Part shown: positions 1-62,765 of the stretch, in pieces | Layout: each line of letters begins with the position of its first letter | Position numbering within the stretch: position 1 is the first letter of the stretch | From: a virus | Taxonomy: Duplodnaviria; Caudoviricetes | Reading direction: 5' to 3' (one strand) | DNA: 62,765 nt | IMG/VR virus record: IMGVR_UViG_3300030098_005334 | Span: 1 to 62,765 of that record | Notes under the pieces: generated by a model | Seen by the model: only the letters and a program-made list of their open reading frames with translations | Databases searched by the model: none | What the model was told of the DNA's origin: nothing | Position numbers and translations under genes: made by a program

Positions 1-578
1 TTATGTTCCGCTTGGAAGACAAACATAAAGTTGAACGTGCCTGAAATGCCGAGAGGCATACCGTCACTGAATGATCCTTGTCCGAAAGGATAGACGAGGA
101 ATACAGCAAACGCGGCAGATACTGGTGCAGAGTAAGCAACACAGATCCAAGGGCGCATGCCTAATCTATAACTAAGTTCCCATTGGCGTCCCATGTAAGC
201 TGAGATACCGATAAGGAAGTGGAAGATAACAAGCTGATATGGTCCACCATTGTAGAGCCATTCGTCGATGGTTGCTGCTTCCCAGATTGGGTAGAAGTGG
301 AGTCCAATTGCGTTGGAGCTGGGAACAACGGCTCCTGAGATGATGTTGTTTCCATACATGAATGAACCAGCTACTGGCTCACGGATACCGTCGATATCAA
401 CGGGTGGAGCTGCAATAAATGCAACGATGAAACAAGTTGTAGCTGCAAGAAGGCAAGGGATCATTAAGATTCCGAACCAACCTACATAGATGCGATTGTT
501 GGTAGATGTTACCCACTCGCAAAACTCGTCCCAACCTTGCAAAGGACTGCGGCTCCTCACTAAAGATGAGGTAGTCAT
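1..578 (-). CDS. psbA: Photosystem II D1 protein, 5' part, truncated at window edge
   Basis: Manual translation from ATG at 578: [44 protein letters not shown]...[19 protein letters not shown], the canonical D1 sequence; absent from the ORF track because it has no stop in the window. Confidence 0.98.
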
Positions 579-599
579 TTAAAAAGTAAGAGTACGATG

Positions 600-650
600 A
601 ACTTGTATGATGAGAGACTTTACCCCATGGTCTCGGTTTGGGGGTATTTA
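600..650 (-). ncRNA. PhotoRC-II-like psbA leader RNA (pseudoknot)
   Basis: Directly upstream of psbA; interleaved pairings 614-618/630-634 (GAGAC/GTCTC) and 621-626/641-646 (TACCCC/GGGGTA); resembles the PhotoRC-II motif known upstream of cyanophage psbA. Confidence 0.7.
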
Positions 651-709
651 GCCAAACGGCTTAACATAAGTATACTTCGTTTTGATTTACACAAATATGT
701 AGATTTTTC

Positions 710-847
710 TTAAAATTTTTCAGGCTCAAAATATTTCATAACTTTTATATATTTTCTCTGATTTGGTTGAATAATTGAGATCAATTGTGCTTGATGTAGA
801 CGTTCCTTTTTCTTAATCTGTTGACGGATTTCATTCAATCTGTTCAT
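710..847 (-). CDS. Small basic protein, 45 aa (MNRLNEIRQQIKKKERLHQAQ...)
   Basis: Manual translation; ATGA overlap with the upstream YRG gene; N-terminus resembles segments of cyanophage DUF4278-type small proteins. Confidence 0.6.
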   Translation of the reverse strand: MNRLNEIRQQIKKKERLHQAQLISIIQPNQRKYIKVMKYFEPEKF

Positions 848-990
848 GATACTTCCTCCTTTTTTGGAATTTCGTAGTGATAGACAGCACCGCGATAAGT
901 ATGTGGAAGTCCCTGCACTCTTTTCAAAGTTTGTTTAGCAGAAGCTTCTCCTTTGTTGTATACGATGCCGCGATAAGTGAGTTGCTTCAT
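844..990 (-). CDS. DUF4278-like (YRG-repeat) small protein, 48 aa
   Basis: MKQLTYRGIVYNKGEASAKQTLKRVQGLPHTYRGAVYHYEIPKKEEVS with two TYRGxxY motifs; GAGG upstream of the ATG. Confidence 0.8.
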   Translation of the reverse strand: MKQLTYRGIVYNKGEASAKQTLKRVQGLPHTYRGAVYHYEIPKKEEVS

Positions 991-1029
991 AGTGATCCTC
1001 TGGGCTATTGATACTACTATACGATTTCA

Positions 1030-1058
1030 GTAACAATTTATACCGTTTACAGTGATAC
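1030..1058. promoter_or_regulatory. Tandem NtcA-like boxes between the divergent DUF4278 gene and Yfr2-like RNA
   Basis: GTA-acaattta-TAC at 1030-1043 (exact GTA-N8-TAC) and GTT-tacagtga-TAC at 1045-1058. Confidence 0.55.
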
Positions 1059-1085
1059 ACCCAACCTTAAGAAATTGTTAAGAAT

Positions 1086-1170
1086 TAAGGGGGAGTCCCA
1101 CCGCTGTCTCTCGGCAAGACTCTCGGTTGCTAGATGTACGAAACAGTAAAAAGTACATCCCCCTTAGGGC
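1086..1170 (+). ncRNA. Yfr2 / Cyano-1-like small RNA
   Basis: GGGGAG 5' end; stem GAGTC/GACTC (1093-1097/1118-1122); stem GATGTAC/GTACATC (1133-1139/1153-1159) with a GAAACAGTAAAAA loop resembling the Yfr2 GGAAACA loop. Confidence 0.55.
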
Positions 1171-1229
1171 GTGACACTGTTCTTCTACAGCCCAGCGTAT
1201 AATAATCAAAGTCTTCGTAAATTTCATTA

Positions 1230-1460
1230 GTGTCCACCAAGCCTCAAGCAAAACTAATAGGTAAGGTATCTACTGATTCGGGAGAGTTATCTGTCTTAGA
1301 TCCATCGCATTTGGAGGCTTCCCACACTGGTGATGTAAAATTACCTCAGTACGATTTGTTTACTTCTTTTGAAACTGAAGTAGGCGATGGTGAATTTGAA
1401 ATCTATGAACTCCGAGATAGAGCAGGCAAACTCAGAAGGATTGTCATCACAATCGACTAG
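1230..1460 (+). CDS. Hypothetical protein
   Basis: 76-aa ORF (GTG start) with TATAAT at about 1198-1203 upstream. Confidence 0.6.
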   Translation: MSTKPQAKLIGKVSTDSGELSVLDPSHLEASHTGDVKLPQYDLFTSFETEVGDGEFEIYELRDRAGKLRRIVITID

Positions 1461-1546
1461 AATTTTAGATCCAAGACCAGAGCCGAACAATTGGTTATCC
1501 GCAACTCTTTTAGATTTATTAGAAAGAAGTAAAGATGAACCTGACA

Positions 1547-2248
1547 CTATGGAAGCTTTGAAATGGGCAATACCACAGCTGTGTCACAGTATTGAGCCTG
1601 GTTATGTTGATCAAATTTTTGCTGATTGGATTGAACATTATGTTGAGCTTTTGGTGAATAATCAAAACAAAGTAAATAATTAGAACCCTGTGCAATTAGG
1701 AAAGGATCATCAGGAATCCTTTTAGTTACGTTGCAATATTTATAAATATCTTCATGAGGATATGGTGGTCGGTACCACATAATCTCGTTGTCTTTTTCAT
1801 TAACCATCCAATCAGAATATTGACGTTGCCATCTCAACAACGCTTTAAATTCTTTTTCTGGATTTAAGGATTGACATTTAATTACTAAAGCATCTCCAGG
1901 TTCCATGAACCATCTGAGTTTCATCATCTTTCTAAAAGCAATACTCAGAGGTTTTATTCCTGATCTACCTGTTAATCGGTTACGAATTTTCTCTGCTCTT
2001 TTGTTTTTCTTCTGTTTATACCAATCATTTAACTGTCGATTCGACTTGCCAATTGCAAAGCCTACATTCCAAAAATAAAAACCTGGTAAGTATTCTTCTT
2101 TCGGTTCCAAGAAAAATTTACATAACTGACCATTTACACAAAATGTACTGCTTGTAAACTTTCGGCGTACTCTTTTATACATCGTGGAAGAATTACTCCG
2201 TCTAATCCAAACTGATCCCGAGCTATGGGAAATAGTTGAACAACTCAA
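1547..2248 (-). CDS. Hypothetical phage protein (true start probably near 2182, MYKRV...)
   Basis: Long ORF; the annotated 5' end overlaps the divergent gene. Confidence 0.6.
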   Translation of the reverse strand: MSCSTISHSSGSVWIRRSNSSTMYKRVRRKFTSSTFCVNGQLCKFFLEPKEEYLPGFYFWNVGFAIGKSNRQLNDWYKQKKNKRAEKIRNRLTGRSGIKPLSIAFRKMMKLRWFMEPGDALVIKCQSLNPEKEFKALLRWQRQYSDWMVNEKDNEIMWYRPPYPHEDIYKYCNVTKRIPDDPFLIAQGSNYLLCFDYSPKAQHNVQSNQQKFDQHNQAQYCDTAVVLPISKLP

Positions 2249-2468
2249 AGGCCAAGATCAAGAGCCAGAGGATTTCTTTTTAAATGTAGCAGCAATGCTG
2301 GCTGTTGAATTTGAAGAACTACGTAGAACAGATCTCAATGACAAATTAGCTGCCCTCTTTGGTGGTCTTCCAGAACCTGCTTTTAAAATGGTTCCTCTAC
2401 TTGTTCATGTAGCATTAGATATTTTCTTGTTCAAATCTATTCCTAACAAAGATTCTATTCAAGATTAA
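2184..2468 (+). CDS. Hypothetical protein
   Basis: 94-aa acidic helical ORF, first gene of the polymerase operon. Confidence 0.65.
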   Translation: MEELLRLIQTDPELWEIVEQLKGQDQEPEDFFLNVAAMLAVEFEELRRTDLNDKLAALFGGLPEPAFKMVPLLVHVALDIFLFKSIPNKDSIQD

Positions 2469-2470
2469 AA

Positions 2471-2704
2471 ATGAAAGTAGGCTTCGTACTTTGTAATCTT
2501 GAGACTAATAAAGTCTTATGTATTAACAAAAGTGGAAATGGGATTGAACTCATTCCAATCAACACGACTGAACAATTAAACAAAGCCTTGTGCTTGAAGA
2601 ATTTAACCTCTTTAAAATCAATTCATGAACGTTTTAAGGAGAAGGGGTTGACAGAACCCTTAACCATAGAGAACATATCAAAGCTATACAAGCAGTGCGA
2701 ATGA
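2471..2704 (+). CDS. Hypothetical protein
   Basis: 77-aa ORF tightly packed between neighbours. Confidence 0.6.
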   Translation: MKVGFVLCNLETNKVLCINKSGNGIELIPINTTEQLNKALCLKNLTSLKSIHERFKEKGLTEPLTIENISKLYKQCE

Positions 2705-2707
2705 TCC

Positions 2708-4552
2708 ATGGAGAAACCTCTACAGCTTGTATTTGACCTTGAAACAGATGGTCTCCTCCACGAGTTGACCAAGATACATTCAATGGTTTTACGAGATGTT
2801 GAGACGGATGATGTTTGTAGTTGTGCTGAAGCAGACGGATATGAAGCCATAGAAAGTGGTTTATATATGTTGTCTCAAGCAGATTTAATAATTGGTCACA
2901 ACATAATTAACTTCGACATTCGAGCAATCAAAAAGATATATCCAAATTTTAAATTTAAAAAGACTTGTAAAGCATATGACACTCTTTTAGTAAGCAGAGT
3001 TTTATGGCCTGAACTAGAACCAGTTGATGAACAAAAATTTTCCTACATTCCAAAAAAATATAAAGGTAGGCATTCTTTAGGGGCTTGGGGTGAAAGATTA
3101 AATACTAAGAAAATTGATTTTGGTAAAGATAAAAAAGTTGAAGAGGTATGGGATGTATGGTCAGAAGAGATGCAAGTTTATTGTGAAAATGATGTATTAG
3201 TTTCACTAGAGCTTTACAAATATTTTCTTACGCAAGAAATTGATAAACGTTGCTTTGAACTTGAGCATAAATTTGCTTTGATAATGGCAAAGCAAGAAAG
3301 CTTTGGTTTTCCCTTCAATGAAAGATCAGCCTATGCTCTTATTAATAAGCTCAAAAATAGACGTGAACAGATTGATGAACAACTTCAAGAGATTTTTCCG
3401 GCGGTTACAGAAGAGAGGATCTCGGAGAAAACTGGCAAGAGGCTTAAGGATAAAGTTACCGTTTTCAACCCAGCCTCACGTAAACAAACTGCGGAGAGAC
3501 TTAAGGAGAAGTATCCGTCGATAAAATTTAGTTCAACAGAAAAAGGAAATGTAAAAGTTGATGATGATGTTTTAGATAAATTAGGTAAGAAATATCCTGA
3601 AGCTGCTCTTTTATCTGAATATCAATTACTTAATAAAAGACTAGGACAAATCTGTGATGGCAAAGAGGCTTGGATAAAACATAGTCAGAAATATAAAGAT
3701 GGGAGAATACATGGATCAATCATTACCAACGCCTGTGTGTCAGGCCGGTGCAGTCACCGAGGTCCCAACACCTCACAGATTCCAAGTGTAGGTCAGCCTT
3801 ATGGTTCAGAATGTCGTGCTCTTTTCTATGCTCCAAATGGATGGGTGTTGGTTGGTGCAGATGCAAGTGGACTAGAACTTAGGGCATTAGGTGCGTGGTT
3901 AGCCCACTTTGATGGTGGAGAGTATGCCAAGTTAGTCAGCACCCCAGGCTTTGATATTCATACACATAATGCAAAACTATTTGGTATCTACGATGGTCAA
4001 GGTGAGATAGCTAAAAAAACAAGAGATCTAAGCAAAAGATTAATTTATGCACTTTTATATGGAGCTGGACAAAAAAAGGTAGGTTCAGTAATGGATATCA
4101 AATTAAGTGAACAAGAACAAATTGAATTAGGTAAAAAAACTATTGATACTTTTTACAGAAATTTACCTGCTATTAAACAGCTAAAAGACAAAATTGATGA
4201 AAGAATAACGACAAGAGGTTACTTAACTGGCATAGACGGTAGACACTTACAAATCCGATCTAGACACTCTGCATTGAATCAATTATTACAATCCACTGGT
4301 GCTATCTCTGTAAAAAAAGCAACTTGTATTTTATACGATGATTTATATAAAGCTGGTCTTAGATGGGGCTGTCACTACGGTTTCGTGGCTCATGTTCATG
4401 ATGAGATACAAGCTTTAGTAAAACCTCAACACGTTTCTGTTTATAAAGATGCAGCAATAAAATGTTTTGAAAAGGCTGGTGAGTATTTTCACTTACGTTG
4501 TCCCCTGACAGGAGAAGCTAAAGAAGGAAAAAATTGGATGGAAACACATTAA
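2708..4552 (+). CDS. polA: Family A DNA polymerase, T7 gp5-like, with 3'-5' exonuclease
   Basis: Exo motifs FDLETDG, GHNIINFD and YCENDV; pol motif A GADASGLELR, motif B SKRLIYALLYGAG (Tyr at the 762-equivalent position), motif C HVHDEIQ. Confidence 0.96.
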   Translation: MEKPLQLVFDLETDGLLHELTKIHSMVLRDVETDDVCSCAEADGYEAIESGLYMLSQADLIIGHNIINFDIRAIKKIYPNFKFKKTCKAYDTLLVSRVLWPELEPVDEQKFSYIPKKYKGRHSLGAWGERLNTKKIDFGKDKKVEEVWDVWSEEMQVYCENDVLVSLELYKYFLTQEIDKRCFELEHKFALIMAKQESFGFPFNERSAYALINKLKNRREQIDEQLQEIFPAVTEERISEKTGKRLKDKVTVFNPASRKQTAERLKEKYPSIKFSSTEKGNVKVDDDVLDKLGKKYPEAALLSEYQLLNKRLGQICDGKEAWIKHSQKYKDGRIHGSIITNACVSGRCSHRGPNTSQIPSVGQPYGSECRALFYAPNGWVLVGADASGLELRALGAWLAHFDGGEYAKLVSTPGFDIHTHNAKLFGIYDGQGEIAKKTRDLSKRLIYALLYGAGQKKVGSVMDIKLSEQEQIELGKKTIDTFYRNLPAIKQLKDKIDERITTRGYLTGIDGRHLQIRSRHSALNQLLQSTGAISVKKATCILYDDLYKAGLRWGCHYGFVAHVHDEIQALVKPQHVSVYKDAAIKCFEKAGEYFHLRCPLTGEAKEGKNWMETH

Positions 4553-4596
4553 TTAACAAGTTATAATTGATAATTAAAATTAAAAAAATATAAAAG

Positions 4597-4824
4597 ATGG
4601 GCCTTTCTGAGGGTGAAATTCAAGATATGATTGATGAATCTATCCGTATAGCGATTGCAAGACACAATAGAAATGCAACATTAATCAGTATGGCATTAGG
4701 TTTTACTTTCATGGCTTTATTTGTAGATGGTCTCTTGAGAGTGTTAGGTGTCATACCACCTTTCATGGATATTGACATCAATGTTATTGATAAAATCGTA
4801 AGCCAAGTACAAGCAGAAATTTAA
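4597..4824 (+). CDS. Small membrane protein of a type common in cyanophages
   Basis: IARHNRNATLISM...LFVDGLLRVLGVIPP with a hydrophobic helix. Confidence 0.7.
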   Translation: MGLSEGEIQDMIDESIRIAIARHNRNATLISMALGFTFMALFVDGLLRVLGVIPPFMDIDINVIDKIVSQVQAEI

Positions 4825-4896
4825 TTATTAAAGAAGATATCTGATACTTGCCATTTTCAATGGACTGTCTACAGTAGCTTTGCTGCTGCTTGAAAC

Positions 4897-5064
4897 ATGA
4901 AAACAAAAACATTGATTGAGAATATGTCGAATGAAGAACTGATCAGTCTTCAAGAGGGTCACATAACTCTCATACAAAATTCACAAAAAAAGCTTGATCA
5001 AATTGCCAAAGTAATGGAAGCAAGATTAAAGCAACCAGAACTTCTTAAAACTTACGACTTTTAA
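4897..5064 (+). CDS. Small coiled-coil protein, 55 aa
   Basis: Manual translation MKTKTLIENMSNEELISLQEGH...; stop lies 2 nt before the SSB start. Confidence 0.55.
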   Translation: MKTKTLIENMSNEELISLQEGHITLIQNSQKKLDQIAKVMEARLKQPELLKTYDF

Positions 5065-5066
5065 AC

Positions 5067-5828
5067 ATGAATCTAATTACAGCAACAGCAATCTACGTGG
5101 GAGATACAGCCACTGAAAGTGGTACTCGCACCATGCAATTCCATATAAAAGGCACTGGCAATAAACCTGTAGACATTCCTGTAAATTTGGTACCCAGTTT
5201 CGCAGCGGGGGATACCTGTGTGCCAGGAGCTTTTGAAACTGGGAAAACCATACTAATAAATGGAAGGCTATATCCGCAAGAAAACGGGCCAATGTATGTG
5301 GTTCCAACACAACCTCTTCAAGCTGTACCAGCTAGTACAAAACTTAATCAAATATTAATTGCTGGTGGTTGTTGGCTTCCTAATGAGCAACGCAGAGAAG
5401 ATGCACTTAATTTCTTATTACTTGTAGGTACCGCTCCTCCACAAAAGGCTATCGGCCACACATGGCAAGATACTTTGGTCTTTCGCATGGAATCATGGAA
5501 AGATGATGCAGAACGTCTTAAGAAATTTCTATATAAAGGTAGACAATTATGTTTAGGTGGCTCACTTAGATTTGAAAACTGGACAGGTAAAGATGGTAAT
5601 CAACATGTGGGTTACAAAGTTCGTGTAAGATCTAATCAATATTCATTCTTTGGTAAAAATAAAAAAGTTGAGGGTGAGGCTAAATCACCTCCTATCTCTG
5701 ATTTCAAAGATAGAGAAGTATTTGAATCGCCTCATCAACAAGCTATAGCTAAACCGAAAACTAATGTTGTGGAATTTCCCACTACAGGAAAGGCTTCGGA
5801 AGAGCATGACGATGGCATTCCCTTCTAG
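5067..5828 (+). CDS. ssb: Single-stranded DNA-binding protein, probably tandem OB folds
   Basis: KFLYKGRQLCLGGSLRFENWTGKDG SSB signature; acidic C-terminal tail DDGIPF. Confidence 0.85.
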   Translation: MNLITATAIYVGDTATESGTRTMQFHIKGTGNKPVDIPVNLVPSFAAGDTCVPGAFETGKTILINGRLYPQENGPMYVVPTQPLQAVPASTKLNQILIAGGCWLPNEQRREDALNFLLLVGTAPPQKAIGHTWQDTLVFRMESWKDDAERLKKFLYKGRQLCLGGSLRFENWTGKDGNQHVGYKVRVRSNQYSFFGKNKKVEGEAKSPPISDFKDREVFESPHQQAIAKPKTNVVEFPTTGKASEEHDDGIPF

Positions 5829-5864
5829 CTATGGCCTTTAACTCTCTAAACTTCTAGACCTATT

Positions 5865-6782
5865 ATGTCTGTATTAGACCGCTTTAAGGATACAACTAAG
5901 TATCCTCGGCAAATGCGTGAGCTTGGTATGCTCATAGTCCTCAACAGGAGAAAAGATCCTGGCATCTTTCTAAAAGATACTGACGCAGATAGATGCGGTT
6001 GGTTCGGAAAAGTTAATCAATTCCCTGATGCTGAAGAAACAGAAGAGGAATTCGGTGACGACAAAATTGAATCTGGAATCTTATTCCGCACTCCACGTCT
6101 GGTAATAGTTCGTGGTGGATTCAAAAATGATCCTACCTTCGTAGAAAATAGTGCTGAGAAAGGTGCAATTGAAGGCTTATATGCCGACATGAATCATCTT
6201 TGGGACACATGGAAGGATAAAAATCCTGACAAGGCACCACCTTATCGTCGTAGACGTTTGGTTCTTTGCTATTTAGTTGATGCAAAAGGCACCCCTGTAC
6301 ACAAAAAACCTTTGATCCTCTCCATACATGGCGGAGCGTCAAGATATTTCTGTCAGAGATACGCCCAGTTCTTAGAACAACTTGAATCAGCGTACGCAAC
6401 TGCTACAAATGACAGAGCTGCACAAGGCTTTGGGGAAAAGATGTGTTCTTCCGTCATATGGACACCTACCTTTGGTAGTGAAAAATATGGTGATAAACGT
6501 AAATCTGATATCTGTGTTCCTGAATCATGGGATATTCCAGATGAGAAGAGCATTCTAAACTTCTGGCCTAAGAAAGAGGCTGACATCGATCATCTTGAAG
6601 ATACTTGGGAAAGCTGCCCTCCAGAGGTTTATGCTGCTAAGTACTTCAAACAGTTGGAAGCCGAAGTAGGCTACCACGCGATTAAGCCTGGAGTTGACAT
6701 CGCAAACTGTTCTCTACCCGCAGCAGATTCTACTGTTGGAGCAAGGGATGAGGATGGTGCTCTTGTTGGTGGGCTTACATAA
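5865..6782 (+). CDS. Hypothetical protein, possibly recombination or ssDNA annealing by context
   Basis: 305-aa ORF directly after ssb; no motif recognised. Confidence 0.55.
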   Translation: MSVLDRFKDTTKYPRQMRELGMLIVLNRRKDPGIFLKDTDADRCGWFGKVNQFPDAEETEEEFGDDKIESGILFRTPRLVIVRGGFKNDPTFVENSAEKGAIEGLYADMNHLWDTWKDKNPDKAPPYRRRRLVLCYLVDAKGTPVHKKPLILSIHGGASRYFCQRYAQFLEQLESAYATATNDRAAQGFGEKMCSSVIWTPTFGSEKYGDKRKSDICVPESWDIPDEKSILNFWPKKEADIDHLEDTWESCPPEVYAAKYFKQLEAEVGYHAIKPGVDIANCSLPAADSTVGARDEDGALVGGLT

Positions 6783-6802
6783 ACCCTGATCAAAACTGAT
6801 TA

Positions 6803-6931
6803 TTAAGCGGAGAGTTTGGCGTTTGCCTTCTCCGCTTTTTTTATGATCTTTTGAGCTTGCTCTCTGGTCGTACAGTTTTCTGCTTTGCTCACCAATCTCA
6901 TTAATTTTTTAAATTGCTTTGCTTTTCCCAA
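6803..6931 (-). CDS. Small basic protein, 42 aa (TTG start)
   Basis: Manual translation ...KAENCTTREQAQKIIKKAEKANAKLSA; abuts the stop of the 6932..7189 gene. Confidence 0.5.
   Translation of the reverse strand: MGKAKQFKKLMRLVSKAENCTTREQAQKIIKKAEKANAKLSA
6805..6843 (+). terminator. Intrinsic terminator after the ssb operon
   Basis: AAGCGGAGA...TCTCCGCTT stem followed by a T-run. Confidence 0.65.
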
Positions 6932-7189
6932 TTACCTACCTTTGTGATCAGTTGTAATAACGTTATCGCTTGACTCTTCAGACTTTGCTAAACGTTTGCA
7001 TAGACCTCTGATTATAGCTTGTCTCTGTAAGTTAATCATTAGAAGATTTATAGCCGCTATCTTCAATTGTTGTGGATCATTTATCGATTCAATCTCCCTA
7101 ACAATAGTTACCATTGTAAACTCATCTTCAATGGTAGGTTCTGTATCTTTGGGATCAAAGGCAATTTCTGTAATTTTAAAATTCTTCAT
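6932..7189 (-). CDS. Hypothetical protein
   Basis: 85-aa helical ORF. Confidence 0.6.
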   Translation of the reverse strand: MKNFKITEIAFDPKDTEPTIEDEFTMVTIVREIESINDPQQLKIAAINLLMINLQRQAIIRGLCKRLAKSEESSDNVITTDHKGR

Positions 7190-7278
7190 CTGTTACCCCA
7201 TACATTACTTAGTCTATAGCTTCTGATTGACACTACCCGTACTTTGTATAAAATCAAGCCATAATGTGAAAGGTATAA

Positions 7279-7881
7279 ATGCCAGATCCCGCTTCATATA
7301 TAGATTTATTAGAGCAAAGTCAACAATTAGAATATCTAATCAGTTCACCCCACGTGACAGAAGATGAAAAAGAAGAATTAGAAATGGCTTGGAAATTTAT
7401 TACTTCAAGATCAGAATCAAAATTTGATTGCATCATTGGAGTAATTAAGGAATGTGACAAATGTATAGAGCAAAATGCAAAAGAAATAAAAGAACTAAAA
7501 GAAAATCAAGAACATTGGGAAAGAAAGAGAACACGCATTATTAACATAATTAAGTTTGCCTTTCAAAGAAATTTAATAAGCTCTACCCCTACTGGAAATA
7601 AATATCAAGCAACCATTAAACCAGTGAAATCTAGACTCGTGGACAATTTTATGAAGTGGACAGAGATAGAAAAAACAAAATATGGTTTGAAAAAAGAAAC
7701 CACAATAAAACGTATGGCCGATGGCGATATAGTTTACTCCAATGAAGAGGTGATGCCTGATAAACAGCAGGTCAGAAAAACACTTGAAGACGTACCCAAG
7801 AACGCCCCTACAGATGCCAAATTAGTACGTAGAGTTTCTCTAGCCTATAGACTAAGAAAACGTCTTAAAAAGGGTATCTAG
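7279..7881 (+). CDS. Siphovirus Gp157-like coiled-coil protein
   Basis: KFDCIIGVIKE...IKELKE...ERKRTRI coiled-coil pattern within the recombination module. Confidence 0.6.
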   Translation: MPDPASYIDLLEQSQQLEYLISSPHVTEDEKEELEMAWKFITSRSESKFDCIIGVIKECDKCIEQNAKEIKELKENQEHWERKRTRIINIIKFAFQRNLISSTPTGNKYQATIKPVKSRLVDNFMKWTEIEKTKYGLKKETTIKRMADGDIVYSNEEVMPDKQQVRKTLEDVPKNAPTDAKLVRRVSLAYRLRKRLKKGI

Positions 7882-7911
7882 TAAAATCAAAAGGCTAATT
7901 GAGGAAGAAAA

Positions 7912-8058
7912 ATGCCTACATGTGCAGTGGCAGAGGTGCCTCGTGAGAAATGCCAATTATGCGGTGCTGTTTTTAGATCAGACGGAAGCTGCGAATGTAA
8001 AGTAGTTATGGATTTCGATGATACGGATATCTACAACATAAATCCATTTGATTTGTAA
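7912..8058 (+). CDS. Small Cys-rich protein, 48 aa
   Basis: Manual translation with CQLC...CEC; GAGG upstream. Confidence 0.45.
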   Translation: MPTCAVAEVPREKCQLCGAVFRSDGSCECKVVMDFDDTDIYNINPFDL

Positions 8059-8105
8059 TCCTCGGATTAGGGCAGATATTGTAGATACACTGTTGCAGTA
8101 AAAAG

Positions 8106-8345
8106 GTGAAGCAAACTAAGAAAATTCGACGTCGCTGGGAACCTTCAGAACCCTTGGAAGACATTGAATTTAACGGCTACACTATCAAATCTATTAAGCA
8201 TGGCAATACTGGTCATGTACTCTACCGCTTCCCAAGTAAGGCTCATAACTGGGAAAATTGTTGGACAATGGATTTAACTACTGCTAAAAGCAATATCAGT
8301 AAATACAAACTACAAGTGAAGTCCAAGGAAAAAAAGAACACTTAA
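8106..8345 (+). CDS. Hypothetical protein
   Basis: 79-aa ORF in operon. Confidence 0.6.
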   Translation: MKQTKKIRRRWEPSEPLEDIEFNGYTIKSIKHGNTGHVLYRFPSKAHNWENCWTMDLTTAKSNISKYKLQVKSKEKKNT

Positions 8346-8351
8346 AACTAC

Positions 8352-8603
8352 ATGGAAATAAAGATGACTAATCTCATGGATGATCTAGCGTATGACATCC
8401 ACAAACATCTCATGGACGTCTCCACAGATTTCAAAGGTCAGCACCTTGTAATGCTTCCAATTACTAAAGTTGTTGAAAAATTTAAAAGAAATCACAGGAC
8501 TATACAAAGACGCATAAGTGCTCTGAAAGATGAAGGGCTTATTTGTCCCATAATAAAAACAAACAGTTTTACTCTTTACCACATTAAAAATCTTGAGGAT
8601 TAA
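8352..8603 (+). CDS. Winged-HTH DNA-binding protein
   Basis: ITKVVEKFKRNHRTIQRRISALKDEGLI HTH pattern. Confidence 0.7.
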   Translation: MEIKMTNLMDDLAYDIHKHLMDVSTDFKGQHLVMLPITKVVEKFKRNHRTIQRRISALKDEGLICPIIKTNSFTLYHIKNLED

Positions 8604-8605
8604 TT

Positions 8606-8911
8606 ATGGCTGAATATGATCGTTCACAGGCCACACTAGAACATATTGATTTTTTGTTGTCCTCCTTTACGGATAACGGAAAATCTTTAAGGGGTTTTGA
8701 GGTAAACCCACAAGAACTATGTATAAGCATTCTTACAGCTGGGCTTTTGGCTAATTCAAAATTAGGTATTGATCCTGAAGATGCTATAAAATCTGCCTTT
8801 AATATTCATGCAAGAATACAAGCACATGTAGGACGGTACCAACAAATGCAATTCGCAGAGAAGATAGAGAATTGTTTCACAGAGAGACCTCCAGAGGTGG
8901 AGCACGATTAG
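8606..8911 (+). CDS. Hypothetical protein
   Basis: 101-aa ORF with GAGG upstream. Confidence 0.65.
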   Translation: MAEYDRSQATLEHIDFLLSSFTDNGKSLRGFEVNPQELCISILTAGLLANSKLGIDPEDAIKSAFNIHARIQAHVGRYQQMQFAEKIENCFTERPPEVEHD

Positions 8912-8936
8912 ATTATTTTGAAGCCGTATAAATTTA

Positions 8937-9119
8937 ATGAACAAAAAGCCTGAACTGATCCTTACAACTCCTAGTGGTGGCACTGTTCATACCTATCCAT
9001 TGTCCGGTGGTAAGACTACATTCGTTAGATATTTAAGTTGCTACGTAGGTAGTTGTGTATTTTGTAATGACATGGATGAGGCTAAAAAACATCTATCTGA
9101 AGTAGAGCCAAGTAATTAG
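8937..9119 (+). CDS. Hypothetical protein
   Basis: 60-aa ORF in operon. Confidence 0.55.
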   Translation: MNKKPELILTTPSGGTVHTYPLSGGKTTFVRYLSCYVGSCVFCNDMDEAKKHLSEVEPSN

Positions 9120-9163
9120 CAAGATTAAGTAAGGTTATTCTCCTATGAGCCGATTTCAAATTT

Positions 9164-9982
9164 TTGGATTATCGATCTCATGGTGATACAAGGCTAACTA
9201 TAAATGGATCTAGACATTACAAAACTCCATATGGTTCTTTACCTTCAGTAACGACTATCTTGTCGGCTACTTCAGGTAATAAAGCTGCACTTGAAAGATG
9301 GGCTAAAAAAAATCCAGGTGGTAGAGAAGCTGCTGCACGTCGAGGCACAAAAGTACATGCCTTGATGGAAGACTACTTATTAGGAGTAGAAAAAAACCCT
9401 GTCATCGATGATCCTGAGATTGCATCTTTCTGGGATGGGCTACCTTCTAATCTCGATAAGTTGGAAAATATCTTGTGGGCTGAGAATCCTGTAAGTCCAG
9501 GAGATTACGCATGGACTATTGGAGGGGATGGTGTTTCAAGAGTATGGCATCCGGGGCTCAATGAATCTGGTAATGGATGGGCTGGAACTCCAGACATTGT
9601 TGGTGAATATAAAGGGAAGGTAATACTGGGTGATTTAAAGACTAGTAATGGTCCCTATTATTCTCGTTGGCCTGATAAAAATACCCCTAAAAAATTTTAT
9701 GGGATGAAACGAGCAGGGTTTATGAAATATTCAAAATGTCAAATGCAAATGGCTGCTTACTCTTTAGCACTTGAGCATACGATTAATGTCAAACCAGAAA
9801 TGTGCATAACATTGGTCACAACAAAAGAAAAAGTACAGGTATTCGTCATACAAGAGCACACCTTAAATAAATATAAAGAAAAGTGGTTAGCTACAGTAGA
9901 TAAATACTATAAGGAAATCCTTCCTGCTCAACAAGAAGAGCTAGAAATGGAAGGATTAGATGCAGATAAAAAGGCAAGTTGA
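9164..9982 (+). CDS. PD-(D/E)xK exonuclease (RecB/Cas4-like phage exonuclease)
   Basis: PSVTTILS, RGTKVH, AGTPD...DLKTS and QMAAY motifs. Confidence 0.88.
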   Translation: MDYRSHGDTRLTINGSRHYKTPYGSLPSVTTILSATSGNKAALERWAKKNPGGREAAARRGTKVHALMEDYLLGVEKNPVIDDPEIASFWDGLPSNLDKLENILWAENPVSPGDYAWTIGGDGVSRVWHPGLNESGNGWAGTPDIVGEYKGKVILGDLKTSNGPYYSRWPDKNTPKKFYGMKRAGFMKYSKCQMQMAAYSLALEHTINVKPEMCITLVTTKEKVQVFVIQEHTLNKYKEKWLATVDKYYKEILPAQQEELEMEGLDADKKAS

Positions 9983-10113
9983 TGCCCTATAAATTAAAAG
10001 AACAATTTCAAGTACAAAAAACACACAAAATCTTTACAAATTTGACTGGCACTTAATTTAATAAGCAGTACTCTCAGATTGGTTTTGAATTTAAAAAATT
10101 ATACGAGGAATCC

Positions 10114-12684
10114 GTGTCCAAAGAGTCCAACGACAAAAAAAATAATCAGCTCAGGTTAGAACCTGGTGAGATAAATCTTGACTATATACCGTCAGACTGG
10201 CCTCTTACTCCATTAAAAGAAAAAAGAGCTTACGTTGTTAATTGGACAGATCAACCATACACAAAAGAAAGGATAAAATGCGAGCTTGATGAGGGAAGAG
10301 CAACAGGTGTAGGTCTTTTAACTGGACAATGGTCTAATTCTGGTGGATTAGTTTGGGTAGATATAGACGGTCCAGAGGGTCTAAAGGCTCTTGAAAATCT
10401 GGCAGGAAGTCCAATGCCAGAAAGTTTGCCACCTACCCTCACAATCTCATCTGGTAAGGCTGGAAGGCACAGATTGCTTTACTTTATACCTGCATCAAAA
10501 CTTCATACGATCCCTGATAAAGCGACAATAAAAATCGGGCTACCAAACTTTGAAATTCTTTTTAGAAGACGTCAAGGAGCAATCATGGGATTGCATCCAG
10601 AAACAGAGGGATACTTTACAACTACACATGGTGGATTTGAATTTGCTAAAAATCCTCCAGAATTACCTCAATTTTTATATGACGCAATAGCTAAAGCTTT
10701 TCCCACCACTCGTTTTAAAAAACAACCGAAAGCCGGAATTGTTACCCAACAAATAAATCTCTCATATGAAGAGGGCTCTGAGTTCGCAAAAACAGATGAA
10801 ATAAATCAAGCAAAAATTTACCTAGATCATCTCAATCTTGAGAGAGCCGTTGAATACGACGAGTGGCTTACCATAGGAATGGCTTTACATCAAGTAGATG
10901 ATTGTTTATTAAAAGAGTGGGTTGAATGGTCAGCACAAGCAGAGAATTTTCAAGAGGGAGTATGTGAACAAAAGTGGTCTACCTTTGAGAGAATTGATGG
11001 CACTTCTGCCCCTGAAGGATCTGCTGGACTCCACACCCTCAGAGCAAAAGCTAAAGAAGATGGATTTTTAGAGCTAGGTAGCTTTGTAGTTGATTCTCCC
11101 GAAGACTTAGCCGAAAAAGCCAAAAAATATTTGAAAGATAATGATACTGATCTTACTGGCAGCACTGTGAGAAATACCTTAGCAGCATTGATGGGTGAGC
11201 CTACACAAGCAGAATCACAAAATATTCGTGAGAGAGCCTCTGGTAGAGGACGTCCGAGAACCCCACCTGCTAATGAACTAGCAGAAATGGTCTTTCAATT
11301 AGTAGTGGAATGTGGATGGAGATATGATCCCAAATTTGACACCTTTATGTTCTATCAAAAAACCAAAGGTACTTGGCGTAGAGAGGAATATAAAGATGAG
11401 TATAGATATTTCGTTCAAGATCTATTTGTACGTGAAAATATTCCAACACCTGGCGGTTTTACTTCTCATCTAATTTCTGACGTAGTGAATCTAACTAAGG
11501 CATACATCACCCACACATATTGGGACGATGATCCTGACAGACTAGCCTTTAATAATGGTGTACTTGAAATGAGCACTGGGGAGTTTCATGAACATAATCT
11601 AGAGCATTACTTGACATGGGGTCTTGATTTTGATTACACCCCAGATGCAAATCCAGGGCCAATTATTGATTGGATTAAACGTACTCAATACGGAGATGAG
11701 GATCGGGTACAAGTTTTAAGAGCTTGGTTGAAAGCTTGTTTAGTAGGTCAAGGTCATGAATTACAGCGATTCTTGGAAGTCATAGGACCTGGTGGTAGAG
11801 GTAAATCAACTTTTGCAAATCTCTGCTGTGCGTTGGTAGGTCATGGTAATTATGCTAGCTCCACATTAAACCAACTTGAACAAAGTAGATTTGAAATTGC
11901 TTCCATTAAAGGTAAAAGACTTACTCTTATAAATGATTCTGAAAGATATGGTGGCTCAGCTCAGATTTTTAAAGCTCTTACTGGAGGCGACAATCTCAGA
12001 TACGAGGAAAAAAATAAAAACGTAGGAGAACCTTTTGTTTACACAGGAATGGTTATGGTCTGTGCAAATGAACCAATTCAAACCACTGACAACACATCTG
12101 GTCTTACACGTAGAAGATTGACCATTGAATTTAATAGACCTCTTTATGACAAGAGTTCAGAAGCAAAAGAGATGATAAAACTTGATAATGGCATTGTAAG
12201 AGGGTTATGGAAGTATTATTTACCAGGCTTAGTTAACTGGGTACTAGAGATGAGCACTGAGGAAATGAGACAATATCTTCTTGATACTTATGAAAAAGTT
12301 CCGTCACTAAAAAAAGTAAGGAATGAAATCTTACTAAATAGTAATAATTTAGTTGAGTGGTTACAGTCTGAAATTATTCAAGAAGATGAAGCTGTTTCTT
12401 CCGTAGGAAAAAAGATACCCGCACCAAAAGATGCAAAAGAAAGATACTGTAATAGCAATTACCATTTATACCCTAGTTATTGTTCCTACTGTGAAGATAC
12501 TGGTTCCAAGCCAGTTGGTCAAAAAAGATTTATATCTTTACTTTTAGATTGCTGTAAAAACCAACTAGAGATGAAACAGATAAAAACATTCTCTAAAAAT
12601 GGAAGACCCTTTATCAAAGGACTAGCAGTACGTGCATCAGATCAAAAGTACATGAAAATAGCTACAATTCTGCCTGAAAGATAA
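10114..12684 (+). CDS. Primase-helicase: Prim-Pol + PriCT-2 + D5/SF3 helicase
   Basis: VWVDIDG AEP motif; YDEWLTIGMALH...WVEWS (PriCT-2); LAFNNGVL (D5_N); Walker A GPGGRGKST; FKALTGGD. Confidence 0.92.
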   Translation: MSKESNDKKNNQLRLEPGEINLDYIPSDWPLTPLKEKRAYVVNWTDQPYTKERIKCELDEGRATGVGLLTGQWSNSGGLVWVDIDGPEGLKALENLAGSPMPESLPPTLTISSGKAGRHRLLYFIPASKLHTIPDKATIKIGLPNFEILFRRRQGAIMGLHPETEGYFTTTHGGFEFAKNPPELPQFLYDAIAKAFPTTRFKKQPKAGIVTQQINLSYEEGSEFAKTDEINQAKIYLDHLNLERAVEYDEWLTIGMALHQVDDCLLKEWVEWSAQAENFQEGVCEQKWSTFERIDGTSAPEGSAGLHTLRAKAKEDGFLELGSFVVDSPEDLAEKAKKYLKDNDTDLTGSTVRNTLAALMGEPTQAESQNIRERASGRGRPRTPPANELAEMVFQLVVECGWRYDPKFDTFMFYQKTKGTWRREEYKDEYRYFVQDLFVRENIPTPGGFTSHLISDVVNLTKAYITHTYWDDDPDRLAFNNGVLEMSTGEFHEHNLEHYLTWGLDFDYTPDANPGPIIDWIKRTQYGDEDRVQVLRAWLKACLVGQGHELQRFLEVIGPGGRGKSTFANLCCALVGHGNYASSTLNQLEQSRFEIASIKGKRLTLINDSERYGGSAQIFKALTGGDNLRYEEKNKNVGEPFVYTGMVMVCANEPIQTTDNTSGLTRRRLTIEFNRPLYDKSSEAKEMIKLDNGIVRGLWKYYLPGLVNWVLEMSTEEMRQYLLDTYEKVPSLKKVRNEILLNSNNLVEWLQSEIIQEDEAVSSVGKKIPAPKDAKERYCNSNYHLYPSYCSYCEDTGSKPVGQKRFISLLLDCCKNQLEMKQIKTFSKNGRPFIKGLAVRASDQKYMKIATILPER

Positions 12685-12727
12685 AAAATACTGATATCAA
12701 ATATAAAGAATTTATTACAGTTTACCG

Positions 12728-12745
12728 AATGTAACGAAGTGTAAC
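12728..12745 (-). promoter_or_regulatory. HLR1 (RpaB) element upstream of the hli cluster
   Basis: Minus strand GTTACACT-tc-GTTACATT matches the (G/T)TTACA(T/A)(T/A) direct repeat with a 2-nt spacer (one mismatch). Confidence 0.7.
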
Positions 12746-12784
12746 AAACGTAAAATAGGTTATAACAAAAAAATTTAGGTAATT

Positions 12785-12937
12785 ATGACTAACAAGTCAC
12801 AAGCCAAAGCAATTGCACAAGAGCAAAACTTAACTGAAGAAGCTGAGTTAGCTAATGGTCGTTTTGCAATGATCGGAATTATTGCTGCTTTAGGTGCATA
12901 TGTAACAACAGGCAACATAATCCCCGGTATTTTTTAA
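12785..12937 (+). CDS. hli: High-light inducible protein 1, 50 aa
   Basis: AELANGRFAMIG...TTGNIIPGIF. Confidence 0.92.
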   Translation: MTNKSQAKAIAQEQNLTEEAELANGRFAMIGIIAALGAYVTTGNIIPGIF

Positions 12938-13137
12938 TGACAAGCTCAAGCCACGTCATTACTGAATACGGTAAGCAAAACATCTTTGGAAAAGAAACAA
13001 AACCTGTATTAGTTGAAAACTATACTAATTATCCAGAAGAAGCTGAAAAAGCTAACGGACGCTGGGCAATGATCGGTTTTGTTGCTTTATTAGGTGCGTA
13101 TCTAACTACAGGTCAAGTTATCCCTGGTATCTTCTAA
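12937..13137 (+). CDS. hli: High-light inducible protein 2
   Basis: AEKANGRWAMIG...TTGQVIPGIF; TAATG coupling to hli 1. Confidence 0.95.
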   Translation: MTSSSHVITEYGKQNIFGKETKPVLVENYTNYPEEAEKANGRWAMIGFVALLGAYLTTGQVIPGIF

Positions 13138-13222
13138 TGTTTTTAAAAACATTGATATCCCTTTATTTAACAAACCTCAAGAGAAACGGTCTCTTACATC
13201 TTCTACTCCACAATCTAAGAAA

Positions 13223-13330
13223 ATGACTCCTGAAGCAGAAAAATTTAATGGCTGGATGGCAATGCTTGGCTTTGTCGCAGCTCTTGGTGCATACGCCACA
13301 ACTGGTCAAATTATCCCTGGTATTTTCTAA
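13223..13330 (+). CDS. hli: High-light inducible protein 3, 35 aa
   Basis: MTPEAEKFNGWMAMLGFVAALGAYATTGQIIPGIF. Confidence 0.92.
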   Translation: MTPEAEKFNGWMAMLGFVAALGAYATTGQIIPGIF

Positions 13331-13434
13331 TGTCTAAAAACTTCTTAATCTGGCAAAAAGCCAACGGACGTTTTGCAATGGTAGCTTTCTGGGCTATCAT
13401 GGGAGCATATACATACTCTAAATACGTCGTTTAG
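13330..13434 (+). CDS. hli: Divergent high-light inducible protein 4, 34 aa
   Basis: MSKNFLIWQKANGRFAMVAFWAIMGAY...; TAATG coupling. Confidence 0.75.
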   Translation: MSKNFLIWQKANGRFAMVAFWAIMGAYTYSKYVV

Positions 13435-13628
13435 TGATTCTCGGAATTATTAATTTTGTTGAGGCATGGAATGCTATTAGCTGGGCTGATGCCATTCCAT
13501 TTTGCCTCTTTCTTTATGGAGCTTATTGGTTAAAAGTTAGGATCGATACTAACGCTGGTCTAGGTAAAAAAAAGAAAAATGAATTAAAAAGAATTATTGT
13601 TGAAGCAATAAAAGAAGCTAATAACTAA
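13434..13628 (+). CDS. Small membrane protein
   Basis: Hydrophobic N-terminal half, coupled to the hli cluster. Confidence 0.6.
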   Translation: MILGIINFVEAWNAISWADAIPFCLFLYGAYWLKVRIDTNAGLGKKKKNELKRIIVEAIKEANN

Positions 13629-13807
13629 TCTTCTAAAATTTTTTCAAAAATATCAGATACTTCTATTAATGAATCTATGCGTAATAACATCTCGGCAATA
13701 TGCTTACTGACGTAAGGTTTTTCTGCTCTAGCTGAGAAAGCTAAGGCACTTCTTAAATCTGCTTGAGAATCACGTAAAGCTTCCTCTACTTGTTTACTTA
13801 ATGTCAT
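13625..13807 (-). CDS. Hypothetical cyanophage protein
   Basis: LRSALAFSARAEKPYVSKHIAEML. Confidence 0.65.
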   Translation of the reverse strand: MTLSKQVEEALRDSQADLRSALAFSARAEKPYVSKHIAEMLLRIDSLIEVSDIFEKILED

Positions 13808-14025
13808 TTCACATACTTCTTGATGACTTCAATTCTATGATCCCAACCAGCAATTTTATCTATTTCAGATTGAATAGCCTCAGTAACATTTGAATGATCT
13901 CCTATCCCCACTGGGTTATTTAAAAATACGTCTACATTTGCTAGATGTACTTCTATTTCACCCTTTGCATGGGCGATAATTGCATTCTTCAATTTATCTC
14001 GTAGATTAATCATCCTTAAAGACAA
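13804..14025 (-). CDS. Hypothetical phage protein
   Basis: HLANVDVFLNNPVGIGDHS motif common in marine phages. Confidence 0.7.
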   Translation of the reverse strand: MSLRMINLRDKLKNAIIAHAKGEIEVHLANVDVFLNNPVGIGDHSNVTEAIQSEIDKIAGWDHRIEVIKKYVK

Positions 14026-14045
14026 TCTTTATCTACAGGATAGGC

Positions 14046-14315
14046 TTATTTTAATTTTTTACCATTATGTCCATGAGCTATGCCTAATTCATGCATTTTT
14101 GCATGTTCATCTATTGCATCTTTTAAATCTTCTTTACCAGCACCAAATGTTAAGTAGATTCCATAACCTACTAAAAACAATAATAAACCTAATATGATGG
14201 CTATTAACTGTCCTTGAGGTGGGAGTCCTTCATAAGTACCATGAGGTATTAAAGGTTTTTCCCAAGTCTCAGGATGAAAATATAAAGAAGGAAAAGAAAT
14301 AAATAAATCCATCAT
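14046..14315 (-). CDS. psbN: PsbN-like protein
   Basis: TM helix followed by GYGIYLTFG...LKDAIDEH, matching the PsbN GYxxYxxFG...LxDPFxEH pattern. Confidence 0.6.
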   Translation of the reverse strand: MMDLFISFPSLYFHPETWEKPLIPHGTYEGLPPQGQLIAIILGLLLFLVGYGIYLTFGAGKEDLKDAIDEHAKMHELGIAHGHNGKKLK

Positions 14316-17143
14316 GCAGGTGTTATCAATAAGGAAGTACTTGTAAGTGCTTTCCCTGCTATAACGTCAAATGTATCCTTAGAAGTACCTAATGTTGCAT
14401 TATCTTGAACAAAGTATTTTTCACCTGGAGTAAGACCTGACTGTGTTGTTGTATTTCCTACTACATTTATAGTAGCTGTTTGACCATTAGTATATCCTGC
14501 TGAACTAAACCCAATAAAATTATCTTGATTTAAATCAGTAGATGCCATTTGCCTTATTCTTGTTTGGGCTTTCTGAGAAGCACTTCCATTTTGATACATT
14601 ATTGCAACTTTTCCACTTTCCATTCGAGAAAAGTGTACTAAGTTAGTGATTCCAGTACTGAAGTAAGCTTCACTATCAAAAGTAAAGTCTGTTTTTGCAG
14701 CATTATACGTGGCAGTTCTATACTTACCAGCATTTGCAGCATCTTTATAACCTATAAGCAATTGTCCAGAATCTGAGAACTCTGCAGCGTGATACAGTGT
14801 ATTATTACTTGAGAATTGAATTGCACTTCCCCAACTAATAGTTGTACCAGAAATTGTACCTATTTTTAAATAGTTGCGGTAAACAGCTACAAGCTGATCA
14901 TTAAGTGAATCATAAGCAATAGTGGGTTGTTCTCCGTGGGTACCACTTACAACTGTAGATCTTGTACCAAACGATACAGAGGTTCCGCTTCTTGTCCCAA
15001 TTTTGGCGTAAACAGCGTTATTAGTACCTGAAGACCAAAGAATTACAAATTTAGTACCACTTATCTTTGCCAAGGCGAAGTTGTAAGGGTCATCAGCTTC
15101 ACCTCCTCCTGAAAAGGCAGTCACTGATCCCATTGTGAAAGAAGTCGAAGTACCACTACCTCGTTGACAAATTCTACATCTTCCTTCATCGGGACTAGGG
15201 TTCTCGTCATTGTAAACAGCTGCAAAATATGCACCCTCAAGATGAAGAACAGCAGGAACTTCACACTGAGAACTATTATCTTGAATTTGTGTTTCAGAAC
15301 CCATTGTTTGAGAGGTTCCTTGAAATCTAATAATTCTTCCATGACATTGACTATTTTTATATACCAACAACGCATAGCCGTTTCCATCAGAAGCTATAAC
15401 TGGATAATATCGATTACTACCAGTACTTGATGCGCCAGAAGTTTGCCAAGAAGTATCTGTACCTGAAACAGTTCCACCATAAATATATATTGTTGTGCTA
15501 TATCTTACGCCTGCAATTAAGAGATCTTGTGAAGCATCATAACTAATAGGACTAGTACCACCATAAAAATATGCATTACTACTAGTATCAATGTCATCAA
15601 CACTTCCTAAAGAAGCAGAAGTTTGAGTAATCGCTTTTACTTGACCACTGCTGTTTATTATGACAGGTGCATTTGCTGATATTGAACCTGATGCAGTAGC
15701 CGTTATGGTTGGAGCAGTAGATAAAGCTGCACCGTTAACATTAATTGCACCCGTTACGTTTATTCCACCAGACTGTATTTCTAATTTAGTTGAACCACCT
15801 GTCTGTAGCTGAAGAGTACCAGTTCCTGAATCATTAAGAATACTATTTGAACCATCATGTACAATTTCAAGTCCATCAGTTGTTCCTGATGCACCACCAA
15901 CAAATAACTTCTTACTGTCGATTAGATGTAAATGTTCAGAAGAAGTCCATGCATCTGTAGCATTAACCCAGTTAAATGTGTGGTCGGAGCTGCCTTTTAA
16001 AGTTATACCTCCTCCATCGGCAGTCGTATCACTAGGGGATGAAACCTTACCTATAACTATATTTTTGTCTTCTACGTCAAGTGTTTGAGTGTTAATCGTA
16101 GTTGTAGTGCCATTAACAGTAAGATCACCAGTAATAACTGCATTACTAGAAACCGTTAAATTAGTTACAGCCCCAGAAGAAACATTACTGTTTGTTTGTA
16201 CTGCGTTACCCATATAGCCGTGGGCACTACATTGATAGTGCAGCACCTGTGGAGTTGTGTCTGAAACGACTATCTGTGTATATGCTCCAGAAGATCCTGG
16301 TGTTCCATTAGTGGTAACACCTGTTGTATAAGCAGTAGTTTTATCAGCTTCTAAATAAAAACGAAATGGATGTCCTGAGTTTGAGCCATCTGATTGATCA
16401 AATTTATATGTCCTACCTGGAGTCAAGGTTAAAAAAGGTGCTTCCTTGCCGTTTATTTTGTAACCAAGTCCACTACCCTGACCGTTATACCTATGTGCAG
16501 CAGTTTTACTTGCAACTATAACCGTGTATGTTTTTACACTTCCTGTATAAGTTCCATGTAAACTTGAAAATCCTACAATCGAACCGTCATTAGTTAATGT
16601 TACGTCTCCAGTAAATGATGGACTTGAATTATTACCTGCTTGTACCCAAGATAAATTTCCCGATCCGTCACTAGCAAGAACATATCCACTAACTGAAGTA
16701 TCTGTTGCTGGCAAAGTCCATACGACGTTATTACTTACTGTAGAAGGAGCTTGAAAACCTAAATAATGTGAACCATCTGCATCTTTTAAACGAATGTCAG
16801 CGGGGAATGCAAAGTCACCACTGCCTGAAATTTTACTTGGAGTTACTGACGCATCTGATATAGCAGCCGAATCAATCGTGTCTCCCTGCATCATGATCCA
16901 GCAAGAAAGACCAGCAGCTGGTGCAGTAGTAAATGTTATCTGATTACCTGCAGTCGTAAAGTCTGTATTCGGCTTCTGCATTACACCACCAAGACTCACA
17001 AAGAGTTGGAATGGCGTAGCAGTTGAAGTGGCGACTGACGAGATTGTTAAGTTGAAAGTTGTTGTACTTCCGTTAAAGCTACCTGATATATCATCGAAGA
17101 GTCTGTTCTCTCCTCGTGCCAGCTGTCTTCCAATGTAAGCCAT
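14312..17143 (-). CDS. Tail fibre / receptor-binding protein
   Basis: N-terminal DDISGSFNG...VSLGGVMQKP; DLTVNGTTTTINT...VEDKNI shaft motifs; propeller-like C-terminal region. Confidence 0.85.
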   Translation of the reverse strand: MAYIGRQLARGENRLFDDISGSFNGSTTTFNLTISSVATSTATPFQLFVSLGGVMQKPNTDFTTAGNQITFTTAPAAGLSCWIMMQGDTIDSAAISDASVTPSKISGSGDFAFPADIRLKDADGSHYLGFQAPSTVSNNVVWTLPATDTSVSGYVLASDGSGNLSWVQAGNNSSPSFTGDVTLTNDGSIVGFSSLHGTYTGSVKTYTVIVASKTAAHRYNGQGSGLGYKINGKEAPFLTLTPGRTYKFDQSDGSNSGHPFRFYLEADKTTAYTTGVTTNGTPGSSGAYTQIVVSDTTPQVLHYQCSAHGYMGNAVQTNSNVSSGAVTNLTVSSNAVITGDLTVNGTTTTINTQTLDVEDKNIVIGKVSSPSDTTADGGGITLKGSSDHTFNWVNATDAWTSSEHLHLIDSKKLFVGGASGTTDGLEIVHDGSNSILNDSGTGTLQLQTGGSTKLEIQSGGINVTGAINVNGAALSTAPTITATASGSISANAPVIINSSGQVKAITQTSASLGSVDDIDTSSNAYFYGGTSPISYDASQDLLIAGVRYSTTIYIYGGTVSGTDTSWQTSGASSTGSNRYYPVIASDGNGYALLVYKNSQCHGRIIRFQGTSQTMGSETQIQDNSSQCEVPAVLHLEGAYFAAVYNDENPSPDEGRCRICQRGSGTSTSFTMGSVTAFSGGGEADDPYNFALAKISGTKFVILWSSGTNNAVYAKIGTRSGTSVSFGTRSTVVSGTHGEQPTIAYDSLNDQLVAVYRNYLKIGTISGTTISWGSAIQFSSNNTLYHAAEFSDSGQLLIGYKDAANAGKYRTATYNAAKTDFTFDSEAYFSTGITNLVHFSRMESGKVAIMYQNGSASQKAQTRIRQMASTDLNQDNFIGFSSAGYTNGQTATINVVGNTTTQSGLTPGEKYFVQDNATLGTSKDTFDVIAGKALTSTSLLITPA

Positions 17144-17200
17144 TTAGGTATAAGACTACTAATTATTTTTTCTATTCTAAAGTGGCTAATCTATAGAGCC

Positions 17201-17665
17201 TTAACTAGGTTTTGTTGGAAGGGTATGTGTATGAGGCCAGCCACTTGCAGTAGGTAAATCACGAAGGCTTTGACGATAAGTTGCCCACTCTGTAACTTTG
17301 GAATCAGATAATCCACCTTTATCAGCTAATTGTGTCCAATCACTATCTTTTAATAGTTGATTACGTTCATTTCTTTTTCCTACAGCAGCATTATTGTCTA
17401 TTGCAGTTTTTCCATCAGCGTCAGCGGTTACTACTTTAAATTTTGTTTGCCATCTACCAGAAACTTGTTCTACTCCATCACGAGCAACACTTTCGTAAGG
17501 AGGTGTTACAGATGGTTGAGCACCATCATAAACCCAATCGTAACCAAGACTATTAACTAAAGTTTCATCAAGTACTCTTGGAAAACTTGTATTAGGAAAT
17601 AAATTTTTAAAAGCAGAAGGACCAACTACTATTGTTCCGTCTGATTGTTTACGATATTCAGTCAT
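17201..17665 (-). CDS. Tail fibre assembly chaperone
   Basis: RNERNQLLKDSDWTQLAD...WATYRQSLRDLP...P motif. Confidence 0.85.
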   Translation of the reverse strand: MTEYRKQSDGTIVVGPSAFKNLFPNTSFPRVLDETLVNSLGYDWVYDGAQPSVTPPYESVARDGVEQVSGRWQTKFKVVTADADGKTAIDNNAAVGKRNERNQLLKDSDWTQLADKGGLSDSKVTEWATYRQSLRDLPTASGWPHTHTLPTKPS

Positions 17666-17718
17666 GTTTTCAAATTAGATACATTGATTCTAAACGGTGT
17701 TTATTATTCAACAGTAAA

Positions 17719-19683
17719 TTAGGCATGAGCGTAGTAGATATATACATCATTTGCATAGTTAGTCCAAATACCTGTTTCATCTAAAGTAAATCCAGTTGAT
17801 GTTGGTGCTCCATAATCATAAGTTTCTTGAGCGTTATTATCATTTAATTCAAGACTTTTATCATCACCTGATCCCCATCCTCTAGTAGTATCTAATACAA
17901 CCCAACTCGTGCTTGCACGAGAAGTGTTTTTAATTATTACAAATCTTGGTTGAAAGCCTACTGTTATTGTATTTCCAGACGATCCAGTTCCTGTATAGCT
18001 ACCAACCTTGCTGACATCAGTGCTGGCGAAAAGAATGGCTATTACATTGCTAGTAGTATCGACTATACCTGTATAATATCTAAACGAATTTTCATTAATA
18101 TCAGAATCACTTTGACCCCACATATTTCCGCTATTTGTTTCAGCAGCATTTGTGTTTAGCACTATGTATCGACTGTTTAGAGCATTGTTCATTGGTGTTA
18201 AACCAGAATGCCAAACTTTCCATTTTTGGTAAAAATCAGTCGATGTATTGTCACGATCTTTGAGCCATATCATTTCAGGTTTTTTCCCAAGGCTATGAGG
18301 AATAGATTTATATGTACTATTTGTGTCATTTTTCCAAGCCACCACATCAAACCCAGCGTGGCGTTTAAATAACCATGCAAACCTACTTCCATCACCTCCT
18401 GTATAACTACTCCATCCATTTTGATAATCACCTACTTGGTATATATTTGCTGACTCTGCATCAGTTGTATTAGTTTCTAGTCTAAAACCTTGCGTTAATC
18501 TACTTACTGCAGTCCAATCTGCTGTTCCTGATTGATAGCTACTTTTTTGTAAAGCAAAATCAACTATATGATTTGGAGATGGGTATAAAGGAGCACCAGA
18601 AGTTCCTGCTGTCATTGTTAATACATCCGTACCAAGTTCAACGGGTTTGCCAACGTATCCATCTGGACGGCGAATTGCCATATATAAAATCTCTTCGCCA
18701 TTTGCATTAATCGCTGCATCAGTACTTTTAATCTGGAACCCTGTCGCAGATACATCTACAAAATCATAGGAACTACTTTCAGAAGTAGCATTCTCAGGTT
18801 TTAATCTAGGGTCATTTCCTCCAGTAACAAGACCTCGCATTGAGTCCAATATTAGCCAATCTTGGTTTCGGTCTTTATTTTTAGTCAGTATATATTGTGG
18901 TTCAAAACCTAAATTAATAGTTGGTCCATTACTATTTCCATTTCCTGTAAAACTATCACACTTAATTACGCTTTGGTTACCTGCATCTCCAAACGATTGA
19001 TTGTCATGTGCAAAAACATAAGCTACATAACTATCACCATTATTATTAGTGGCGTCATCGCTTCCTACTGTAAAATATGAGCTAGTCATAGATGGATTAC
19101 TACCAAATTTAGTGCTATTTGATGCCACACCTTCTACAGTAAATTCTATAAATTGAGCACCAGTAAATGTTCTATGCCAAAGACACCAATTCTCAGATGA
19201 ACCATTTCTTCTCTTTACCCAAAGGAATCCTATAGACGATCCTAATGAATGGCTTATTTGTCTACCAGCTACACCATTTCCCGTCCACGTAACAATATCA
19301 AAAAATCCTGGAGTTTTTCTAAAATTCCAAGAACAATATCTTTTACTACTTTGGTTTAGATCTCCAAAATCACAATTTAGAGTAAATCCTGTAGAAGTAA
19401 AAGTTTGATTGGCATTGAAAGTATTTTCAGCTCCACTTGAATCAGTTTTCAGTCGTTGATTAACACCTCTTTCGGTATCAAAAAGAGTATTATTCCTACC
19501 ACTATCAGTCCTATTCTTAATCCACAGCAATCCACCTTCTCCACTCATATCTAGACCTGTGTTTGCTGATAGAGACCCATTAGTTCCATCATACAAAAAA
19601 GTCGAAAACACATCGTCAATATAAAGTTTATCGCCACCAGCTCCAGCGGCTCCTTGCATTAGGCGTTGTGTTGCTAAATCCAT
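17719..19683 (-). CDS. Tail-tip / adhesin protein with beta-repeat domains
   Basis: Repeated FDIVTWTGNG, GSYTGTG and GFQPRFVIIK units. Confidence 0.75.
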   Translation of the reverse strand: MDLATQRLMQGAAGAGGDKLYIDDVFSTFLYDGTNGSLSANTGLDMSGEGGLLWIKNRTDSGRNNTLFDTERGVNQRLKTDSSGAENTFNANQTFTSTGFTLNCDFGDLNQSSKRYCSWNFRKTPGFFDIVTWTGNGVAGRQISHSLGSSIGFLWVKRRNGSSENWCLWHRTFTGAQFIEFTVEGVASNSTKFGSNPSMTSSYFTVGSDDATNNNGDSYVAYVFAHDNQSFGDAGNQSVIKCDSFTGNGNSNGPTINLGFEPQYILTKNKDRNQDWLILDSMRGLVTGGNDPRLKPENATSESSSYDFVDVSATGFQIKSTDAAINANGEEILYMAIRRPDGYVGKPVELGTDVLTMTAGTSGAPLYPSPNHIVDFALQKSSYQSGTADWTAVSRLTQGFRLETNTTDAESANIYQVGDYQNGWSSYTGGDGSRFAWLFKRHAGFDVVAWKNDTNSTYKSIPHSLGKKPEMIWLKDRDNTSTDFYQKWKVWHSGLTPMNNALNSRYIVLNTNAAETNSGNMWGQSDSDINENSFRYYTGIVDTTSNVIAILFASTDVSKVGSYTGTGSSGNTITVGFQPRFVIIKNTSRASTSWVVLDTTRGWGSGDDKSLELNDNNAQETYDYGAPTSTGFTLDETGIWTNYANDVYIYYAHA

Positions 19684-19685
19684 AG

Positions 19686-21053
19686 TTAGTTTACGTAATC
19701 AACAAGTGCTGAACCTCTATACCTACTTCCACCGTCGTCAGTAACAAACATAAATAGATGTGTCTTACCAGTCGTCAACGTTGGTGCGGTATCTGCGTTC
19801 CATTTTACACTGGAAGGCCATGTGACGGTACCACTTGAGTGTGTTAATTCCAAAGTGAAGGCTGAAACAGTACCAGATGCAGCTGGATTACTAAAAGTAA
19901 ATGTGCTGTTACCTGATATTGTTTTTGTAAAGTAGTTAGATGTATTTAAGTCTAAGTCTAAAGCTGCTGCTGCAGTAGCAACTTGACTAACACCACCAGT
20001 AAATTTTGAGACAGACGAAGTTATGCGTAATTTTTCTGCAATTCCTGTTCCATTTCCCTTAACAGATATAACTAAAAAGCCTCCAGAATCATCACCAGCA
20101 TTAGTATCATCAGTTGCTATATAAGATTGTATGCTTGCAATTTGTTTTGAATTAGCGCTACTAGCACTGCTACTTGCTGAGTTTTCCCTGTTTATAAATC
20201 TAAGAGTACCAACCCCCGTATTATTAGTATTTTGATTACCACTGATGTTAATAACACCATATTCACCAACCGTTCCATCCCCTGTTACTTCTAGTATTTT
20301 TGCACTAGCAGTATCATTGTTAAAGGATGTACCTGTTAAACCTTGAGTTACTATATGTCTACCAGTAGTTAAAGTTAGAAGAGCAATTGAATTACAATCA
20401 AAAATTAAATCGTGAGTACTTGTGGTTCCTATGTGTGCATTACTATTTTGTGCATAACATTTTAAACTACAGTTATTAGTTGTATCTTTAAAATGAACCC
20501 CAGGACTACTAACTGATTCTAGATGCAGAAGAGAATCAGGACTTGTTGTTCCAATACCAACATTTCCCGAACTATCAATCCGCATCCGTTCGGTTCCAGC
20601 AGTTTGGAATAAATGTTTTCCGTGTGTGTTGTTATCTACTGCGTTATAAACACTCTGCCCACTACTATTTTGAAAAGTTGAATAATCGTTTGTTCCATCT
20701 GTATCAACCGATTTAAATTGAGGTGTAGCATGAGATATCTGTAAGATATTACCGTCAAAAGTAAGGGCAGCTTCACCTTGAAGAGCATTAGCTCCTGTAA
20801 CTGTTGCAATCGTATTATTTGTACTACCACTTAAAGAAACTCCTGAATTATCAGCCGTCCATGCAAGGTTCCCAGAACCGTCAGTTTTGAGAAGGTAATT
20901 TGCAGTCCCGTCAGCCGCAGGAAGAGTCCAAACTAAACTACTACTTACAGTAGCTGGAGCTTTAAAGCCTACGTAATGTGAGGAGTTAGCATCACCAAGT
21001 CGTAACTCACCTTGATGTTTAGTTTGTAATAATTCTGCTTTTGTTTGTGACAT
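19686..21053 (-). CDS. Tail fibre protein
   Basis: ERMRIDSSGNVGIGTTSP; C-terminal TWPSSVKW...PTLTTG..LFMFVTDDGG. Confidence 0.85.
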   Translation of the reverse strand: MSQTKAELLQTKHQGELRLGDANSSHYVGFKAPATVSSSLVWTLPAADGTANYLLKTDGSGNLAWTADNSGVSLSGSTNNTIATVTGANALQGEAALTFDGNILQISHATPQFKSVDTDGTNDYSTFQNSSGQSVYNAVDNNTHGKHLFQTAGTERMRIDSSGNVGIGTTSPDSLLHLESVSSPGVHFKDTTNNCSLKCYAQNSNAHIGTTSTHDLIFDCNSIALLTLTTGRHIVTQGLTGTSFNNDTASAKILEVTGDGTVGEYGVINISGNQNTNNTGVGTLRFINRENSASSSASSANSKQIASIQSYIATDDTNAGDDSGGFLVISVKGNGTGIAEKLRITSSVSKFTGGVSQVATAAAALDLDLNTSNYFTKTISGNSTFTFSNPAASGTVSAFTLELTHSSGTVTWPSSVKWNADTAPTLTTGKTHLFMFVTDDGGSRYRGSALVDYVN

Positions 21054-21104
21054 CTAACCTAATTAATTCAATCACTTTTATTAATTTTACAACCAGAAGA
21101 CCTA

Positions 21105-21314
21105 CTACCTAATAGGACCTTGTCTAATAACTATGTATGGTTTCTGATCAGAACCTGCTTCAGAAATATAATCTTGATATTCTCCAGTGGTTGGTATTCC
21201 TACACCGCTTTGCATATATGTCGAACTACCAGTAGATTTACTTCTCCACTTTTCTGCTCTATCTTTTGCCATTCCGTAATTTGCCATTACAGCTGGAAAA
21301 TCAGTGTCTCCCAT
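21105..21314 (-). CDS. Hypothetical protein
   Basis: 69-aa ORF coupled to neighbour. Confidence 0.55.
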   Translation of the reverse strand: MGDTDFPAVMANYGMAKDRAEKWRSKSTGSSTYMQSGVGIPTTGEYQDYISEAGSDQKPYIVIRQGPIR

Positions 21315-21547
21315 TACCTACCCATGCGACCTAGAAAGTCATCAACTCTTGAAGTAATACTTGGCTCTTGTGAAGCTGCGTTCATCGGATTAGTTTTCTC
21401 AGCCGCCTTCATATTTGCTTCTGCATAAGGAGCACTTACTGCTTGACCTTGTGTTGCGTAACCACCAGGAAGTTTTGATTGCCTACGTGGATCACCAAGA
21501 TCCGCTGACATTCCTAAACCAGCTGGATCAAAACCTGCTCCGCCCAT
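21314..21547 (-). CDS. Hypothetical protein
   Basis: 77-aa ORF. Confidence 0.55.
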   Translation of the reverse strand: MGGAGFDPAGLGMSADLGDPRRQSKLPGGYATQGQAVSAPYAEANMKAAEKTNPMNAASQEPSITSRVDDFLGRMGR

Positions 21548-21594
21548 CTATTTATTAAGTATTTCTATTAATTATAACTTTAAAAAATCAGTCT

Positions 21595-22194
21595 CTACTC
21601 CAAATCCATGGGCATTGTGATCCTTACCCTTTCCCCTGCCATTCTGTCTTTCTTTAATTTACCAGATTTACGATCAGCTTGAAATTGTTGATTTGCTTTG
21701 TATGTCTCAAACAATTCTCTAGGATCAAAAGCACCTGATTGCATTGCTGGGCTGTTTCTTGTCCTTTCAATAAACTGTTCATATGTATCTGCTCCTTTTA
21801 TCTTGCTTCTACCACCAGATGTTCCATCCTCATATTGATTATCAATTGTGTAGTCATAAAAAGGATTAGCTACCTTAATTGCTTCAGTAATACCGAACTC
21901 AGGGAAAAAACCACTTTGATCTTGTCTTGCATCTCTAGCTTCCTGACTTCCTAAACCAAATAAAAAAGGAACCCCAGGAGGTGCGACTAACTTACCTGCA
22001 AACATACCAAAATCTCTAGAAGGTCTCAATGCACGTAAACCTTCACCTATACCTAATTCTGGAAATAGTCCACTTTGATCTTTTCTTGCTTCTTGAGCTT
22101 CGGGAGTAAACATTGATACGCCTACTCTAGTTGCAGGAACAAGACCTAATAAAGCTTTTCCAAAGTCTTTAAGGAAACGATTTTCCTTTTCCAT
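21595..22194 (-). CDS. Hypothetical protein with internal repeat (likely start MEKEN at 22194)
   Basis: Repeat EAQEARKDQSGLFPELGI / EARDARQDQSGFFPEFGI. Confidence 0.6.
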   Translation of the reverse strand: MEKENRFLKDFGKALLGLVPATRVGVSMFTPEAQEARKDQSGLFPELGIGEGLRALRPSRDFGMFAGKLVAPPGVPFLFGLGSQEARDARQDQSGFFPEFGITEAIKVANPFYDYTIDNQYEDGTSGGRSKIKGADTYEQFIERTRNSPAMQSGAFDPRELFETYKANQQFQADRKSGKLKKDRMAGERVRITMPMDLE

Positions 22195-22246
22195 ATTTAT
22201 AAGACACTTTTTATAATAATAACATCGCGAAATAGACGATATTGAC

Positions 22247-22393
22247 ATGAAATCAGCTATCACTACTACAAAATCCGACGGCAGAACAATTTATCTTGTT
22301 TGTTCTCCTAGCGGTGATATGTGTCATTACACACCCTGCTACTACGAAGCCATTCATTTTGCAACTATATATAACGAATATTGTCTATCTTGA
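22247..22393 (+). CDS. Small Cys-containing protein, 48 aa
   Basis: Manual translation MKSAITTTKSDGRTIYLVCSPSGDMCHYTPCYYEAIHFA...; TATAAT about 30 nt upstream. Confidence 0.5.
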   Translation: MKSAITTTKSDGRTIYLVCSPSGDMCHYTPCYYEAIHFATIYNEYCLS

Positions 22394-22401
22394 AACATTT
22401 A

Positions 22402-22676
22402 TTAGGGGGAAAGATTTTAAAAGGTAAAAAATTACACTAAATCGATTGCGGTGACTAGATTCTTGATTGAACAGCCAAATCTGTGGTTTTTTTTGCTATT
22501 TTTATCGGAGTAGTGTATGGAAGGGGTAGGGTTGTGAGTGTAATGTTACTATCAGATACCTACCCCCATCCGATATAGAAGTAAATATAAATGGTAAAAA
22601 AATAAGAAATTTGGTTGTTCAACGATTGCTATTGCGACAGAAGGGGTTTACCCTAGTTCGACATTGTTTCCCCTAA
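22402..22676 (+). ncRNA. Long imperfect hairpin, putative structured RNA or ssDNA element
   Basis: Nested arms: TTAGGGGGAAA/TTTCCCCTAA, TTGCGGTGAC/GCTATTGCGA, TTGAACAGCCAAAT/ATTTGGTTGTTCAA, TTTTTTTGCTATTT/AAATGGTAAAAAAA, TATCGGA/TCCGATA, GGGGTAGG/CCTACCCC; mismatches are mostly G-U on the + strand. Confidence 0.65.
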
Positions 22677-22686
22677 CAGATCATTC

Positions 22687-23784
22687 ATGGATGAATTTAT
22701 ATACGCAGGTCTAACTCCTTACGATCACTTGGTTTTCGCAAAAACTATACAAATAGGGCTGGAAAATTTTGGGGCAAATCGTTGTTGGGATGCGGCAGAA
22801 TATGCTAATTCAATATTTGAAGGGTTTAATACTTCTAAAAAAACTCACCTAATCTACAAAAATGTAGATGCTCGACCTCTGATACTGGCTATAAGTGGTA
22901 GAGAAAAGGAAGATGATGAATCAATTGTTGTAAGAAAAGCTTGTTGTTCCTCTCCACACTGTCTGAATCCTTGCCACTATTACTGGGGAGGACGTCAGGA
23001 TGTTGCATTTGAGAAAGCACAGAAGAATAAAAAGTTAAATATTGATGTTATCAAGCGACTTAGAGTGGCTTATGAAAGCGGCTTAAGCTGTAGAAGAATA
23101 TCAAGAATATATAAATTACCTTATCAAACTGTGCGTCGGATATGTAGCGGAGAAACATATGAGTCTATTAATAAATTTTCGTCTACTATTGATGAAAAGG
23201 AGGTATTACATCAATCCTCACTTGTTTGTAAAAAAGTAATCATGGCAAATCCTGAAGAAGCAAAAAAATTACAGCTTAAATATCATGAAATGAATGAAAT
23301 GGAATGTCCTTGGCACAGGAAGGGTGAGTCAAAACATAAGGGTAATTTTGGATTAATGGGTGAATGTTTGGACTGTATGGAAAAAATAAAAGAAGGATAT
23401 TGTAGTGTTGATGTAAGAAATTTTGATCTTAGGTGGTACTGGCAAGTAAAAAGATTTTGGGAACAAGTTGATGTTAAAGATAAAGATAGTTGCTGGCCTT
23501 GGTTAGGTGCCATAAAAGAAAAGAAAAAAGAATCAATCGCATGTTTCCCTAGTCCCTGCCACTCTAGTAAAACACAATCAGCTCACAGGGTGGCATTTTG
23601 GCTCAGTCGTGGCTATACAGGTAAATACCGCGTCTTTACCGGCAAGAATTGCAAACCTTATTGTTGCAACCCATCTCATCTAACGATTAGAGAATTGTCT
23701 GAAGACGCCCAAAACCCTGAATTAAAAGAGGTAAAACTGCACCATGACAACATCTTCGAGCATTTCAAGAACAGAAAGGCATAA
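22687..23784 (+). CDS. Tandem His-Me (HNH-like) zinc-finger protein with central HTH; catalytic His apparently absent
   Basis: CW...CCSSPHCLNPCH and CWPWLG...AHRVAFW...CKPYCCNPSHL; HTH GLSCRRISRIYKLPYQTVRRICSGETY. Confidence 0.75.
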   Translation: MDEFIYAGLTPYDHLVFAKTIQIGLENFGANRCWDAAEYANSIFEGFNTSKKTHLIYKNVDARPLILAISGREKEDDESIVVRKACCSSPHCLNPCHYYWGGRQDVAFEKAQKNKKLNIDVIKRLRVAYESGLSCRRISRIYKLPYQTVRRICSGETYESINKFSSTIDEKEVLHQSSLVCKKVIMANPEEAKKLQLKYHEMNEMECPWHRKGESKHKGNFGLMGECLDCMEKIKEGYCSVDVRNFDLRWYWQVKRFWEQVDVKDKDSCWPWLGAIKEKKKESIACFPSPCHSSKTQSAHRVAFWLSRGYTGKYRVFTGKNCKPYCCNPSHLTIRELSEDAQNPELKEVKLHHDNIFEHFKNRKA

Positions 23785-24121
23785 AGTTACTTCAAAAAGT
23801 AGCCAGTTGATGCCCAGTAATTTTCATTTAGAAGAAAAACAATATGCACCTATGGTTGTTATAAATGGTGAAACAACTTTTGGTGCTTGGTGTGACACAA
23901 AAGATGAAGCAAAAGCTAGACTATGTCATTTAGAAATAGCGTTAGATTATTTTTCATACCCCACAAAAGAATCAGAGTGCAAAGGAAGAGAAGGAGTAAG
24001 AATTCAAGCTGAACGGGCTGCTAATATGGAAAGATGGTACCAAGAATCAGGAAGAACCAATTCCATCTTTACGGGCTTAGCACAAGAACATGTCAAGATT
24101 TCTAACGACAATTCCGAGTAA
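23744..24121 (+). CDS. Hypothetical protein
   Basis: 125-aa ORF in operon; start uncertain. Confidence 0.55.
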   Translation: MTTSSSISRTERHKVTSKSSQLMPSNFHLEEKQYAPMVVINGETTFGAWCDTKDEAKARLCHLEIALDYFSYPTKESECKGREGVRIQAERAANMERWYQESGRTNSIFTGLAQEHVKISNDNSE

Positions 24122-24767
24122 CACAGGATTTTTTAATCTAGGAACAGTTGAATCATACCCAACAGGAGGTGGAGGTCCGACTGCATATGGACCTACCTCT
24201 TATTTCGGCTCAGATCCCTTACCAGCACAAAGTGGGGACAACATCTATAATCCGATAGATTTGGGGGACTTTTCACCTATTTTTAGAAGTGTTCCCATCA
24301 AAAATAGTCATGGTGGATTATCAAGAAAACAAACTACTTTTTATAGAATTGTTTTAAGACAACCAAGATCTGTTCAATTCACTCAAAATCTAAGTCAATT
24401 TTCATATGAAAAAGAAACTAATAGAAATACATTAATTGCTTTTTATGAAATATTTGAGGGTAATAGAAGAGAAGAGATGCCTATCAATGATCTTGGTTAT
24501 GTAGCTAAAGAAGCAGCAATAGATTACTTAGTTGATGATACAGGCTTAAAACTAGATGATTATCCAACAACTTTACTAAACCCTGGTGAATATTTATTTC
24601 TAATAACAAATGATATTAGATATCAAGAAACAGAATACTCCATAACAGTCAACGTTAATAAAGTTGATTTTGAATTTATTAATCAGGCTGCCATTGAAAA
24701 TATTGACTTTGGACAAATTGCAAATGCTGCAGGAAGTGACATCAATTTTGGCAATATAGTAATTTGA
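24090..24767 (+). CDS. Hypothetical protein, beta-sandwich-like
   Basis: 225-aa ORF; LNPGEYLFLIT...YSITV pattern. Confidence 0.6.
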   Translation: MSRFLTTIPSNTGFFNLGTVESYPTGGGGPTAYGPTSYFGSDPLPAQSGDNIYNPIDLGDFSPIFRSVPIKNSHGGLSRKQTTFYRIVLRQPRSVQFTQNLSQFSYEKETNRNTLIAFYEIFEGNRREEMPINDLGYVAKEAAIDYLVDDTGLKLDDYPTTLLNPGEYLFLITNDIRYQETEYSITVNVNKVDFEFINQAAIENIDFGQIANAAGSDINFGNIVI

Positions 24768-24788
24768 TACAAGCTCTGTTATTATTAA

Positions 24789-25016
24789 ATGGGTGATCTG
24801 TCTATCATGAAGAATGATGAACGTCCCTTTACAGGTAGATTGATTACAAAGAAAAACCTGCAAAACAATCTTGATGAGATACTACAAGAAGTATCTAAAA
24901 CCAATAATACTTATCGTTTAAAAGATTCAGAAGAGGATGTTGTAATTATTTCATTTAGAGAATATTTATTTTTAAAACAAATTTATTACGATTATTTATC
25001 AGAAACTTCTTTATAA
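24789..25016 (+). CDS. Phd/YefM antitoxin-like protein
   Basis: LQNNLDEILQEV...YRL...DVVIISFREY matches the Phd/YefM N-terminal fold pattern. Confidence 0.6.
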   Translation: MGDLSIMKNDERPFTGRLITKKNLQNNLDEILQEVSKTNNTYRLKDSEEDVVIISFREYLFLKQIYYDYLSETSL

Positions 25017-25751
25017 ATTTTGTAGATAATTCTTTAAAAAATCATAAGTGCTACCCTCATCATCTTCGTCTAAGTAATCATTATAAGCATCACTTAAAGA
25101 TTTTAAATTTAATGTGCCTCCAGCATCACCTGTATCTACAACACTGTCCAGATCATCTTTATCTTGTAGATAATCACCATATTTAACACCCGATCCAGTT
25201 TTCTTAAACTTATCAATGAAATCATCTGATATGAACGCGGATGCTCCTCCAATTCTTGCTTTTTCTTTCCGCTGTCCCTCTATGCTTGAAAGAATGTCTT
25301 GCTCAACTTTAGCTCTAGAATCACCAGCGGCTAAACGATTTTTAAAATACTCTGCTCCACCAGCATCAGGTTCCCTACCTAAATATTTGTTGTACAAAGT
25401 TGTGATGTAATTATCATCCGTTCCTTGGCTCTTATCAACAGGACCTCTGTAAGTGAACTTCTCTCTTTCCAAAATGTTTGCCTCGCCTTCAGCAAGTCCA
25501 GAAGGTCTGTTGCCTAAAGATCCTTTTGTTAGGAAAGGATTAGCAATATCACCTCTTGTATCTGCTCTATCTAATGTTTGTCTTTGTGTCCTACGCAAAT
25601 CTGGAACATCTGCCTCCCTCCTTGACTGCAGCATTGCCTGCTCAACAGCTTTATCTTGTAAATATTGTGCAATAAAATCTTTAGATTCTTTAGTTGGTTC
25701 AGTAGTGACTACAAAACCTCTAGTTCCTTTTACTTCGTTATCGTCCGACAT
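25011..25751 (-). CDS. DUF4214-like domain protein
   Basis: YITTLYNKYLGREPDAGGAEYF...SRAKV...S.E motif. Confidence 0.65.
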   Translation of the reverse strand: MSDDNEVKGTRGFVVTTEPTKESKDFIAQYLQDKAVEQAMLQSRREADVPDLRRTQRQTLDRADTRGDIANPFLTKGSLGNRPSGLAEGEANILEREKFTYRGPVDKSQGTDDNYITTLYNKYLGREPDAGGAEYFKNRLAAGDSRAKVEQDILSSIEGQRKEKARIGGASAFISDDFIDKFKKTGSGVKYGDYLQDKDDLDSVVDTGDAGGTLNLKSLSDAYNDYLDEDDEGSTYDFLKNYLQNL

Positions 25752-25774
25752 TTGCTGGTTTTACTTTTATTTCT

Positions 25775-25896
25775 ATACTGATTCTATCGGTGACAAACTC
25801 GTGTAAATGCTGAACGCCCACAACACCGAAAGGCAACAAAATCAAAACCAAAAGGAGTTCGGCGTATGTGATAGGTCGGCGCATGAGAATCAGTAT
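25775..25896 (+). ncRNA. Putative structured leader or sRNA hairpin
   Basis: Perfect 11-bp ATACTGATTCT/AGAATCAGTAT closing stem; inner TGCTGAAC/GTTCGGCG stem with G-U pairs; A/C-rich loop containing CC-GAAA-GG. Confidence 0.55.
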
Positions 25897-26157
25897 CCTT
25901 TCCTTCACGATTTTAGCGAACTTATCTCAACCATGTCCATAAAAAATTTAAAAAATGATCTCTTAACAGAGGAACAAATACAATTAGCTACCACTTTGTG
26001 GGAAGCTACAAGATCAAAACGTCAATGTGATCCTGATTTTAAACCTAAAATTAAAAAACTTAGAGACTTCTATGAAAAAGTTCTTATAGTTGATCATAAG
26101 AAACAATGGGACGATTACTGGAAATCGGCTAGTATTCGTAAAGACAAGTCCTCCTAA
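25807..26157 (+). CDS. Hypothetical protein (true start probably ATG 25933)
   Basis: The ORF 5' part coincides with the hairpin; TAATG coupling to the next gene. Confidence 0.55.
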   Translation: MLNAHNTERQQNQNQKEFGVCDRSAHENQYPFLHDFSELISTMSIKNLKNDLLTEEQIQLATTLWEATRSKRQCDPDFKPKIKKLRDFYEKVLIVDHKKQWDDYWKSASIRKDKSS

Positions 26158-26750
26158 TGACAGTAATTAAAAGTGAGGATTGGTTAGATATTCTTCAGAA
26201 TACTGACTATGAGCCTATAGAACAAGAAGATAATTTATATCAAAGTTATAGATTTATAGATTTAGATTTAGAAAAAGTCACTATTGAAAACTTTAAGGAG
26301 ACGTTATCTGAGTCATTAATAGAACAAGTAGAGATGTTTATACCACCTTCAGGAAGCTTCTCTACACCAGACTTGAAACGTTATTTAGATCTCGTAAGGA
26401 ACTATGAAACAAGCACGACTGACCTAATGCTGGGTCTATCTCTTGCAGATCAAATAAGAATTACTTTTAGTGATATGAGAACTAGCACAATATGTGATCG
26501 TTATCCTGACATTAACTTAGCTGAGAAACGTAGATATAGATGCGTTGCTGAATATTTGATACGGCAAGGTGAATTGACTAAGCTACGTGACGAAAATGGC
26601 AAGCTTATTAAAAAAATAGGGAACATGCAAAAAGCGGTAGTTTTATACCAACCACTACCAAAATTACTAGAAACACTAAAAAAATCTGGTTTAGATCATT
26701 TAATAAAATCAGTTCCTAAAGTAAAAAATGAAAATAAATCTGAAAGTTGA
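26157..26750 (+). CDS. Hypothetical protein, possible winged-helix DNA binding
   Basis: 197-aa ORF; RCVAEYLIRQGELTK. Confidence 0.6.
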   Translation: MTVIKSEDWLDILQNTDYEPIEQEDNLYQSYRFIDLDLEKVTIENFKETLSESLIEQVEMFIPPSGSFSTPDLKRYLDLVRNYETSTTDLMLGLSLADQIRITFSDMRTSTICDRYPDINLAEKRRYRCVAEYLIRQGELTKLRDENGKLIKKIGNMQKAVVLYQPLPKLLETLKKSGLDHLIKSVPKVKNENKSES

Positions 26751-26775
26751 TAGACTAAAGCATCGATAAAATTTC

Positions 26776-27174
26776 ATGACTAACAGACGTAACCAACTCC
26801 TTTTAAAACTTTTTAAAAATACGACAGGAGAAGATGAAGATAAATTATTACAATTATCAATAGAGAGAATATTGGCAGATCAACTTGATTATTACAAGAA
26901 ATTTTATGCTAACGAAGGACCAGGTGTAATAGTGTTTAGACCTGATTTTCCTGAGAAAGAACAGATGCAATATGTAAGTGTAAACAGATTAATAAGTATT
27001 TTAGAAAAGGCAAGAGAAGCAGAACAAGACTGTGAAATTATTAGTAAAGCTATCAACATAGCTGAGTCGATAGATGGAGAAAAAGAAGGTTTATTTATTA
27101 TTGAAGATGAAAGAGACACTCAATTATTTCGTATAAATCCTGAAAGAATGATTGGATCAATTGTTCAATCTTGA
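26776..27174 (+). CDS. Hypothetical protein
   Basis: 132-aa ORF. Confidence 0.6.
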   Translation: MTNRRNQLLLKLFKNTTGEDEDKLLQLSIERILADQLDYYKKFYANEGPGVIVFRPDFPEKEQMQYVSVNRLISILEKAREAEQDCEIISKAINIAESIDGEKEGLFIIEDERDTQLFRINPERMIGSIVQS

Positions 27175-27803
27175 AAAGGGGTAAAAGATCTTGGGCTGAC
27201 TTTAAACGCTTTGTCAGTTCGATACATAATATAACTGAAGATTGGCTGACACCTGTCGAATATTTACCTTACATTTATGCAGTTCTTGGTGATATAGATC
27301 TTGATCCCTGCTCCACTCATAAAGCAAACGCAGAATTTTTGAAGGCCAGAAAAATATATACTTTAGAAGAAGATGGTTTGAATATAGATGATCCATGGAC
27401 AGGTAAAACATATCTTTTCCCTCCTACATATGGGCGTTGTTCTTATAGTCAGGCCAGAGGTACTTGGCGATGGGGAAAAAGAGCTGGAGCAAACTCCATG
27501 GCACCTTCGATTGCATGGTTCAAAAGGCTGGTAAGAGAATGGAAATTAAGAAATATTCCTGAAGCAATATTTTTTACAACTTATCCAGAAATGATGCGTT
27601 TACACCCCGAAATGTGGGATTACCCAGTATGTATACCTGAAAAAAGAGCAAATTTAATGCATGGTAAAAATTTTTATAGGTTCAAAGCTCCTATGCATTG
27701 GGGCTATTTTATTTATTTACCTAAGTTGGAATATGGCTTTACACAGACAGAAAACTTTGTCGATGTTTTTTCTAATATAGGTAACGTAATACTTAATCAA
27801 TAA
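27171..27803 (+). CDS. Phage N6-adenine DNA methyltransferase-like protein with atypical motif IV
   Basis: WLTP, IDLDPCS, YTLEEDGL and W.G.TYLFPPTY in place of NPPY. Confidence 0.72.
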   Translation: MKRGKRSWADFKRFVSSIHNITEDWLTPVEYLPYIYAVLGDIDLDPCSTHKANAEFLKARKIYTLEEDGLNIDDPWTGKTYLFPPTYGRCSYSQARGTWRWGKRAGANSMAPSIAWFKRLVREWKLRNIPEAIFFTTYPEMMRLHPEMWDYPVCIPEKRANLMHGKNFYRFKAPMHWGYFIYLPKLEYGFTQTENFVDVFSNIGNVILNQ

Positions 27804-27951
27804 AGGGTCTAGGAAAGTTTTCTTCACGTAATCCCTCTATATATCTTTCCAAAAAATTCAAACCAGTATCGTTATCTACTGTGTGACGATGCCCACGCAG
27901 ACCTTTATATCTTTCGTCAACAGTATAATCTTGGCTAAGCTTAGGAATCAT
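27793..27951 (-). CDS. Small hypothetical protein, 52 aa
   Basis: Manual translation MIPKLSQDYTVDERYKGLRG...FLERYIEGLR. Confidence 0.5.
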   Translation of the reverse strand: MIPKLSQDYTVDERYKGLRGHRHTVDNDTGLNFLERYIEGLREENFPRPFID

Positions 27952-27975
27952 AGGACTATTCTATTTGATAAAAAC

Positions 27976-28260
27976 ATGACTGAAACTCAGATGGAGATAG
28001 CGAAAGTATGCGAAGATGTCAAAGAACTTCTTCTATATAAGAATTTAAAATATGGTAATTCTGCAATTGATCCAATAAGAATTTTTAGTAAGTGTGATAA
28101 CACCGAACAATTATTAGTCAGAATTGATGACAAACTTAACAGAATAAAGCATGGTGAAAATATCCTTTATGATGATGAAGATGTTATTCAAGATTTAATT
28201 GGCTATTTAATTCTCTTGAAAATATCTTTAAATAAAAGCTCAAAGAACAATGAAGTATGA
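27976..28260 (+). CDS. Nucleotide-modification-associated domain (Nmad1/DUF1599-like) protein
   Basis: LLYKNLKYGNSA...LLVRIDDKLNRI...DVIQDLIGYLILL. Confidence 0.75.
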   Translation: MTETQMEIAKVCEDVKELLLYKNLKYGNSAIDPIRIFSKCDNTEQLLVRIDDKLNRIKHGENILYDDEDVIQDLIGYLILLKISLNKSSKNNEV

Positions 28261-28423
28261 AGAAATCATAGAAGGTTATACACCAGAGTTACAACTCATG
28301 GATGCTCTTGATCTTTTAAAACATTACCATCCCGACGCTGCGGAGATCCTAAACTCTTGGGCGGTTGACTCCAAGACCGATGAAACCATCGAAGAGCTTC
28401 CCCAGAGGGATCCCACTCTTTAA
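28250..28423 (+). CDS. Small acidic protein, 57 aa, antisense to the lysozyme 3' end
   Basis: Manual translation MKYEEIIEGYTPELQLMDALDLLKHY...; overlaps the stop of the upstream gene. Confidence 0.45.
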   Translation: MKYEEIIEGYTPELQLMDALDLLKHYHPDAAEILNSWAVDSKTDETIEELPQRDPTL

Positions 28424-29048
28424 ATTTACGCTCTAGATATTCAATAGCTTTAATCTGCTCTGGCGTTCCTCTGTAAGTTTCTACTAAATTTAAAAGACAA
28501 TATTTTGCTTTACATTTATGTGGGTATAAAGTAGGTATTTCTTTGTCTGGTGATAAATATAAATCAAGTTCGGTACGACGTAAATCTCTTATGCCATCAC
28601 CCCCTGATAACCAATATCTATTTATATATGGACTCCATTCTCTAATAATTTCTGTCTTTGTTGAATAGCTATTAATTAAATCTAATAATCTACAATTCTT
28701 AAAAGCAGGTAAACCAAGACTAAAAGCAAAGCTCAAAAGTGCAGCTCTACGATTTTTATTGGTCTGTACAAGAACATACTCAGATACTTGTTTAGAAAAT
28801 ATTTTTAAATCCTCTATTAGTTGTTCAACTATCTCCTCTTCTGAAGCTTTATCTCTCGCTCCTAAAATTCTACCTTTAAGAGTTTTACTTTCGTAACCTA
28901 TTCTCCATATATTTTCTCCAAAGTTTTTATAAGACGCAAACATCCCCATACCTATAGCGGTATGAGGTGTGCTGTACATGCGTATTAAATTAATACCTTT
29001 TTGAGTTAAAAAAGGATAGTCTTTCCAATCTCTATTATGGGACGACAA
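28296..29048 (-). CDS. GH24 lysozyme-like protein with degenerate active site
   Basis: KGINLI...W.IGY, AALLSFAFSLG and G...LRRTELDLY GH24 scaffold. Confidence 0.75.
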   Translation of the reverse strand: MSSHNRDWKDYPFLTQKGINLIRMYSTPHTAIGMGMFASYKNFGENIWRIGYESKTLKGRILGARDKASEEEIVEQLIEDLKIFSKQVSEYVLVQTNKNRRAALLSFAFSLGLPAFKNCRLLDLINSYSTKTEIIREWSPYINRYWLSGGDGIRDLRRTELDLYLSPDKEIPTLYPHKCKAKYCLLNLVETYRGTPEQIKAIEYLERKFKEWDPSGEALRWFHRSWSQPPKSLGSPQRRDGNVLKDQEHP

Positions 29049-29418
29049 CAGAGCCGTTGTAGCTCACTTCAGAATAACCGTCTGTCCTGAGTAAGACAAC
29101 ATAATCTTTACCAGCGTTAGAGACCGTTACACCTACTGCTCCTTTACCCTTTCCATCTTTAACAATGTTGGAGAATTTAGTATAGCCAGTTGGTGCGTTT
29201 CCTCCTGTAAAATCATCTTCTTGAAAAATTTCGATATTATTTATACCACTAGATTTATCAATAGTGACAACAATATCTCCTGTGTTACCAGGATTAACAC
29301 GAAATCCTCTCAAAGCTTCCCCAGGGTTACCTGCAGATGTAGCCCCTAGATATGTGACTTCAGAACCTGCGTCAACAGTGAATGTATCTAAAGTTCCTGT
29401 AATGGTGCGAGTAGGCAT
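29035..29418 (-). CDS. Hypothetical beta-rich protein, possibly virion
   Basis: 127-aa Gly/Thr/Val-rich ORF. Confidence 0.6.
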   Translation of the reverse strand: MPTRTITGTLDTFTVDAGSEVTYLGATSAGNPGEALRGFRVNPGNTGDIVVTIDKSSGINNIEIFQEDDFTGGNAPTGYTKFSNIVKDGKGKGAVGVTVSNAGKDYVVLLRTDGYSEVSYNGSVVVP

Positions 29419-29423
29419 AATAT

Positions 29424-29639
29424 TTAAGAGAGCTGTTCCGTGGAGGTGAGTTTAAGTTTAATGTCGGCATCAATGCCGTGATCTTTTAAAATGCCAAAAA
29501 ACATTTGGCGATCTAGAGCTTTCTGATGAAGGACTTCAATAAAAGCCTCTTCTAATTCGTCACGCTCTAAACTTTGGATAGCAATTGCAGACGCATGGAT
29601 TGCAAACTCGGCATCCATTGATAATTCGATTGCATCCAT
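29424..29639 (-). CDS. Hypothetical small helical protein
   Basis: 71-aa ORF. Confidence 0.6.
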   Translation of the reverse strand: MDAIELSMDAEFAIHASAIAIQSLERDELEEAFIEVLHQKALDRQMFFGILKDHGIDADIKLKLTSTEQLS

Positions 29640-29685
29640 ATATAATTAAAAACTTATTTGTATCTTAACAGCGGTAAATTAAAAT

Positions 29686-29835
29686 TCAATCGATTATCGT
29701 CTTCTCGTACACCCTGCATTTCAAGCATTTATAGGTTGTCTCATCATGTAGATGAGCGTTTTTTTTCAATAAAATCGAACTGACACCAAAAGAACTGCCG
29801 AAGAAAACAACAAAAGTAATTACGACTCCTTCCAT
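29686..29835 (-). CDS. Small membrane protein, 49 aa
   Basis: Manual translation MEGVVITFVVFFGSSFGVSSILLKK...CLKC. Confidence 0.4.
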   Translation of the reverse strand: MEGVVITFVVFFGSSFGVSSILLKKNAHLHDETTYKCLKCRVYEKTIID

Positions 29836-29853
29836 ATTCTTATCCTAATGGCT

Positions 29854-30141
29854 CTACCACTTGACTTTATGTGACCAATATCGTGCTGACATCTTACTTG
29901 GATTCTTATCTTGTGCATTATGCCTTGCGTAGTAAGACTTTTTACGTGCTTTTTCTTTAGCAGTTTTTGGATTCTTACCAGCACCTTTAACACCTTGTTG
30001 TCCAAATCTTATTATTTTTTCTTTGCCTTTATCACAGGCTTTTACAACATGTGATTTAGTTTTATGATCGGGTGTTCTTTTTGGCTTATTGCATTTTAAA
30101 TGCTTTGTAGCCAACCGTTTTGCTTTAGCTCTATCAGCCAT
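29854..30141 (-). CDS. Basic phage protein of a widespread family
   Basis: KSHVVKA...KIIRFGQQG...RKKSYYARH...SARYWS..VKW. Confidence 0.75.
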   Translation of the reverse strand: MADRAKAKRLATKHLKCNKPKRTPDHKTKSHVVKACDKGKEKIIRFGQQGVKGAGKNPKTAKEKARKKSYYARHNAQDKNPSKMSARYWSHKVKW

Positions 30142-30143
30142 AG

Positions 30144-30332
30144 CTACACCTTAATTACGCCATCTCTAAGCTTTTGTTTAATATTATTACTGACTTTTCC
30201 TTTCATAGTTTTATCTCCCGGAGCATTGACATTCGCTCTTATTTGATCTCCCATGTATAGCTCAGGATTAGAAGCTAAATAAGATGCTAGAAAATTTTTT
30301 TCAGGTTGAGAGCCATCCGACGGTGAATTCAT
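30144..30332 (-). CDS. Hypothetical protein
   Basis: 62-aa ORF. Confidence 0.5.
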   Translation of the reverse strand: MNSPSDGSQPEKNFLASYLASNPELYMGDQIRANVNAPGDKTMKGKVSNNIKQKLRDGVIKV

Positions 30333-30711
30333 TTGCTACAACTGGTTTTGAGCTATCTATGGATGTAATTTTAAAAGATGTTGATTTAACATCCATCCAA
30401 GTTTTTATTTTACCAAGTCTTTTCTCGCAGTAGTTGTCATTATCAATTTGATACCAATCTTCAAGTTGATCAGATCCTTTTTCTCTATTACATGATGAAC
30501 AGCAGCAACACATATTTGATTTAACATTATGACCACCCTTTGATTTAGGTACAATGTGGTCAATGGTTGCTGTATTACATGTCAACTCCTTTCCGCAATA
30601 GGCACAAGCCCAATCCCACTCTTCAAATATTTGTATTCTAAATTGTTTTCGAGCATTACTTGGTGATAGAACAATTAAGTTAGTTAAAAGATCTTGCTCG
30701 CAATAAAACAC
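30301..30711 (-). CDS. HNH endonuclease (McrA type)
   Basis: CAYCG...TIDHIVPKSKGG...N...C..CNREKG, intact HNH motif. Confidence 0.9.
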   Translation of the reverse strand: MFYCEQDLLTNLIVLSPSNARKQFRIQIFEEWDWACAYCGKELTCNTATIDHIVPKSKGGHNVKSNMCCCCSSCNREKGSDQLEDWYQIDNDNYCEKRLGKIKTWMDVKSTSFKITSIDSSKPVVANEFTVGWLST

Positions 30712-30751
30712 TTTAATTTATCGCATTAAAAAAACTTTATGCTGCATAAAC

Positions 30752-30985
30752 TTACGTTTCGTATGAATCAATTATTTCTAAAGATTCTGTTTCATTAGTA
30801 TCAGGCTCAGAATCCTCTAATAACCGTAATAAATAATAGTGAATCTTTTCAGTTACCCATTTCATATCATCTTCTTTTATATCATAAATGACCGACTGAA
30901 GAGATAACTGAGTTGAAGAAAAACGTATGTGCTCTGCTAATAACTGTAAAGCTTTACGTCTATCTTTTGTCAACTCAGTAAACAT
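30752..30985 (-). CDS. Hypothetical protein
   Basis: 77-aa ORF. Confidence 0.6.
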   Translation of the reverse strand: MFTELTKDRRKALQLLAEHIRFSSTQLSLQSVIYDIKEDDMKWVTEKIHYYLLRLLEDSEPDTNETESLEIIDSYET

Positions 30986-30989
30986 TGTT

Positions 30990-31208
30990 CTAAGAATTCA
31001 TTACGGTTGTTGCCACAGGATCATCAGTGTTTTTTTCTGCTTCTTGTTTTTGTATAGCGGCAAACTCAAGAGCACCTAAAACTTTTAAATACTGTTCTTT
31101 AAGAGTAGCAATCTGTCTCTCAGATTCTCTAATATTATTTTCTAAATTACTTTTTTGATCTTGTAATTGCTCCTCTAACGATTTAGGAGTCTCTTGATGA
31201 TCAGTCAT
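30990..31208 (-). CDS. Coiled-coil protein
   Basis: Heptad pattern and YLKVLGALE motif. Confidence 0.65.
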   Translation of the reverse strand: MTDHQETPKSLEEQLQDQKSNLENNIRESERQIATLKEQYLKVLGALEFAAIQKQEAEKNTDDPVATTVMNS

Positions 31209-31247
31209 TGAACATTATTAGTTATTACTAAGAGTATAACGAATAAA

Positions 31248-31793
31248 TCAACAACCTTCAATAGCTTTTGCGATGTCGCCACCAATATCAGCTCCTTTCT
31301 TCTGCCCAAACATTGTTACCCATCCTCCAGCAAGCCAACCGATTATAGGTATGTTAGATAAAGCAGGTGCAGCCTGTGCTCCTACAGAGGCACCTACTAG
31401 CCCTCCTGTAGATTCACCAGAGCCTTCTGCCTTGATACAAGCTATTTCCTTTGCTGTAAGTCCTACCGCATCGTCTCCTCCATCTAAATGTACTTTCCCG
31501 TTCATCGTATATTCTTCATAAAGTTTTATAGTCTGTTTTTGTTTACTAAATACACCAGTAGGTTTAACAATATCTTTTGTCTTTATCATTACTTTGGGAT
31601 CATTGGCATTATATCTAATTCGATATCCATCTTTTGTTGCCTCCATTTCGTATGAGGTGTAACTACCTACAGGTAAATCAACTGTAGGTAGATTTCCTTT
31701 GCCTATTAAGGCACCCATTAAGCCTATATTTGAGACTCCTAAGATGGCGCCTAATCCAAGAGCTGTCCAGTTCATGTTGCTCTGTCTGTACAT
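31248..31793 (-). CDS. Cyanophage membrane protein with glycine zipper
   Basis: RIRYNANDPK; ACIKAEGSGE.TGGLVGASVG. Confidence 0.7.
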   Translation of the reverse strand: MYRQSNMNWTALGLGAILGVSNIGLMGALIGKGNLPTVDLPVGSYTSYEMEATKDGYRIRYNANDPKVMIKTKDIVKPTGVFSKQKQTIKLYEEYTMNGKVHLDGGDDAVGLTAKEIACIKAEGSGESTGGLVGASVGAQAAPALSNIPIIGWLAGGWVTMFGQKKGADIGGDIAKAIEGC

Positions 31794-31800
31794 CTAGAAA

Positions 31801-32304
31801 CTAGGAATTAAGAGAGGTCTTGTTATCCACTGTAGTAATTTTAATAGGCGCTTGCTCAATTCGCAAGGTTTGAGTTGGACCTACTTGAGACATCTTTTCA
31901 ATAAGACGTTCAAAGTCAGCTTTACTTATATCGCCTAAACCACCCTTTTTCTGGTTGTCCATCTTCATCGTGCCATCTCCTTTTTTAGATGCAGTCTGGA
32001 GTCCAAAACTTGCCAACGCCCCAGTAAAAACAGATGCTACAAAAGTTATGTCCTTGGGAGACTGCTGTCCCATTCCTGGAATTTCAATGTAATTTAAAGA
32101 AATGATAAACCCGGACCAAACGACAACTCCAAGCCGCACAAATGTAGACAAGATAGCTAATTGCTCCTCTTTATCGTCAATACCCTCCTTCAATTTGGTG
32201 AAAACACTTTTCTTTTTTGAGTCTTTTTCAGGGGGTGTCGCTGACGACTTCTTCACATCTTCAGTCATCGTATAGTAAGTGATAATAACTAAGTTTACCC
32301 CCAT
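31801..32304 (-). CDS. Two-TM cyanophage membrane protein
   Basis: STFVRLGVVVWSG...TFVASVFTGALASFG. Confidence 0.7.
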   Translation of the reverse strand: MGVNLVIITYYTMTEDVKKSSATPPEKDSKKKSVFTKLKEGIDDKEEQLAILSTFVRLGVVVWSGFIISLNYIEIPGMGQQSPKDITFVASVFTGALASFGLQTASKKGDGTMKMDNQKKGGLGDISKADFERLIEKMSQVGPTQTLRIEQAPIKITTVDNKTSLNS

Positions 32305-32315
32305 GTAAGCTTAAG

Positions 32316-32843
32316 ATGATGTCTTTCAATCCTATGAAAAAATTATTACCATTATTGCTGTTATTTAGTGCTCCAATAGCTCGTGCAGATTTGACGCATC
32401 GTCTTAGTACGTCAACTCAATTACAAGTAAATGGTGCAGCAACAGTTTCAGAAAGAATTGGTAGCACGTATACAGTCTCTGGAACAAACATCAAAGTAGG
32501 TACAGGAAACAGTGATGTTTTTGGAGGTTTAACTGCAGGATCTGCTACAGCTTCAGCAACAATGAAAGCTGGTACATATGAGATAAGCACTCCGGGATCG
32601 GCTTTCTCATTCTCAGAAAGCTGGCTTCAAGGGGACGGAATCCCAGCCATAGGAAGCGGTGTGGACGTCACCAGTGGGGTTGTGGCGGATATGCCGGCAT
32701 TTGGAGAAACCACGACCCAATCCGGAGGTGTCGCAGGTACTTTGGCGGGAACGATTACCTCTGCAGGTATAATGACCCTGACCGCTGGTGGCGCTGGTAC
32801 TACGGCTACTGGTCAATTTGTCTCAGAAATAGTAGTTGACTAA
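32316..32843 (+). CDS. Secreted beta-rich protein
   Basis: Signal peptide MKKLLPLLLLFSAPIARA; C-terminal TATGQFVSEI. Confidence 0.75.
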   Translation: MMSFNPMKKLLPLLLLFSAPIARADLTHRLSTSTQLQVNGAATVSERIGSTYTVSGTNIKVGTGNSDVFGGLTAGSATASATMKAGTYEISTPGSAFSFSESWLQGDGIPAIGSGVDVTSGVVADMPAFGETTTQSGGVAGTLAGTITSAGIMTLTAGGAGTTATGQFVSEIVVD

Positions 32844-32845
32844 TT

Positions 32846-33271
32846 ATGAAACGGCTTATTTGGCTGTTTTTATTAATACCTACGGGAGCTAATGCAGTTC
32901 CCGTCGTCCCAAATTTCCAAAGCGGATCTATGACGTCTCATACTGAGACAACTACAAAAGTTACGGAGGTCATAAATTCTGTAGACTATCAAACTGGATG
33001 GGAATATACAGTTACAGGAACGAATATTAAAGCTGATGGTGCTACGCTATTACCGCCATCTACTTCAATAAGTAATACAGTAGATGGTGTGACGTCAACT
33101 TGGAGTTCGTTAGACGCAAATAATGTGCCTGAGTTCTCTATAAAGAATCCTGACCAATCATGGCAATTCACAACCACACTATCTCAACCTGGGCTCGTCA
33201 ATCAAACCATAATAAATCGCACCACAGAAATGACAAGTGTCACAGATACGGTTTCAACTTTCAGTCAATAA
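32846..33271 (+). CDS. Secreted protein
   Basis: Signal peptide followed by VPVVPNFQSGSMTS...TDTVSTFSQ. Confidence 0.75.
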   Translation: MKRLIWLFLLIPTGANAVPVVPNFQSGSMTSHTETTTKVTEVINSVDYQTGWEYTVTGTNIKADGATLLPPSTSISNTVDGVTSTWSSLDANNVPEFSIKNPDQSWQFTTTLSQPGLVNQTIINRTTEMTSVTDTVSTFSQ

Positions 33272-34122
33272 AGTATTTATTAATAGTATTAATTGGAGCT
33301 AATAATCTTTTTAATGTCTCAAAAGCAGAGACAGTAGGAGGTGTATCGGCCACTGCTAACCCGGTAGCCAACTCATCTGGCAGTGTAACAAATCAAGCTA
33401 TTCAGGTTCTTCAGGGTCCATACATAACCAATACTTATGGTGGAGGCGTATCTTGTCAAGGACCTACCCTTAATTTTACTCCCTTCTTGACCGGACTGCA
33501 TTCTTTTAAAACACCCTATGAGGCTTACTATAATGACCCCGTATATGACACATCTACCGACGCTGATGGTAACTTAGCAAACCCTGGACAGGTTCTTTAC
33601 TATATGCCTACAAGAACAGGTCAAAAACAAAACAGCAATGTATCTTTAGGGCTATCTGCTACTCTTTCTGTCCCACTTGATAGACGTTTACAAAAAGGAT
33701 GTATAAAAGCAGCAACAACACAAACAAAATTAAATGAACAACTATTGGCTAATAAACGTTTAGATTTTGAAATGGCGAGACTCAAGCATTGCGGAGAGCA
33801 GACGAAATTAGGTGTAACCTTTCACCCCGAGTCACCTTATGCTTCAATCTGTGCCGATATTATTGTCCAAAATGTAACTGTCGTTAAACAGCATAAACAT
33901 ACTATTTCTTCTTCTTCTTTGGCTCCTTCAAAGCAGGAAGCCCCTTCTTCTCTCGATACTGATTTGCAACAATCTCAGCCTGAGTCAACTTCCTCGGTTT
34001 CTTCCCAAGAAGTTTCTGAAGCTTCTTCATTAAAGTCTTTATCGTCGGCTTTATCACCTTCAGAAGAATCTCCGCTAGGGGTTTGGCAAGTAGGGCGGAT
34101 GAAGTTGCAACAACCGCAATAG
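33160..34122 (+). CDS. Secreted or outer-membrane-like protein (start uncertain)
   Basis: SATANPVANSSGSVTNQAIQV; GLSATLSVPLD; RLDFEMARLKHC. Confidence 0.7.
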   Translation: MAIHNHTISTWARQSNHNKSHHRNDKCHRYGFNFQSIKYLLIVLIGANNLFNVSKAETVGGVSATANPVANSSGSVTNQAIQVLQGPYITNTYGGGVSCQGPTLNFTPFLTGLHSFKTPYEAYYNDPVYDTSTDADGNLANPGQVLYYMPTRTGQKQNSNVSLGLSATLSVPLDRRLQKGCIKAATTQTKLNEQLLANKRLDFEMARLKHCGEQTKLGVTFHPESPYASICADIIVQNVTVVKQHKHTISSSSLAPSKQEAPSSLDTDLQQSQPESTSSVSSQEVSEASSLKSLSSALSPSEESPLGVWQVGRMKLQQPQ

Positions 34123-34717
34123 AAGCTGTGGTAGTGACTGCACCAGCACTTGGTAACGCAGCCACAACTTGATTAATAATAGGTACGTCCTCATAAAGAG
34201 TTATACATCTATTGTTTTTTATCTCATATCCACTAATTTCTTTTTTACCTCCTTCAACTTTTGTACCGACTATAGGAGCCTCTCTTGGAGGACAAATAAT
34301 ATTAGATGTATTGGTAGGAATTTCTGTCGCAGGTAATGCACTTGCCTCTACATTTTCATCCTTATCTTTTTCTTTTTTTGCAGTTTCAGTACTAGGAATA
34401 ATTGGGACTTCTGCTGGTTTAGTTTCTAATATCTGCTCAGGCTCAAAATCGATTGGATTAAAGCTAGGCATAGAGCCATCGCATAAAACGACGTTTCCAC
34501 GCTCATCATCCTCTACAAGATTTGTTGATTTTTTATTAGCTTTATTAAACTCGACACAACCAGGAAGATCAATAATCGGTGCTCCAATATTTAAAGATAC
34601 TGGAGAAGCTTCTGGAGTGGGATAAGTAGACGGAAACGAAAAATCAGGAATTCTATAAACGTTAGCTACTTGTATATCTAAATCGTTCCTGATTCCTATA
34701 TCAGGAATTTGTTCCAT
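33902..34717 (-). CDS. Cyanophage membrane-anchored protein
   Basis: PIIDLPGCV; LCDGSMPSFNPIDF; TM segment followed by a basic tail. Confidence 0.7.
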   Translation of the reverse strand: MEQIPDIGIRNDLDIQVANVYRIPDFSFPSTYPTPEASPVSLNIGAPIIDLPGCVEFNKANKKSTNLVEDDERGNVVLCDGSMPSFNPIDFEPEQILETKPAEVPIIPSTETAKKEKDKDENVEASALPATEIPTNTSNIICPPREAPIVGTKVEGGKKEISGYEIKNNRCITLYEDVPIINQVVAALPSAGAVTTTASIAVVATSSALLAKPLAEILLKVIKPTIKTLMKKLQKLLGKKPRKLTQAEIVANQYREKKGLPALKEPKKKKK

Positions 34718-34938
34718 CAGAGAGGAGGTATAGCTAATCCAGTTTTAGATGGTAAAGAAGGTGTAGGCAAATCTTTTGTTATAGAACTACCAATAGATTT
34801 TGTAAGTTCCTTTTGAATCTTTTCTTTAGCTCCTTCTATGAGTGCATCCTTATTCGCATATACGTATACACCAGCACCAGCAATGGAACCAGATATAACG
34901 AAAGACGCAATAGAAAGTACATTGATTATCTTTTGCAT
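34717..34938 (-). CDS. Small membrane protein
   Basis: MQKIINVLSIASF...AGVYVY. Confidence 0.7.
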   Translation of the reverse strand: MQKIINVLSIASFVISGSIAGAGVYVYANKDALIEGAKEKIQKELTKSIGSSITKDLPTPSLPSKTGLAIPPL

Positions 34939-35016
34939 TTTGAGACCATTAGATTCTGTCTAATTGTATGAGTCCTTAACTTTTCTTTTGTCTAGACCTA
35001 TTTACTTCAGCAAATA

Positions 35017-35286
35017 TTAAACAATAGTAAGCATTAAATTTTTCCCTAAAACAATTGAAGAATCAATAGAAGTAAAATTTTCTGTTGTCCAAATAGAAGT
35101 AGTTCCATCAAGTTTTTTATACTCTTTTATAGTTTCTAAGTGATCAACTTTATTTTTTATTCGTTCTTTCCATTCTTCTTCAGTTTCATCTATCCACTTT
35201 GTTGAATCTGTCTTTAGTAAAACAGCCTTCGCACCAGCATCATTAAAGATTTGAGCAATCTCTTCAACTGTTCTTTCTTCTGCCAT
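35017..35286 (-). CDS. Tail-fibre-associated small protein
   Basis: DHLETIKEYKKLDGTTSIWTTENFT. Confidence 0.6.
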   Translation of the reverse strand: MAEERTVEEIAQIFNDAGAKAVLLKTDSTKWIDETEEEWKERIKNKVDHLETIKEYKKLDGTTSIWTTENFTSIDSSIVLGKNLMLTIV

Positions 35287-35318
35287 TTATATTTTATATA
35301 ATTTAGTTTTATTCTAAT

Positions 35319-36971
35319 CTAACCAGTAGCTTGAACAGTTTTAGTTGCACCAGTATAATCAACTCCATTATTTCCATTTTGTAGATTATCCCAATTATTA
35401 AAAGTTGGATTTCCAGTATCTGCTGGCATAGTTGAATCTCCTCCTTTATTAGTTTGTTTGTTGCCTGGGTTTACATCTAGAACATTTGTGTTTTCTTGAG
35501 CGATAATAAAATCTCCATAAGTACCAGAATCGGTTAATTTCTTATTTATTTTAAAAACCATTCCTACTCTTCGAGGGAGAGTTGTGCCTGAAGTCGGTAC
35601 TCTACTAGAAAGATAAAGAAAATCACCTTTTATTTCCATTGCATTTCTATTACTATAATCATCACTAGGCCAATATAATTCTTGACTACCAAATGTAGTG
35701 CGTACGCTCATTATTTTATTTACTGACCAATCAGAACTAACGCTACCTCTTGTTAATTTTATAAGGTAAAAACCATATCTACCACTGGAATCATTTACGC
35801 CCCAACCACACATATACAGTATATTATTATCATCAGGATCAAATTTCAATCCTCTAGGACTTATGCCGTACCAAGCACTAGGGTTAGCATTAGTTTTGTT
35901 TAATCCAAAATATAGATTTTTTCTAAATGCATACTGTGTTCCATGATCGTTACCATTCCATGTATCTAACACCATGTACGATCCCCAACCTGGATCATTA
36001 CTACCCGAAATATTTGCGTACCATAAACTTAAGTTAGCAATCTCTCCGTTCCCATTAACAGTAACCATGCCTGAATCAGCTGAATCTGAATTACTAGCAT
36101 GAAGCTGGAAATCAGCATATCTACTTCTTAAGTTTGAAAAACTTCCACTATGACTGAAATGTTGAATTTGATTACTTGCCTTTGTTGCACCTGGACTAGA
36201 ACCACCTGAACCATTATTTCCATTATCAGTAGACATATAAGAAACAATTAAATTATTTCCATCTTGTGCTAAACCACAACTTTGTAATCCATAAAAATTT
36301 CTATAATGTGAAGCGGTACCACCTGTATAAGTTCTTCCACAATACCTAGATGTTATCTCTGCACCAGTGCTAGGGTTTACTTTTGTTATCCATACTTTTC
36401 GACCAAGAGTACCTTGGCTGTTATTATTATTGTTTTGATAACACATAGCAAAGAGATTATCATTACTGTCAACAAAAACTTCTACTCCTAATGAATTTTG
36501 GTTGTTACTCTTTATCCTTATTTGTTTACCCCACTGTCTAACACCTGAACTATTTCGTTTCTCAAGATAATTAGTGTCATATGAAATAGAATGTCCACGA
36601 CGAGTGTATAGAATATAAATATTACCACTTGAATCGCAATCAATTGAAGGGCCATGTACAGGAGTGTGATTCCCACTGGCTGTAAATTGAGGCATTTGAT
36701 GTCTAACTAATTTACACCATTGAAAAGTTCCTTCTTTATCTAGTTTTGTTATATAAGTTATACGTTTACTAAAATTAGTCGTACCACTTAGGAGTATTTG
36801 AGCAACAGCAGCATAATAAACATTTTCATTTGAATCGATTGCGACGCTACATGCACTTTCCCATTGACCTCCAACCATATTAGTTGTATCACTTGCTCCA
36901 AGAGTGTTTTTAAATATCCATCCTTTTTCCGCAGCAGAACCTGCACCAAGAAATAGCTGTTGTATAGGCAT
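35319..36971 (-). CDS. Adhesin / beta-propeller receptor-binding protein
   Basis: MPIQQLFLG N-terminus; DSSGNIY propeller-like repeats. Confidence 0.7.
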   Translation of the reverse strand: MPIQQLFLGAGSAAEKGWIFKNTLGASDTTNMVGGQWESACSVAIDSNENVYYAAVAQILLSGTTNFSKRITYITKLDKEGTFQWCKLVRHQMPQFTASGNHTPVHGPSIDCDSSGNIYILYTRRGHSISYDTNYLEKRNSSGVRQWGKQIRIKSNNQNSLGVEVFVDSNDNLFAMCYQNNNNNSQGTLGRKVWITKVNPSTGAEITSRYCGRTYTGGTASHYRNFYGLQSCGLAQDGNNLIVSYMSTDNGNNGSGGSSPGATKASNQIQHFSHSGSFSNLRSRYADFQLHASNSDSADSGMVTVNGNGEIANLSLWYANISGSNDPGWGSYMVLDTWNGNDHGTQYAFRKNLYFGLNKTNANPSAWYGISPRGLKFDPDDNNILYMCGWGVNDSSGRYGFYLIKLTRGSVSSDWSVNKIMSVRTTFGSQELYWPSDDYSNRNAMEIKGDFLYLSSRVPTSGTTLPRRVGMVFKINKKLTDSGTYGDFIIAQENTNVLDVNPGNKQTNKGGDSTMPADTGNPTFNNWDNLQNGNNGVDYTGATKTVQATG

Positions 36972-37014
36972 GATTAACTAACCTCCTTTGTTATAAAGTA
37001 GATATAATGGCGCA

Positions 37015-38802
37015 TTACGACAACCCTGCACCTGAGATGTAAGCTTGAGTTGCATCAGTAAACCACAAAGTACACATTCCTCTTCCTGCAAGAATTCTAT
37101 TACCTGTAGATGCATCAGCAGTGTTATATATGGTTACGCCTGAACCTTGAGTTATCGTTTGATCTGAACCGCTTGCATTGATTATAGTTACTGCATCTCC
37201 AGCCGACATAACATTATTGGCTACAGTCACACCACCTGTTTGCATCATTAAGGTCTTTCCAGCATCACTAGCAGCTAAGGTATGTGCTGATGATATTACG
37301 ACTTTAGGTATAGAACGCAGGTTGCCTTTGCTGTCTGATACCGTTCCAGCAAACGTGGCATTTCCAGAAGAGTCTGCTATAAGAACATCATGAGTAACTG
37401 ATGTACCATTGTGTGAAGTGTGAAGAGTAATTCTTCCTGCTCTTCCATCAATAGTTATTGCTGCTCCCTTCTTTGAATCATCTACTTTATCAGTATTTCC
37501 ATTGCTATCTAAGCCTAAATTTGAATTAATCCTCCAGTAATCTCCGCTTGAATCCCCCCAGTTGTGAACCCTTAAATCACCATAAGTTGCTCCTGACTGA
37601 GAACCGTATAACTGGAATAATGGAGTTGAAAGAGTACTAGTACCAACTTTTGCACCTATAATCCTTCCAGCAAACGTGGCGTTTTGTGAGCTATCTAAAG
37701 TTAGGGCTGTTACAGCGTTAGAAGAAAGATTGAAAGAATTACTACTATGGCTATAACTAATTATTCCTCTATATTCATCATCCCCTGATGTTCCATCAGA
37801 GAAAAATATATTTCCATTACTACTTGTTCCAGACCTTATTGTTATTCCTGTAATACCTGAAGTTGCAATTGTTAAATCATCAGCTTCATCTTGACCTTCT
37901 GTAGTCGTTCCTAAAAGTAGCCTTCCCGAAGTATCTATCCTAGCTTTTTCATTTTGATTAACTGCAAATACTAAGGGATGATTACTAGCTGTTCTAACAA
38001 GACCTTCACTTGTTGTTGCTCTAACATCAACAAAAACATTATTTGATGTATTACCAATACGCATTGAAGCTATACCAGCCCTTTCAAGAGTTAAATCGAA
38101 CCCTGGGCTTGTAGTTCCCATGCCAACCCGATTAGTTGAAGCTTCAACGAAAAGTGTATTTGTATCGACTGTTAAGTTTCCACTAATACCAAGTGAAGTA
38201 AGCGTTCCAACAGAAGTTAAAGAACTTGCCGTTACTCCACTAGCTAATGTTGTTCCAGTTAAGCCACTAGCAGCAGCTGACGTAGCTGTTATATTTGTCA
38301 GCCCAGACCCATTACCACTAAATGATGTAGCTGTACAAGTACCAGTAACAGTTAAACCGTTACCATCAAATAAAGCTTTTTGTACACCATTAGCACTATA
38401 TCCAACCGCACCAGATCCACTTCTAAAGAATCCACTATCTAAATCACTTTCAAATGTGAAACTAGGTGCTGTAACAGTTCCATCAGGAAACTCTGAACCA
38501 GCAGTTACATAATCAGCACCAGCTAAAATTACACCGAAAAAAGCATTACCATTTGCTGGGGCAGAACTAAAGACTATATTTGATCCTAATAATTTAAAAC
38601 CAGCACTACCAGTGGCATCAGGCTCCTGTATAACTCCATTAACAGATATCATTACCTGTTGTTCATTTATTGGAAAAGGTACTGGAGTTGCTCCTTTTAC
38701 CTGTAGAGCAAACGATGTCGCACTGCCATTGAAACTTGAACTTATATCGTCAATTACTTTGTAGCTAGGATTTGCAATCTGCAGATCGTTCCCAATATAC
38801 AT
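37015..38802 (-). CDS. Tail fibre protein
   Basis: DDISSSFNG...SVNGVIQEP; RIDTSGRLLLGTT; C-terminal TITQGSGVT...YISGAGLS. Confidence 0.88.
   Translation of the reverse strand: MYIGNDLQIANPSYKVIDDISSSFNGSATSFALQVKGATPVPFPINEQQVMISVNGVIQEPDATGSAGFKLLGSNIVFSSAPANGNAFFGVILAGADYVTAGSEFPDGTVTAPSFTFESDLDSGFFRSGSGAVGYSANGVQKALFDGNGLTVTGTCTATSFSGNGSGLTNITATSAAASGLTGTTLASGVTASSLTSVGTLTSLGISGNLTVDTNTLFVEASTNRVGMGTTSPGFDLTLERAGIASMRIGNTSNNVFVDVRATTSEGLVRTASNHPLVFAVNQNEKARIDTSGRLLLGTTTEGQDEADDLTIATSGITGITIRSGTSSNGNIFFSDGTSGDDEYRGIISYSHSSNSFNLSSNAVTALTLDSSQNATFAGRIIGAKVGTSTLSTPLFQLYGSQSGATYGDLRVHNWGDSSGDYWRINSNLGLDSNGNTDKVDDSKKGAAITIDGRAGRITLHTSHNGTSVTHDVLIADSSGNATFAGTVSDSKGNLRSIPKVVISSAHTLAASDAGKTLMMQTGGVTVANNVMSAGDAVTIINASGSDQTITQGSGVTIYNTADASTGNRILAGRGMCTLWFTDATQAYISGAGLS
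37344..37680. repeat. 16-bp direct repeat TTCCAGCAAACGTGGC at 37344-37359 and 37665-37680
   Basis: Encodes the (N)ATFAG motif flanking a module within the tail fibre. Confidence 0.8.
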
Positions 38803-38853
38803 CTTTAGTATTTAGTAACTTATTATCTTCTATTGTATTCTGCCCTTATATAG

Positions 38854-39165
38854 CTACTCAGTTGTGTTAGGTCCTTTTGTTGATGGAGCAGTAGGCCAAG
38901 TTACTTTTGTATAATCTGTAAATGTTTGTGGTATGTCTCTAAGAGTTTGACGATAGGCTGCCCAAGCTCCTTGATCTACAGTACAACCTGGTGTCATCGT
39001 CCAATCACTTGTACGTAATAAAAAATCTCTTTTCTTACGAATAATCGCCCAACTTGTTTCTTCTAAATTCAATATTGTTTTATCAAATTGTTTATCAATC
39101 TCCTCCTTAATCGCTGTAAACTGCGTCTGAAGAGCAGCAATGTCCCCAACAAGTGTTAATCCCAT
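38854..39165 (-). CDS. Tail fibre assembly chaperone
   Basis: IRKKRDFLLRTSDWT...WAAYRQTLRDIPQ...WPTAP. Confidence 0.85.
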   Translation of the reverse strand: MGLTLVGDIAALQTQFTAIKEEIDKQFDKTILNLEETSWAIIRKKRDFLLRTSDWTMTPGCTVDQGAWAAYRQTLRDIPQTFTDYTKVTWPTAPSTKGPNTTE

Positions 39166-39169
39166 AATC

Positions 39170-39511
39170 TTAAGTTTGATCTAAGAAGCTAACAGCAATG
39201 TCTGCAGCAGAGCCTGTATTGCATCTAGCTCGTAAAACATCGCCAGATTCTAAAATAATCTTACTTCCACTAATAAGTTCAAGTGAAGATCCAGCAGGTA
39301 CTGGTACATCTTTTAAAAGATGTACTTCATCACCACTACTGGGCTTTATATAGAGATCTATATTTACGCTCGTCGATGTCTTATTAGCGACCATAGCACT
39401 AAGAAGAATAAGCGTAGAAGAGCCTCCAGCAGTAAGAATATTCGTATTAGTCGAACTAATAGCATCAGTTACAAGACTCTGTTTAGTGGCGTTCTTGAAA
39501 GTATTAGCCAT
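39170..39511 (-). CDS. Virion structural protein
   Basis: MANTFKN...KDVPVPAGSSLEL...KIILESGDVL. Confidence 0.7.
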   Translation of the reverse strand: MANTFKNATKQSLVTDAISSTNTNILTAGGSSTLILLSAMVANKTSTSVNIDLYIKPSSGDEVHLLKDVPVPAGSSLELISGSKIILESGDVLRARCNTGSAADIAVSFLDQT

Positions 39512-39512
39512 A

Positions 39513-39908
39513 TTAACTTAGAGCAACAATAAGAGCGAGGTTGTCTGGGGATGAACCAGTTACGGTTAAGTCTCCATTAATAGAGACATTTCCATTAAAA
39601 GATAAAGCACCCGATGAATCTATTGTAAGCTGACCACTTCCTGCAACTAGAGATACTTGATCGGCTCCTGGCGAAAACAATCCCGTATTAGGATCTCCTG
39701 CAAATTGTAAAGCACAATTACCTGCGGAACCTCTACTTAGTCCTGAATTACTACCATCACTTCTTAATAAAGAAAAACCACCTTGAGTAGCACCATCATG
39801 AATAATGGCTGTACTTAAATCTGTATCTACTGTTATTTCACCAAGAGCACCAATAAAAGTCTCAGTTTGGTTTGTTGTGCCTCTACGGAACTGTACTTGT
39901 GTTGCCAT
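39513..39908 (-). CDS. Mtd N-terminal-like domain tail protein
   Basis: VQFRRGTT...GALGEITVDTD...IIHDG..GG. Confidence 0.75.
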   Translation of the reverse strand: MATQVQFRRGTTNQTETFIGALGEITVDTDLSTAIIHDGATQGGFSLLRSDGSNSGLSRGSAGNCALQFAGDPNTGLFSPGADQVSLVAGSGQLTIDSSGALSFNGNVSINGDLTVTGSSPDNLALIVALS

Positions 39909-39912
39909 AATA

Positions 39913-41148
39913 CTATCCTAATGCAACTGCGATTGCGGTAGCAAAACTTTCCGTAGAAACAGTTCCTGAATCATCAGGAGCCGTCAACGTTCGAGTTGTA
40001 CCTGAGCTTATACCAGAACACTCAAAAGCTAATTGCTTTGTAGCGTCTGCATTATCCTGTATTCTAAATCCACTGTCTTTAGTAGTTATTGTGTCACAAC
40101 TAAACGAACTTATACCTGAAAGAGTACTTAAAGTACCACCCAAAGCTACTGAAGAACTTCCTAATGTAATTGTGTTGTTTTGTAATTGTGCGTTAGGTAT
40201 GTTGCTTGTACCAAAAGCTCCTGTTGAACTGTTATAAGTTAAACCTGATCCACTAGCAACACTTAAAGAAGTAAGTAAAGCAATAGTACCACTAGCATTT
40301 GGAAGGTTTATTGCTCTATCCGCTGTGGCATCAACAATACTTAATGTAGTCTCATGATCATTAGCAGTCGATCCTTCAAAGACAATACCTGTGCTTCCTA
40401 TACTTATCGCATTAGCAGCTCCAGCGGCTCCAGCATTTAAAGTTGTTGCCGTTAATGCTGTAAGACCTGCAACTGAAGAAGTTGTAGATCCTAGTTGGAT
40501 GCTTGTGCTACCTAATGTAAAAGTATCAACTGTAGGAATTATATTTGACGCTGTTGTTAAAACCGTACCTGTCTCATCAGGAAAGGTAATAGTACGGTCA
40601 GCAGTTGCATCTGCTGCTGTAACAGTTATTTCAAATCCATTTGCAGTTGAACCTTCAAAAACTATATTTCCACTGCCTATTGATATAGAGTTTGCTGCAT
40701 CAGCAACACCAGAAATTAATGTTGTTGCTGCTAAAGATGTAAGTCCAGCAATTGTTGAAGCTGTAGCACCTAAATCAATTGATGTACTACCAACAGTTAA
40801 CGAACTATTAGCTAATTGACTATTAGGTATTGAACTTGTTCCTAATTCACCAGTAGATGAGTTGTAGCTGAGTCCAGATCCACTAGCAACACTAATTAAT
40901 CCTCTAACATCAGAGTTAGCTGGACCAGTATATGTAATAACTCCTGTTGATGAGTTATATGCAAGACTTCCTAAACCACCTGCATCTGTTACAGATACAG
41001 CACCACGACCACGTGCATTAGTAAAATACAAATTCGTATTTTCTGCTAAATCTGCCGTTGTATTTCCTGCCAGATCTAATTTATCTGACGAGGTATCTAT
41101 CTCGCTAAACAGACCATTAATAATGGTAATTGATTTACGTGTTGCCAT
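39913..41148 (-). CDS. Tail fibre / whisker protein with internal repeats
   Basis: ENTNLYFTNAR; repeated IVFEGSTAN...ADRTI and YNSSTG units. Confidence 0.8.
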   Translation of the reverse strand: MATRKSITIINGLFSEIDTSSDKLDLAGNTTADLAENTNLYFTNARGRGAVSVTDAGGLGSLAYNSSTGVITYTGPANSDVRGLISVASGSGLSYNSSTGELGTSSIPNSQLANSSLTVGSTSIDLGATASTIAGLTSLAATTLISGVADAANSISIGSGNIVFEGSTANGFEITVTAADATADRTITFPDETGTVLTTASNIIPTVDTFTLGSTSIQLGSTTSSVAGLTALTATTLNAGAAGAANAISIGSTGIVFEGSTANDHETTLSIVDATADRAINLPNASGTIALLTSLSVASGSGLTYNSSTGAFGTSNIPNAQLQNNTITLGSSSVALGGTLSTLSGISSFSCDTITTKDSGFRIQDNADATKQLAFECSGISSGTTRTLTAPDDSGTVSTESFATAIAVALG

Positions 41149-41152
41149 TTAC

Positions 41153-41680
41153 TTAAGCGAGCTTAATTGGAGGTTCTGGTCTAATAATTAATTGGTTAGA
41201 AGCAGCTACTTCACCAACCCTTACAACAAACCGACCAGATGTTGTGGGTGCTGTTGCAGTGATAGCTCCAGCTCCTGTATCAGATAAAAACATTAAAACT
41301 CCGGGGCTTAATCCAGAGACACCAAGTATTCCTGCTATTTGTACATCAATAGGATTATCTGCAAATTTAGTTTCTTTCGCAAAACCAATTACAGTTGCCT
41401 CATCTTCTGTGGCGTTACCCACAGCTTTCTTTACTTTTCCTGTTCCTGTATCAAGATAAAGTGCGTCTCCTTGAGTAATATTTTCACCACTAGTTAAAGA
41501 TACTTCTAAACGTCCTGTAACTCTAGTAGGAAAACCCTCTTTAAGATCTATTAAGGCATCAACTAATCCTCTAAAGTTAGGTGCATAGGGTTCTCGTGCC
41601 ATCGTTACACTTTCTGCGAGCATGATGTCAACGAGAATCTCAATGGCACCTTCTATATTTGCTTCATATAAAGAAGGCAT
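41153..41680 (-). CDS. Virion structural protein, fibre/cement-like
   Basis: GENITQGDALY...VIGFA...GLSPG...FLS..G.IT.TAP. Confidence 0.65.
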   Translation of the reverse strand: MPSLYEANIEGAIEILVDIMLAESVTMAREPYAPNFRGLVDALIDLKEGFPTRVTGRLEVSLTSGENITQGDALYLDTGTGKVKKAVGNATEDEATVIGFAKETKFADNPIDVQIAGILGVSGLSPGVLMFLSDTGAGAITATAPTTSGRFVVRVGEVAASNQLIIRPEPPIKLA

Positions 41681-41700
41681 ACATATCTCATTGATTATCT

Positions 41701-41734
41701 TTTATTCTAAATTGTAAAAACCCTTTAGAATAAA
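41701..41734. promoter_or_regulatory. Back-to-back TTTAGAATAAA elements, putative bidirectional promoter
   Basis: Perfect 11-bp inverted repeat (41701-41711 / 41724-41734) between divergent starts at 41680 and 41751. Confidence 0.55.
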
Positions 41735-41750
41735 GAAAAAGGGTATTACC

Positions 41751-41999
41751 GTGTCACCCGAACTCATTGCCGCAATCATCTCAGGAAGTGTTGGAGCTTT
41801 TGCAGGTTTGACGCGAGCCTTATCAAATTTCAATCGCAAATTAGATAAACGTTTTGAAGTTATAGAAAGAGATATTTATGACTTAAGAAATGAAATAGTA
41901 AGAGATTATGTCCTTAAAGAAGATTTCTTAAGAGAGATGCAAGCTGTACACACAAAATTAGATAGAATATTAGATCATCTACTATCACATACTAAATAG
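41751..41999 (+). CDS. TM + coiled-coil protein, holin-like
   Basis: N-terminal TM followed by ...YVLKEDF...KLDRI; lone + strand gene inside the structural operon. Confidence 0.55.
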   Translation: MSPELIAAIISGSVGAFAGLTRALSNFNRKLDKRFEVIERDIYDLRNEIVRDYVLKEDFLREMQAVHTKLDRILDHLLSHTK

Positions 42000-42417
42000 C
42001 TATCCATGCTGTAGTGGCTTGATTCCACATGTACAAAGCATTAGCTGTTTGATTGTAATGTAATTGACCATCTGCAGCATTAGATGGGAATCCTGCAAAA
42101 TTTGAAACTACTGCTTTTACTGTTTTAAAATTTGTGCCATCAAATATTTTTAAAACCTGTGTACTACTCGTGTCTAACCATGATTCGCCTTTACTAAAAG
42201 AGGCAAATCCAACAGGATTACTATTCGGACTTGTAGAACCAACAAACGTTGGTCCTGCTTTTATTAGGCCGGTAGAAGGAGAAGCTGTGTCATCAGCAAA
42301 AAAAAGTCCGGGCTCCGCTGCGTTGTTGTTAACAGCAAGCTCAGCGACGCCAAGACGTATAGGAAAAGGTCTGTCATGAAGAACACTCGAACGTCTGGTC
42401 AGAATCTGAACAGCCAT
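41992..42417 (-). CDS. Virion structural protein
   Basis: LGVAELAVN...GLFF; GESWLDTS...LKIFDG. Confidence 0.7.
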   Translation of the reverse strand: MAVQILTRRSSVLHDRPFPIRLGVAELAVNNNAAEPGLFFADDTASPSTGLIKAGPTFVGSTSPNSNPVGFASFSKGESWLDTSSTQVLKIFDGTNFKTVKAVVSNFAGFPSNAADGQLHYNQTANALYMWNQATTAWIAI

Positions 42418-42419
42418 AG

Positions 42420-44723
42420 TTAAGCGTTGATATAAAGATCAGCGTCTACGACTGTATCCTGATCGGTTAATGGGTTGTATGTCCCACAATCTATTGTACT
42501 CAAGGTATCAGATTTTTCAGTAGGTATACCTGCTGCAAACTCACCACAATTTATTAAACCTGATTCAAACTCGTCTGCATATTCATTTAAAGGCTTATCT
42601 ATAATTCCAAGTTTTATATCTTCAATTTGTGTAGGTACTTTATTAAATAATTTATTGATCAACATTGTCATCCTGTTCGTGACATTTAATTGTTGACCAC
42701 TTCTGGTTAAATTTCCATCTTTATCTCTACGAATACTATCTGTGAGAGTCATACCTATTGTTGAAGGATCAAAATCTGCAACAGATTGTGGTTGATTTCT
42801 ATTACCAACAATTGTTTTTTGACCACTCCACTGTGTATTTTGTTTTGCTAATAAAACATTTCTAAAAGCTTCTTGGATATTTACTTTTTCTTTTTCAAAG
42901 TTTTTATTAAACCTTTCTAAACCTTTATCAAGAGGTTTATCACTTGGTTCTAATAACCAAGAACCAACAAATTCATGTTTTTTTAAATTACTTATTGTGC
43001 AATATCCATTTGATTGATTAGAAAAAGGATAAACAATTATAAAAGTATCTTTATCTTGTACATCTGATACCGTAAATTCTCCTGATATGGCATTACCACT
43101 TGTAAAAGTAATTTGTATTTTTGTATTTTGTTCAAGATTATGATCAGCTGAAGTTATAACAATGTTTGGTCCGTTCTGCTCATAAGTTGCAGTCAAATTT
43201 ATAGGCTCATTACCTTCATCATGGAGCAAAGCCCACATTGCCGCATAAATATGTTTACACCAACGTAGCTGATAGTATGCAAGGTTTTGTACAGCATTCT
43301 CAGCATTATCTTCATATTCAGGAAGTTCATAAAAATTATTAATTGTAACAAATCCTAGATCTCTAAATACACCGGGAATATCATTTTCTTTAGATAATGT
43401 TCCGTCAGGATTTAAAACTTGTCCTTCTCTTGTCTTCCCCACAGAAGTAGTAGGAAACTTATCACTTAGCAAATCACTATATAAATTATAACTATCTCTC
43501 CTAGAAAAGTCTTGACATGAGCATTGCCAACGTAAATCAGTGCTTAAAAATCTACCAACTTCAAAACCTCTGTGTGCTGGTACAGTTGTTACAGCTTTAT
43601 TATTTATTGTTTGTGCTCCATAACTATCTTTTTTTTGAAAGATAACTTCATTAGTACTTGAATCAGTTCCTGTACATGTATATGCAACATAGTTATCATA
43701 TCTGCGTCCTCTAATTAAACGACTTAGTTTTAAATTACCGCTAGTGGCACCACTAGTAATTGTTGATAATGTAAATTGAGTACTGGAAGTAACTGTTATT
43801 TTATATCTACCAGATGCTACTGCACCTGTAGAAACATCAATAAAAACAGTATTACCCGTCGCCAATCCATGAGCTGTGACACAAGTTACTGTTACGGTTG
43901 AAGCATTTCTGGCATATGTACAATTTATCCCAGGATCTTTTTCAACAATACGATCTCCTAAGCGTTCGCCTGTAAGGAAAGTAACGTCTGTAGGCAAACT
44001 ACGAATGCGAACTCTAGAAGTAGTCCAACGCGAATCCCCAAAAGTAGTCGATAGAAAATAATTAACATTGCCACTGGTGTTTGCAGAATTAGTAACCGTT
44101 ACGGTAAATGTATTTTGTGTAGTGCTTGTAATAGTTGCAGTTTCATCTACAGCACCACCAGTTTGAAAATCTAAGAATACATTTTCACCTGGAAAAAGAC
44201 CGTGATCTTGTTTAGCAACAACTACAGAATTACTTGATTGATTATATGTGGAATTAACCACATTACCCAAATATCTGACGCCTAATATAGGTAATCCTTG
44301 TTCATAGAAGCTAAAAGCATCAGTATCACGCATACCTACAATATGTTCACCTAAATCTTCTTTAGCAGATGGATAAAGATATATTCGAGCAGGTATAAAT
44401 ACGCCTGGAAACTGTTGAAAAGTAAAATATAAACGATAATCTCCTCTAATACCTCTTTCTTTAGCAGTAGAGCCCATCATGCTCTGTGTTGTTACATATA
44501 ATTCGTACCCTCTTCTCCATCTAGACCATAAAGAATCACTATTATAGAAATCAACCTCACTAGCACCATAATCACGCTTTAATCTATCAACTTTATAAGG
44601 ATCTTTTGTAATTTTGAAGCCTTTATCGTTATTGAATTGTTTATCCTTCTCAAAACTCTTATCAAACTTTGTTTCAAAGCCTATCTTTGATGGATTCTTA
44701 AAAGAATTTACTCCGAAAGGCAT
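42420..44723 (-). CDS. Large protein with repeated beta modules and a SWIM-type Zn finger
   Basis: Three HGL..G..V.I beta repeats; WQCSCQDF...WCKHIYAA. Confidence 0.7.
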   Translation of the reverse strand: MPFGVNSFKNPSKIGFETKFDKSFEKDKQFNNDKGFKITKDPYKVDRLKRDYGASEVDFYNSDSLWSRWRRGYELYVTTQSMMGSTAKERGIRGDYRLYFTFQQFPGVFIPARIYLYPSAKEDLGEHIVGMRDTDAFSFYEQGLPILGVRYLGNVVNSTYNQSSNSVVVAKQDHGLFPGENVFLDFQTGGAVDETATITSTTQNTFTVTVTNSANTSGNVNYFLSTTFGDSRWTTSRVRIRSLPTDVTFLTGERLGDRIVEKDPGINCTYARNASTVTVTCVTAHGLATGNTVFIDVSTGAVASGRYKITVTSSTQFTLSTITSGATSGNLKLSRLIRGRRYDNYVAYTCTGTDSSTNEVIFQKKDSYGAQTINNKAVTTVPAHRGFEVGRFLSTDLRWQCSCQDFSRRDSYNLYSDLLSDKFPTTSVGKTREGQVLNPDGTLSKENDIPGVFRDLGFVTINNFYELPEYEDNAENAVQNLAYYQLRWCKHIYAAMWALLHDEGNEPINLTATYEQNGPNIVITSADHNLEQNTKIQITFTSGNAISGEFTVSDVQDKDTFIIVYPFSNQSNGYCTISNLKKHEFVGSWLLEPSDKPLDKGLERFNKNFEKEKVNIQEAFRNVLLAKQNTQWSGQKTIVGNRNQPQSVADFDPSTIGMTLTDSIRRDKDGNLTRSGQQLNVTNRMTMLINKLFNKVPTQIEDIKLGIIDKPLNEYADEFESGLINCGEFAAGIPTEKSDTLSTIDCGTYNPLTDQDTVVDADLYINA

Positions 44724-44728
44724 TTTTT

Positions 44729-45511
44729 TTAATAGAAACCACCTTGAATGTTGCAGTAGAAGGCATTTGTTAAAGCAGTTGAACCACTTGTAGCTACAAA
44801 TAAAGCCTGACCTCTTCTTAACATCAATCCTCTATGCTTTGGTATCGTCAAACTGTTTGCACTATTTATATTTGCACCAGATTGTGCTACTGGGTGATTT
44901 ATATAAGGCAAAATACCTTGTTCAGTTAAACTGAAATACTCTTTAGAAACAACAGAATCAATACTTAAAGTGAAAAGTGGGAAAAATTGGTTGATATTAG
45001 TAACTGTAGAAGCTTGAACTAGATAAAAACAAAAATCTGTTGGCAATTGTGCTGTACAGTTACCATTTGTATTACCTTGTGCAGCTATTGTGATAGTAAA
45101 TGTTGTAGCTGTTGCTGCTGTAACTGAATAAACACCATCAGCAGGTAAAGTCCCTCCTGTAGAAGTGAAATCTACAAAAACTTCTTGTCCTACTCTGGCA
45201 TTATTTCCACCTGTAGGAGTGATTACACAAACAGTTCCTGTGTTTGCCCATGTACTGGTAACAGCTGATTTTGGACTTATTATCTGAGTTTCTTTTCTAC
45301 TATATTGAAACCATATCTCATCAATATATGCACCACTAATTGATGTATCTGTTAAGGCAGAATCAGCATCAAACACTTTAGTAGCGTTACCAACTGATGT
45401 AGGGATCAAACTCGTAGAAAAAGATTGACCTGATGCAACTGTTAAAAGAGTGGAGGTATTCGCTGGGCGATCCACCATTAACGGTTGCTTATTGGAGCTA
45501 CTACTTGACAC
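44729..45511 (-). CDS. Virion structural protein
   Basis: 260-aa Thr-rich ORF sharing the beta repeat of its neighbour. Confidence 0.65.
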   Translation of the reverse strand: MSSSSSNKQPLMVDRPANTSTLLTVASGQSFSTSLIPTSVGNATKVFDADSALTDTSISGAYIDEIWFQYSRKETQIISPKSAVTSTWANTGTVCVITPTGGNNARVGQEVFVDFTSTGGTLPADGVYSVTAATATTFTITIAAQGNTNGNCTAQLPTDFCFYLVQASTVTNINQFFPLFTLSIDSVVSKEYFSLTEQGILPYINHPVAQSGANINSANSLTIPKHRGLMLRRGQALFVATSGSTALTNAFYCNIQGGFY

Positions 45512-45555
45512 GTCTATCTATGAGTAAATTTAATAATAATTATAGCTAAAGGATA

Positions 45556-45717
45556 TTATCCTTTTTCTTTTTGTTTTTTTGCCTTAGACATTGCCTCTTT
45601 TCTCTTTTCATCTTTACTACCCTTGTCTTCTGACTTAGGATCTTCCTTGCCGTCTTTTTTAGCCTGTTTCTTCTTAAAATATTCAAGAAGTTGAGGAGGC
45701 ATTTTTTTCTTAGCCAT
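45556..45717 (-). CDS. Small Lys-rich protein, 53 aa
   Basis: Manual translation MAKKKMPPQLLEYFKKKQAKKDGK... Confidence 0.6.
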   Translation of the reverse strand: MAKKKMPPQLLEYFKKKQAKKDGKEDPKSEDKGSKDEKRKEAMSKAKKQKEKG

Positions 45718-45997
45718 ATTCTTTGGGGTCGAGGTTGTCAGGATCTAATCTCTTACTCTGGAAATCTATTTCATCCTGCGTAAGATATTGATCACCTTTA
45801 ACAAAAGGTGCAGGTAATGAATCAGGTTCAACTAATTCAGCATTTATTCTAGACCCTGCCATACGTCTAGGTTCTCTTGATCTTAAAAACTTTTCTAAAT
45901 TAGTACTACCTGCTCTATCTAATAACTCTCTAGTACGCCATTTATGAGGACGTGCTCCTAATCTGTATCCGACTCTAGTGGTAGGACGGATTGACAT
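45710..45997 (-). CDS. Hypothetical protein
   Basis: 95-aa ORF. Confidence 0.55.
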   Translation of the reverse strand: MSIRPTTRVGYRLGARPHKWRTRELLDRAGSTNLEKFLRSREPRRMAGSRINAELVEPDSLPAPFVKGDQYLTQDEIDFQSKRLDPDNLDPKEYG

Positions 45998-46342
45998 TTA
46001 TACAGCTGCTATTGCGAAGGTTACCGTGGCATCTGTTCCACCATCTTCACTTACAAAAACTGGTTTTAAGAATTTTACAGGATGATCTGCTACTTTATAC
46101 GTGCTTGTACCATTACTAGTTATTGTTTGATTACTAATTAAGGTTGCAAAATTTGTACCATCAATACTGCCATCAAGTCGAACAACAACATTATTATTTT
46201 TACTTGCTACTGTGACAAATAAAGAATATGTCCTTGTAGAAAAAGTATTGTTTACAGCTACCTGTAGACTATCCGTTCCCCCTGGTGCAGATAAAGTATC
46301 AAAGGTATTAAATATAGTGTCCTGAAAGTAAGTAATCGCCAT
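45998..46342 (-). CDS. Small beta-sandwich virion protein
   Basis: VRLDGSIDGTNF motif. Confidence 0.65.
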   Translation of the reverse strand: MAITYFQDTIFNTFDTLSAPGGTDSLQVAVNNTFSTRTYSLFVTVASKNNNVVVRLDGSIDGTNFATLISNQTITSNGTSTYKVADHPVKFLKPVFVSEDGGTDATVTFAIAAV

Positions 46343-46391
46343 TGTTGAAGATAAGTCTTAAGTATAAGAATAACAGGAAAAAACGTGACGA

Positions 46392-46871
46392 CTATCGATG
46401 AATCGTCTCAAGTAAAAGTCTGGTACCAACAGCTACGTCAGCTGGACCTGGTAAAGCTTGTATGAATTCTGCACCCTCTCTATTGAATCTATATCGTGCT
46501 TGCTCTGGGTTTCTATAGTTTGGCACATATAGATGCGTTGCTAAACGATCTGTTTCATAAATATAAATTTGAGTCCATGTTTTTAAAGTTGCACTAAAGT
46601 CAGAAGTTGAAACTGTACGATCAACATCACCAGCAATACTCTCAATCCTGTTCTTAGGTGCTAGATCATTATTCACGCTACCTGTCATATCAGTTCTTTT
46701 CTCGGCTTCATCGCATCTTCCTATCTGTTCAACTATTTTACTGAACCAAAAGGAGTCTTGGATATTATTCATCGCTTCTTCTAAACGACCTTGGTCGCCA
46801 GCAGGAACCGAAGTTAAGTTGTAACCTAAGTGCCACCGCACTTTAGATTGCGTAAAGTTATCAAGCTTCAT
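46392..46871 (-). CDS. Putative head-tail adaptor
   Basis: KVRWHLGY N-terminus; position downstream of the capsid genes. Confidence 0.55.
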   Translation of the reverse strand: MKLDNFTQSKVRWHLGYNLTSVPAGDQGRLEEAMNNIQDSFWFSKIVEQIGRCDEAEKRTDMTGSVNNDLAPKNRIESIAGDVDRTVSTSDFSATLKTWTQIYIYETDRLATHLYVPNYRNPEQARYRFNREGAEFIQALPGPADVAVGTRLLLETIHR

Positions 46872-46894
46872 TAACTACTTAACAAGTCGTATAG

Positions 46895-47335
46895 CTAGTC
46901 TACTCGAACCAAGTTCTCTTTAAATATCTCATCCCAATCAACTCTTTTAATTGCTTTTAATTGTTCTAATTTTTGAAATCTTTCTCCAGAACAAGAAGTT
47001 TGTAAATCTTTTATATCTCTAGCAGTCTTCAAACCAACGCCAGGTAAAGCATCTGCAATTTGTCTTGCACTTGCATTATTGATATTTATTCTATGATCTA
47101 TGGGGAAAGTATCTTTTGCTGACAGTGTTGGAGGGTTGACACCATCTGCTTTCAATTCAGCCGTATATTTCTCTTCATTTTTTGCTTTTTCATTTGTGGC
47201 ACCTACATGAGGCATTAGATCTTCTTCATCAGCATAAATAACTTCTTCATTAGCATCAAGGCACATTTTTATACCTTCACCATGCTGAGATATAACTTCG
47301 ACTAAACCACCCGTTGGTTTGTACTGATACAACAT
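46895..47335 (-). CDS. ComEA-like helix-hairpin-helix DNA-binding protein
   Basis: RININNASARQIADALPGVGLKTARDI...FQKLEQL. Confidence 0.8.
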   Translation of the reverse strand: MLYQYKPTGGLVEVISQHGEGIKMCLDANEEVIYADEEDLMPHVGATNEKAKNEEKYTAELKADGVNPPTLSAKDTFPIDHRININNASARQIADALPGVGLKTARDIKDLQTSCSGERFQKLEQLKAIKRVDWDEIFKENLVRVD

Positions 47336-47390
47336 AACTTAATTGTTTAACCTTTGCTTAGCATACCAGTGTCCACCTTTGATTACAACT

Positions 47391-47489
47391 TCATTGTGGA
47401 TGGTTAGGATGTGAGTTACCCATAAACATCCCGATAAAAGCCAAAGTAATACCAGTAATTAACAAAACAGTGATTAGTTGCATGCCCAT
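47391..47489 (-). CDS. Small membrane peptide, 32 aa
   Basis: Manual translation MGMQLITVLLITGITLAFIGMFMGNSHPNHPQ. Confidence 0.4.
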   Translation of the reverse strand: MGMQLITVLLITGITLAFIGMFMGNSHPNHPQ

Positions 47490-47513
47490 AATTTATTCAA
47501 ATGAATTATAGGC

Positions 47514-47544
47514 AAAATAAAAAGCGAGCCACAAGGACCCGCTT
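47514..47544 (-). terminator. Intrinsic terminator after the capsid operon
   Basis: Minus strand AAGCGGGTC-cttgt-GGCTCGCTT followed by TTTATTTT. Confidence 0.75.
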
Positions 47545-47566
47545 AATATTTGTTATGAATACAGAA

Positions 47567-48382
47567 TCAGCTATCAGTTCCGCCTACTTGAGAAGCAAAA
47601 TCAATAAATGTCTGAATATCACCCCATGACACACTAGCTGCAGGACGGATGTAGTTTACACGTGCAAGCAAGTATGCAGCACGACCAGCATCAGAGTCGT
47701 CTTGGCTAATGTTTACGCCATCACCAGTAATTGTGGTGTTAGCAACAGCATTCAAGTTGTAGATCTTAAATGTTGTGTCAGCTGTAACTTTATACAGCAT
47801 GGAGTTAGCAGCATCACCAGCAGCAATTGTGCTAGTAACACTTGACCAGAAAGGAATCTTAGCAGCTGTTACAGCACCTGTTCCTTGAGCAACACCTGAA
47901 GCACCAATTGAAAGGCTTGATGACGCAGCCGCCAAACCATTTAATTGAGTACTAGGAATACCAAGAGGAGCACCACCGTTGTCAGGCCCTAAAAGAAGAA
48001 CCTCACCGTTAGTACCTTCAAGGTTTGCAGTAACAGGAGATGCAGGGAAGGATGGCTCTCCACCAGCAGGGATGTCTTGAGCTAATGCAATAGATGCACC
48101 ATAGACATATGCAGGACGGTCAGAAGAGGCTTGAACTACCAAGCTTGTACGATCATCACGTACACGATCATCAGGGCGGCGATCAGGAGAAGGCACAGTC
48201 AAGCTGAAACTCTTGAAATTAGCCTTATCAGCTGCCAAGTTGCTAACTTTTGCAAACCCTATGAGTTCAAAAGCCTCAACACCAGGCCAGCCGAATACAC
48301 CCTCATCGTTGTAACCAGAAAGATTCTTTGTCTGATTACCTGGCTGAAGAATAGCTCCAGCGGAAGATTTGTAAGTTGCCAT
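47567..48382 (-). CDS. Structural protein (decoration or second major virion protein)
   Basis: Directly after the capsid gene; strong GGAGG RBS; followed by a terminator. Confidence 0.65.
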   Translation of the reverse strand: MATYKSSAGAILQPGNQTKNLSGYNDEGVFGWPGVEAFELIGFAKVSNLAADKANFKSFSLTVPSPDRRPDDRVRDDRTSLVVQASSDRPAYVYGASIALAQDIPAGGEPSFPASPVTANLEGTNGEVLLLGPDNGGAPLGIPSTQLNGLAAASSSLSIGASGVAQGTGAVTAAKIPFWSSVTSTIAAGDAANSMLYKVTADTTFKIYNLNAVANTTITGDGVNISQDDSDAGRAAYLLARVNYIRPAASVSWGDIQTFIDFASQVGGTDS

Positions 48383-48397
48383 TAGTTATTTACCTCC

Positions 48398-49543
48398 TTA
48401 CTCAGTTATGGTGAAGGCGGTTGTGATGAAGTCCTTGTTCAAGTTCGCAAAGCCAGCGTATAGCTGCCATATGAGAATAATGAACCGGCTAAAATCATCA
48501 TTATTATTAATGAGGACTTGAGCGTTTGGACCACCAATACCTACACCGATAGCCTGAGGACCGAAAAATAATCCAGCAGGAGTAGTCTTAGATACAGCAC
48601 CTGCACCGTCTCCGATGTTCGCTGTAATTGATTTGGCAGGGAAGTTGGTTGATTCGAAGAATCTTACTCCCTCGAACACGAATCCGGAGGGCATCACCGG
48701 CTCTCCAGCTACAAACTGGGCTTGGCCGTATTGACCACCTGCATATAGAGCTTGGTTAGGACCACCAGCACCCATTAGAGGGCTGCCTTGTCCCATGCCA
48801 GGGTAACGTGCAACTTCACGGAATCCTTGATCTGCTCTTAGATCCTTCATGAATGAAGGGTCAGCGATACAGCGATAGTATCCGTCACCAAATACTGGTA
48901 CATGACGCTTACGTAAACTCTTAACTACTTCAAGTAGGTCAGTTTTTACGTTGAACTTAAATCGTTCAGATGCGTACTCTGTAGCAGAATATGTTGCTAG
49001 TGTTGTGGCGTTAGTCTTAGCTTTACCGTTTGGATAGTAGTAACCACCCTGAGTATCGCTACTCTGACCACGCGATTCACTCTTGAATAGTTCATCAAGG
49101 AAGACTCTGTCTCTCCAACGACGATAATCATCTAAAAGAGTGAGCGATCCAATGCTCTGATGGAACATATTTAAGTTCCCAGTATCGAGCAAAAGTCGCT
49201 GTGCTGTCATCAAAGTCTCACGAGCAATCTTAAATGTGCTTGGGAGATTTGTGTTGTTTGGATCGGCTGGACCTGTGTACTCACGAAGAGATACAAGAAC
49301 CTTGTCCTTGACAATAGATCTGCTGTTTGCTGTACCTATGGTTTGATCCTGAGTACGCTCACGGCTAGTCTTTGTTCCAGGATTGCCGAAGAACCTGTAG
49401 CGGTCAAGTTGAACCGTCTGTCCAGGTTGTTTAGTGAAGTCATGTACAACTACTGGTTCAGTAGCCATCTCCACTACATACGCTGGATGGGGGCGATATA
49501 ATTCGGCTCCCAGCAGCTTCGGAAAATCGTTATCAATAAACAT
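48398..49543 (-). CDS. Major capsid protein
   Basis: 381 aa; terminase-portal-scaffold-capsid gene order; DFTKQPGQTVQL and DDFSRFI..IW patterns typical of HK97-fold MCPs. Confidence 0.8.
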   Translation of the reverse strand: MFIDNDFPKLLGAELYRPHPAYVVEMATEPVVVHDFTKQPGQTVQLDRYRFFGNPGTKTSRERTQDQTIGTANSRSIVKDKVLVSLREYTGPADPNNTNLPSTFKIARETLMTAQRLLLDTGNLNMFHQSIGSLTLLDDYRRWRDRVFLDELFKSESRGQSSDTQGGYYYPNGKAKTNATTLATYSATEYASERFKFNVKTDLLEVVKSLRKRHVPVFGDGYYRCIADPSFMKDLRADQGFREVARYPGMGQGSPLMGAGGPNQALYAGGQYGQAQFVAGEPVMPSGFVFEGVRFFESTNFPAKSITANIGDGAGAVSKTTPAGLFFGPQAIGVGIGGPNAQVLINNNDDFSRFIILIWQLYAGFANLNKDFITTAFTITE

Positions 49544-49667
49544 GTTGGTTTTTCAGCGCAAGAATTTGCTGATACCAGAGGAGCAAGTCCTCTACAGATG
49601 GAAAAAATATTCCATTGTAAAAATTATACCAAGGGTTTATCAATCTACTTATATAAGTCTACCTAAT

Positions 49668-49832
49668 TTATACGACGTTATATGGAGAATAATTAGTTGG
49701 AGGAACAGTGCCAATTCTGCCATAAGGATTTATATAGCCATCCTCTGGTTGTAAATCTGGTGTCTTACCTAGTTGATCTTCTTTCATCAACATAGATAAA
49801 ATGACTGCTTGTTTTGCTTTTGCAACGTCCAT
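49668..49832 (-). CDS. Small hypothetical protein, 54 aa
   Basis: Manual translation MDVAKAKQAVILSMLMKED...DGYINPYGRIG. Confidence 0.5.
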   Translation of the reverse strand: MDVAKAKQAVILSMLMKEDQLGKTPDLQPEDGYINPYGRIGTVPPTNYSPYNVV

Positions 49833-49837
49833 TTAAT

Positions 49838-49886
49838 TAAAAAAAATAAAATGGGGGTGGAGGTTTTTATTCCACTCACCCCCTTC
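49838..49886 (-). terminator. Hairpin + T-tract after the scaffold gene
   Basis: Minus strand GGGGGTG...GTGGA/TCCACCCCC followed by ATTTTATTTTTTT. Confidence 0.5.
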
Positions 49887-49890
49887 TTTA

Positions 49891-50895
49891 TTACTCCATC
49901 ACAAGGAGCTTTTGACGGAAGATCTCTGGGCTCTGCTGAGCTGCATTTAGATACTTCCAAGCATTCTGAGGATCTCTGTCAGCTAAGTTGCCAAAGCTAT
50001 TCCAGAACTCTTCAGGATTACCTTGCTGAGCTTGAGGCTGTGGAGGTGCAGGCATCTCTGGACGTGTTGGTGCAGGAGCTTGCTGTTGGAATTGCTGACC
50101 TACAAATCTTCCTTGTGGTGCTGGCTCTTCCATTTTGTCCACAGGATGAGGACCTTCTGGACCAAAGAACTCACAAGTGTAATCAGCTAATACGTCTGGA
50201 TTAGTAAGAATTTTTTCATAAGCTTTATGCTCATTAACTAATTCTCGTAGTAAACCAGTTGCTTCTTGTAATTGACTATTAGTATTTACTAATGAATCTT
50301 CAATCTGACAAGCATAGTTATTAAGTAATGCTGGAGCATCTGCACCAAAATGATTAATTACTTCAAGACTTGCTTCGCTTACCCCGTTTTGTCTTAGCTG
50401 ATCCGCTGTCACTTCCGTAGACATTTGGGAAGAGGCGTTGGAGTAACCCTGGCTGTTCCCGCTCGAAGGCATATATGTCTGCGCTGCCGGGTCGCTGTAC
50501 TGGGTTGTCGCTTGGGAACCGTAATTGGCCTGAACGCCTGAGGGGGTCGTTGTCGATTGTTGACCCTGGAACGGGAATTGGACTGGTGAACTCAGCAGGT
50601 TCACTACCTTGTCGAATGCGTCCCTGTATGGATTCTCCGCCTGCTGTGGCTGCGGCGCTTGCGGTGCCTGGTAGCCCGATGGAGTAGGGCTGTATTGGAT
50701 TCCCTGAACCCCCATCTGGGCTGGCGCTTGTGGAGCTGGTGCCGCCATCGGCTGGGCGCCCGCTGTCCACTGTGGTGTTGTTGCCACTGTTGGTGCCTGC
50801 GCTGCCGTTTGTGCTACCGGAGCCCCGGAGCTGATCGGCTGGGTCGGGGATACTTGGGGTGCCGATTGGATCGGCGCTGCGGTATCGGCCTGCAT
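49891..50895 (-). CDS. Putative scaffolding protein, Pro/Gln-rich
   Basis: Between portal and capsid; GAGGT RBS; low-complexity region plus coiled coil. Confidence 0.7.
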   Translation of the reverse strand: MQADTAAPIQSAPQVSPTQPISSGAPVAQTAAQAPTVATTPQWTAGAQPMAAPAPQAPAQMGVQGIQYSPTPSGYQAPQAPQPQQAENPYRDAFDKVVNLLSSPVQFPFQGQQSTTTPSGVQANYGSQATTQYSDPAAQTYMPSSGNSQGYSNASSQMSTEVTADQLRQNGVSEASLEVINHFGADAPALLNNYACQIEDSLVNTNSQLQEATGLLRELVNEHKAYEKILTNPDVLADYTCEFFGPEGPHPVDKMEEPAPQGRFVGQQFQQQAPAPTRPEMPAPPQPQAQQGNPEEFWNSFGNLADRDPQNAWKYLNAAQQSPEIFRQKLLVME

Positions 50896-52636
50896 AGGTT
50901 ACCTCTTTTTGTAAACTTTCGAGTGTACGATATAAAAATGGAGTGAGATTTAATCTCGGATCTGCAGCAATCGGTAAATTCGGCTGCTGCGGATGAGGCG
51001 TTCTCATTTCTTGATTGACTAAGTCAATAAGACCTGAGTAAGCCCTCTGTAGTTCCCCAACAACTCTGAACGGAAATCCTGATAACATACCAGCAATTTC
51101 GTCGTCAGTTTTAGATGGGAATAAATACTTCAGTGCTTCTATGCTATCAACGCCTAATTCTTGTAGGTTTCTTACGAAGATAGATTGATTCAATTTATCT
51201 TGTGCAGTATCCTCATAAACTGGACCCATCCAACGCCATAAAACAGTTCTATCTCCATCTGGAGCTAATCCTAAAACACCGACAGGAACCTCTCCTGATC
51301 TAATAACTTCTTCAATTGTTTGATCTAATTTTTGCTCATACTTTGCTTTTGCCTCTTCATATTTTTTCATCGCTTTATCTTTATCTTCCTCATCAAGAGG
51401 AAATTCTGGATATTTTATACCTGTGGAAAACGCAAGTGATTTTCTAAATATTTGCTCTTCTTGGAAAATTATTAACTCGAAGCATTTACATACTCCATAT
51501 TGATATAACTGAAGACATTTCTTTTTAGCAGTAGCACTAACTCTTCCATAAGCAGATTTTATTTCAGTTGCAGTAACGTTCGTGATACTTAAATCATCAA
51601 TACCACCTAGAGCTAAACGTATCTCACTTCTTAATTGTTCTGAATATCTTGCTTGGTCTGTACTTACAGCATTAGGTGTAATAAAACCAACACGATCAGA
51701 TGGCTCTAAGTTTGCAATAACTCTCGGTACACGCATACCACTACCAGGTTTACCTAAATAACCTGGCTGCTGCCTTGTTATAGGGTCTTGTTTATATGTG
51801 GAGCTGGAGAGTAATGATTCAGAACCAAACCCTGATTGACTCGATATGCTAGGACGTTGTACTGCCCCATCAGAATCATTTTCTACAATATCCTGTTTTG
51901 GTCTAGATGATAAAAGAGTTGGGTTACCGAAGAAAGATAAGTTAGCTCTTATATTTTTAACCATCTCGTCATGAGCGATGATCTGATTAGCTAACATCTC
52001 AAATTCACCTGCTCCATCAGTTCCAAATGCGTCAGGGTTATTAAATACCTCAACACATGGAATGAATTGCATTGTATTTTTCACCACCGTCTTATTTAAC
52101 GTGGCTACTTCCATAACATCCTGATCAAAATTAATTTCTTGTTCAGTATGTGTTTCTTCTATTTCAAGAGGAGTGATCCTCAAACGCATGTATCTCTTAT
52201 CTGTATTTAAGCCTGTACCTCTAATACCTTTGTTGGATTTTACTTTGTAAGGATAAATTAGGATTACCTCTTCAAGTTCACCCTCTGGTGAATAATATGT
52301 TCTATAAGAATCCTTATCGAACCAGTAAATCCTGTAAGTCTTCTTAGTAGGTCTTATGTAGAACAGTCCTTTTCCATAGGCTAAAAATCTATCCCAAATT
52401 GAATCTAATCTTGCATCTAATTTATTGAATTTGATTACCTGTTGTATGAAATCAAATCTTTGTGTTCCAAAATTATCTTGTTGAGGGAAGAACTCCACAC
52501 CTTGGCGTATCCCAAACATTTTCATCTGGGATAAATGAGCATTAACCAGCATGGTGTCAGCTGGTCCTGTCCCATCTCTAGTTATGACCGAATTTAAAAT
52601 TCGATCCAGAACAGTTTTACTATTGCTGTCACTCAT
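50363..52636 (-). CDS. Portal protein with C-terminal extension overlapping the scaffold gene
   Basis: Directly downstream of the terminase; FIPCVEVFN...GAGEF portal-like segment; helical protein of fitting size. Confidence 0.75.
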   Translation of the reverse strand: MSDSNSKTVLDRILNSVITRDGTGPADTMLVNAHLSQMKMFGIRQGVEFFPQQDNFGTQRFDFIQQVIKFNKLDARLDSIWDRFLAYGKGLFYIRPTKKTYRIYWFDKDSYRTYYSPEGELEEVILIYPYKVKSNKGIRGTGLNTDKRYMRLRITPLEIEETHTEQEINFDQDVMEVATLNKTVVKNTMQFIPCVEVFNNPDAFGTDGAGEFEMLANQIIAHDEMVKNIRANLSFFGNPTLLSSRPKQDIVENDSDGAVQRPSISSQSGFGSESLLSSSTYKQDPITRQQPGYLGKPGSGMRVPRVIANLEPSDRVGFITPNAVSTDQARYSEQLRSEIRLALGGIDDLSITNVTATEIKSAYGRVSATAKKKCLQLYQYGVCKCFELIIFQEEQIFRKSLAFSTGIKYPEFPLDEEDKDKAMKKYEEAKAKYEQKLDQTIEEVIRSGEVPVGVLGLAPDGDRTVLWRWMGPVYEDTAQDKLNQSIFVRNLQELGVDSIEALKYLFPSKTDDEIAGMLSGFPFRVVGELQRAYSGLIDLVNQEMRTPHPQQPNLPIAADPRLNLTPFLYRTLESLQKEVTYAGRYRSADPIGTPSIPDPADQLRGSGSTNGSAGTNSGNNTTVDSGRPADGGTSSTSASPDGGSGNPIQPYSIGLPGTASAAATAGGESIQGRIRQGSEPAEFTSPIPVPGSTIDNDPLRRSGQLRFPSDNPVQRPGSADIYAFEREQPGLLQRLFPNVYGSDSGSAKTKRGKRSKS

Positions 52637-52652
52637 TGTTTTTAATTAAGAC

Positions 52653-52835
52653 TTATTCTTCAATGTTGTATCCAGCATGTATTCGTTTGAGGGTAATAAC
52701 TTCATCCTCGACTTCGCATTCAAACCTTTCATTTGGTTGGATAGATAAGTCGTGGCAAAGTTCATCGGGTAGAGGGATGACTACTGAACCGTAAGCATCT
52801 TGCTCGATCTCTAGCGTGTGGTAGCTGGTTGACAT
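52653..52835 (-). CDS. AbrB/MazE-family DNA-binding protein
   Basis: GSVVIPLPDELCHDLSIQPNERFECEVEDEVITLKR. Confidence 0.75.
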   Translation of the reverse strand: MSTSYHTLEIEQDAYGSVVIPLPDELCHDLSIQPNERFECEVEDEVITLKRIHAGYNIEE

Positions 52836-52863
52836 TGGGTAGTGTTCTTTCCAGTTTAAATCG

Positions 52864-54387
52864 TCAATACTCTAACTCTAGTTTTCCTCGGGTCATTAAT
52901 CCATTGCATAGCCATACCAGAGCATCTACACAATCATCATGTGAACTAACTCCAAAATTTACAATCTCATCTGTCAAAGGACCAAATTTTCTGTACTTAT
53001 TAAATATGATTTTACGTTGCTCAAAAAGACCCATTATGCCTCTAAAACGTGCAACTTTATCTCCTTTAAAACCTTTGACTGGATGCCAAATTAAGTTGTA
53101 TAAACCATGATCTCCTTGACATATTCTTCTAAAGTCGGCTTCCAAAGAAGCCTGATATGCCACAGCTTCTGACCAGATATCTACATTGCTACCAGTAGGA
53201 AAATAATTTTTTCCATCTGTATGAACTACCCCCCACTCCTCCATCATTTCCATTAATGCTTCTAATTTTTCAAGGTTACCCATAATTCTTAATCTCTTAC
53301 AATCAACGACATGTATCTTGTTCCCTATCCTCCCTCCCATAACAAAAACTGTGAAATCATTTTGTTCACGCACACCAGCAGACAAATCAACACCAACTCC
53401 TAATCTTTCAAAATCTGTTGATATATTTCCCTTTACAATTAAATCTGGTGATAAAGATAACTCACTAGTTTGTACAATTTGATTTTGATATTGAAAGCTA
53501 AAAGCAACTGGAGCTTGTCTTCTTCTATCTCTTAAATAATCTAAAGACCACATCTCAGGCCAGTATGAAATCTCATCACCTTCCTTATCTACCGTTATAG
53601 CTGATTGAACAATTTGAACCCAATCATTTGAAGGTATAAAAGTACTGTTATGAATGTCATCATGTCTGAAACGTGTACCTAAACAAATAGCTCTCGCACC
53701 TTCAAACATGGTTGGAACAATAACAGAGTTCCAGTTATCTTCCATAGCTTGGCGAATATCTTTATTTTTAATATCATCCGCACTCTTGATTGCGTCATCA
53801 ATTATGCAAAGATGAGATCTCTTAGAAGTAACAGCACCTTTTAAACCTGCACAACAAACCGTGAACTCCTCTTCACCAGTTGATTTAATACCTGCAAACT
53901 TCCAATCTATACTCCAATATTCATTAGAATTAATTCCTTTTGCTATCTTTACCGTTGGAAAAATTTCTCGATATATCTTGCTGTCTTCAATAATTCTTTT
54001 TATTGCAGCACTCTTAGGTCTTGCAACATCTACTGTGTAAGAAATATACAAAACCTTCAAAGGTTTTTTAGCTAAAGCATGTATTCCTACTGACCAAGCT
54101 GTATACAACCCTAGAATTGTGGATTTAGCACTTCCACGTGGGGCAAGAATATCTATATTCGGACCACCAATACCCACTAAACATTCACTATCCTCACCTG
54201 TACATAAATATTTGTGCCATTCAATGTGATGTCTTGCAGGCGGTTTGTCTCCAACAACCTCACAAAAATATGCGAAATCAGTTCTAGCTCGTTCAACATC
54301 TACAGAAGATGTTTTCTTAACTACTTGTTGTTTAGCTGCTGCTCTCGCAGTACGACGATAAACACTGTAGATACTTGTTCCTGCCAT
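52864..54387 (-). CDS. terL: Terminase large subunit
   Basis: APRGSAKST (Walker A); LCIIDD (Walker B); GTRFRHDD; YQNQ; GVDLS; HDDCVDA nuclease motif. Confidence 0.95.
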   Translation of the reverse strand: MAGTSIYSVYRRTARAAAKQQVVKKTSSVDVERARTDFAYFCEVVGDKPPARHHIEWHKYLCTGEDSECLVGIGGPNIDILAPRGSAKSTILGLYTAWSVGIHALAKKPLKVLYISYTVDVARPKSAAIKRIIEDSKIYREIFPTVKIAKGINSNEYWSIDWKFAGIKSTGEEEFTVCCAGLKGAVTSKRSHLCIIDDAIKSADDIKNKDIRQAMEDNWNSVIVPTMFEGARAICLGTRFRHDDIHNSTFIPSNDWVQIVQSAITVDKEGDEISYWPEMWSLDYLRDRRRQAPVAFSFQYQNQIVQTSELSLSPDLIVKGNISTDFERLGVGVDLSAGVREQNDFTVFVMGGRIGNKIHVVDCKRLRIMGNLEKLEALMEMMEEWGVVHTDGKNYFPTGSNVDIWSEAVAYQASLEADFRRICQGDHGLYNLIWHPVKGFKGDKVARFRGIMGLFEQRKIIFNKYRKFGPLTDEIVNFGVSSHDDCVDALVWLCNGLMTRGKLELEY

Positions 54388-54424
54388 GCACGTAGCATAG
54401 CCGAAGAATTTTTATTTACTTAAA

Positions 54425-54736
54425 TTAAGTAAGTAAATTGAGTATGTCTCCTGCATATTGAAGAGGTTTTAAACCGGGTACTAAACTACCTGCAACATTA
54501 CCTGCCAAATTAACAAGAGCACCATATTTGGCTAACTCTTCTTGTCTTTTTTGTATAGGTGTTCTTCTATCTGTAGGAGCAGTTGTCGGATTAAATACTA
54601 TTGCACCACGTGGTATGGGTCGCACAGGGTTAAAAATTATTGCCCCAGGAGGAGGTCCTTGTGGTGCAGGACCAAATGTTGTAGGAGTTGTTAACGATGA
54701 TATTGTTTGATTTAACAAATTCGATGTATTATACAT
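54425..54736 (-). CDS. Hypothetical Pro-rich protein
   Basis: 103-aa ORF with GAIIFNP/GAIVFNP repeat. Confidence 0.55.
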   Translation of the reverse strand: MYNTSNLLNQTISSLTTPTTFGPAPQGPPPGAIIFNPVRPIPRGAIVFNPTTAPTDRRTPIQKRQEELAKYGALVNLAGNVAGSLVPGLKPLQYAGDILNLLT

Positions 54737-54762
54737 CTTTCAAAATGTAATTAATAATTATT

Positions 54763-55248
54763 CTAACTCTCCTCTTGCAATATCTTTGTCCAAACTCCCA
54801 TTGATGCTTCTTGTAAAGGTCCTTCAATAGGATCATCACGAAAAATAGAAAGCATTTCTCTCAATGCCCTATCTGCTCCAGCTAATATCAATCCTTGTTT
54901 ATCCATCAATACCTTTTCGTCATTTAATTGTTTTATAGATCCACGTAATTCTTTTTGAAGCATTGCAATTCTTGCAGCTCCCATATCTTGTTTAACCATT
55001 CCCATATCTATTGCTTCCCGTAACTTTGATATATCTATCTGCATTGAATCTATTTCAGTTTCTAATACAGAAGTAAAATTCCTTTTTTTAAACTTTTTAG
55101 TAGACCAATCATCACATTCCACTATCGTCCCTTGGAACCCAAGAAAACGGGAATATAAATATATTTGAATAGGTGATGAAGTTTTTTTACAAAAAGCAGT
55201 GAAGGATTCTCTATCTTTGTCAGTTAGAGATTTGATCCATTCATTCAT
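54763..55248 (-). CDS. Helical protein, candidate terminase small subunit
   Basis: 161 aa upstream of terL; assignment rests on position only. Confidence 0.4.
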   Translation of the reverse strand: MNEWIKSLTDKDRESFTAFCKKTSSPIQIYLYSRFLGFQGTIVECDDWSTKKFKKRNFTSVLETEIDSMQIDISKLREAIDMGMVKQDMGAARIAMLQKELRGSIKQLNDEKVLMDKQGLILAGADRALREMLSIFRDDPIEGPLQEASMGVWTKILQEES

Positions 55249-55925
55249 GCGCGATAGGCACTTTGAGCTTGTGCGTAGTCTCTAGCTTCTTTATACCTAC
55301 GGAACTGCTCTTTTTGCAAGTCTGTTGCTCGTACTTCCTGACCTTCAACTCGACGTGTTGCTCTTGTCTCCGCACCAGTTGTGGAAATTCGTCCTCTATC
55401 TTCCTGACCTTCAACTCGACGTGTTGCTCTTGTCTCCGCGCCAGTTGTGGAAATTCGGCCTCTATCTTCTTGCCCTTTAACTCTTTCTTTTGCCATATCA
55501 AAAAGACCACCTACAGCTTGACCTGCTCTTGCTTCTTGACCTTCGACTCGACGTGTTGCTCTTAGTTGTGATCCTTCTTCAGCAGCCTCTGATCTACGTT
55601 CTTGACCCTCGACTCTTCTAAGTGCTCTTTGTTGGTTACCTGTCTCCGCTAATGTAGCTCTTTCCTCTTGACCTTCAGTTCTTTGTGTTAAACGTGTCTC
55701 ATCACCTAAACTTTGTTGTTTTCTAATATCTTCTGTAGTGTAGAATTGCTTATTATAACGATCTAATTCTGCTGCATATTCTGAATTTATCTGAGCTTGT
55801 TTTGCTGCAGCTTCATTTAAAACTACCTGACCTGTAGCACTCTCATCAGGGATGATTACCTGCTTTGGAGGTAATGTATTTTGTAAGTTCTCCATGGTTT
55901 GAGAACTGCTTCCACCGCCACCCAT
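55245..55925 (-). CDS. Repeat-rich protein (11/22-aa repeats), probable internal virion protein
   Basis: Recurrent RATRRVEGQE units. Confidence 0.65.
   Translation of the reverse strand: MGGGGSSSQTMENLQNTLPPKQVIIPDESATGQVVLNEAAAKQAQINSEYAAELDRYNKQFYTTEDIRKQQSLGDETRLTQRTEGQEERATLAETGNQQRALRRVEGQERRSEAAEEGSQLRATRRVEGQEARAGQAVGGLFDMAKERVKGQEDRGRISTTGAETRATRRVEGQEDRGRISTTGAETRATRRVEGQEVRATDLQKEQFRRYKEARDYAQAQSAYRA
55334..55469. repeat. 66-bp tandem repeat: two near-identical copies plus degenerate copies to about 55700
   Basis: CTTCCTGACCTTCAACTCGACGTGTTGCTCTTGTCTCCGC.CCAGTTGTGGAAATTCG starting at 55334 and 55400. Confidence 0.9.
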
Positions 55926-55937
55926 AATTAAAACCTC

Positions 55938-56435
55938 CTAAACAATGTTACTTTGTAATTGCAAAGCACCAAATTGGTTAGCAGCTTGTTGTGCTGCTGC
56001 TTGTGCAAGTTTCATATCAGCACCTGCTTTTAAAGCGGAATTTATTTGTTTTTGTCTATTTGGATCTAGATTTTGAGAAAATAACATGCCCTCTCTTGTT
56101 CTTTGTAAATTTCTTTCTATAAATGGATCTAAAGCTTGTGCTGTCATTGCTATCTGTTGTCCCTGATTAAAAAGACTTTGATTTCTCATATCCTGAGTGA
56201 ATCCCATAATATTTTGTCCAGTATCATAAAAACTTCCTAATGGAGATTGAGCAGAAGCTCCAGCTCCTGTATAAACAACAGGTGCAGCAACAGTTCCGCC
56301 TAGTATCGAATCTGGTGCAAAGACTTGTGAATAACTAGGTAAACCCACAGTCGAAGATCTCACAGGACCCCTGTTTTGCAGGGTATTGAAAGCTCTTGCA
56401 AATTCAATCGCGTTTTGTGGAGTAAAACTTGCCAT
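55938..56435 (-). CDS. Ala/Gln-rich putative ejection protein
   Basis: Composition and context. Confidence 0.55.
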   Translation of the reverse strand: MASFTPQNAIEFARAFNTLQNRGPVRSSTVGLPSYSQVFAPDSILGGTVAAPVVYTGAGASAQSPLGSFYDTGQNIMGFTQDMRNQSLFNQGQQIAMTAQALDPFIERNLQRTREGMLFSQNLDPNRQKQINSALKAGADMKLAQAAAQQAANQFGALQLQSNIV

Positions 56436-56438
56436 TGA

Positions 56439-57275
56439 TTAGTAATTGTACTGAGTCTGTAGAGCATTAGTTGCACCCACCATACCTTGGGTAGCCAATG
56501 CATTTACAGCATTCTGTGCTCTAATAAGCTGTTCTACATTTGCTTGTATATTAGCTTTAACACCTTCTGCTGCCAATCCTCTTTGTAAATCTCTTTGCTT
56601 GGCTCTATCTGAGAATTTCTCAACAGTTGGGAGTATCGTATTTAAATTATCCCTTAAAGTTTCTCCTTCTTTTCTCTGCATTAGGCGTCGAGCTGAATCT
56701 CTACCTCTTGGATCAATAACACCTAATGGATCAGAGCCGATAGGTGCAATTCCACCATACTGACCTATGCCTTGTGCAACAGGTTGTAAATATCCTGTCT
56801 CACCACTAGGCATACCATATCCAATAGTTCCTGCTAAAGCTTGTGGTATTCCAGCACCACTCACACCTCGTTGTGCTCCCATTGAACCAGCACCCATCGT
56901 CTGAGGAACTCCGACATTACCTGAAAGAAGAGCACCACCGCCTAATAAACCTGCTCCTAGACTTGGAAGAGCAGGCGCTATATTAGCAATACCTTGTTTG
57001 GCTAAAAGTGCTTGAGCTGCTGTGTTTCCCCCAGCTGCTGCATTTCTTAATTGCATTAGCATTTGAGGATTGAGTCCAGTACCTAATTTTGCGGCTTGCC
57101 CTGCTGCGAGACTTCCTGCAAATCTACCTGCTTGTCCAAGACCTGAGGCACCTAAAGCACCCATTCCAGCACCTAAGGCTGCTTCGCCTAAATTTCCACC
57201 GCTTCTACGATATCCTTGTATTCCACCTAAAACGGAACCACCAACAGCTAAGGCAGGTAATATAGGGAGTGGCAT
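56439..57275 (-). CDS. Gly/Ala-rich putative ejection (pilot) protein
   Basis: Glycine-zipper N-terminus. Confidence 0.6.
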   Translation of the reverse strand: MPLPILPALAVGGSVLGGIQGYRRSGGNLGEAALGAGMGALGASGLGQAGRFAGSLAAGQAAKLGTGLNPQMLMQLRNAAAGGNTAAQALLAKQGIANIAPALPSLGAGLLGGGALLSGNVGVPQTMGAGSMGAQRGVSGAGIPQALAGTIGYGMPSGETGYLQPVAQGIGQYGGIAPIGSDPLGVIDPRGRDSARRLMQRKEGETLRDNLNTILPTVEKFSDRAKQRDLQRGLAAEGVKANIQANVEQLIRAQNAVNALATQGMVGATNALQTQYNY

Positions 57276-57328
57276 CTTTAATTACACCTAAAAATCTTAT
57301 ATAACTTTTATTTTAAATTGTCTACTTC

Positions 57329-57838
57329 TTAGCTAAGGAAACCACTTAAGAAACCAAGACCAGCACCAACCGCAGCTCCATGTGGACCAAGAGCACCTCC
57401 AGCTTGAGCACCAGCTAACGCACCACTTGCGGCACCGCCTAACCCACTCCTGAATCTGTCTCCTGAACTCCTCTTCCCCCCATATCCCCCAACACCTCCA
57501 TAACCACCTGCACCTGGCGGCAAAATAAATGTAGAACCACCGTACCCTGGAGTTCCACCTAAGGCTTGTGAAAAACCAGCACTACCCGCAAAATCTGAAC
57601 CACCGTAACCACCAAATCCCCTTGATTGTGGATAACCACGATCTCTATTTACAATCATATCTGCTGCGCCTAAAAATTTACCAAAAGTATCTAAACCATT
57701 TCCATCTTTATCTCCCCCTCTTCCTCTATTGAAAAGACTTAAAAAATCTGGACCTTTTGATTTTTTAGGGGCAAAAGCACCTGTTCCAAAAGGAGATCCT
57801 GCCATTCGAGCTGCATTGACTGTTGAATCATATGCCAT
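57329..57838 (-). CDS. Gly-rich glycine-zipper protein
   Basis: GGAASGALAGAQAG...GAAVGAGLGFL. Confidence 0.6.
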   Translation of the reverse strand: MAYDSTVNAARMAGSPFGTGAFAPKKSKGPDFLSLFNRGRGGDKDGNGLDTFGKFLGAADMIVNRDRGYPQSRGFGGYGGSDFAGSAGFSQALGGTPGYGGSTFILPPGAGGYGGVGGYGGKRSSGDRFRSGLGGAASGALAGAQAGGALGPHGAAVGAGLGFLSGFLS

Positions 57839-57840
57839 GA

Positions 57841-58542
57841 TTACAACCTGACTCCTGTTCCGAAGATTGATCTAGCTATATCTTTCTCTATACCTAACAT
57901 CCCTTGTCTATCTAACGCTTCAGCCTGAAGTATGTCTAAATAATTTTGAGCAGGGCTTGCTACATTAGCTGCTTGAGCTGCTTGCTTACGTTCAAAATCG
58001 AATTCAGCAGCCATCTGCTTACGTCTAAAATCTGCGTTGTTTTGATATTCGCGAGTCTTAGCTTTCTGTATCTCTAAATCTATTGCATGTTGATATTTCA
58101 TCCTCTCTATTGATTCATCGTTTCTAGCTTTAGTATTAGCCGCTAAAACATTTTGATTTACAACTGGGACTTTATACTTGCTACTTGGTTTCCCTCCAAA
58201 AATATAATCTAGTGTGGTACCACCAACAGCCAATCCTGCAAAGGGCGCAATTGCTTTTGCGTAAATTGCAGCTTGTGAAGGATCTTCAACAAGCGGACCA
58301 ACAACTGATTGTACTCCAAAACCTTCGGGTAAATCTTCACGACTAAATCTAGGTGTTAAATTTTTTGTTGCTTCTTTATACTCTTGCTTAGATTGATCCT
58401 CTTTCATTCTTGTGTCTTCACGTGGTCCTATAAAATCGTCTTGTCCTTCTTTTGTAAGTGAATCTAAAAGGTAATCTCCTGCTAAACGTCCAACAAGATC
58501 AATTCCTGTTTTCGTTAATATTTTTTGTAATTCTTTATTCAT
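57841..58542 (-). CDS. Hypothetical protein, possibly internal virion
   Basis: 233-aa ORF in operon. Confidence 0.6.
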   Translation of the reverse strand: MNKELQKILTKTGIDLVGRLAGDYLLDSLTKEGQDDFIGPREDTRMKEDQSKQEYKEATKNLTPRFSREDLPEGFGVQSVVGPLVEDPSQAAIYAKAIAPFAGLAVGGTTLDYIFGGKPSSKYKVPVVNQNVLAANTKARNDESIERMKYQHAIDLEIQKAKTREYQNNADFRRKQMAAEFDFERKQAAQAANVASPAQNYLDILQAEALDRQGMLGIEKDIARSIFGTGVRL

Positions 58543-58544
58543 AG

Positions 58545-58976
58545 TTAGACGCTAACTCCTTTTGAGGGCGTAATACCAGCCACATCATCCATTTTACCTG
58601 CACTGTTTTCAGTAGCAGATTCAAAAGCTATCCTTGGCACTGTTAAATTACTTATCTTCTTTTCTTGGTCTACAAAGTTAGAAAAAGCATACTTACTCAT
58701 CCAGTTATCTACTTGAATATTATCAAATGGAAGATCAAATTTTGCAAAGGGAGTAGCCGCTAAATCATTAAACTTTAATTCAGAATTTAAAGCAGTTTCA
58801 TCATTAAAACTTCTTGCAGTATCTAAAAACGCCTCATCTTGAAAATCAGTCTGTGCAGCCTCGAAAGGATTCTTTTCGACTGGATCAAAAGGACTCTTTG
58901 GCCTAAGAGTATTGACATTTGCATTCGGCGTACCGAGCTTGTCTTTTATGTCCTTTAGACGTCTAATTTGTACCAT
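58545..58976 (-). CDS. Hypothetical protein
   Basis: 143-aa ORF. Confidence 0.6.
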   Translation of the reverse strand: MVQIRRLKDIKDKLGTPNANVNTLRPKSPFDPVEKNPFEAAQTDFQDEAFLDTARSFNDETALNSELKFNDLAATPFAKFDLPFDNIQVDNWMSKYAFSNFVDQEKKISNLTVPRIAFESATENSAGKMDDVAGITPSKGVSV

Positions 58977-58978
58977 GC

Positions 58979-59371
58979 TTATGCGTTATCTAAAACTCCT
59001 TTCACAATTATAGAAACCTTCCTCTTTAGTTCTGGAGGAAAAATAGTATTTTCTAATTGTCTCACTTTCTCCGCCGCCACCGTAGGCTTCCAAGCATCCG
59101 ACATATGTTTTGCGATCTTCTTAATCTCTTCTTGAGTTAGTTTGCCGTCAGACACTGCTTCGACACTTAACTCGAACGCTTTCTCCACCTGAGATCCATT
59201 CCACATCTGGATGTTCTTATCCAAGACCGGATCAATTAAATCAAAGGCTTTCTTTACAAGATCACCATTAGCAATTAGGGCTCTACCAGCAAGAGTCGCT
59301 TTTAAAGCAACTGCTAAGGCAGTAACAGCTGAACCAATGACGGCAGCAATTGCAGCTTCTAAAAAAGACAT
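58979..59371 (-). CDS. Protein with N-terminal TM helix, possibly holin-like
   Basis: MSFLEAAIAAVIGSAVTALAVAL hydrophobic helix. Confidence 0.55.
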   Translation of the reverse strand: MSFLEAAIAAVIGSAVTALAVALKATLAGRALIANGDLVKKAFDLIDPVLDKNIQMWNGSQVEKAFELSVEAVSDGKLTQEEIKKIAKHMSDAWKPTVAAEKVRQLENTIFPPELKRKVSIIVKGVLDNA

Positions 59372-59406
59372 TGTTAAAAATTACTTAAATATAATTTATT
59401 ACTTCT

Positions 59407-60831
59407 TCACTCAGGATCTTTAGTACTTTCACGCTCATCTGCTATATCTTTAAACGCCTTTGCTTTTCTTATTGTTTCCTTGTATTTTGCAAATTTGCGA
59501 CGATCCTCTTGTCCTTTATCTGCAATCTCTTCAACGGCACGTCTTCCAAGTTTATCTGCAGTACGGGCGACTTTACCTATCGCTTGTAAACCACCAACTA
59601 TGGGATTATCTGATTGTTTTTCGGAAATAATGTCCCCTATAGCCCCTAAGTCAGTCTTTTTCATAGTGCCAGATCTATCAGGAGGAATCACCCCTCTTGG
59701 AGAGCGATCTTTAGGTTCTTCTCTCATACCTATTTCTTTTAAAGCTGGATCATTCTCAATCTCGGAAAGATCAACATCTGGGGTTTGCAAAATGGCTTGT
59801 TTATCCTCTTCTTCACCAGCGGCTATTAACGTCTTCATGCTGACAAGAGCATTATCATCTCTTCTCTGCCCTATATCACTTATCTCTGGGGTTTTTTTTT
59901 CTGGTAAATTTTTCTTTGTCTTATTAACGAATGAAACTATCTTATCAGTTAAAGGAGTATCATCACTCATCATATCCATCAATGTTGTTTCTTCAGGAGG
60001 ATTAGTTTTTCCTCCAAAAGTTGCTCTTAATGGTGAATCATAAGGGAGCATCTGAGAGTTCTCAATATGCTGTTGTTGACGCATCTTTCTTGCGGTTTCA
60101 TCTGCCTGAACCGTTGGAGAAGCAGGCATATTTTCAGCGGCGGCAATATCTGCAGCATCTTTATCAGATATTTGATATTCAGGAGTATTATCAGCCTTCG
60201 CAGCTGCAAGATTAGCTGCTTGATCGCCATACCTTAAAGCTTGTGAAAACTCACTGCCCCCAAGCCTAGCCATTCTTGGTTTTCTACCTATTCCTGTTGC
60301 ACTTGCTAATGAGTGTGGTCCAATAGTCGCATCATATTGATTGTATTCTGTAGGATTTGGTCCTATTCCTGCTAAATATTGATCAGTTTGTGTAGTAATT
60401 GATGGAGCAACACTCTTACTTACTGGTGCTGACCCCTCATCTGGATCTTGACCCGTATAATTTTCACCTCCGGTGGTATATGCATCGTCAAAAGTGGTTT
60501 GAGTTGTTTTTCTAGACTCTTTTCCAACTGTAGTTTGGTTATTTGTAACGGCTTGACGGTAATTATCGGAAGGTTTGTTAAATAAACTGTTCGCAACACC
60601 AACTGCTACGCCTGCACCACCCAAAACAGCTAATCCACGACCTACCGCACTCAATCCTTGGCGTATTCCACTAGGTCTACCTCCTATTTGACGGGTAAAA
60701 GTATAAACTTCAGGTGCCATTTGCATCCTTTCCTGTGCATTTCTTGGCAAAGGTGCTCCAGTTGCTTGAGAATATAGAACAAAGTCCTGATATGAGACGG
60801 GCATATCCCTAGTTTTCGCAGATATATTCAT
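59407..60831 (-). CDS. Large low-complexity hypothetical protein (start probably 60804)
   Basis: 474-aa ORF with one hydrophobic segment. Confidence 0.6.
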   Translation of the reverse strand: MNISAKTRDMPVSYQDFVLYSQATGAPLPRNAQERMQMAPEVYTFTRQIGGRPSGIRQGLSAVGRGLAVLGGAGVAVGVANSLFNKPSDNYRQAVTNNQTTVGKESRKTTQTTFDDAYTTGGENYTGQDPDEGSAPVSKSVAPSITTQTDQYLAGIGPNPTEYNQYDATIGPHSLASATGIGRKPRMARLGGSEFSQALRYGDQAANLAAAKADNTPEYQISDKDAADIAAAENMPASPTVQADETARKMRQQQHIENSQMLPYDSPLRATFGGKTNPPEETTLMDMMSDDTPLTDKIVSFVNKTKKNLPEKKTPEISDIGQRRDDNALVSMKTLIAAGEEEDKQAILQTPDVDLSEIENDPALKEIGMREEPKDRSPRGVIPPDRSGTMKKTDLGAIGDIISEKQSDNPIVGGLQAIGKVARTADKLGRRAVEEIADKGQEDRRKFAKYKETIRKAKAFKDIADERESTKDPE

Positions 60832-61017
60832 TTAATTTTAAATTCTCTATATTTACAAGGGTGTTCGTCCCCTAAAACGCCTTAAAAAAGGCCAAAATGG
60901 GGCAAAAAAAAATGGTAGGTATCTGGCGCCGCCTGTCCTCAGTTCTTCGCGGAAACAAAAAAAAGAAATGTGACATATGATACATATTTAGGTCAAATTA
61001 TATACATTTAGCAGCCT

Positions 61018-61090
61018 TTTTCCACAGAAAATGTGGATAAAATGAACCTTTTTTTCACATAGTTTTACACATGTGGATAACTTTTCCACA
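61018..61090. promoter_or_regulatory. Cluster of six DnaA boxes
   Basis: TTTTCCACA 61018, TGTGGATAA 61032, TTTTTCACA 61051, TTTTACACA 61063, TGTGGATAA 61072, TTTTCCACA 61082; all fit TTWTNCACA on one strand or the other. Confidence 0.75.
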
Positions 61091-61643
61091 AGCCTGGAAT
61101 TGTCTACTACTTGTAGTTATATGTATTGAATACGTCTCGACTCAGTTGCTATGACGTTTTAAAACGATTACCTACTAATAGTTGCCGTTAAATTAAGCCG
61201 CTTTGTCCAAATTTTGTGTCCAGTTCTTTTATATATCGCTTAAATCCATTGCTATGACTGACTTATTTTTCTTTGCGTAACTGTGTGTCAGACAGTTATG
61301 CAGTATATTTTCTCCAAATTGTTTCAATTTATGTAAATTAGTTGTATTTTTGCTCAAAATGTGGTTTTTTATATAGCTTTTTCTCCCCTTATTCTTTCCC
61401 ATATCTATATATAAAGAACACTCAAGCAAGGCCAGAAGGCCAAATATTCAGTAAACGTAGTTATAGCAAGCGATGGAGAGGACGTGGAAAACTCCCAGAA
61501 AACCATTTGTGACGTTTTATACATCAATACAACAGTATGTAACAAACTTATTAATTCTCTCACTACTTACATAAGTCCGATGATATATTATTCACATCGG
61601 CAAACAAGCCGCACTTTAAACCTTCTATTAAAGGTCAACAAAC

Positions 61644-61862
61644 ATGAGTAAAAAGATTAAGCACGAGGCCGATTGGGTCAACAAAGCTTTAGACCTGACA
61701 CTTTATCCAGTTAACGAACAGGGTAGACACTGGACTATTTTTAAGGATGAAACAAGAACGTCAAGGGTAGCGAGTATGCTTACAGCATCGGAGGTATTAG
61801 CTACTTTACAAACTATCTATAAGCTACAAAGCTGCGGTCTTATTCAAGGGGTAGAGGTGTAA
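61644..61862 (+). CDS. Early hypothetical protein
   Basis: First ORF after the non-coding region; AAGG RBS. Confidence 0.6.
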   Translation: MSKKIKHEADWVNKALDLTLYPVNEQGRHWTIFKDETRTSRVASMLTASEVLATLQTIYKLQSCGLIQGVEV

Positions 61863-61864
61863 TC

Positions 61865-62167
61865 ATGGCTAATGACTTAGTAAAAACCTACGCTGACCAG
61901 TTGGTGGAGGCGTTAAACAATCACCCAAAATCTTACCGTAAATTTGGTTTAACTATAGGTAGGAGGTACATAAAGATAGGTGAATTATACGAGGGCAAGT
62001 TGGGAAGTGCTGAAGCCTTTGTAGATAAAACTACGGGTGACGTTTACAAGCCTGCCTCGTGGTCTAAGCCTGCCGAGCATGTACGCTATAACTTATTAGA
62101 TCAAAAATCTAGAGAACTATGCATGAAAAATGCTGACCCTTACGGTTCTTATCTTTACCTAAGGTAA
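61865..62167 (+). CDS. Conserved phage early protein
   Basis: AFVDKTTGDVYKPASW..PA.HVRYNL...AD..GSYLY motif common in cyanophages. Confidence 0.75.
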   Translation: MANDLVKTYADQLVEALNNHPKSYRKFGLTIGRRYIKIGELYEGKLGSAEAFVDKTTGDVYKPASWSKPAEHVRYNLLDQKSRELCMKNADPYGSYLYLR

Positions 62168-62204
62168 GACCACACCCTAAAAATTTATTTCATCATTCTA
62201 TCTA

Positions 62205-62765
62205 ATGACTAATCTAGCAAGGGACTTGAGCCTATTCCGTAAGGAATACAAGTTCAACAGTTCTAATCTACTAACTCTCACAAATCCTAAGGTCTTAAAG
62301 TCCGAGAGTATCGCACCAACTGCGGTGTTACATATGTTACCAACTAAAGCGGCCTGTCCTGCGGCTGGTACATGTGCACTAGTGTGCTTGAATACTGCGG
62401 GTAACCCTGCCTATTTAAAAGGTAAGCTTGCATGTAGAGCACGTAGGGATAAAGCTTTTAGGGACTCCCCTAACAAGTTTTTAAGACTGCTAACTATCGA
62501 AGTGATGCGATTCTACTCCAAAAATAGAGCCCATGACCTACTAGGGTTACGGCTCAATGGGACTAGTGACTATCATTGGGAGTCTATTGCGGTCACTATT
62601 ACAGAGGATGACAGTAAATTTATCCTCAAAAAATTCAATATCAATGTTAATTCAGGTCGCTATGACTCAATCTTATTAGCTATTACTAACGCCTATGACT
62701 ATCTCAAAGAGTCAAGGGTAGGGGATACGCTTAAGCCCTATGACTACACAAAGAGAATTGATAGG
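62205..62765 (+). CDS. Gp88-like protein, truncated at window edge
   Basis: Manual translation: CPAAGTCALVCLNTAG...LRLNGTSD.HWE...YDYTK. Confidence 0.75.
   Translation, partial: MTNLARDLSLFRKEYKFNSSNLLTLTNPKVLKSESIAPTAVLHMLPTKAACPAAGTCALVCLNTAGNPAYLKGKLACRARRDKAFRDSPNKFLRLLTIEVMRFYSKNRAHDLLGLRLNGTSDYHWESIAVTITEDDSKFILKKFNINVNSGRYDSILLAITNAYDYLKESRVGDTLKPYDYTKRIDR

Follow-up and report, generated by a model that had tools for sequence, protein, structure and literature searches.

Homing endonuclease genes of the T4 type (I-TevI, I-TevII, I-TevIII, segB, and Aeh1 mobE) are described as being controlled by a hairpin combined with an embedded promoter (PMC2988022). I-TevI, an active GIY-YIG enzyme, also binds a single operator that overlaps its own promoter and resembles its homing site (PMC2988022). 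Among His-Me finger proteins, those without the catalytic His can keep DNA binding, as exemplified by the Smad MH1 domain, and PacI carries a Tyr in place of this residue (PMC5714182). In the HEARO/IscB (OMEGA) systems, an HNH-family open reading frame (ORF) is preceded by a structured region of ~300 nt. Frpo single-stranded DNA (ssDNA) promoters and the sso of RCR plasmids are long imperfect hairpins of 150 to 300 nt with -35/-10-like boxes in the stem; they are strand and orientation specific and act on transferred or rolling-circle ssDNA.

The locus analyzed here lies in the window, by which we mean the whole 62,765-nt stretch of DNA under study (Table 1). A palindrome of ~290 nt, with a conserved core of 170 nt, occupies the gap between an upstream gene and the gene encoding P0001, a 365-aa protein. 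As in the T4-type genes described in PMC2988022, a gene of a phage homing endonuclease family has the 3' arm of a hairpin at its translation start and a promoter, here a predicted one, directly upstream, whose transcripts would be unable to form the hairpin. In contrast to the short T4-type stem, however, the palindrome is long, its pairing is strand symmetric without wobble enrichment, and sequestering is weak in silico; P0001 also has no catalytic His, and its gene is syntenic, not mobile. Like I-TevI (PMC2988022), P0001 is a putative DNA-binding protein of the homing endonuclease type encoded beside a promoter with candidate sites, although here a nested palindrome with four or more motif copies takes the place of one operator and binding is a candidate activity. 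P0001 shares with Smad MH1 a lost catalytic His and a retained Zn-binding scaffold (PMC5714182). Smad MH1 and NFI are nonetheless eukaryotic single-module transcription factors, the similarity of P0001 to them is weak, and no membership is claimed. The palindrome resembles Frpo and sso in being a long imperfect hairpin with -35/-10-like boxes in its stem but differs from them in showing no strand preference. Finally, the likeness to HEARO/IscB lies in an HNH-family ORF preceded by a structured region, whereas the window has no Rfam HEARO match, no RuvC, and apparently dead HNH modules, and the system is not transposon-borne. IS200/IS605-type residence was not found, as the gene has the same neighbors in 35 loci and there is one copy per complete genome with a match.

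Table 1. Window coordinates of the palindrome, its predicted parts, and the surrounding genes
Feature	Coordinates	Strand	Description
Divergent 77-aa low-complexity gene	21314..21547	-	24 blastp relatives, up to 92% identity
Sigma-70-like match TTTCCA-18-TATAAT	22188..22217	+	Consensus scan, 10/12 matches; upstream of the small ORF
Small 48-aa Cys/His-containing ORF	22247..22393	+	Ends 8 nt before the palindrome; no family match
Inverted repeat I2 (outer)	22391-22411 / 22667-22687		21 nt, 76%
Outer stem P1, 5' arm TTAGGGGGAAA	22402..22412	+	MFE and centroid partner 22667-22676; within I2
Core hairpin P3-P7	22464..22625	+	CM R1 match; inverted repeats I1, I3, and I4
Inverted repeat I1	22467-22493 / 22596-22622		27 nt, 81%
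Inverted repeat I3/I4 set	22488-22505 / 22585-22602		18 nt, 83%
Inverted repeat I3/I4 set	22523-22543 / 22546-22566		21 nt, 76%
Predicted sigma-70-type promoter	22626..22654	+	In 3' half of palindrome; -35 TTGCTA 22626-22631, 17-nt spacer, -10 TACCCT 22649-22654
Outer stem P1, 3' arm TTTCCCCTAA	22667..22676	+	In predicted short 5' UTR, 10-20 nt before ATG
365-aa gene P0001	22687..23784	+	N-terminal HNH-like module, residues 1-115; HTH, ~110-167
P0001, rest of protein	residues 207-230, ~238-345		Cys/His cluster CPWH..H.GNFGLMGECLDC; C-terminal HNH_3-like module
125-aa gene	23744..24121	+	Overlaps end of P0001 gene; no family match; relatives at same position in 17 loci
225-aa gene	24090..24767	+	Relatives downstream in 35 loci, 56-89% identity; most conserved member of the operon

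Folded as RNA, positions 22394-22690 gave -88.1 kcal/mol, compared with a mean of -63.4 for 200 dinucleotide shuffles, none of which folded as well (z -5.04). In a GC-regressed fold scan, the palindrome ranked first among 1043 windows of 240 nt (z -3.41). Together with the nested inverted repeats, these values bear out the long nested hairpin that an earlier note on this DNA had described upstream of the 365-aa gene; the outer arm also ends where the note had placed the end of the hairpin, ~10 nt before the ATG at 22687. The core consists of a long stem, an A/T-tract segment, a TTTTACT/AAGTAA helix, and an apical GGGGTAGGG...CCTACCCC hairpin. In every case the outer stem extends to the stretch 10 to 20 nt ahead of the start codon; in most loci its 5' partner is near -276. 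This outer pairing (~-276 with ~-10 to -20) was individually significant in 12 of 38 representative loci. A motif search revealed no further copy of P3 or of the apex motif elsewhere in the window. Rfam returned no family at gathering score over the whole window and, at E<=10, six chance-level rows for 22200-22800 (best E 0.11, a miRNA model), with HEARO not among them. No tRNA or tmRNA was found, and a search of GenBank phage DNA with 22000-24200 gave no match.

A covariance model of the core (CM R1) scored 118.4 bits (E 9.4e-21) on the + strand of the window and 67 bits on the - strand. In 72 of 79 related IMG/VR loci it found a + strand match shortly before the homologous gene, such that the hairpin recurs upstream of homologous genes, where the earlier note had proposed looking for it; the palindrome is kept at the same place in these loci even though the proteins are 44 to 57% identical. 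Counted by source, a + strand match lay directly 5' of the gene in 50 of 59 cases, with the remaining nine comprising five that lack upstream sequence, two with partial matches at the locus end, and two GC-rich sources below threshold. Among five complete relatives, three gave one CM R1 match each and two, both GC rich, gave none.

Paired cells reached 92.3%, compared with 89.6% in shuffles (0 of 500 reached the observed value) and 35 to 46% when partners were slid. Cells changed on both sides numbered 36 versus 14.0 in shuffles (again, 0 of 500), but pairs with both-side change numbered 6 versus 5.8, a value of 6 being reached by 297 of 500 shuffles. The A-tract/T-tract helix is swapped in orientation between lineages, A/T tracts occupy mirrored positions of the palindrome, and GC-rich lineages have arms with 82 to 100 Watson-Crick pairs in quite different sequence. 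Near-perfect 100-bp arms are retained in several lineages, the spacer segments are palindromic too, and invariant sequence blocks run within the palindrome alignment. Some lineages (group C) show no overall folding; group C loci have z scores of about 0 to -0.7 yet score 170 to 180 bits with the covariance model. Misalignment of the GC-rich rows limited RNAalifold to 12 pairs when run on the raw MAFFT alignment of 48 sequences. Dyad symmetry, i.e., the potential for intramolecular pairing, is thus conserved, partly by compensatory change, and equally on both strands. Palindromy extends from the arms to the spacer segments, so selection seems to act on folding itself, which duplex binding alone would leave unexplained.

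The earlier note had further held that non-Watson-Crick positions in the hairpin are almost all G-U on the + strand and that this bias reflects selection on a single-stranded + strand structure. Neither point survived a strand-neutral analysis. Fold-back alignment of the window gave 8 G.T, 5 A.C, and 34 other mismatches (1, 0, and 1, respectively, with strict flanking). Across 38 representative loci, isolated mismatches comprised 27 G.T, 21 A.C, and 96 others, and the resulting 48 transition-type versus 96 other mismatches correspond to the 1:2 ratio expected without wobble tolerance, in a test that has low power where helices are near perfect (48 transition-type mismatches in total). The - strand of the window folded to -66.4 kcal/mol (z -4.47, compared with -5.04 for the + strand), and ~14.6 of the 21.7 kcal/mol separating the strands was already present in the shuffles and is therefore attributable to composition. 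Over the 38 loci, the mean z was -4.66 on the + strand and -4.29 on the - strand, with the + strand better in 22. Per-group consensus folds likewise gave 614 pairs, a summed energy of -527, and 41 compensatory columns on the + strand and 645 pairs, -504, and 44 columns on the - strand. In group B and in the lineage to which the window belongs, the + strand folded 16 to 24 kcal/mol better, and close relatives differ in the strand favored (+ in the window and - in locus L004).

Judged by its sequence, P0001 is a relative of phage HNH homing endonucleases in which an HNH-like C-terminal module and a putative N-terminal counterpart, both without the catalytic His, flank an HTH. Residues 251-343 of the C-terminal module matched PHROG 1872 (E 3.7e-9) and PHROG 3593 (E 7.5e-8), tblastn reached HNH endonuclease annotations in 41 phage records (lowest E 3e-6), and the atlas search returned HNH_3 clusters at 0.92. 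A BFVD fold search gave 18 matches at E<=0.001, with the named rows being almost all HNH or homing endonucleases. P0001 did not reach Pfam HNH_3; its sole Pfam row was a weak HTH_SB below the cut-off (E 0.0036), with no RuvC or other IscB domain, and its sole NCBIfam row was a sub-threshold HTH_Cbp1. By VIA-align, residues 110-167 matched the HTHs of transposases, resolvases, and sigma-4 (Z 5.0-5.8), and the HTH was the only part to score in the wide search (Z 5-5.8). Foldseek found no match to the full model in the PDB at E<=0.001, and the family profile reached best E values of 0.58 and 0.88 against PDB sequences. The stand-alone model of the C-terminal module (pLDDT 48.7) was not used. The DNA-binding domain of NFI is akin to MH1, and NFI domains gave weak fold rows with P0001 (Foldseek E 0.35-2.1; VIA Z 4.4). 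Of the tandem architecture proposed in the earlier note, the HNH-like C-terminal module, the HTH, and the replaced His hold up, but the likeness of the N-terminal module is weak, as hhalign of the two modules gave an E of 0.002 and a probability of 13.8% over 74 co-linear columns.

The Zn-binding Cys cluster and the C-x-N-P-x-H motif of HNH_3/His-Me fingers are present in P0001, and C87, C92, N94, P95, and H97 as well as C322, C326, C327, N328, P329, and H331 are invariant in 42 sequences. The catalytic-His position reads RVFT in the C-terminal module and VVRK in the N-terminal module, compared with VVMH and EVDH in two Pfam-verified HNH_3 proteins, and the 42 homologs have no invariant His at the catalytic column. 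P0001 is probably nuclease dead on the basis of these residues. A missing catalytic His is no proof of inactivity, however, because PacI uses a Tyr (PMC5714182) and Y314 is invariant among P0001 homologs.

P0001 has 206 database relatives (protein clusters) and is encoded in at least 124 of 139 candidate IMG/VR stretches; 185,579 species genomes contained no relative, with 66 pattern matches none of which was one. The gene is syntenic and single copy within a lytic-phage backbone. Relatives of the 48-aa ORF, identified by blastp, occupy the corresponding upstream position in 15 of the 35 loci examined (groups A, D, and E) and are absent in groups B and C. In the latter two groups, a homolog of the 77-aa gene lies directly left of the palindrome region, and the palindrome sits between divergent transcription units. 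The 225-aa protein had no Pfam, PHROG, or NCBIfam match, and the atlas search returned unnamed viral clusters and weak PPC rows at 0.85. For replication, the phage carries a Prim-Pol, D5_N, and SF3-helicase replicase as well as a family A polymerase. Its nearest isolate, Synechococcus phage S-EIVl (64.6% large-terminase identity), has no P0001 orthologue, giving a weak partial HNH-like match (E 1.1e-7). Both the palindrome and P0001 belong to the single-copy core of a large lineage of uncultured marine phages.

In 44 of 52 upstream rows, the best promoter-like match fell at a common position within the 3' arm, with the -35 box predicted by consensus match at -50 to -64 and the -10 box at -21 to -34 relative to the ATG. 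At this embedded predicted promoter, GC-richer relatives have TTGACA-17-TAnnnT; the stems of GC-rich relatives include a paired -35 box and spacer, with mismatches concentrated at the -10 box. Transcripts reading into the palindrome could start at the sigma-70-like match that precedes the small ORF; the consensus scan gave two sites in the region versus 3.0 expected, so that this match alone is not significant. Copies of G[GT]TAGG[GT] cluster at the palindrome (5 of 23 genome copies in genome G002, 3 of 25 in genome G003, and 3 of 25 in the window, compared with ~0.2 expected for each of the three). The half-sites containing G(G/T)TAGG(G/T) are ordered + + - -, with the last lying between the -10 box and the ATG. 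When four RNA runs were examined, one marine metatranscriptome contained 0.14 of the words, and the other three gave short unlike pieces. The metatranscriptome contigs (22204-22495 and 22707-23449) had a depth of 2.7 to 5.9, like that of neighboring genes, and DNA carry-over is possible. The former contig runs from the small ORF into the 5' arm; among the RNA pieces listed, none spans 22496-22706, a gap that is uninformative.

The palindrome looks more like a DNA control site than a guide-RNA system. We tentatively favor the explanation that it is a strand-symmetric DNA control palindrome bound by the neighboring P0001. It would be a single-copy quasi-palindromic cis-element whose 3' arm holds the sigma-70-type promoter and short 5' UTR of the P0001 gene, and it would act at the DNA level as a binding and control platform for P0001. 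The protein, as a domesticated HNH homing endonuclease relative with two His-less modules and an HTH, would bind the repeated G(G/T)TAGG(G/T)-containing half-sites and thereby regulate the promoter of its own gene, in the manner of I-TevI and its operator. The linkage of a conserved palindrome to the P0001 gene, at one locus per genome where it was found, is consistent with this explanation, as are the selected pairing (in paired fraction and both-side changed cells), the similar statistics of the two strands, the sequence blocks kept even where folding is weak (group C), the clustered motif, and the predicted promoter inside the 3' arm. So are an HNH-like protein without catalytic His, an HTH of the DNA-binding type, and the precedents of the I-TevI operator (PMC2988022) and Smad MH1 (PMC5714182). 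Weighing against it, the link between protein and site is one of adjacency alone, near-perfect 100-bp arms exceed what an operator needs, and both-side changed pairs are no more frequent than in shuffles. The low power of the wobble test, the better folding of the + strand in the window's lineage and group B, and the PacI-like Tyr argument for P0001 activity count on the same side.

An outer stem near the start codon is predicted by an RNA translation gate and not by a DNA operator. In such a gate of the T4 homing endonuclease type, a possible but doubtful explanation, read-through transcripts would fold so that the outer stem covers the 10 to 20 nt before the AUG. Long transcripts, whether read through the 48-aa ORF or started at a promoter to the left of the palindrome, would be blocked in translation or become an RNase III-type substrate, and transcripts from the embedded promoter, lacking the 5' arm, would be translated. 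The conserved position of the predicted promoter, the reach of the outer stem, the co-oriented upstream ORF kept in 15 loci, and the RNA-library contig entering the 5' arm all agree with a gate. The start region was also less unpaired in the long than in the short RNA in 36 of 38 loci (mean probabilities of 0.42 and 0.65, respectively), although it was still 0.50 unpaired with the 5' half shuffled (the long RNA being less unpaired in 27 of 38 loci), so the specific 5' arm adds little. Moreover, G.U is not enriched over A.C or other mismatches, no consistent + strand advantage exists, the 170-nt core far exceeds the needs of a ribosome-binding-site trap, and the RNA contigs, with neighbor-like depth, may be DNA carry-over. 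The autoregulatory leader suggested in the earlier note is compatible with a conserved single-copy palindrome carrying a predicted promoter, but the RNA depth and lack of wobble enrichment lend it no support. Rather unlikely is a folded-DNA replication element, namely, an origin or a single-strand initiation/ssDNA-promoter site whose hairpin would form when unwound and be recognized by the Prim-Pol/SF3 helicase, by P0001, or by both. Palindromic origins between divergent genes are known from HSV (oriL/oriS) and SV40, and the paired -35 box with a mismatched -10 box in GC-rich relatives is reminiscent of Frpo/sso-type hairpin promoters. The strand-symmetric, long-armed, single-copy palindrome with mirrored A/T tracts, its position, in groups B and C, flanked by divergently transcribed units, and the replicase encoded by the phage fit such an element. 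However, placing an origin at the palindrome barely changed the fit of third-position GC and AT skew, a weak test (residual falling from 884.9 to 883.5 in G002 and from 989.7 to 983.2 in G003), and the best positions lay away from it. A distance of 10 to 20 kb also separates the palindrome from the replication genes, the GC content of the palindrome (0.34-0.35) is no lower than that of the genome, and no observation supports an ssDNA stage. The origin with its binding protein raised in the earlier note is likewise compatible with the conserved single-copy palindrome beside the gene, but no compositional-skew signal was seen for it.

A folded-DNA switch, in which P0001 would be a structure-specific binder of the hairpin or cruciform, appears improbable. 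In the duplex state, rightward transcription of the dead-HNH gene would start at the embedded promoter. Unwinding of the + strand in replication would let the hairpin re-create this promoter, now with its -10 bubble already melted and with the 5' arm serving as template, so that RNA polymerase (or a primer) would be directed to the left, into the structural genes. We consider it very improbable that the palindrome is a neutral leftover of an inverted duplication, with no function of its own, whose palindromic form is maintained through template-switch correction. The mismatch spectrum does look random, and group C lacks overall folding, but the element stays in place in 72 of 79 loci while the proteins diverge, it contains invariant blocks, its paired fraction exceeds both the shuffled and the slid controls, and several lineages keep near-perfect 100-bp arms. 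The HEARO/IscB-like ribonucleoprotein suggested in the earlier note, or another guide-RNA system in which a scaffold RNA with a variable guide is bound by the HNH protein, can hardly be credited at all. Its sole attraction is an HNH-family gene beside a ~290-nt structured upstream region. The lack of any Rfam match or RuvC domain largely refutes HEARO/IscB identity, and the catalytic His and strand asymmetry were negative as well, the G-U argument having failed. A predicted promoter lies between structure and gene, and a syntenic, single-copy gene with no relatives in the species genomes is unlike a transposon-borne system.

The palindrome is not in Rfam, nor is P0001 in Pfam. If the palindrome is merely a large T4-type hairpin gate, it would be of specialist interest. 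The folded-DNA switch, if true, would be a replication-coupled origin or late-promoter device of a kind undescribed for tailed double-stranded DNA phages. If, as we tentatively favor, P0001 binds the palindrome, a phage homing endonuclease would have been domesticated as a site- or structure-specific regulator, in parallel to Smad MH1, acting on a conserved palindrome of unusual length in which the promoter of its own gene lies. Such binding would provide a handle on early/late control or on the start of replication in this phage group.

The stretch between a small + strand ORF and the gene for the 365-aa HNH/HTH protein folds at -88.1 kcal/mol (z -5.04), which none of 200 shuffles matched, and ranks first in folding among 1043 scanned 240-nt windows. 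Given the shuffle z score, the nesting of its inverted repeats, and its top rank in the scan, the long hairpin described in the earlier note is real and not a product of chance. In a complete relative, a stretch in the gap between convergent gene blocks (G002:C1:24661-24960) matches the palindrome in folding (z -3.24) and is possibly a terminator region.

Coordinates and content of the palindrome and associated features (window positions unless a related locus is named)
Feature	Position	Content
Palindrome stretch	22394-22686	Between small + strand ORF (22247-22393) and 365-aa ORF (22687-23784)
Outer stem	22402-22412 with 22667-22676	Surrounds the remainder of the palindrome
5' flank of palindrome		Local hairpins
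Core	22464-22625	Long stem, A/T tracts, TTTTACT/AAGTAA helix, apical GGGGTAGGG...CCTACCCC hairpin with tip of varying length
Sigma-70-like promoter in 3' flank	22626-22654	TTGCTA-17-TACCCT in the window
Extra hairpin module	L013:2613-2655, L023:2556-2706, L036:2549-2697, and similar loci	About -430..-285 from the ATG

The quasi-palindrome is conserved and single-copy, with one locus in each of three complete relatives. The upstream 300 nt could be aligned over 48 distinct loci (39-83% identity to the window) and contain invariant blocks. A covariance model (CM) built on a 168-position core matched the + strand immediately ahead of the gene in 50 of 59 sources and in 72 of the 79 loci of a second set; the misses were loci that lack upstream sequence or are GC-rich. 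Fold-back alignment of L050, one of these GC-rich loci, yields 100 Watson-Crick pairs. Copies of the motif G[GT]TAGG[GT] stand in the order + + - - within the element, where they are 15- to 25-fold enriched over the remaining sequence of three genomes. A promoter-like site is embedded in the palindrome and reads TTGACA-17-TAnnnT in GC-rich relatives and TTGCCA-17-TATGCT or TATACT in groups B and C; the best promoter-like match fell at this position in 44 of 52 rows. Its position places the core upstream of the -35 box and the outer stem's 3' arm within a predicted 15- to 29-nt leader. Related loci of groups B, C, and D carry an extra apex-like upstream hairpin module, smaller than the main palindrome (CTAGGTA..GTGAGTGTA..ACAGTCA..TACCTAAC; CM sub-hits of 23-35 bits), of which the window gave no CM sub-hit.

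The viral contig (62,765 bp in IMG/VR; completeness estimate, 73%) encodes a family A DNA polymerase, a Prim-Pol/D5_N/SF3-helicase replicase, a large terminase, a major head protein, and tail fibres. Its closest isolate is Synechococcus phage S-EIVl (large-terminase identity, 64.6%). Since a 507-aa window protein aligns to the 2541-nt S-EIVl large terminase CDS (L061, KJ410740.1 54080-56620) as two pieces across 2.4 kb, an insertion in that gene, perhaps an intein, is suggested. The 48-aa ORF immediately before the palindrome (22247-22393) is conserved in 15 loci, has a Cys/His pattern (C19, C26, H27, C31, H37, C46), and is flanked by a 12-nt inverted repeat (22232-22243/22377-22388; 92% complementary). 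Elsewhere, a GC island (50640-50900; 50-66% GC versus 37% for the genome) that contains no tandem repeats codes for the G/S/A/P/T-rich low-complexity C-terminal tail of a 757-aa virion protein (PHROG 20475); a 334-aa ORF overlapping it is probably spurious. ORFs of at least 100 aa are absent from two stretches of 1-1.6 kb (12685-14311 and 60832-61864); the latter is a further divergent region and, together with 62443-62719, contains several dispersed TTAGGGG/GGTAGG copies.

At E<=0.001, the search identified 206 relatives of the 365-aa protein (mostly 47-56% identity), every one unnamed or "hypothetical"; the protein did not reach the Pfam threshold, and the species-genome collection held no relatives. 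A relative is encoded in 58 of 59 candidate IMG/VR stretches in the first set and 124 of 139 in the second. The 365-aa gene is syntenic, with a 225-aa gene next downstream in 35 loci, and so behaves as a domesticated core gene rather than a mobile one. In group B (L013, L023-L035, and others), the frame is open for ~150 nt upstream of the ATG, into the palindrome, so database gene calls range from 365 to 427 aa; the true start is likely the conserved ATG 12-18 nt ahead of the tblastn match. In the AlphaFold model (mean pLDDT, 80.9), residues 110-167 form a three-helix HTH resembling those of IstA, Tn3 resolvase, Tc3, and sigma region 4 (Z 5.0-5.8), and the C-terminal module shares homology with phage HNH endonucleases. 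Alignment to two Pfam-verified HNH_3 proteins places T (C module) and K (N module) at the catalytic His position, while the Cys and NPxH scaffold does not vary across 42 homologues. His-Me fingers without this His, such as the Smad MH1 domain, are considered inactive DNA binders (PMC5714182). The tandem, nuclease-dead architecture of the earlier note is partly borne out: the two modules resemble each other only weakly, and the protein is probably, not certainly, nuclease-dead, because PacI uses Tyr in place of the catalytic His (PMC5714182) and Y314 is invariant among the homologues.

Selection on pairing was partly borne out by covariation. When 39 AT-rich cores were aligned with MAFFT, unfitted, 92.3% of cells were paired, compared with 89.6% in shuffles (0/500 as high) and 35-46% with slid partners, and 36 cells had changed on both sides, compared with 14.0 (0/500); pairs with such changes were not in excess (6 versus 5.8), because most pairs are invariant. 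Comparison between lineages provides stronger evidence. In the window and L049, the A-tract/T-tract helix has its T-run 5' and its A-run 3', an arrangement reversed in L013 and L006, and GC-rich L050, L139, L116, and L056 keep 82-100 Watson-Crick pairs with arm sequences far from the AT-rich ones. A-runs occupy both arms in group C and in some loci of group D, which counts against pairing as the sole constraint, and group C folds at shuffle level (z 0.3 to -0.7), although its sequence blocks are kept (170-180 bits, CM).

The G-U bias that had been taken to indicate a + strand structure did not hold up, either in the window, where the - strand z of -4.47 nearly equals that of the + strand, or family-wide. 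Consensus folds of the + and - strands gave 614 versus 645 pairs, summed energies of -527 versus -504, 292 versus 264 G-U cells, and 41 versus 44 compensatory columns; mean z was -4.66 versus -4.29, with + better in 22 of 38 representatives. Strand preference flips among close relatives (window, + by 21.5 kcal/mol; L004, - by 6.8). Strand-neutral fold-back alignment gave 27 G.T, 21 A.C, and 96 other isolated mismatches within solid helices, alongside 2344 Watson-Crick pairs, the 1:2 ratio expected without tolerance for wobble pairs, with power limited where helices are nearly perfect. G.T exceeded A.C in the CM alignment (78 versus 27), yet 50 of the 78 came from two columns. Pairing potential is strand-symmetric, and, within the limited power of the test in near-perfect helices, we read the element as a DNA palindrome and not as a fold under selection on a single RNA strand.

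With a promoter-like site inside the palindrome and an HNH-derived, HTH-bearing protein without catalytic His encoded alongside, our best reading, held tentatively, is a DNA-level control platform: the 365-aa protein would bind the palindrome DNA and autoregulate its own promoter, in the manner of I-TevI at its operator (PMC2988022). An RNA gate of the T4 type would account for the promoter within the structure and for an outer stem that always reaches the start region, but its in-silico support is weak and the wobble signature is absent; we consider it rather unlikely. A close relative is present in one marine metatranscriptome, with contigs that run from the small ORF to within the 5' arm (22204-22495) and across the gene itself (22707-23449), both at neighbour-like depths; this shows presence in an RNA library, not a discrete RNA, a strand, or ends. 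Complementarity of the entire arms, spacers included, would follow from folded DNA acting as an origin or single-stranded DNA promoter, an option we rate slightly lower still; skew analysis gave it no support. A neutral relic is improbable, and a guide RNA-protein complex hardly credible; the element belongs to none of the curated RNA families.

The closest logic to that of the element is the hairpin-and-promoter layout and autorepression of T4 homing endonuclease genes. In contrast to those cases, the element is larger (~290 nt, arms up to ~145 nt) and strand-symmetric, the catalytic His is lost from both modules, and the gene belongs to the core of a lineage that is widespread and uncultured.
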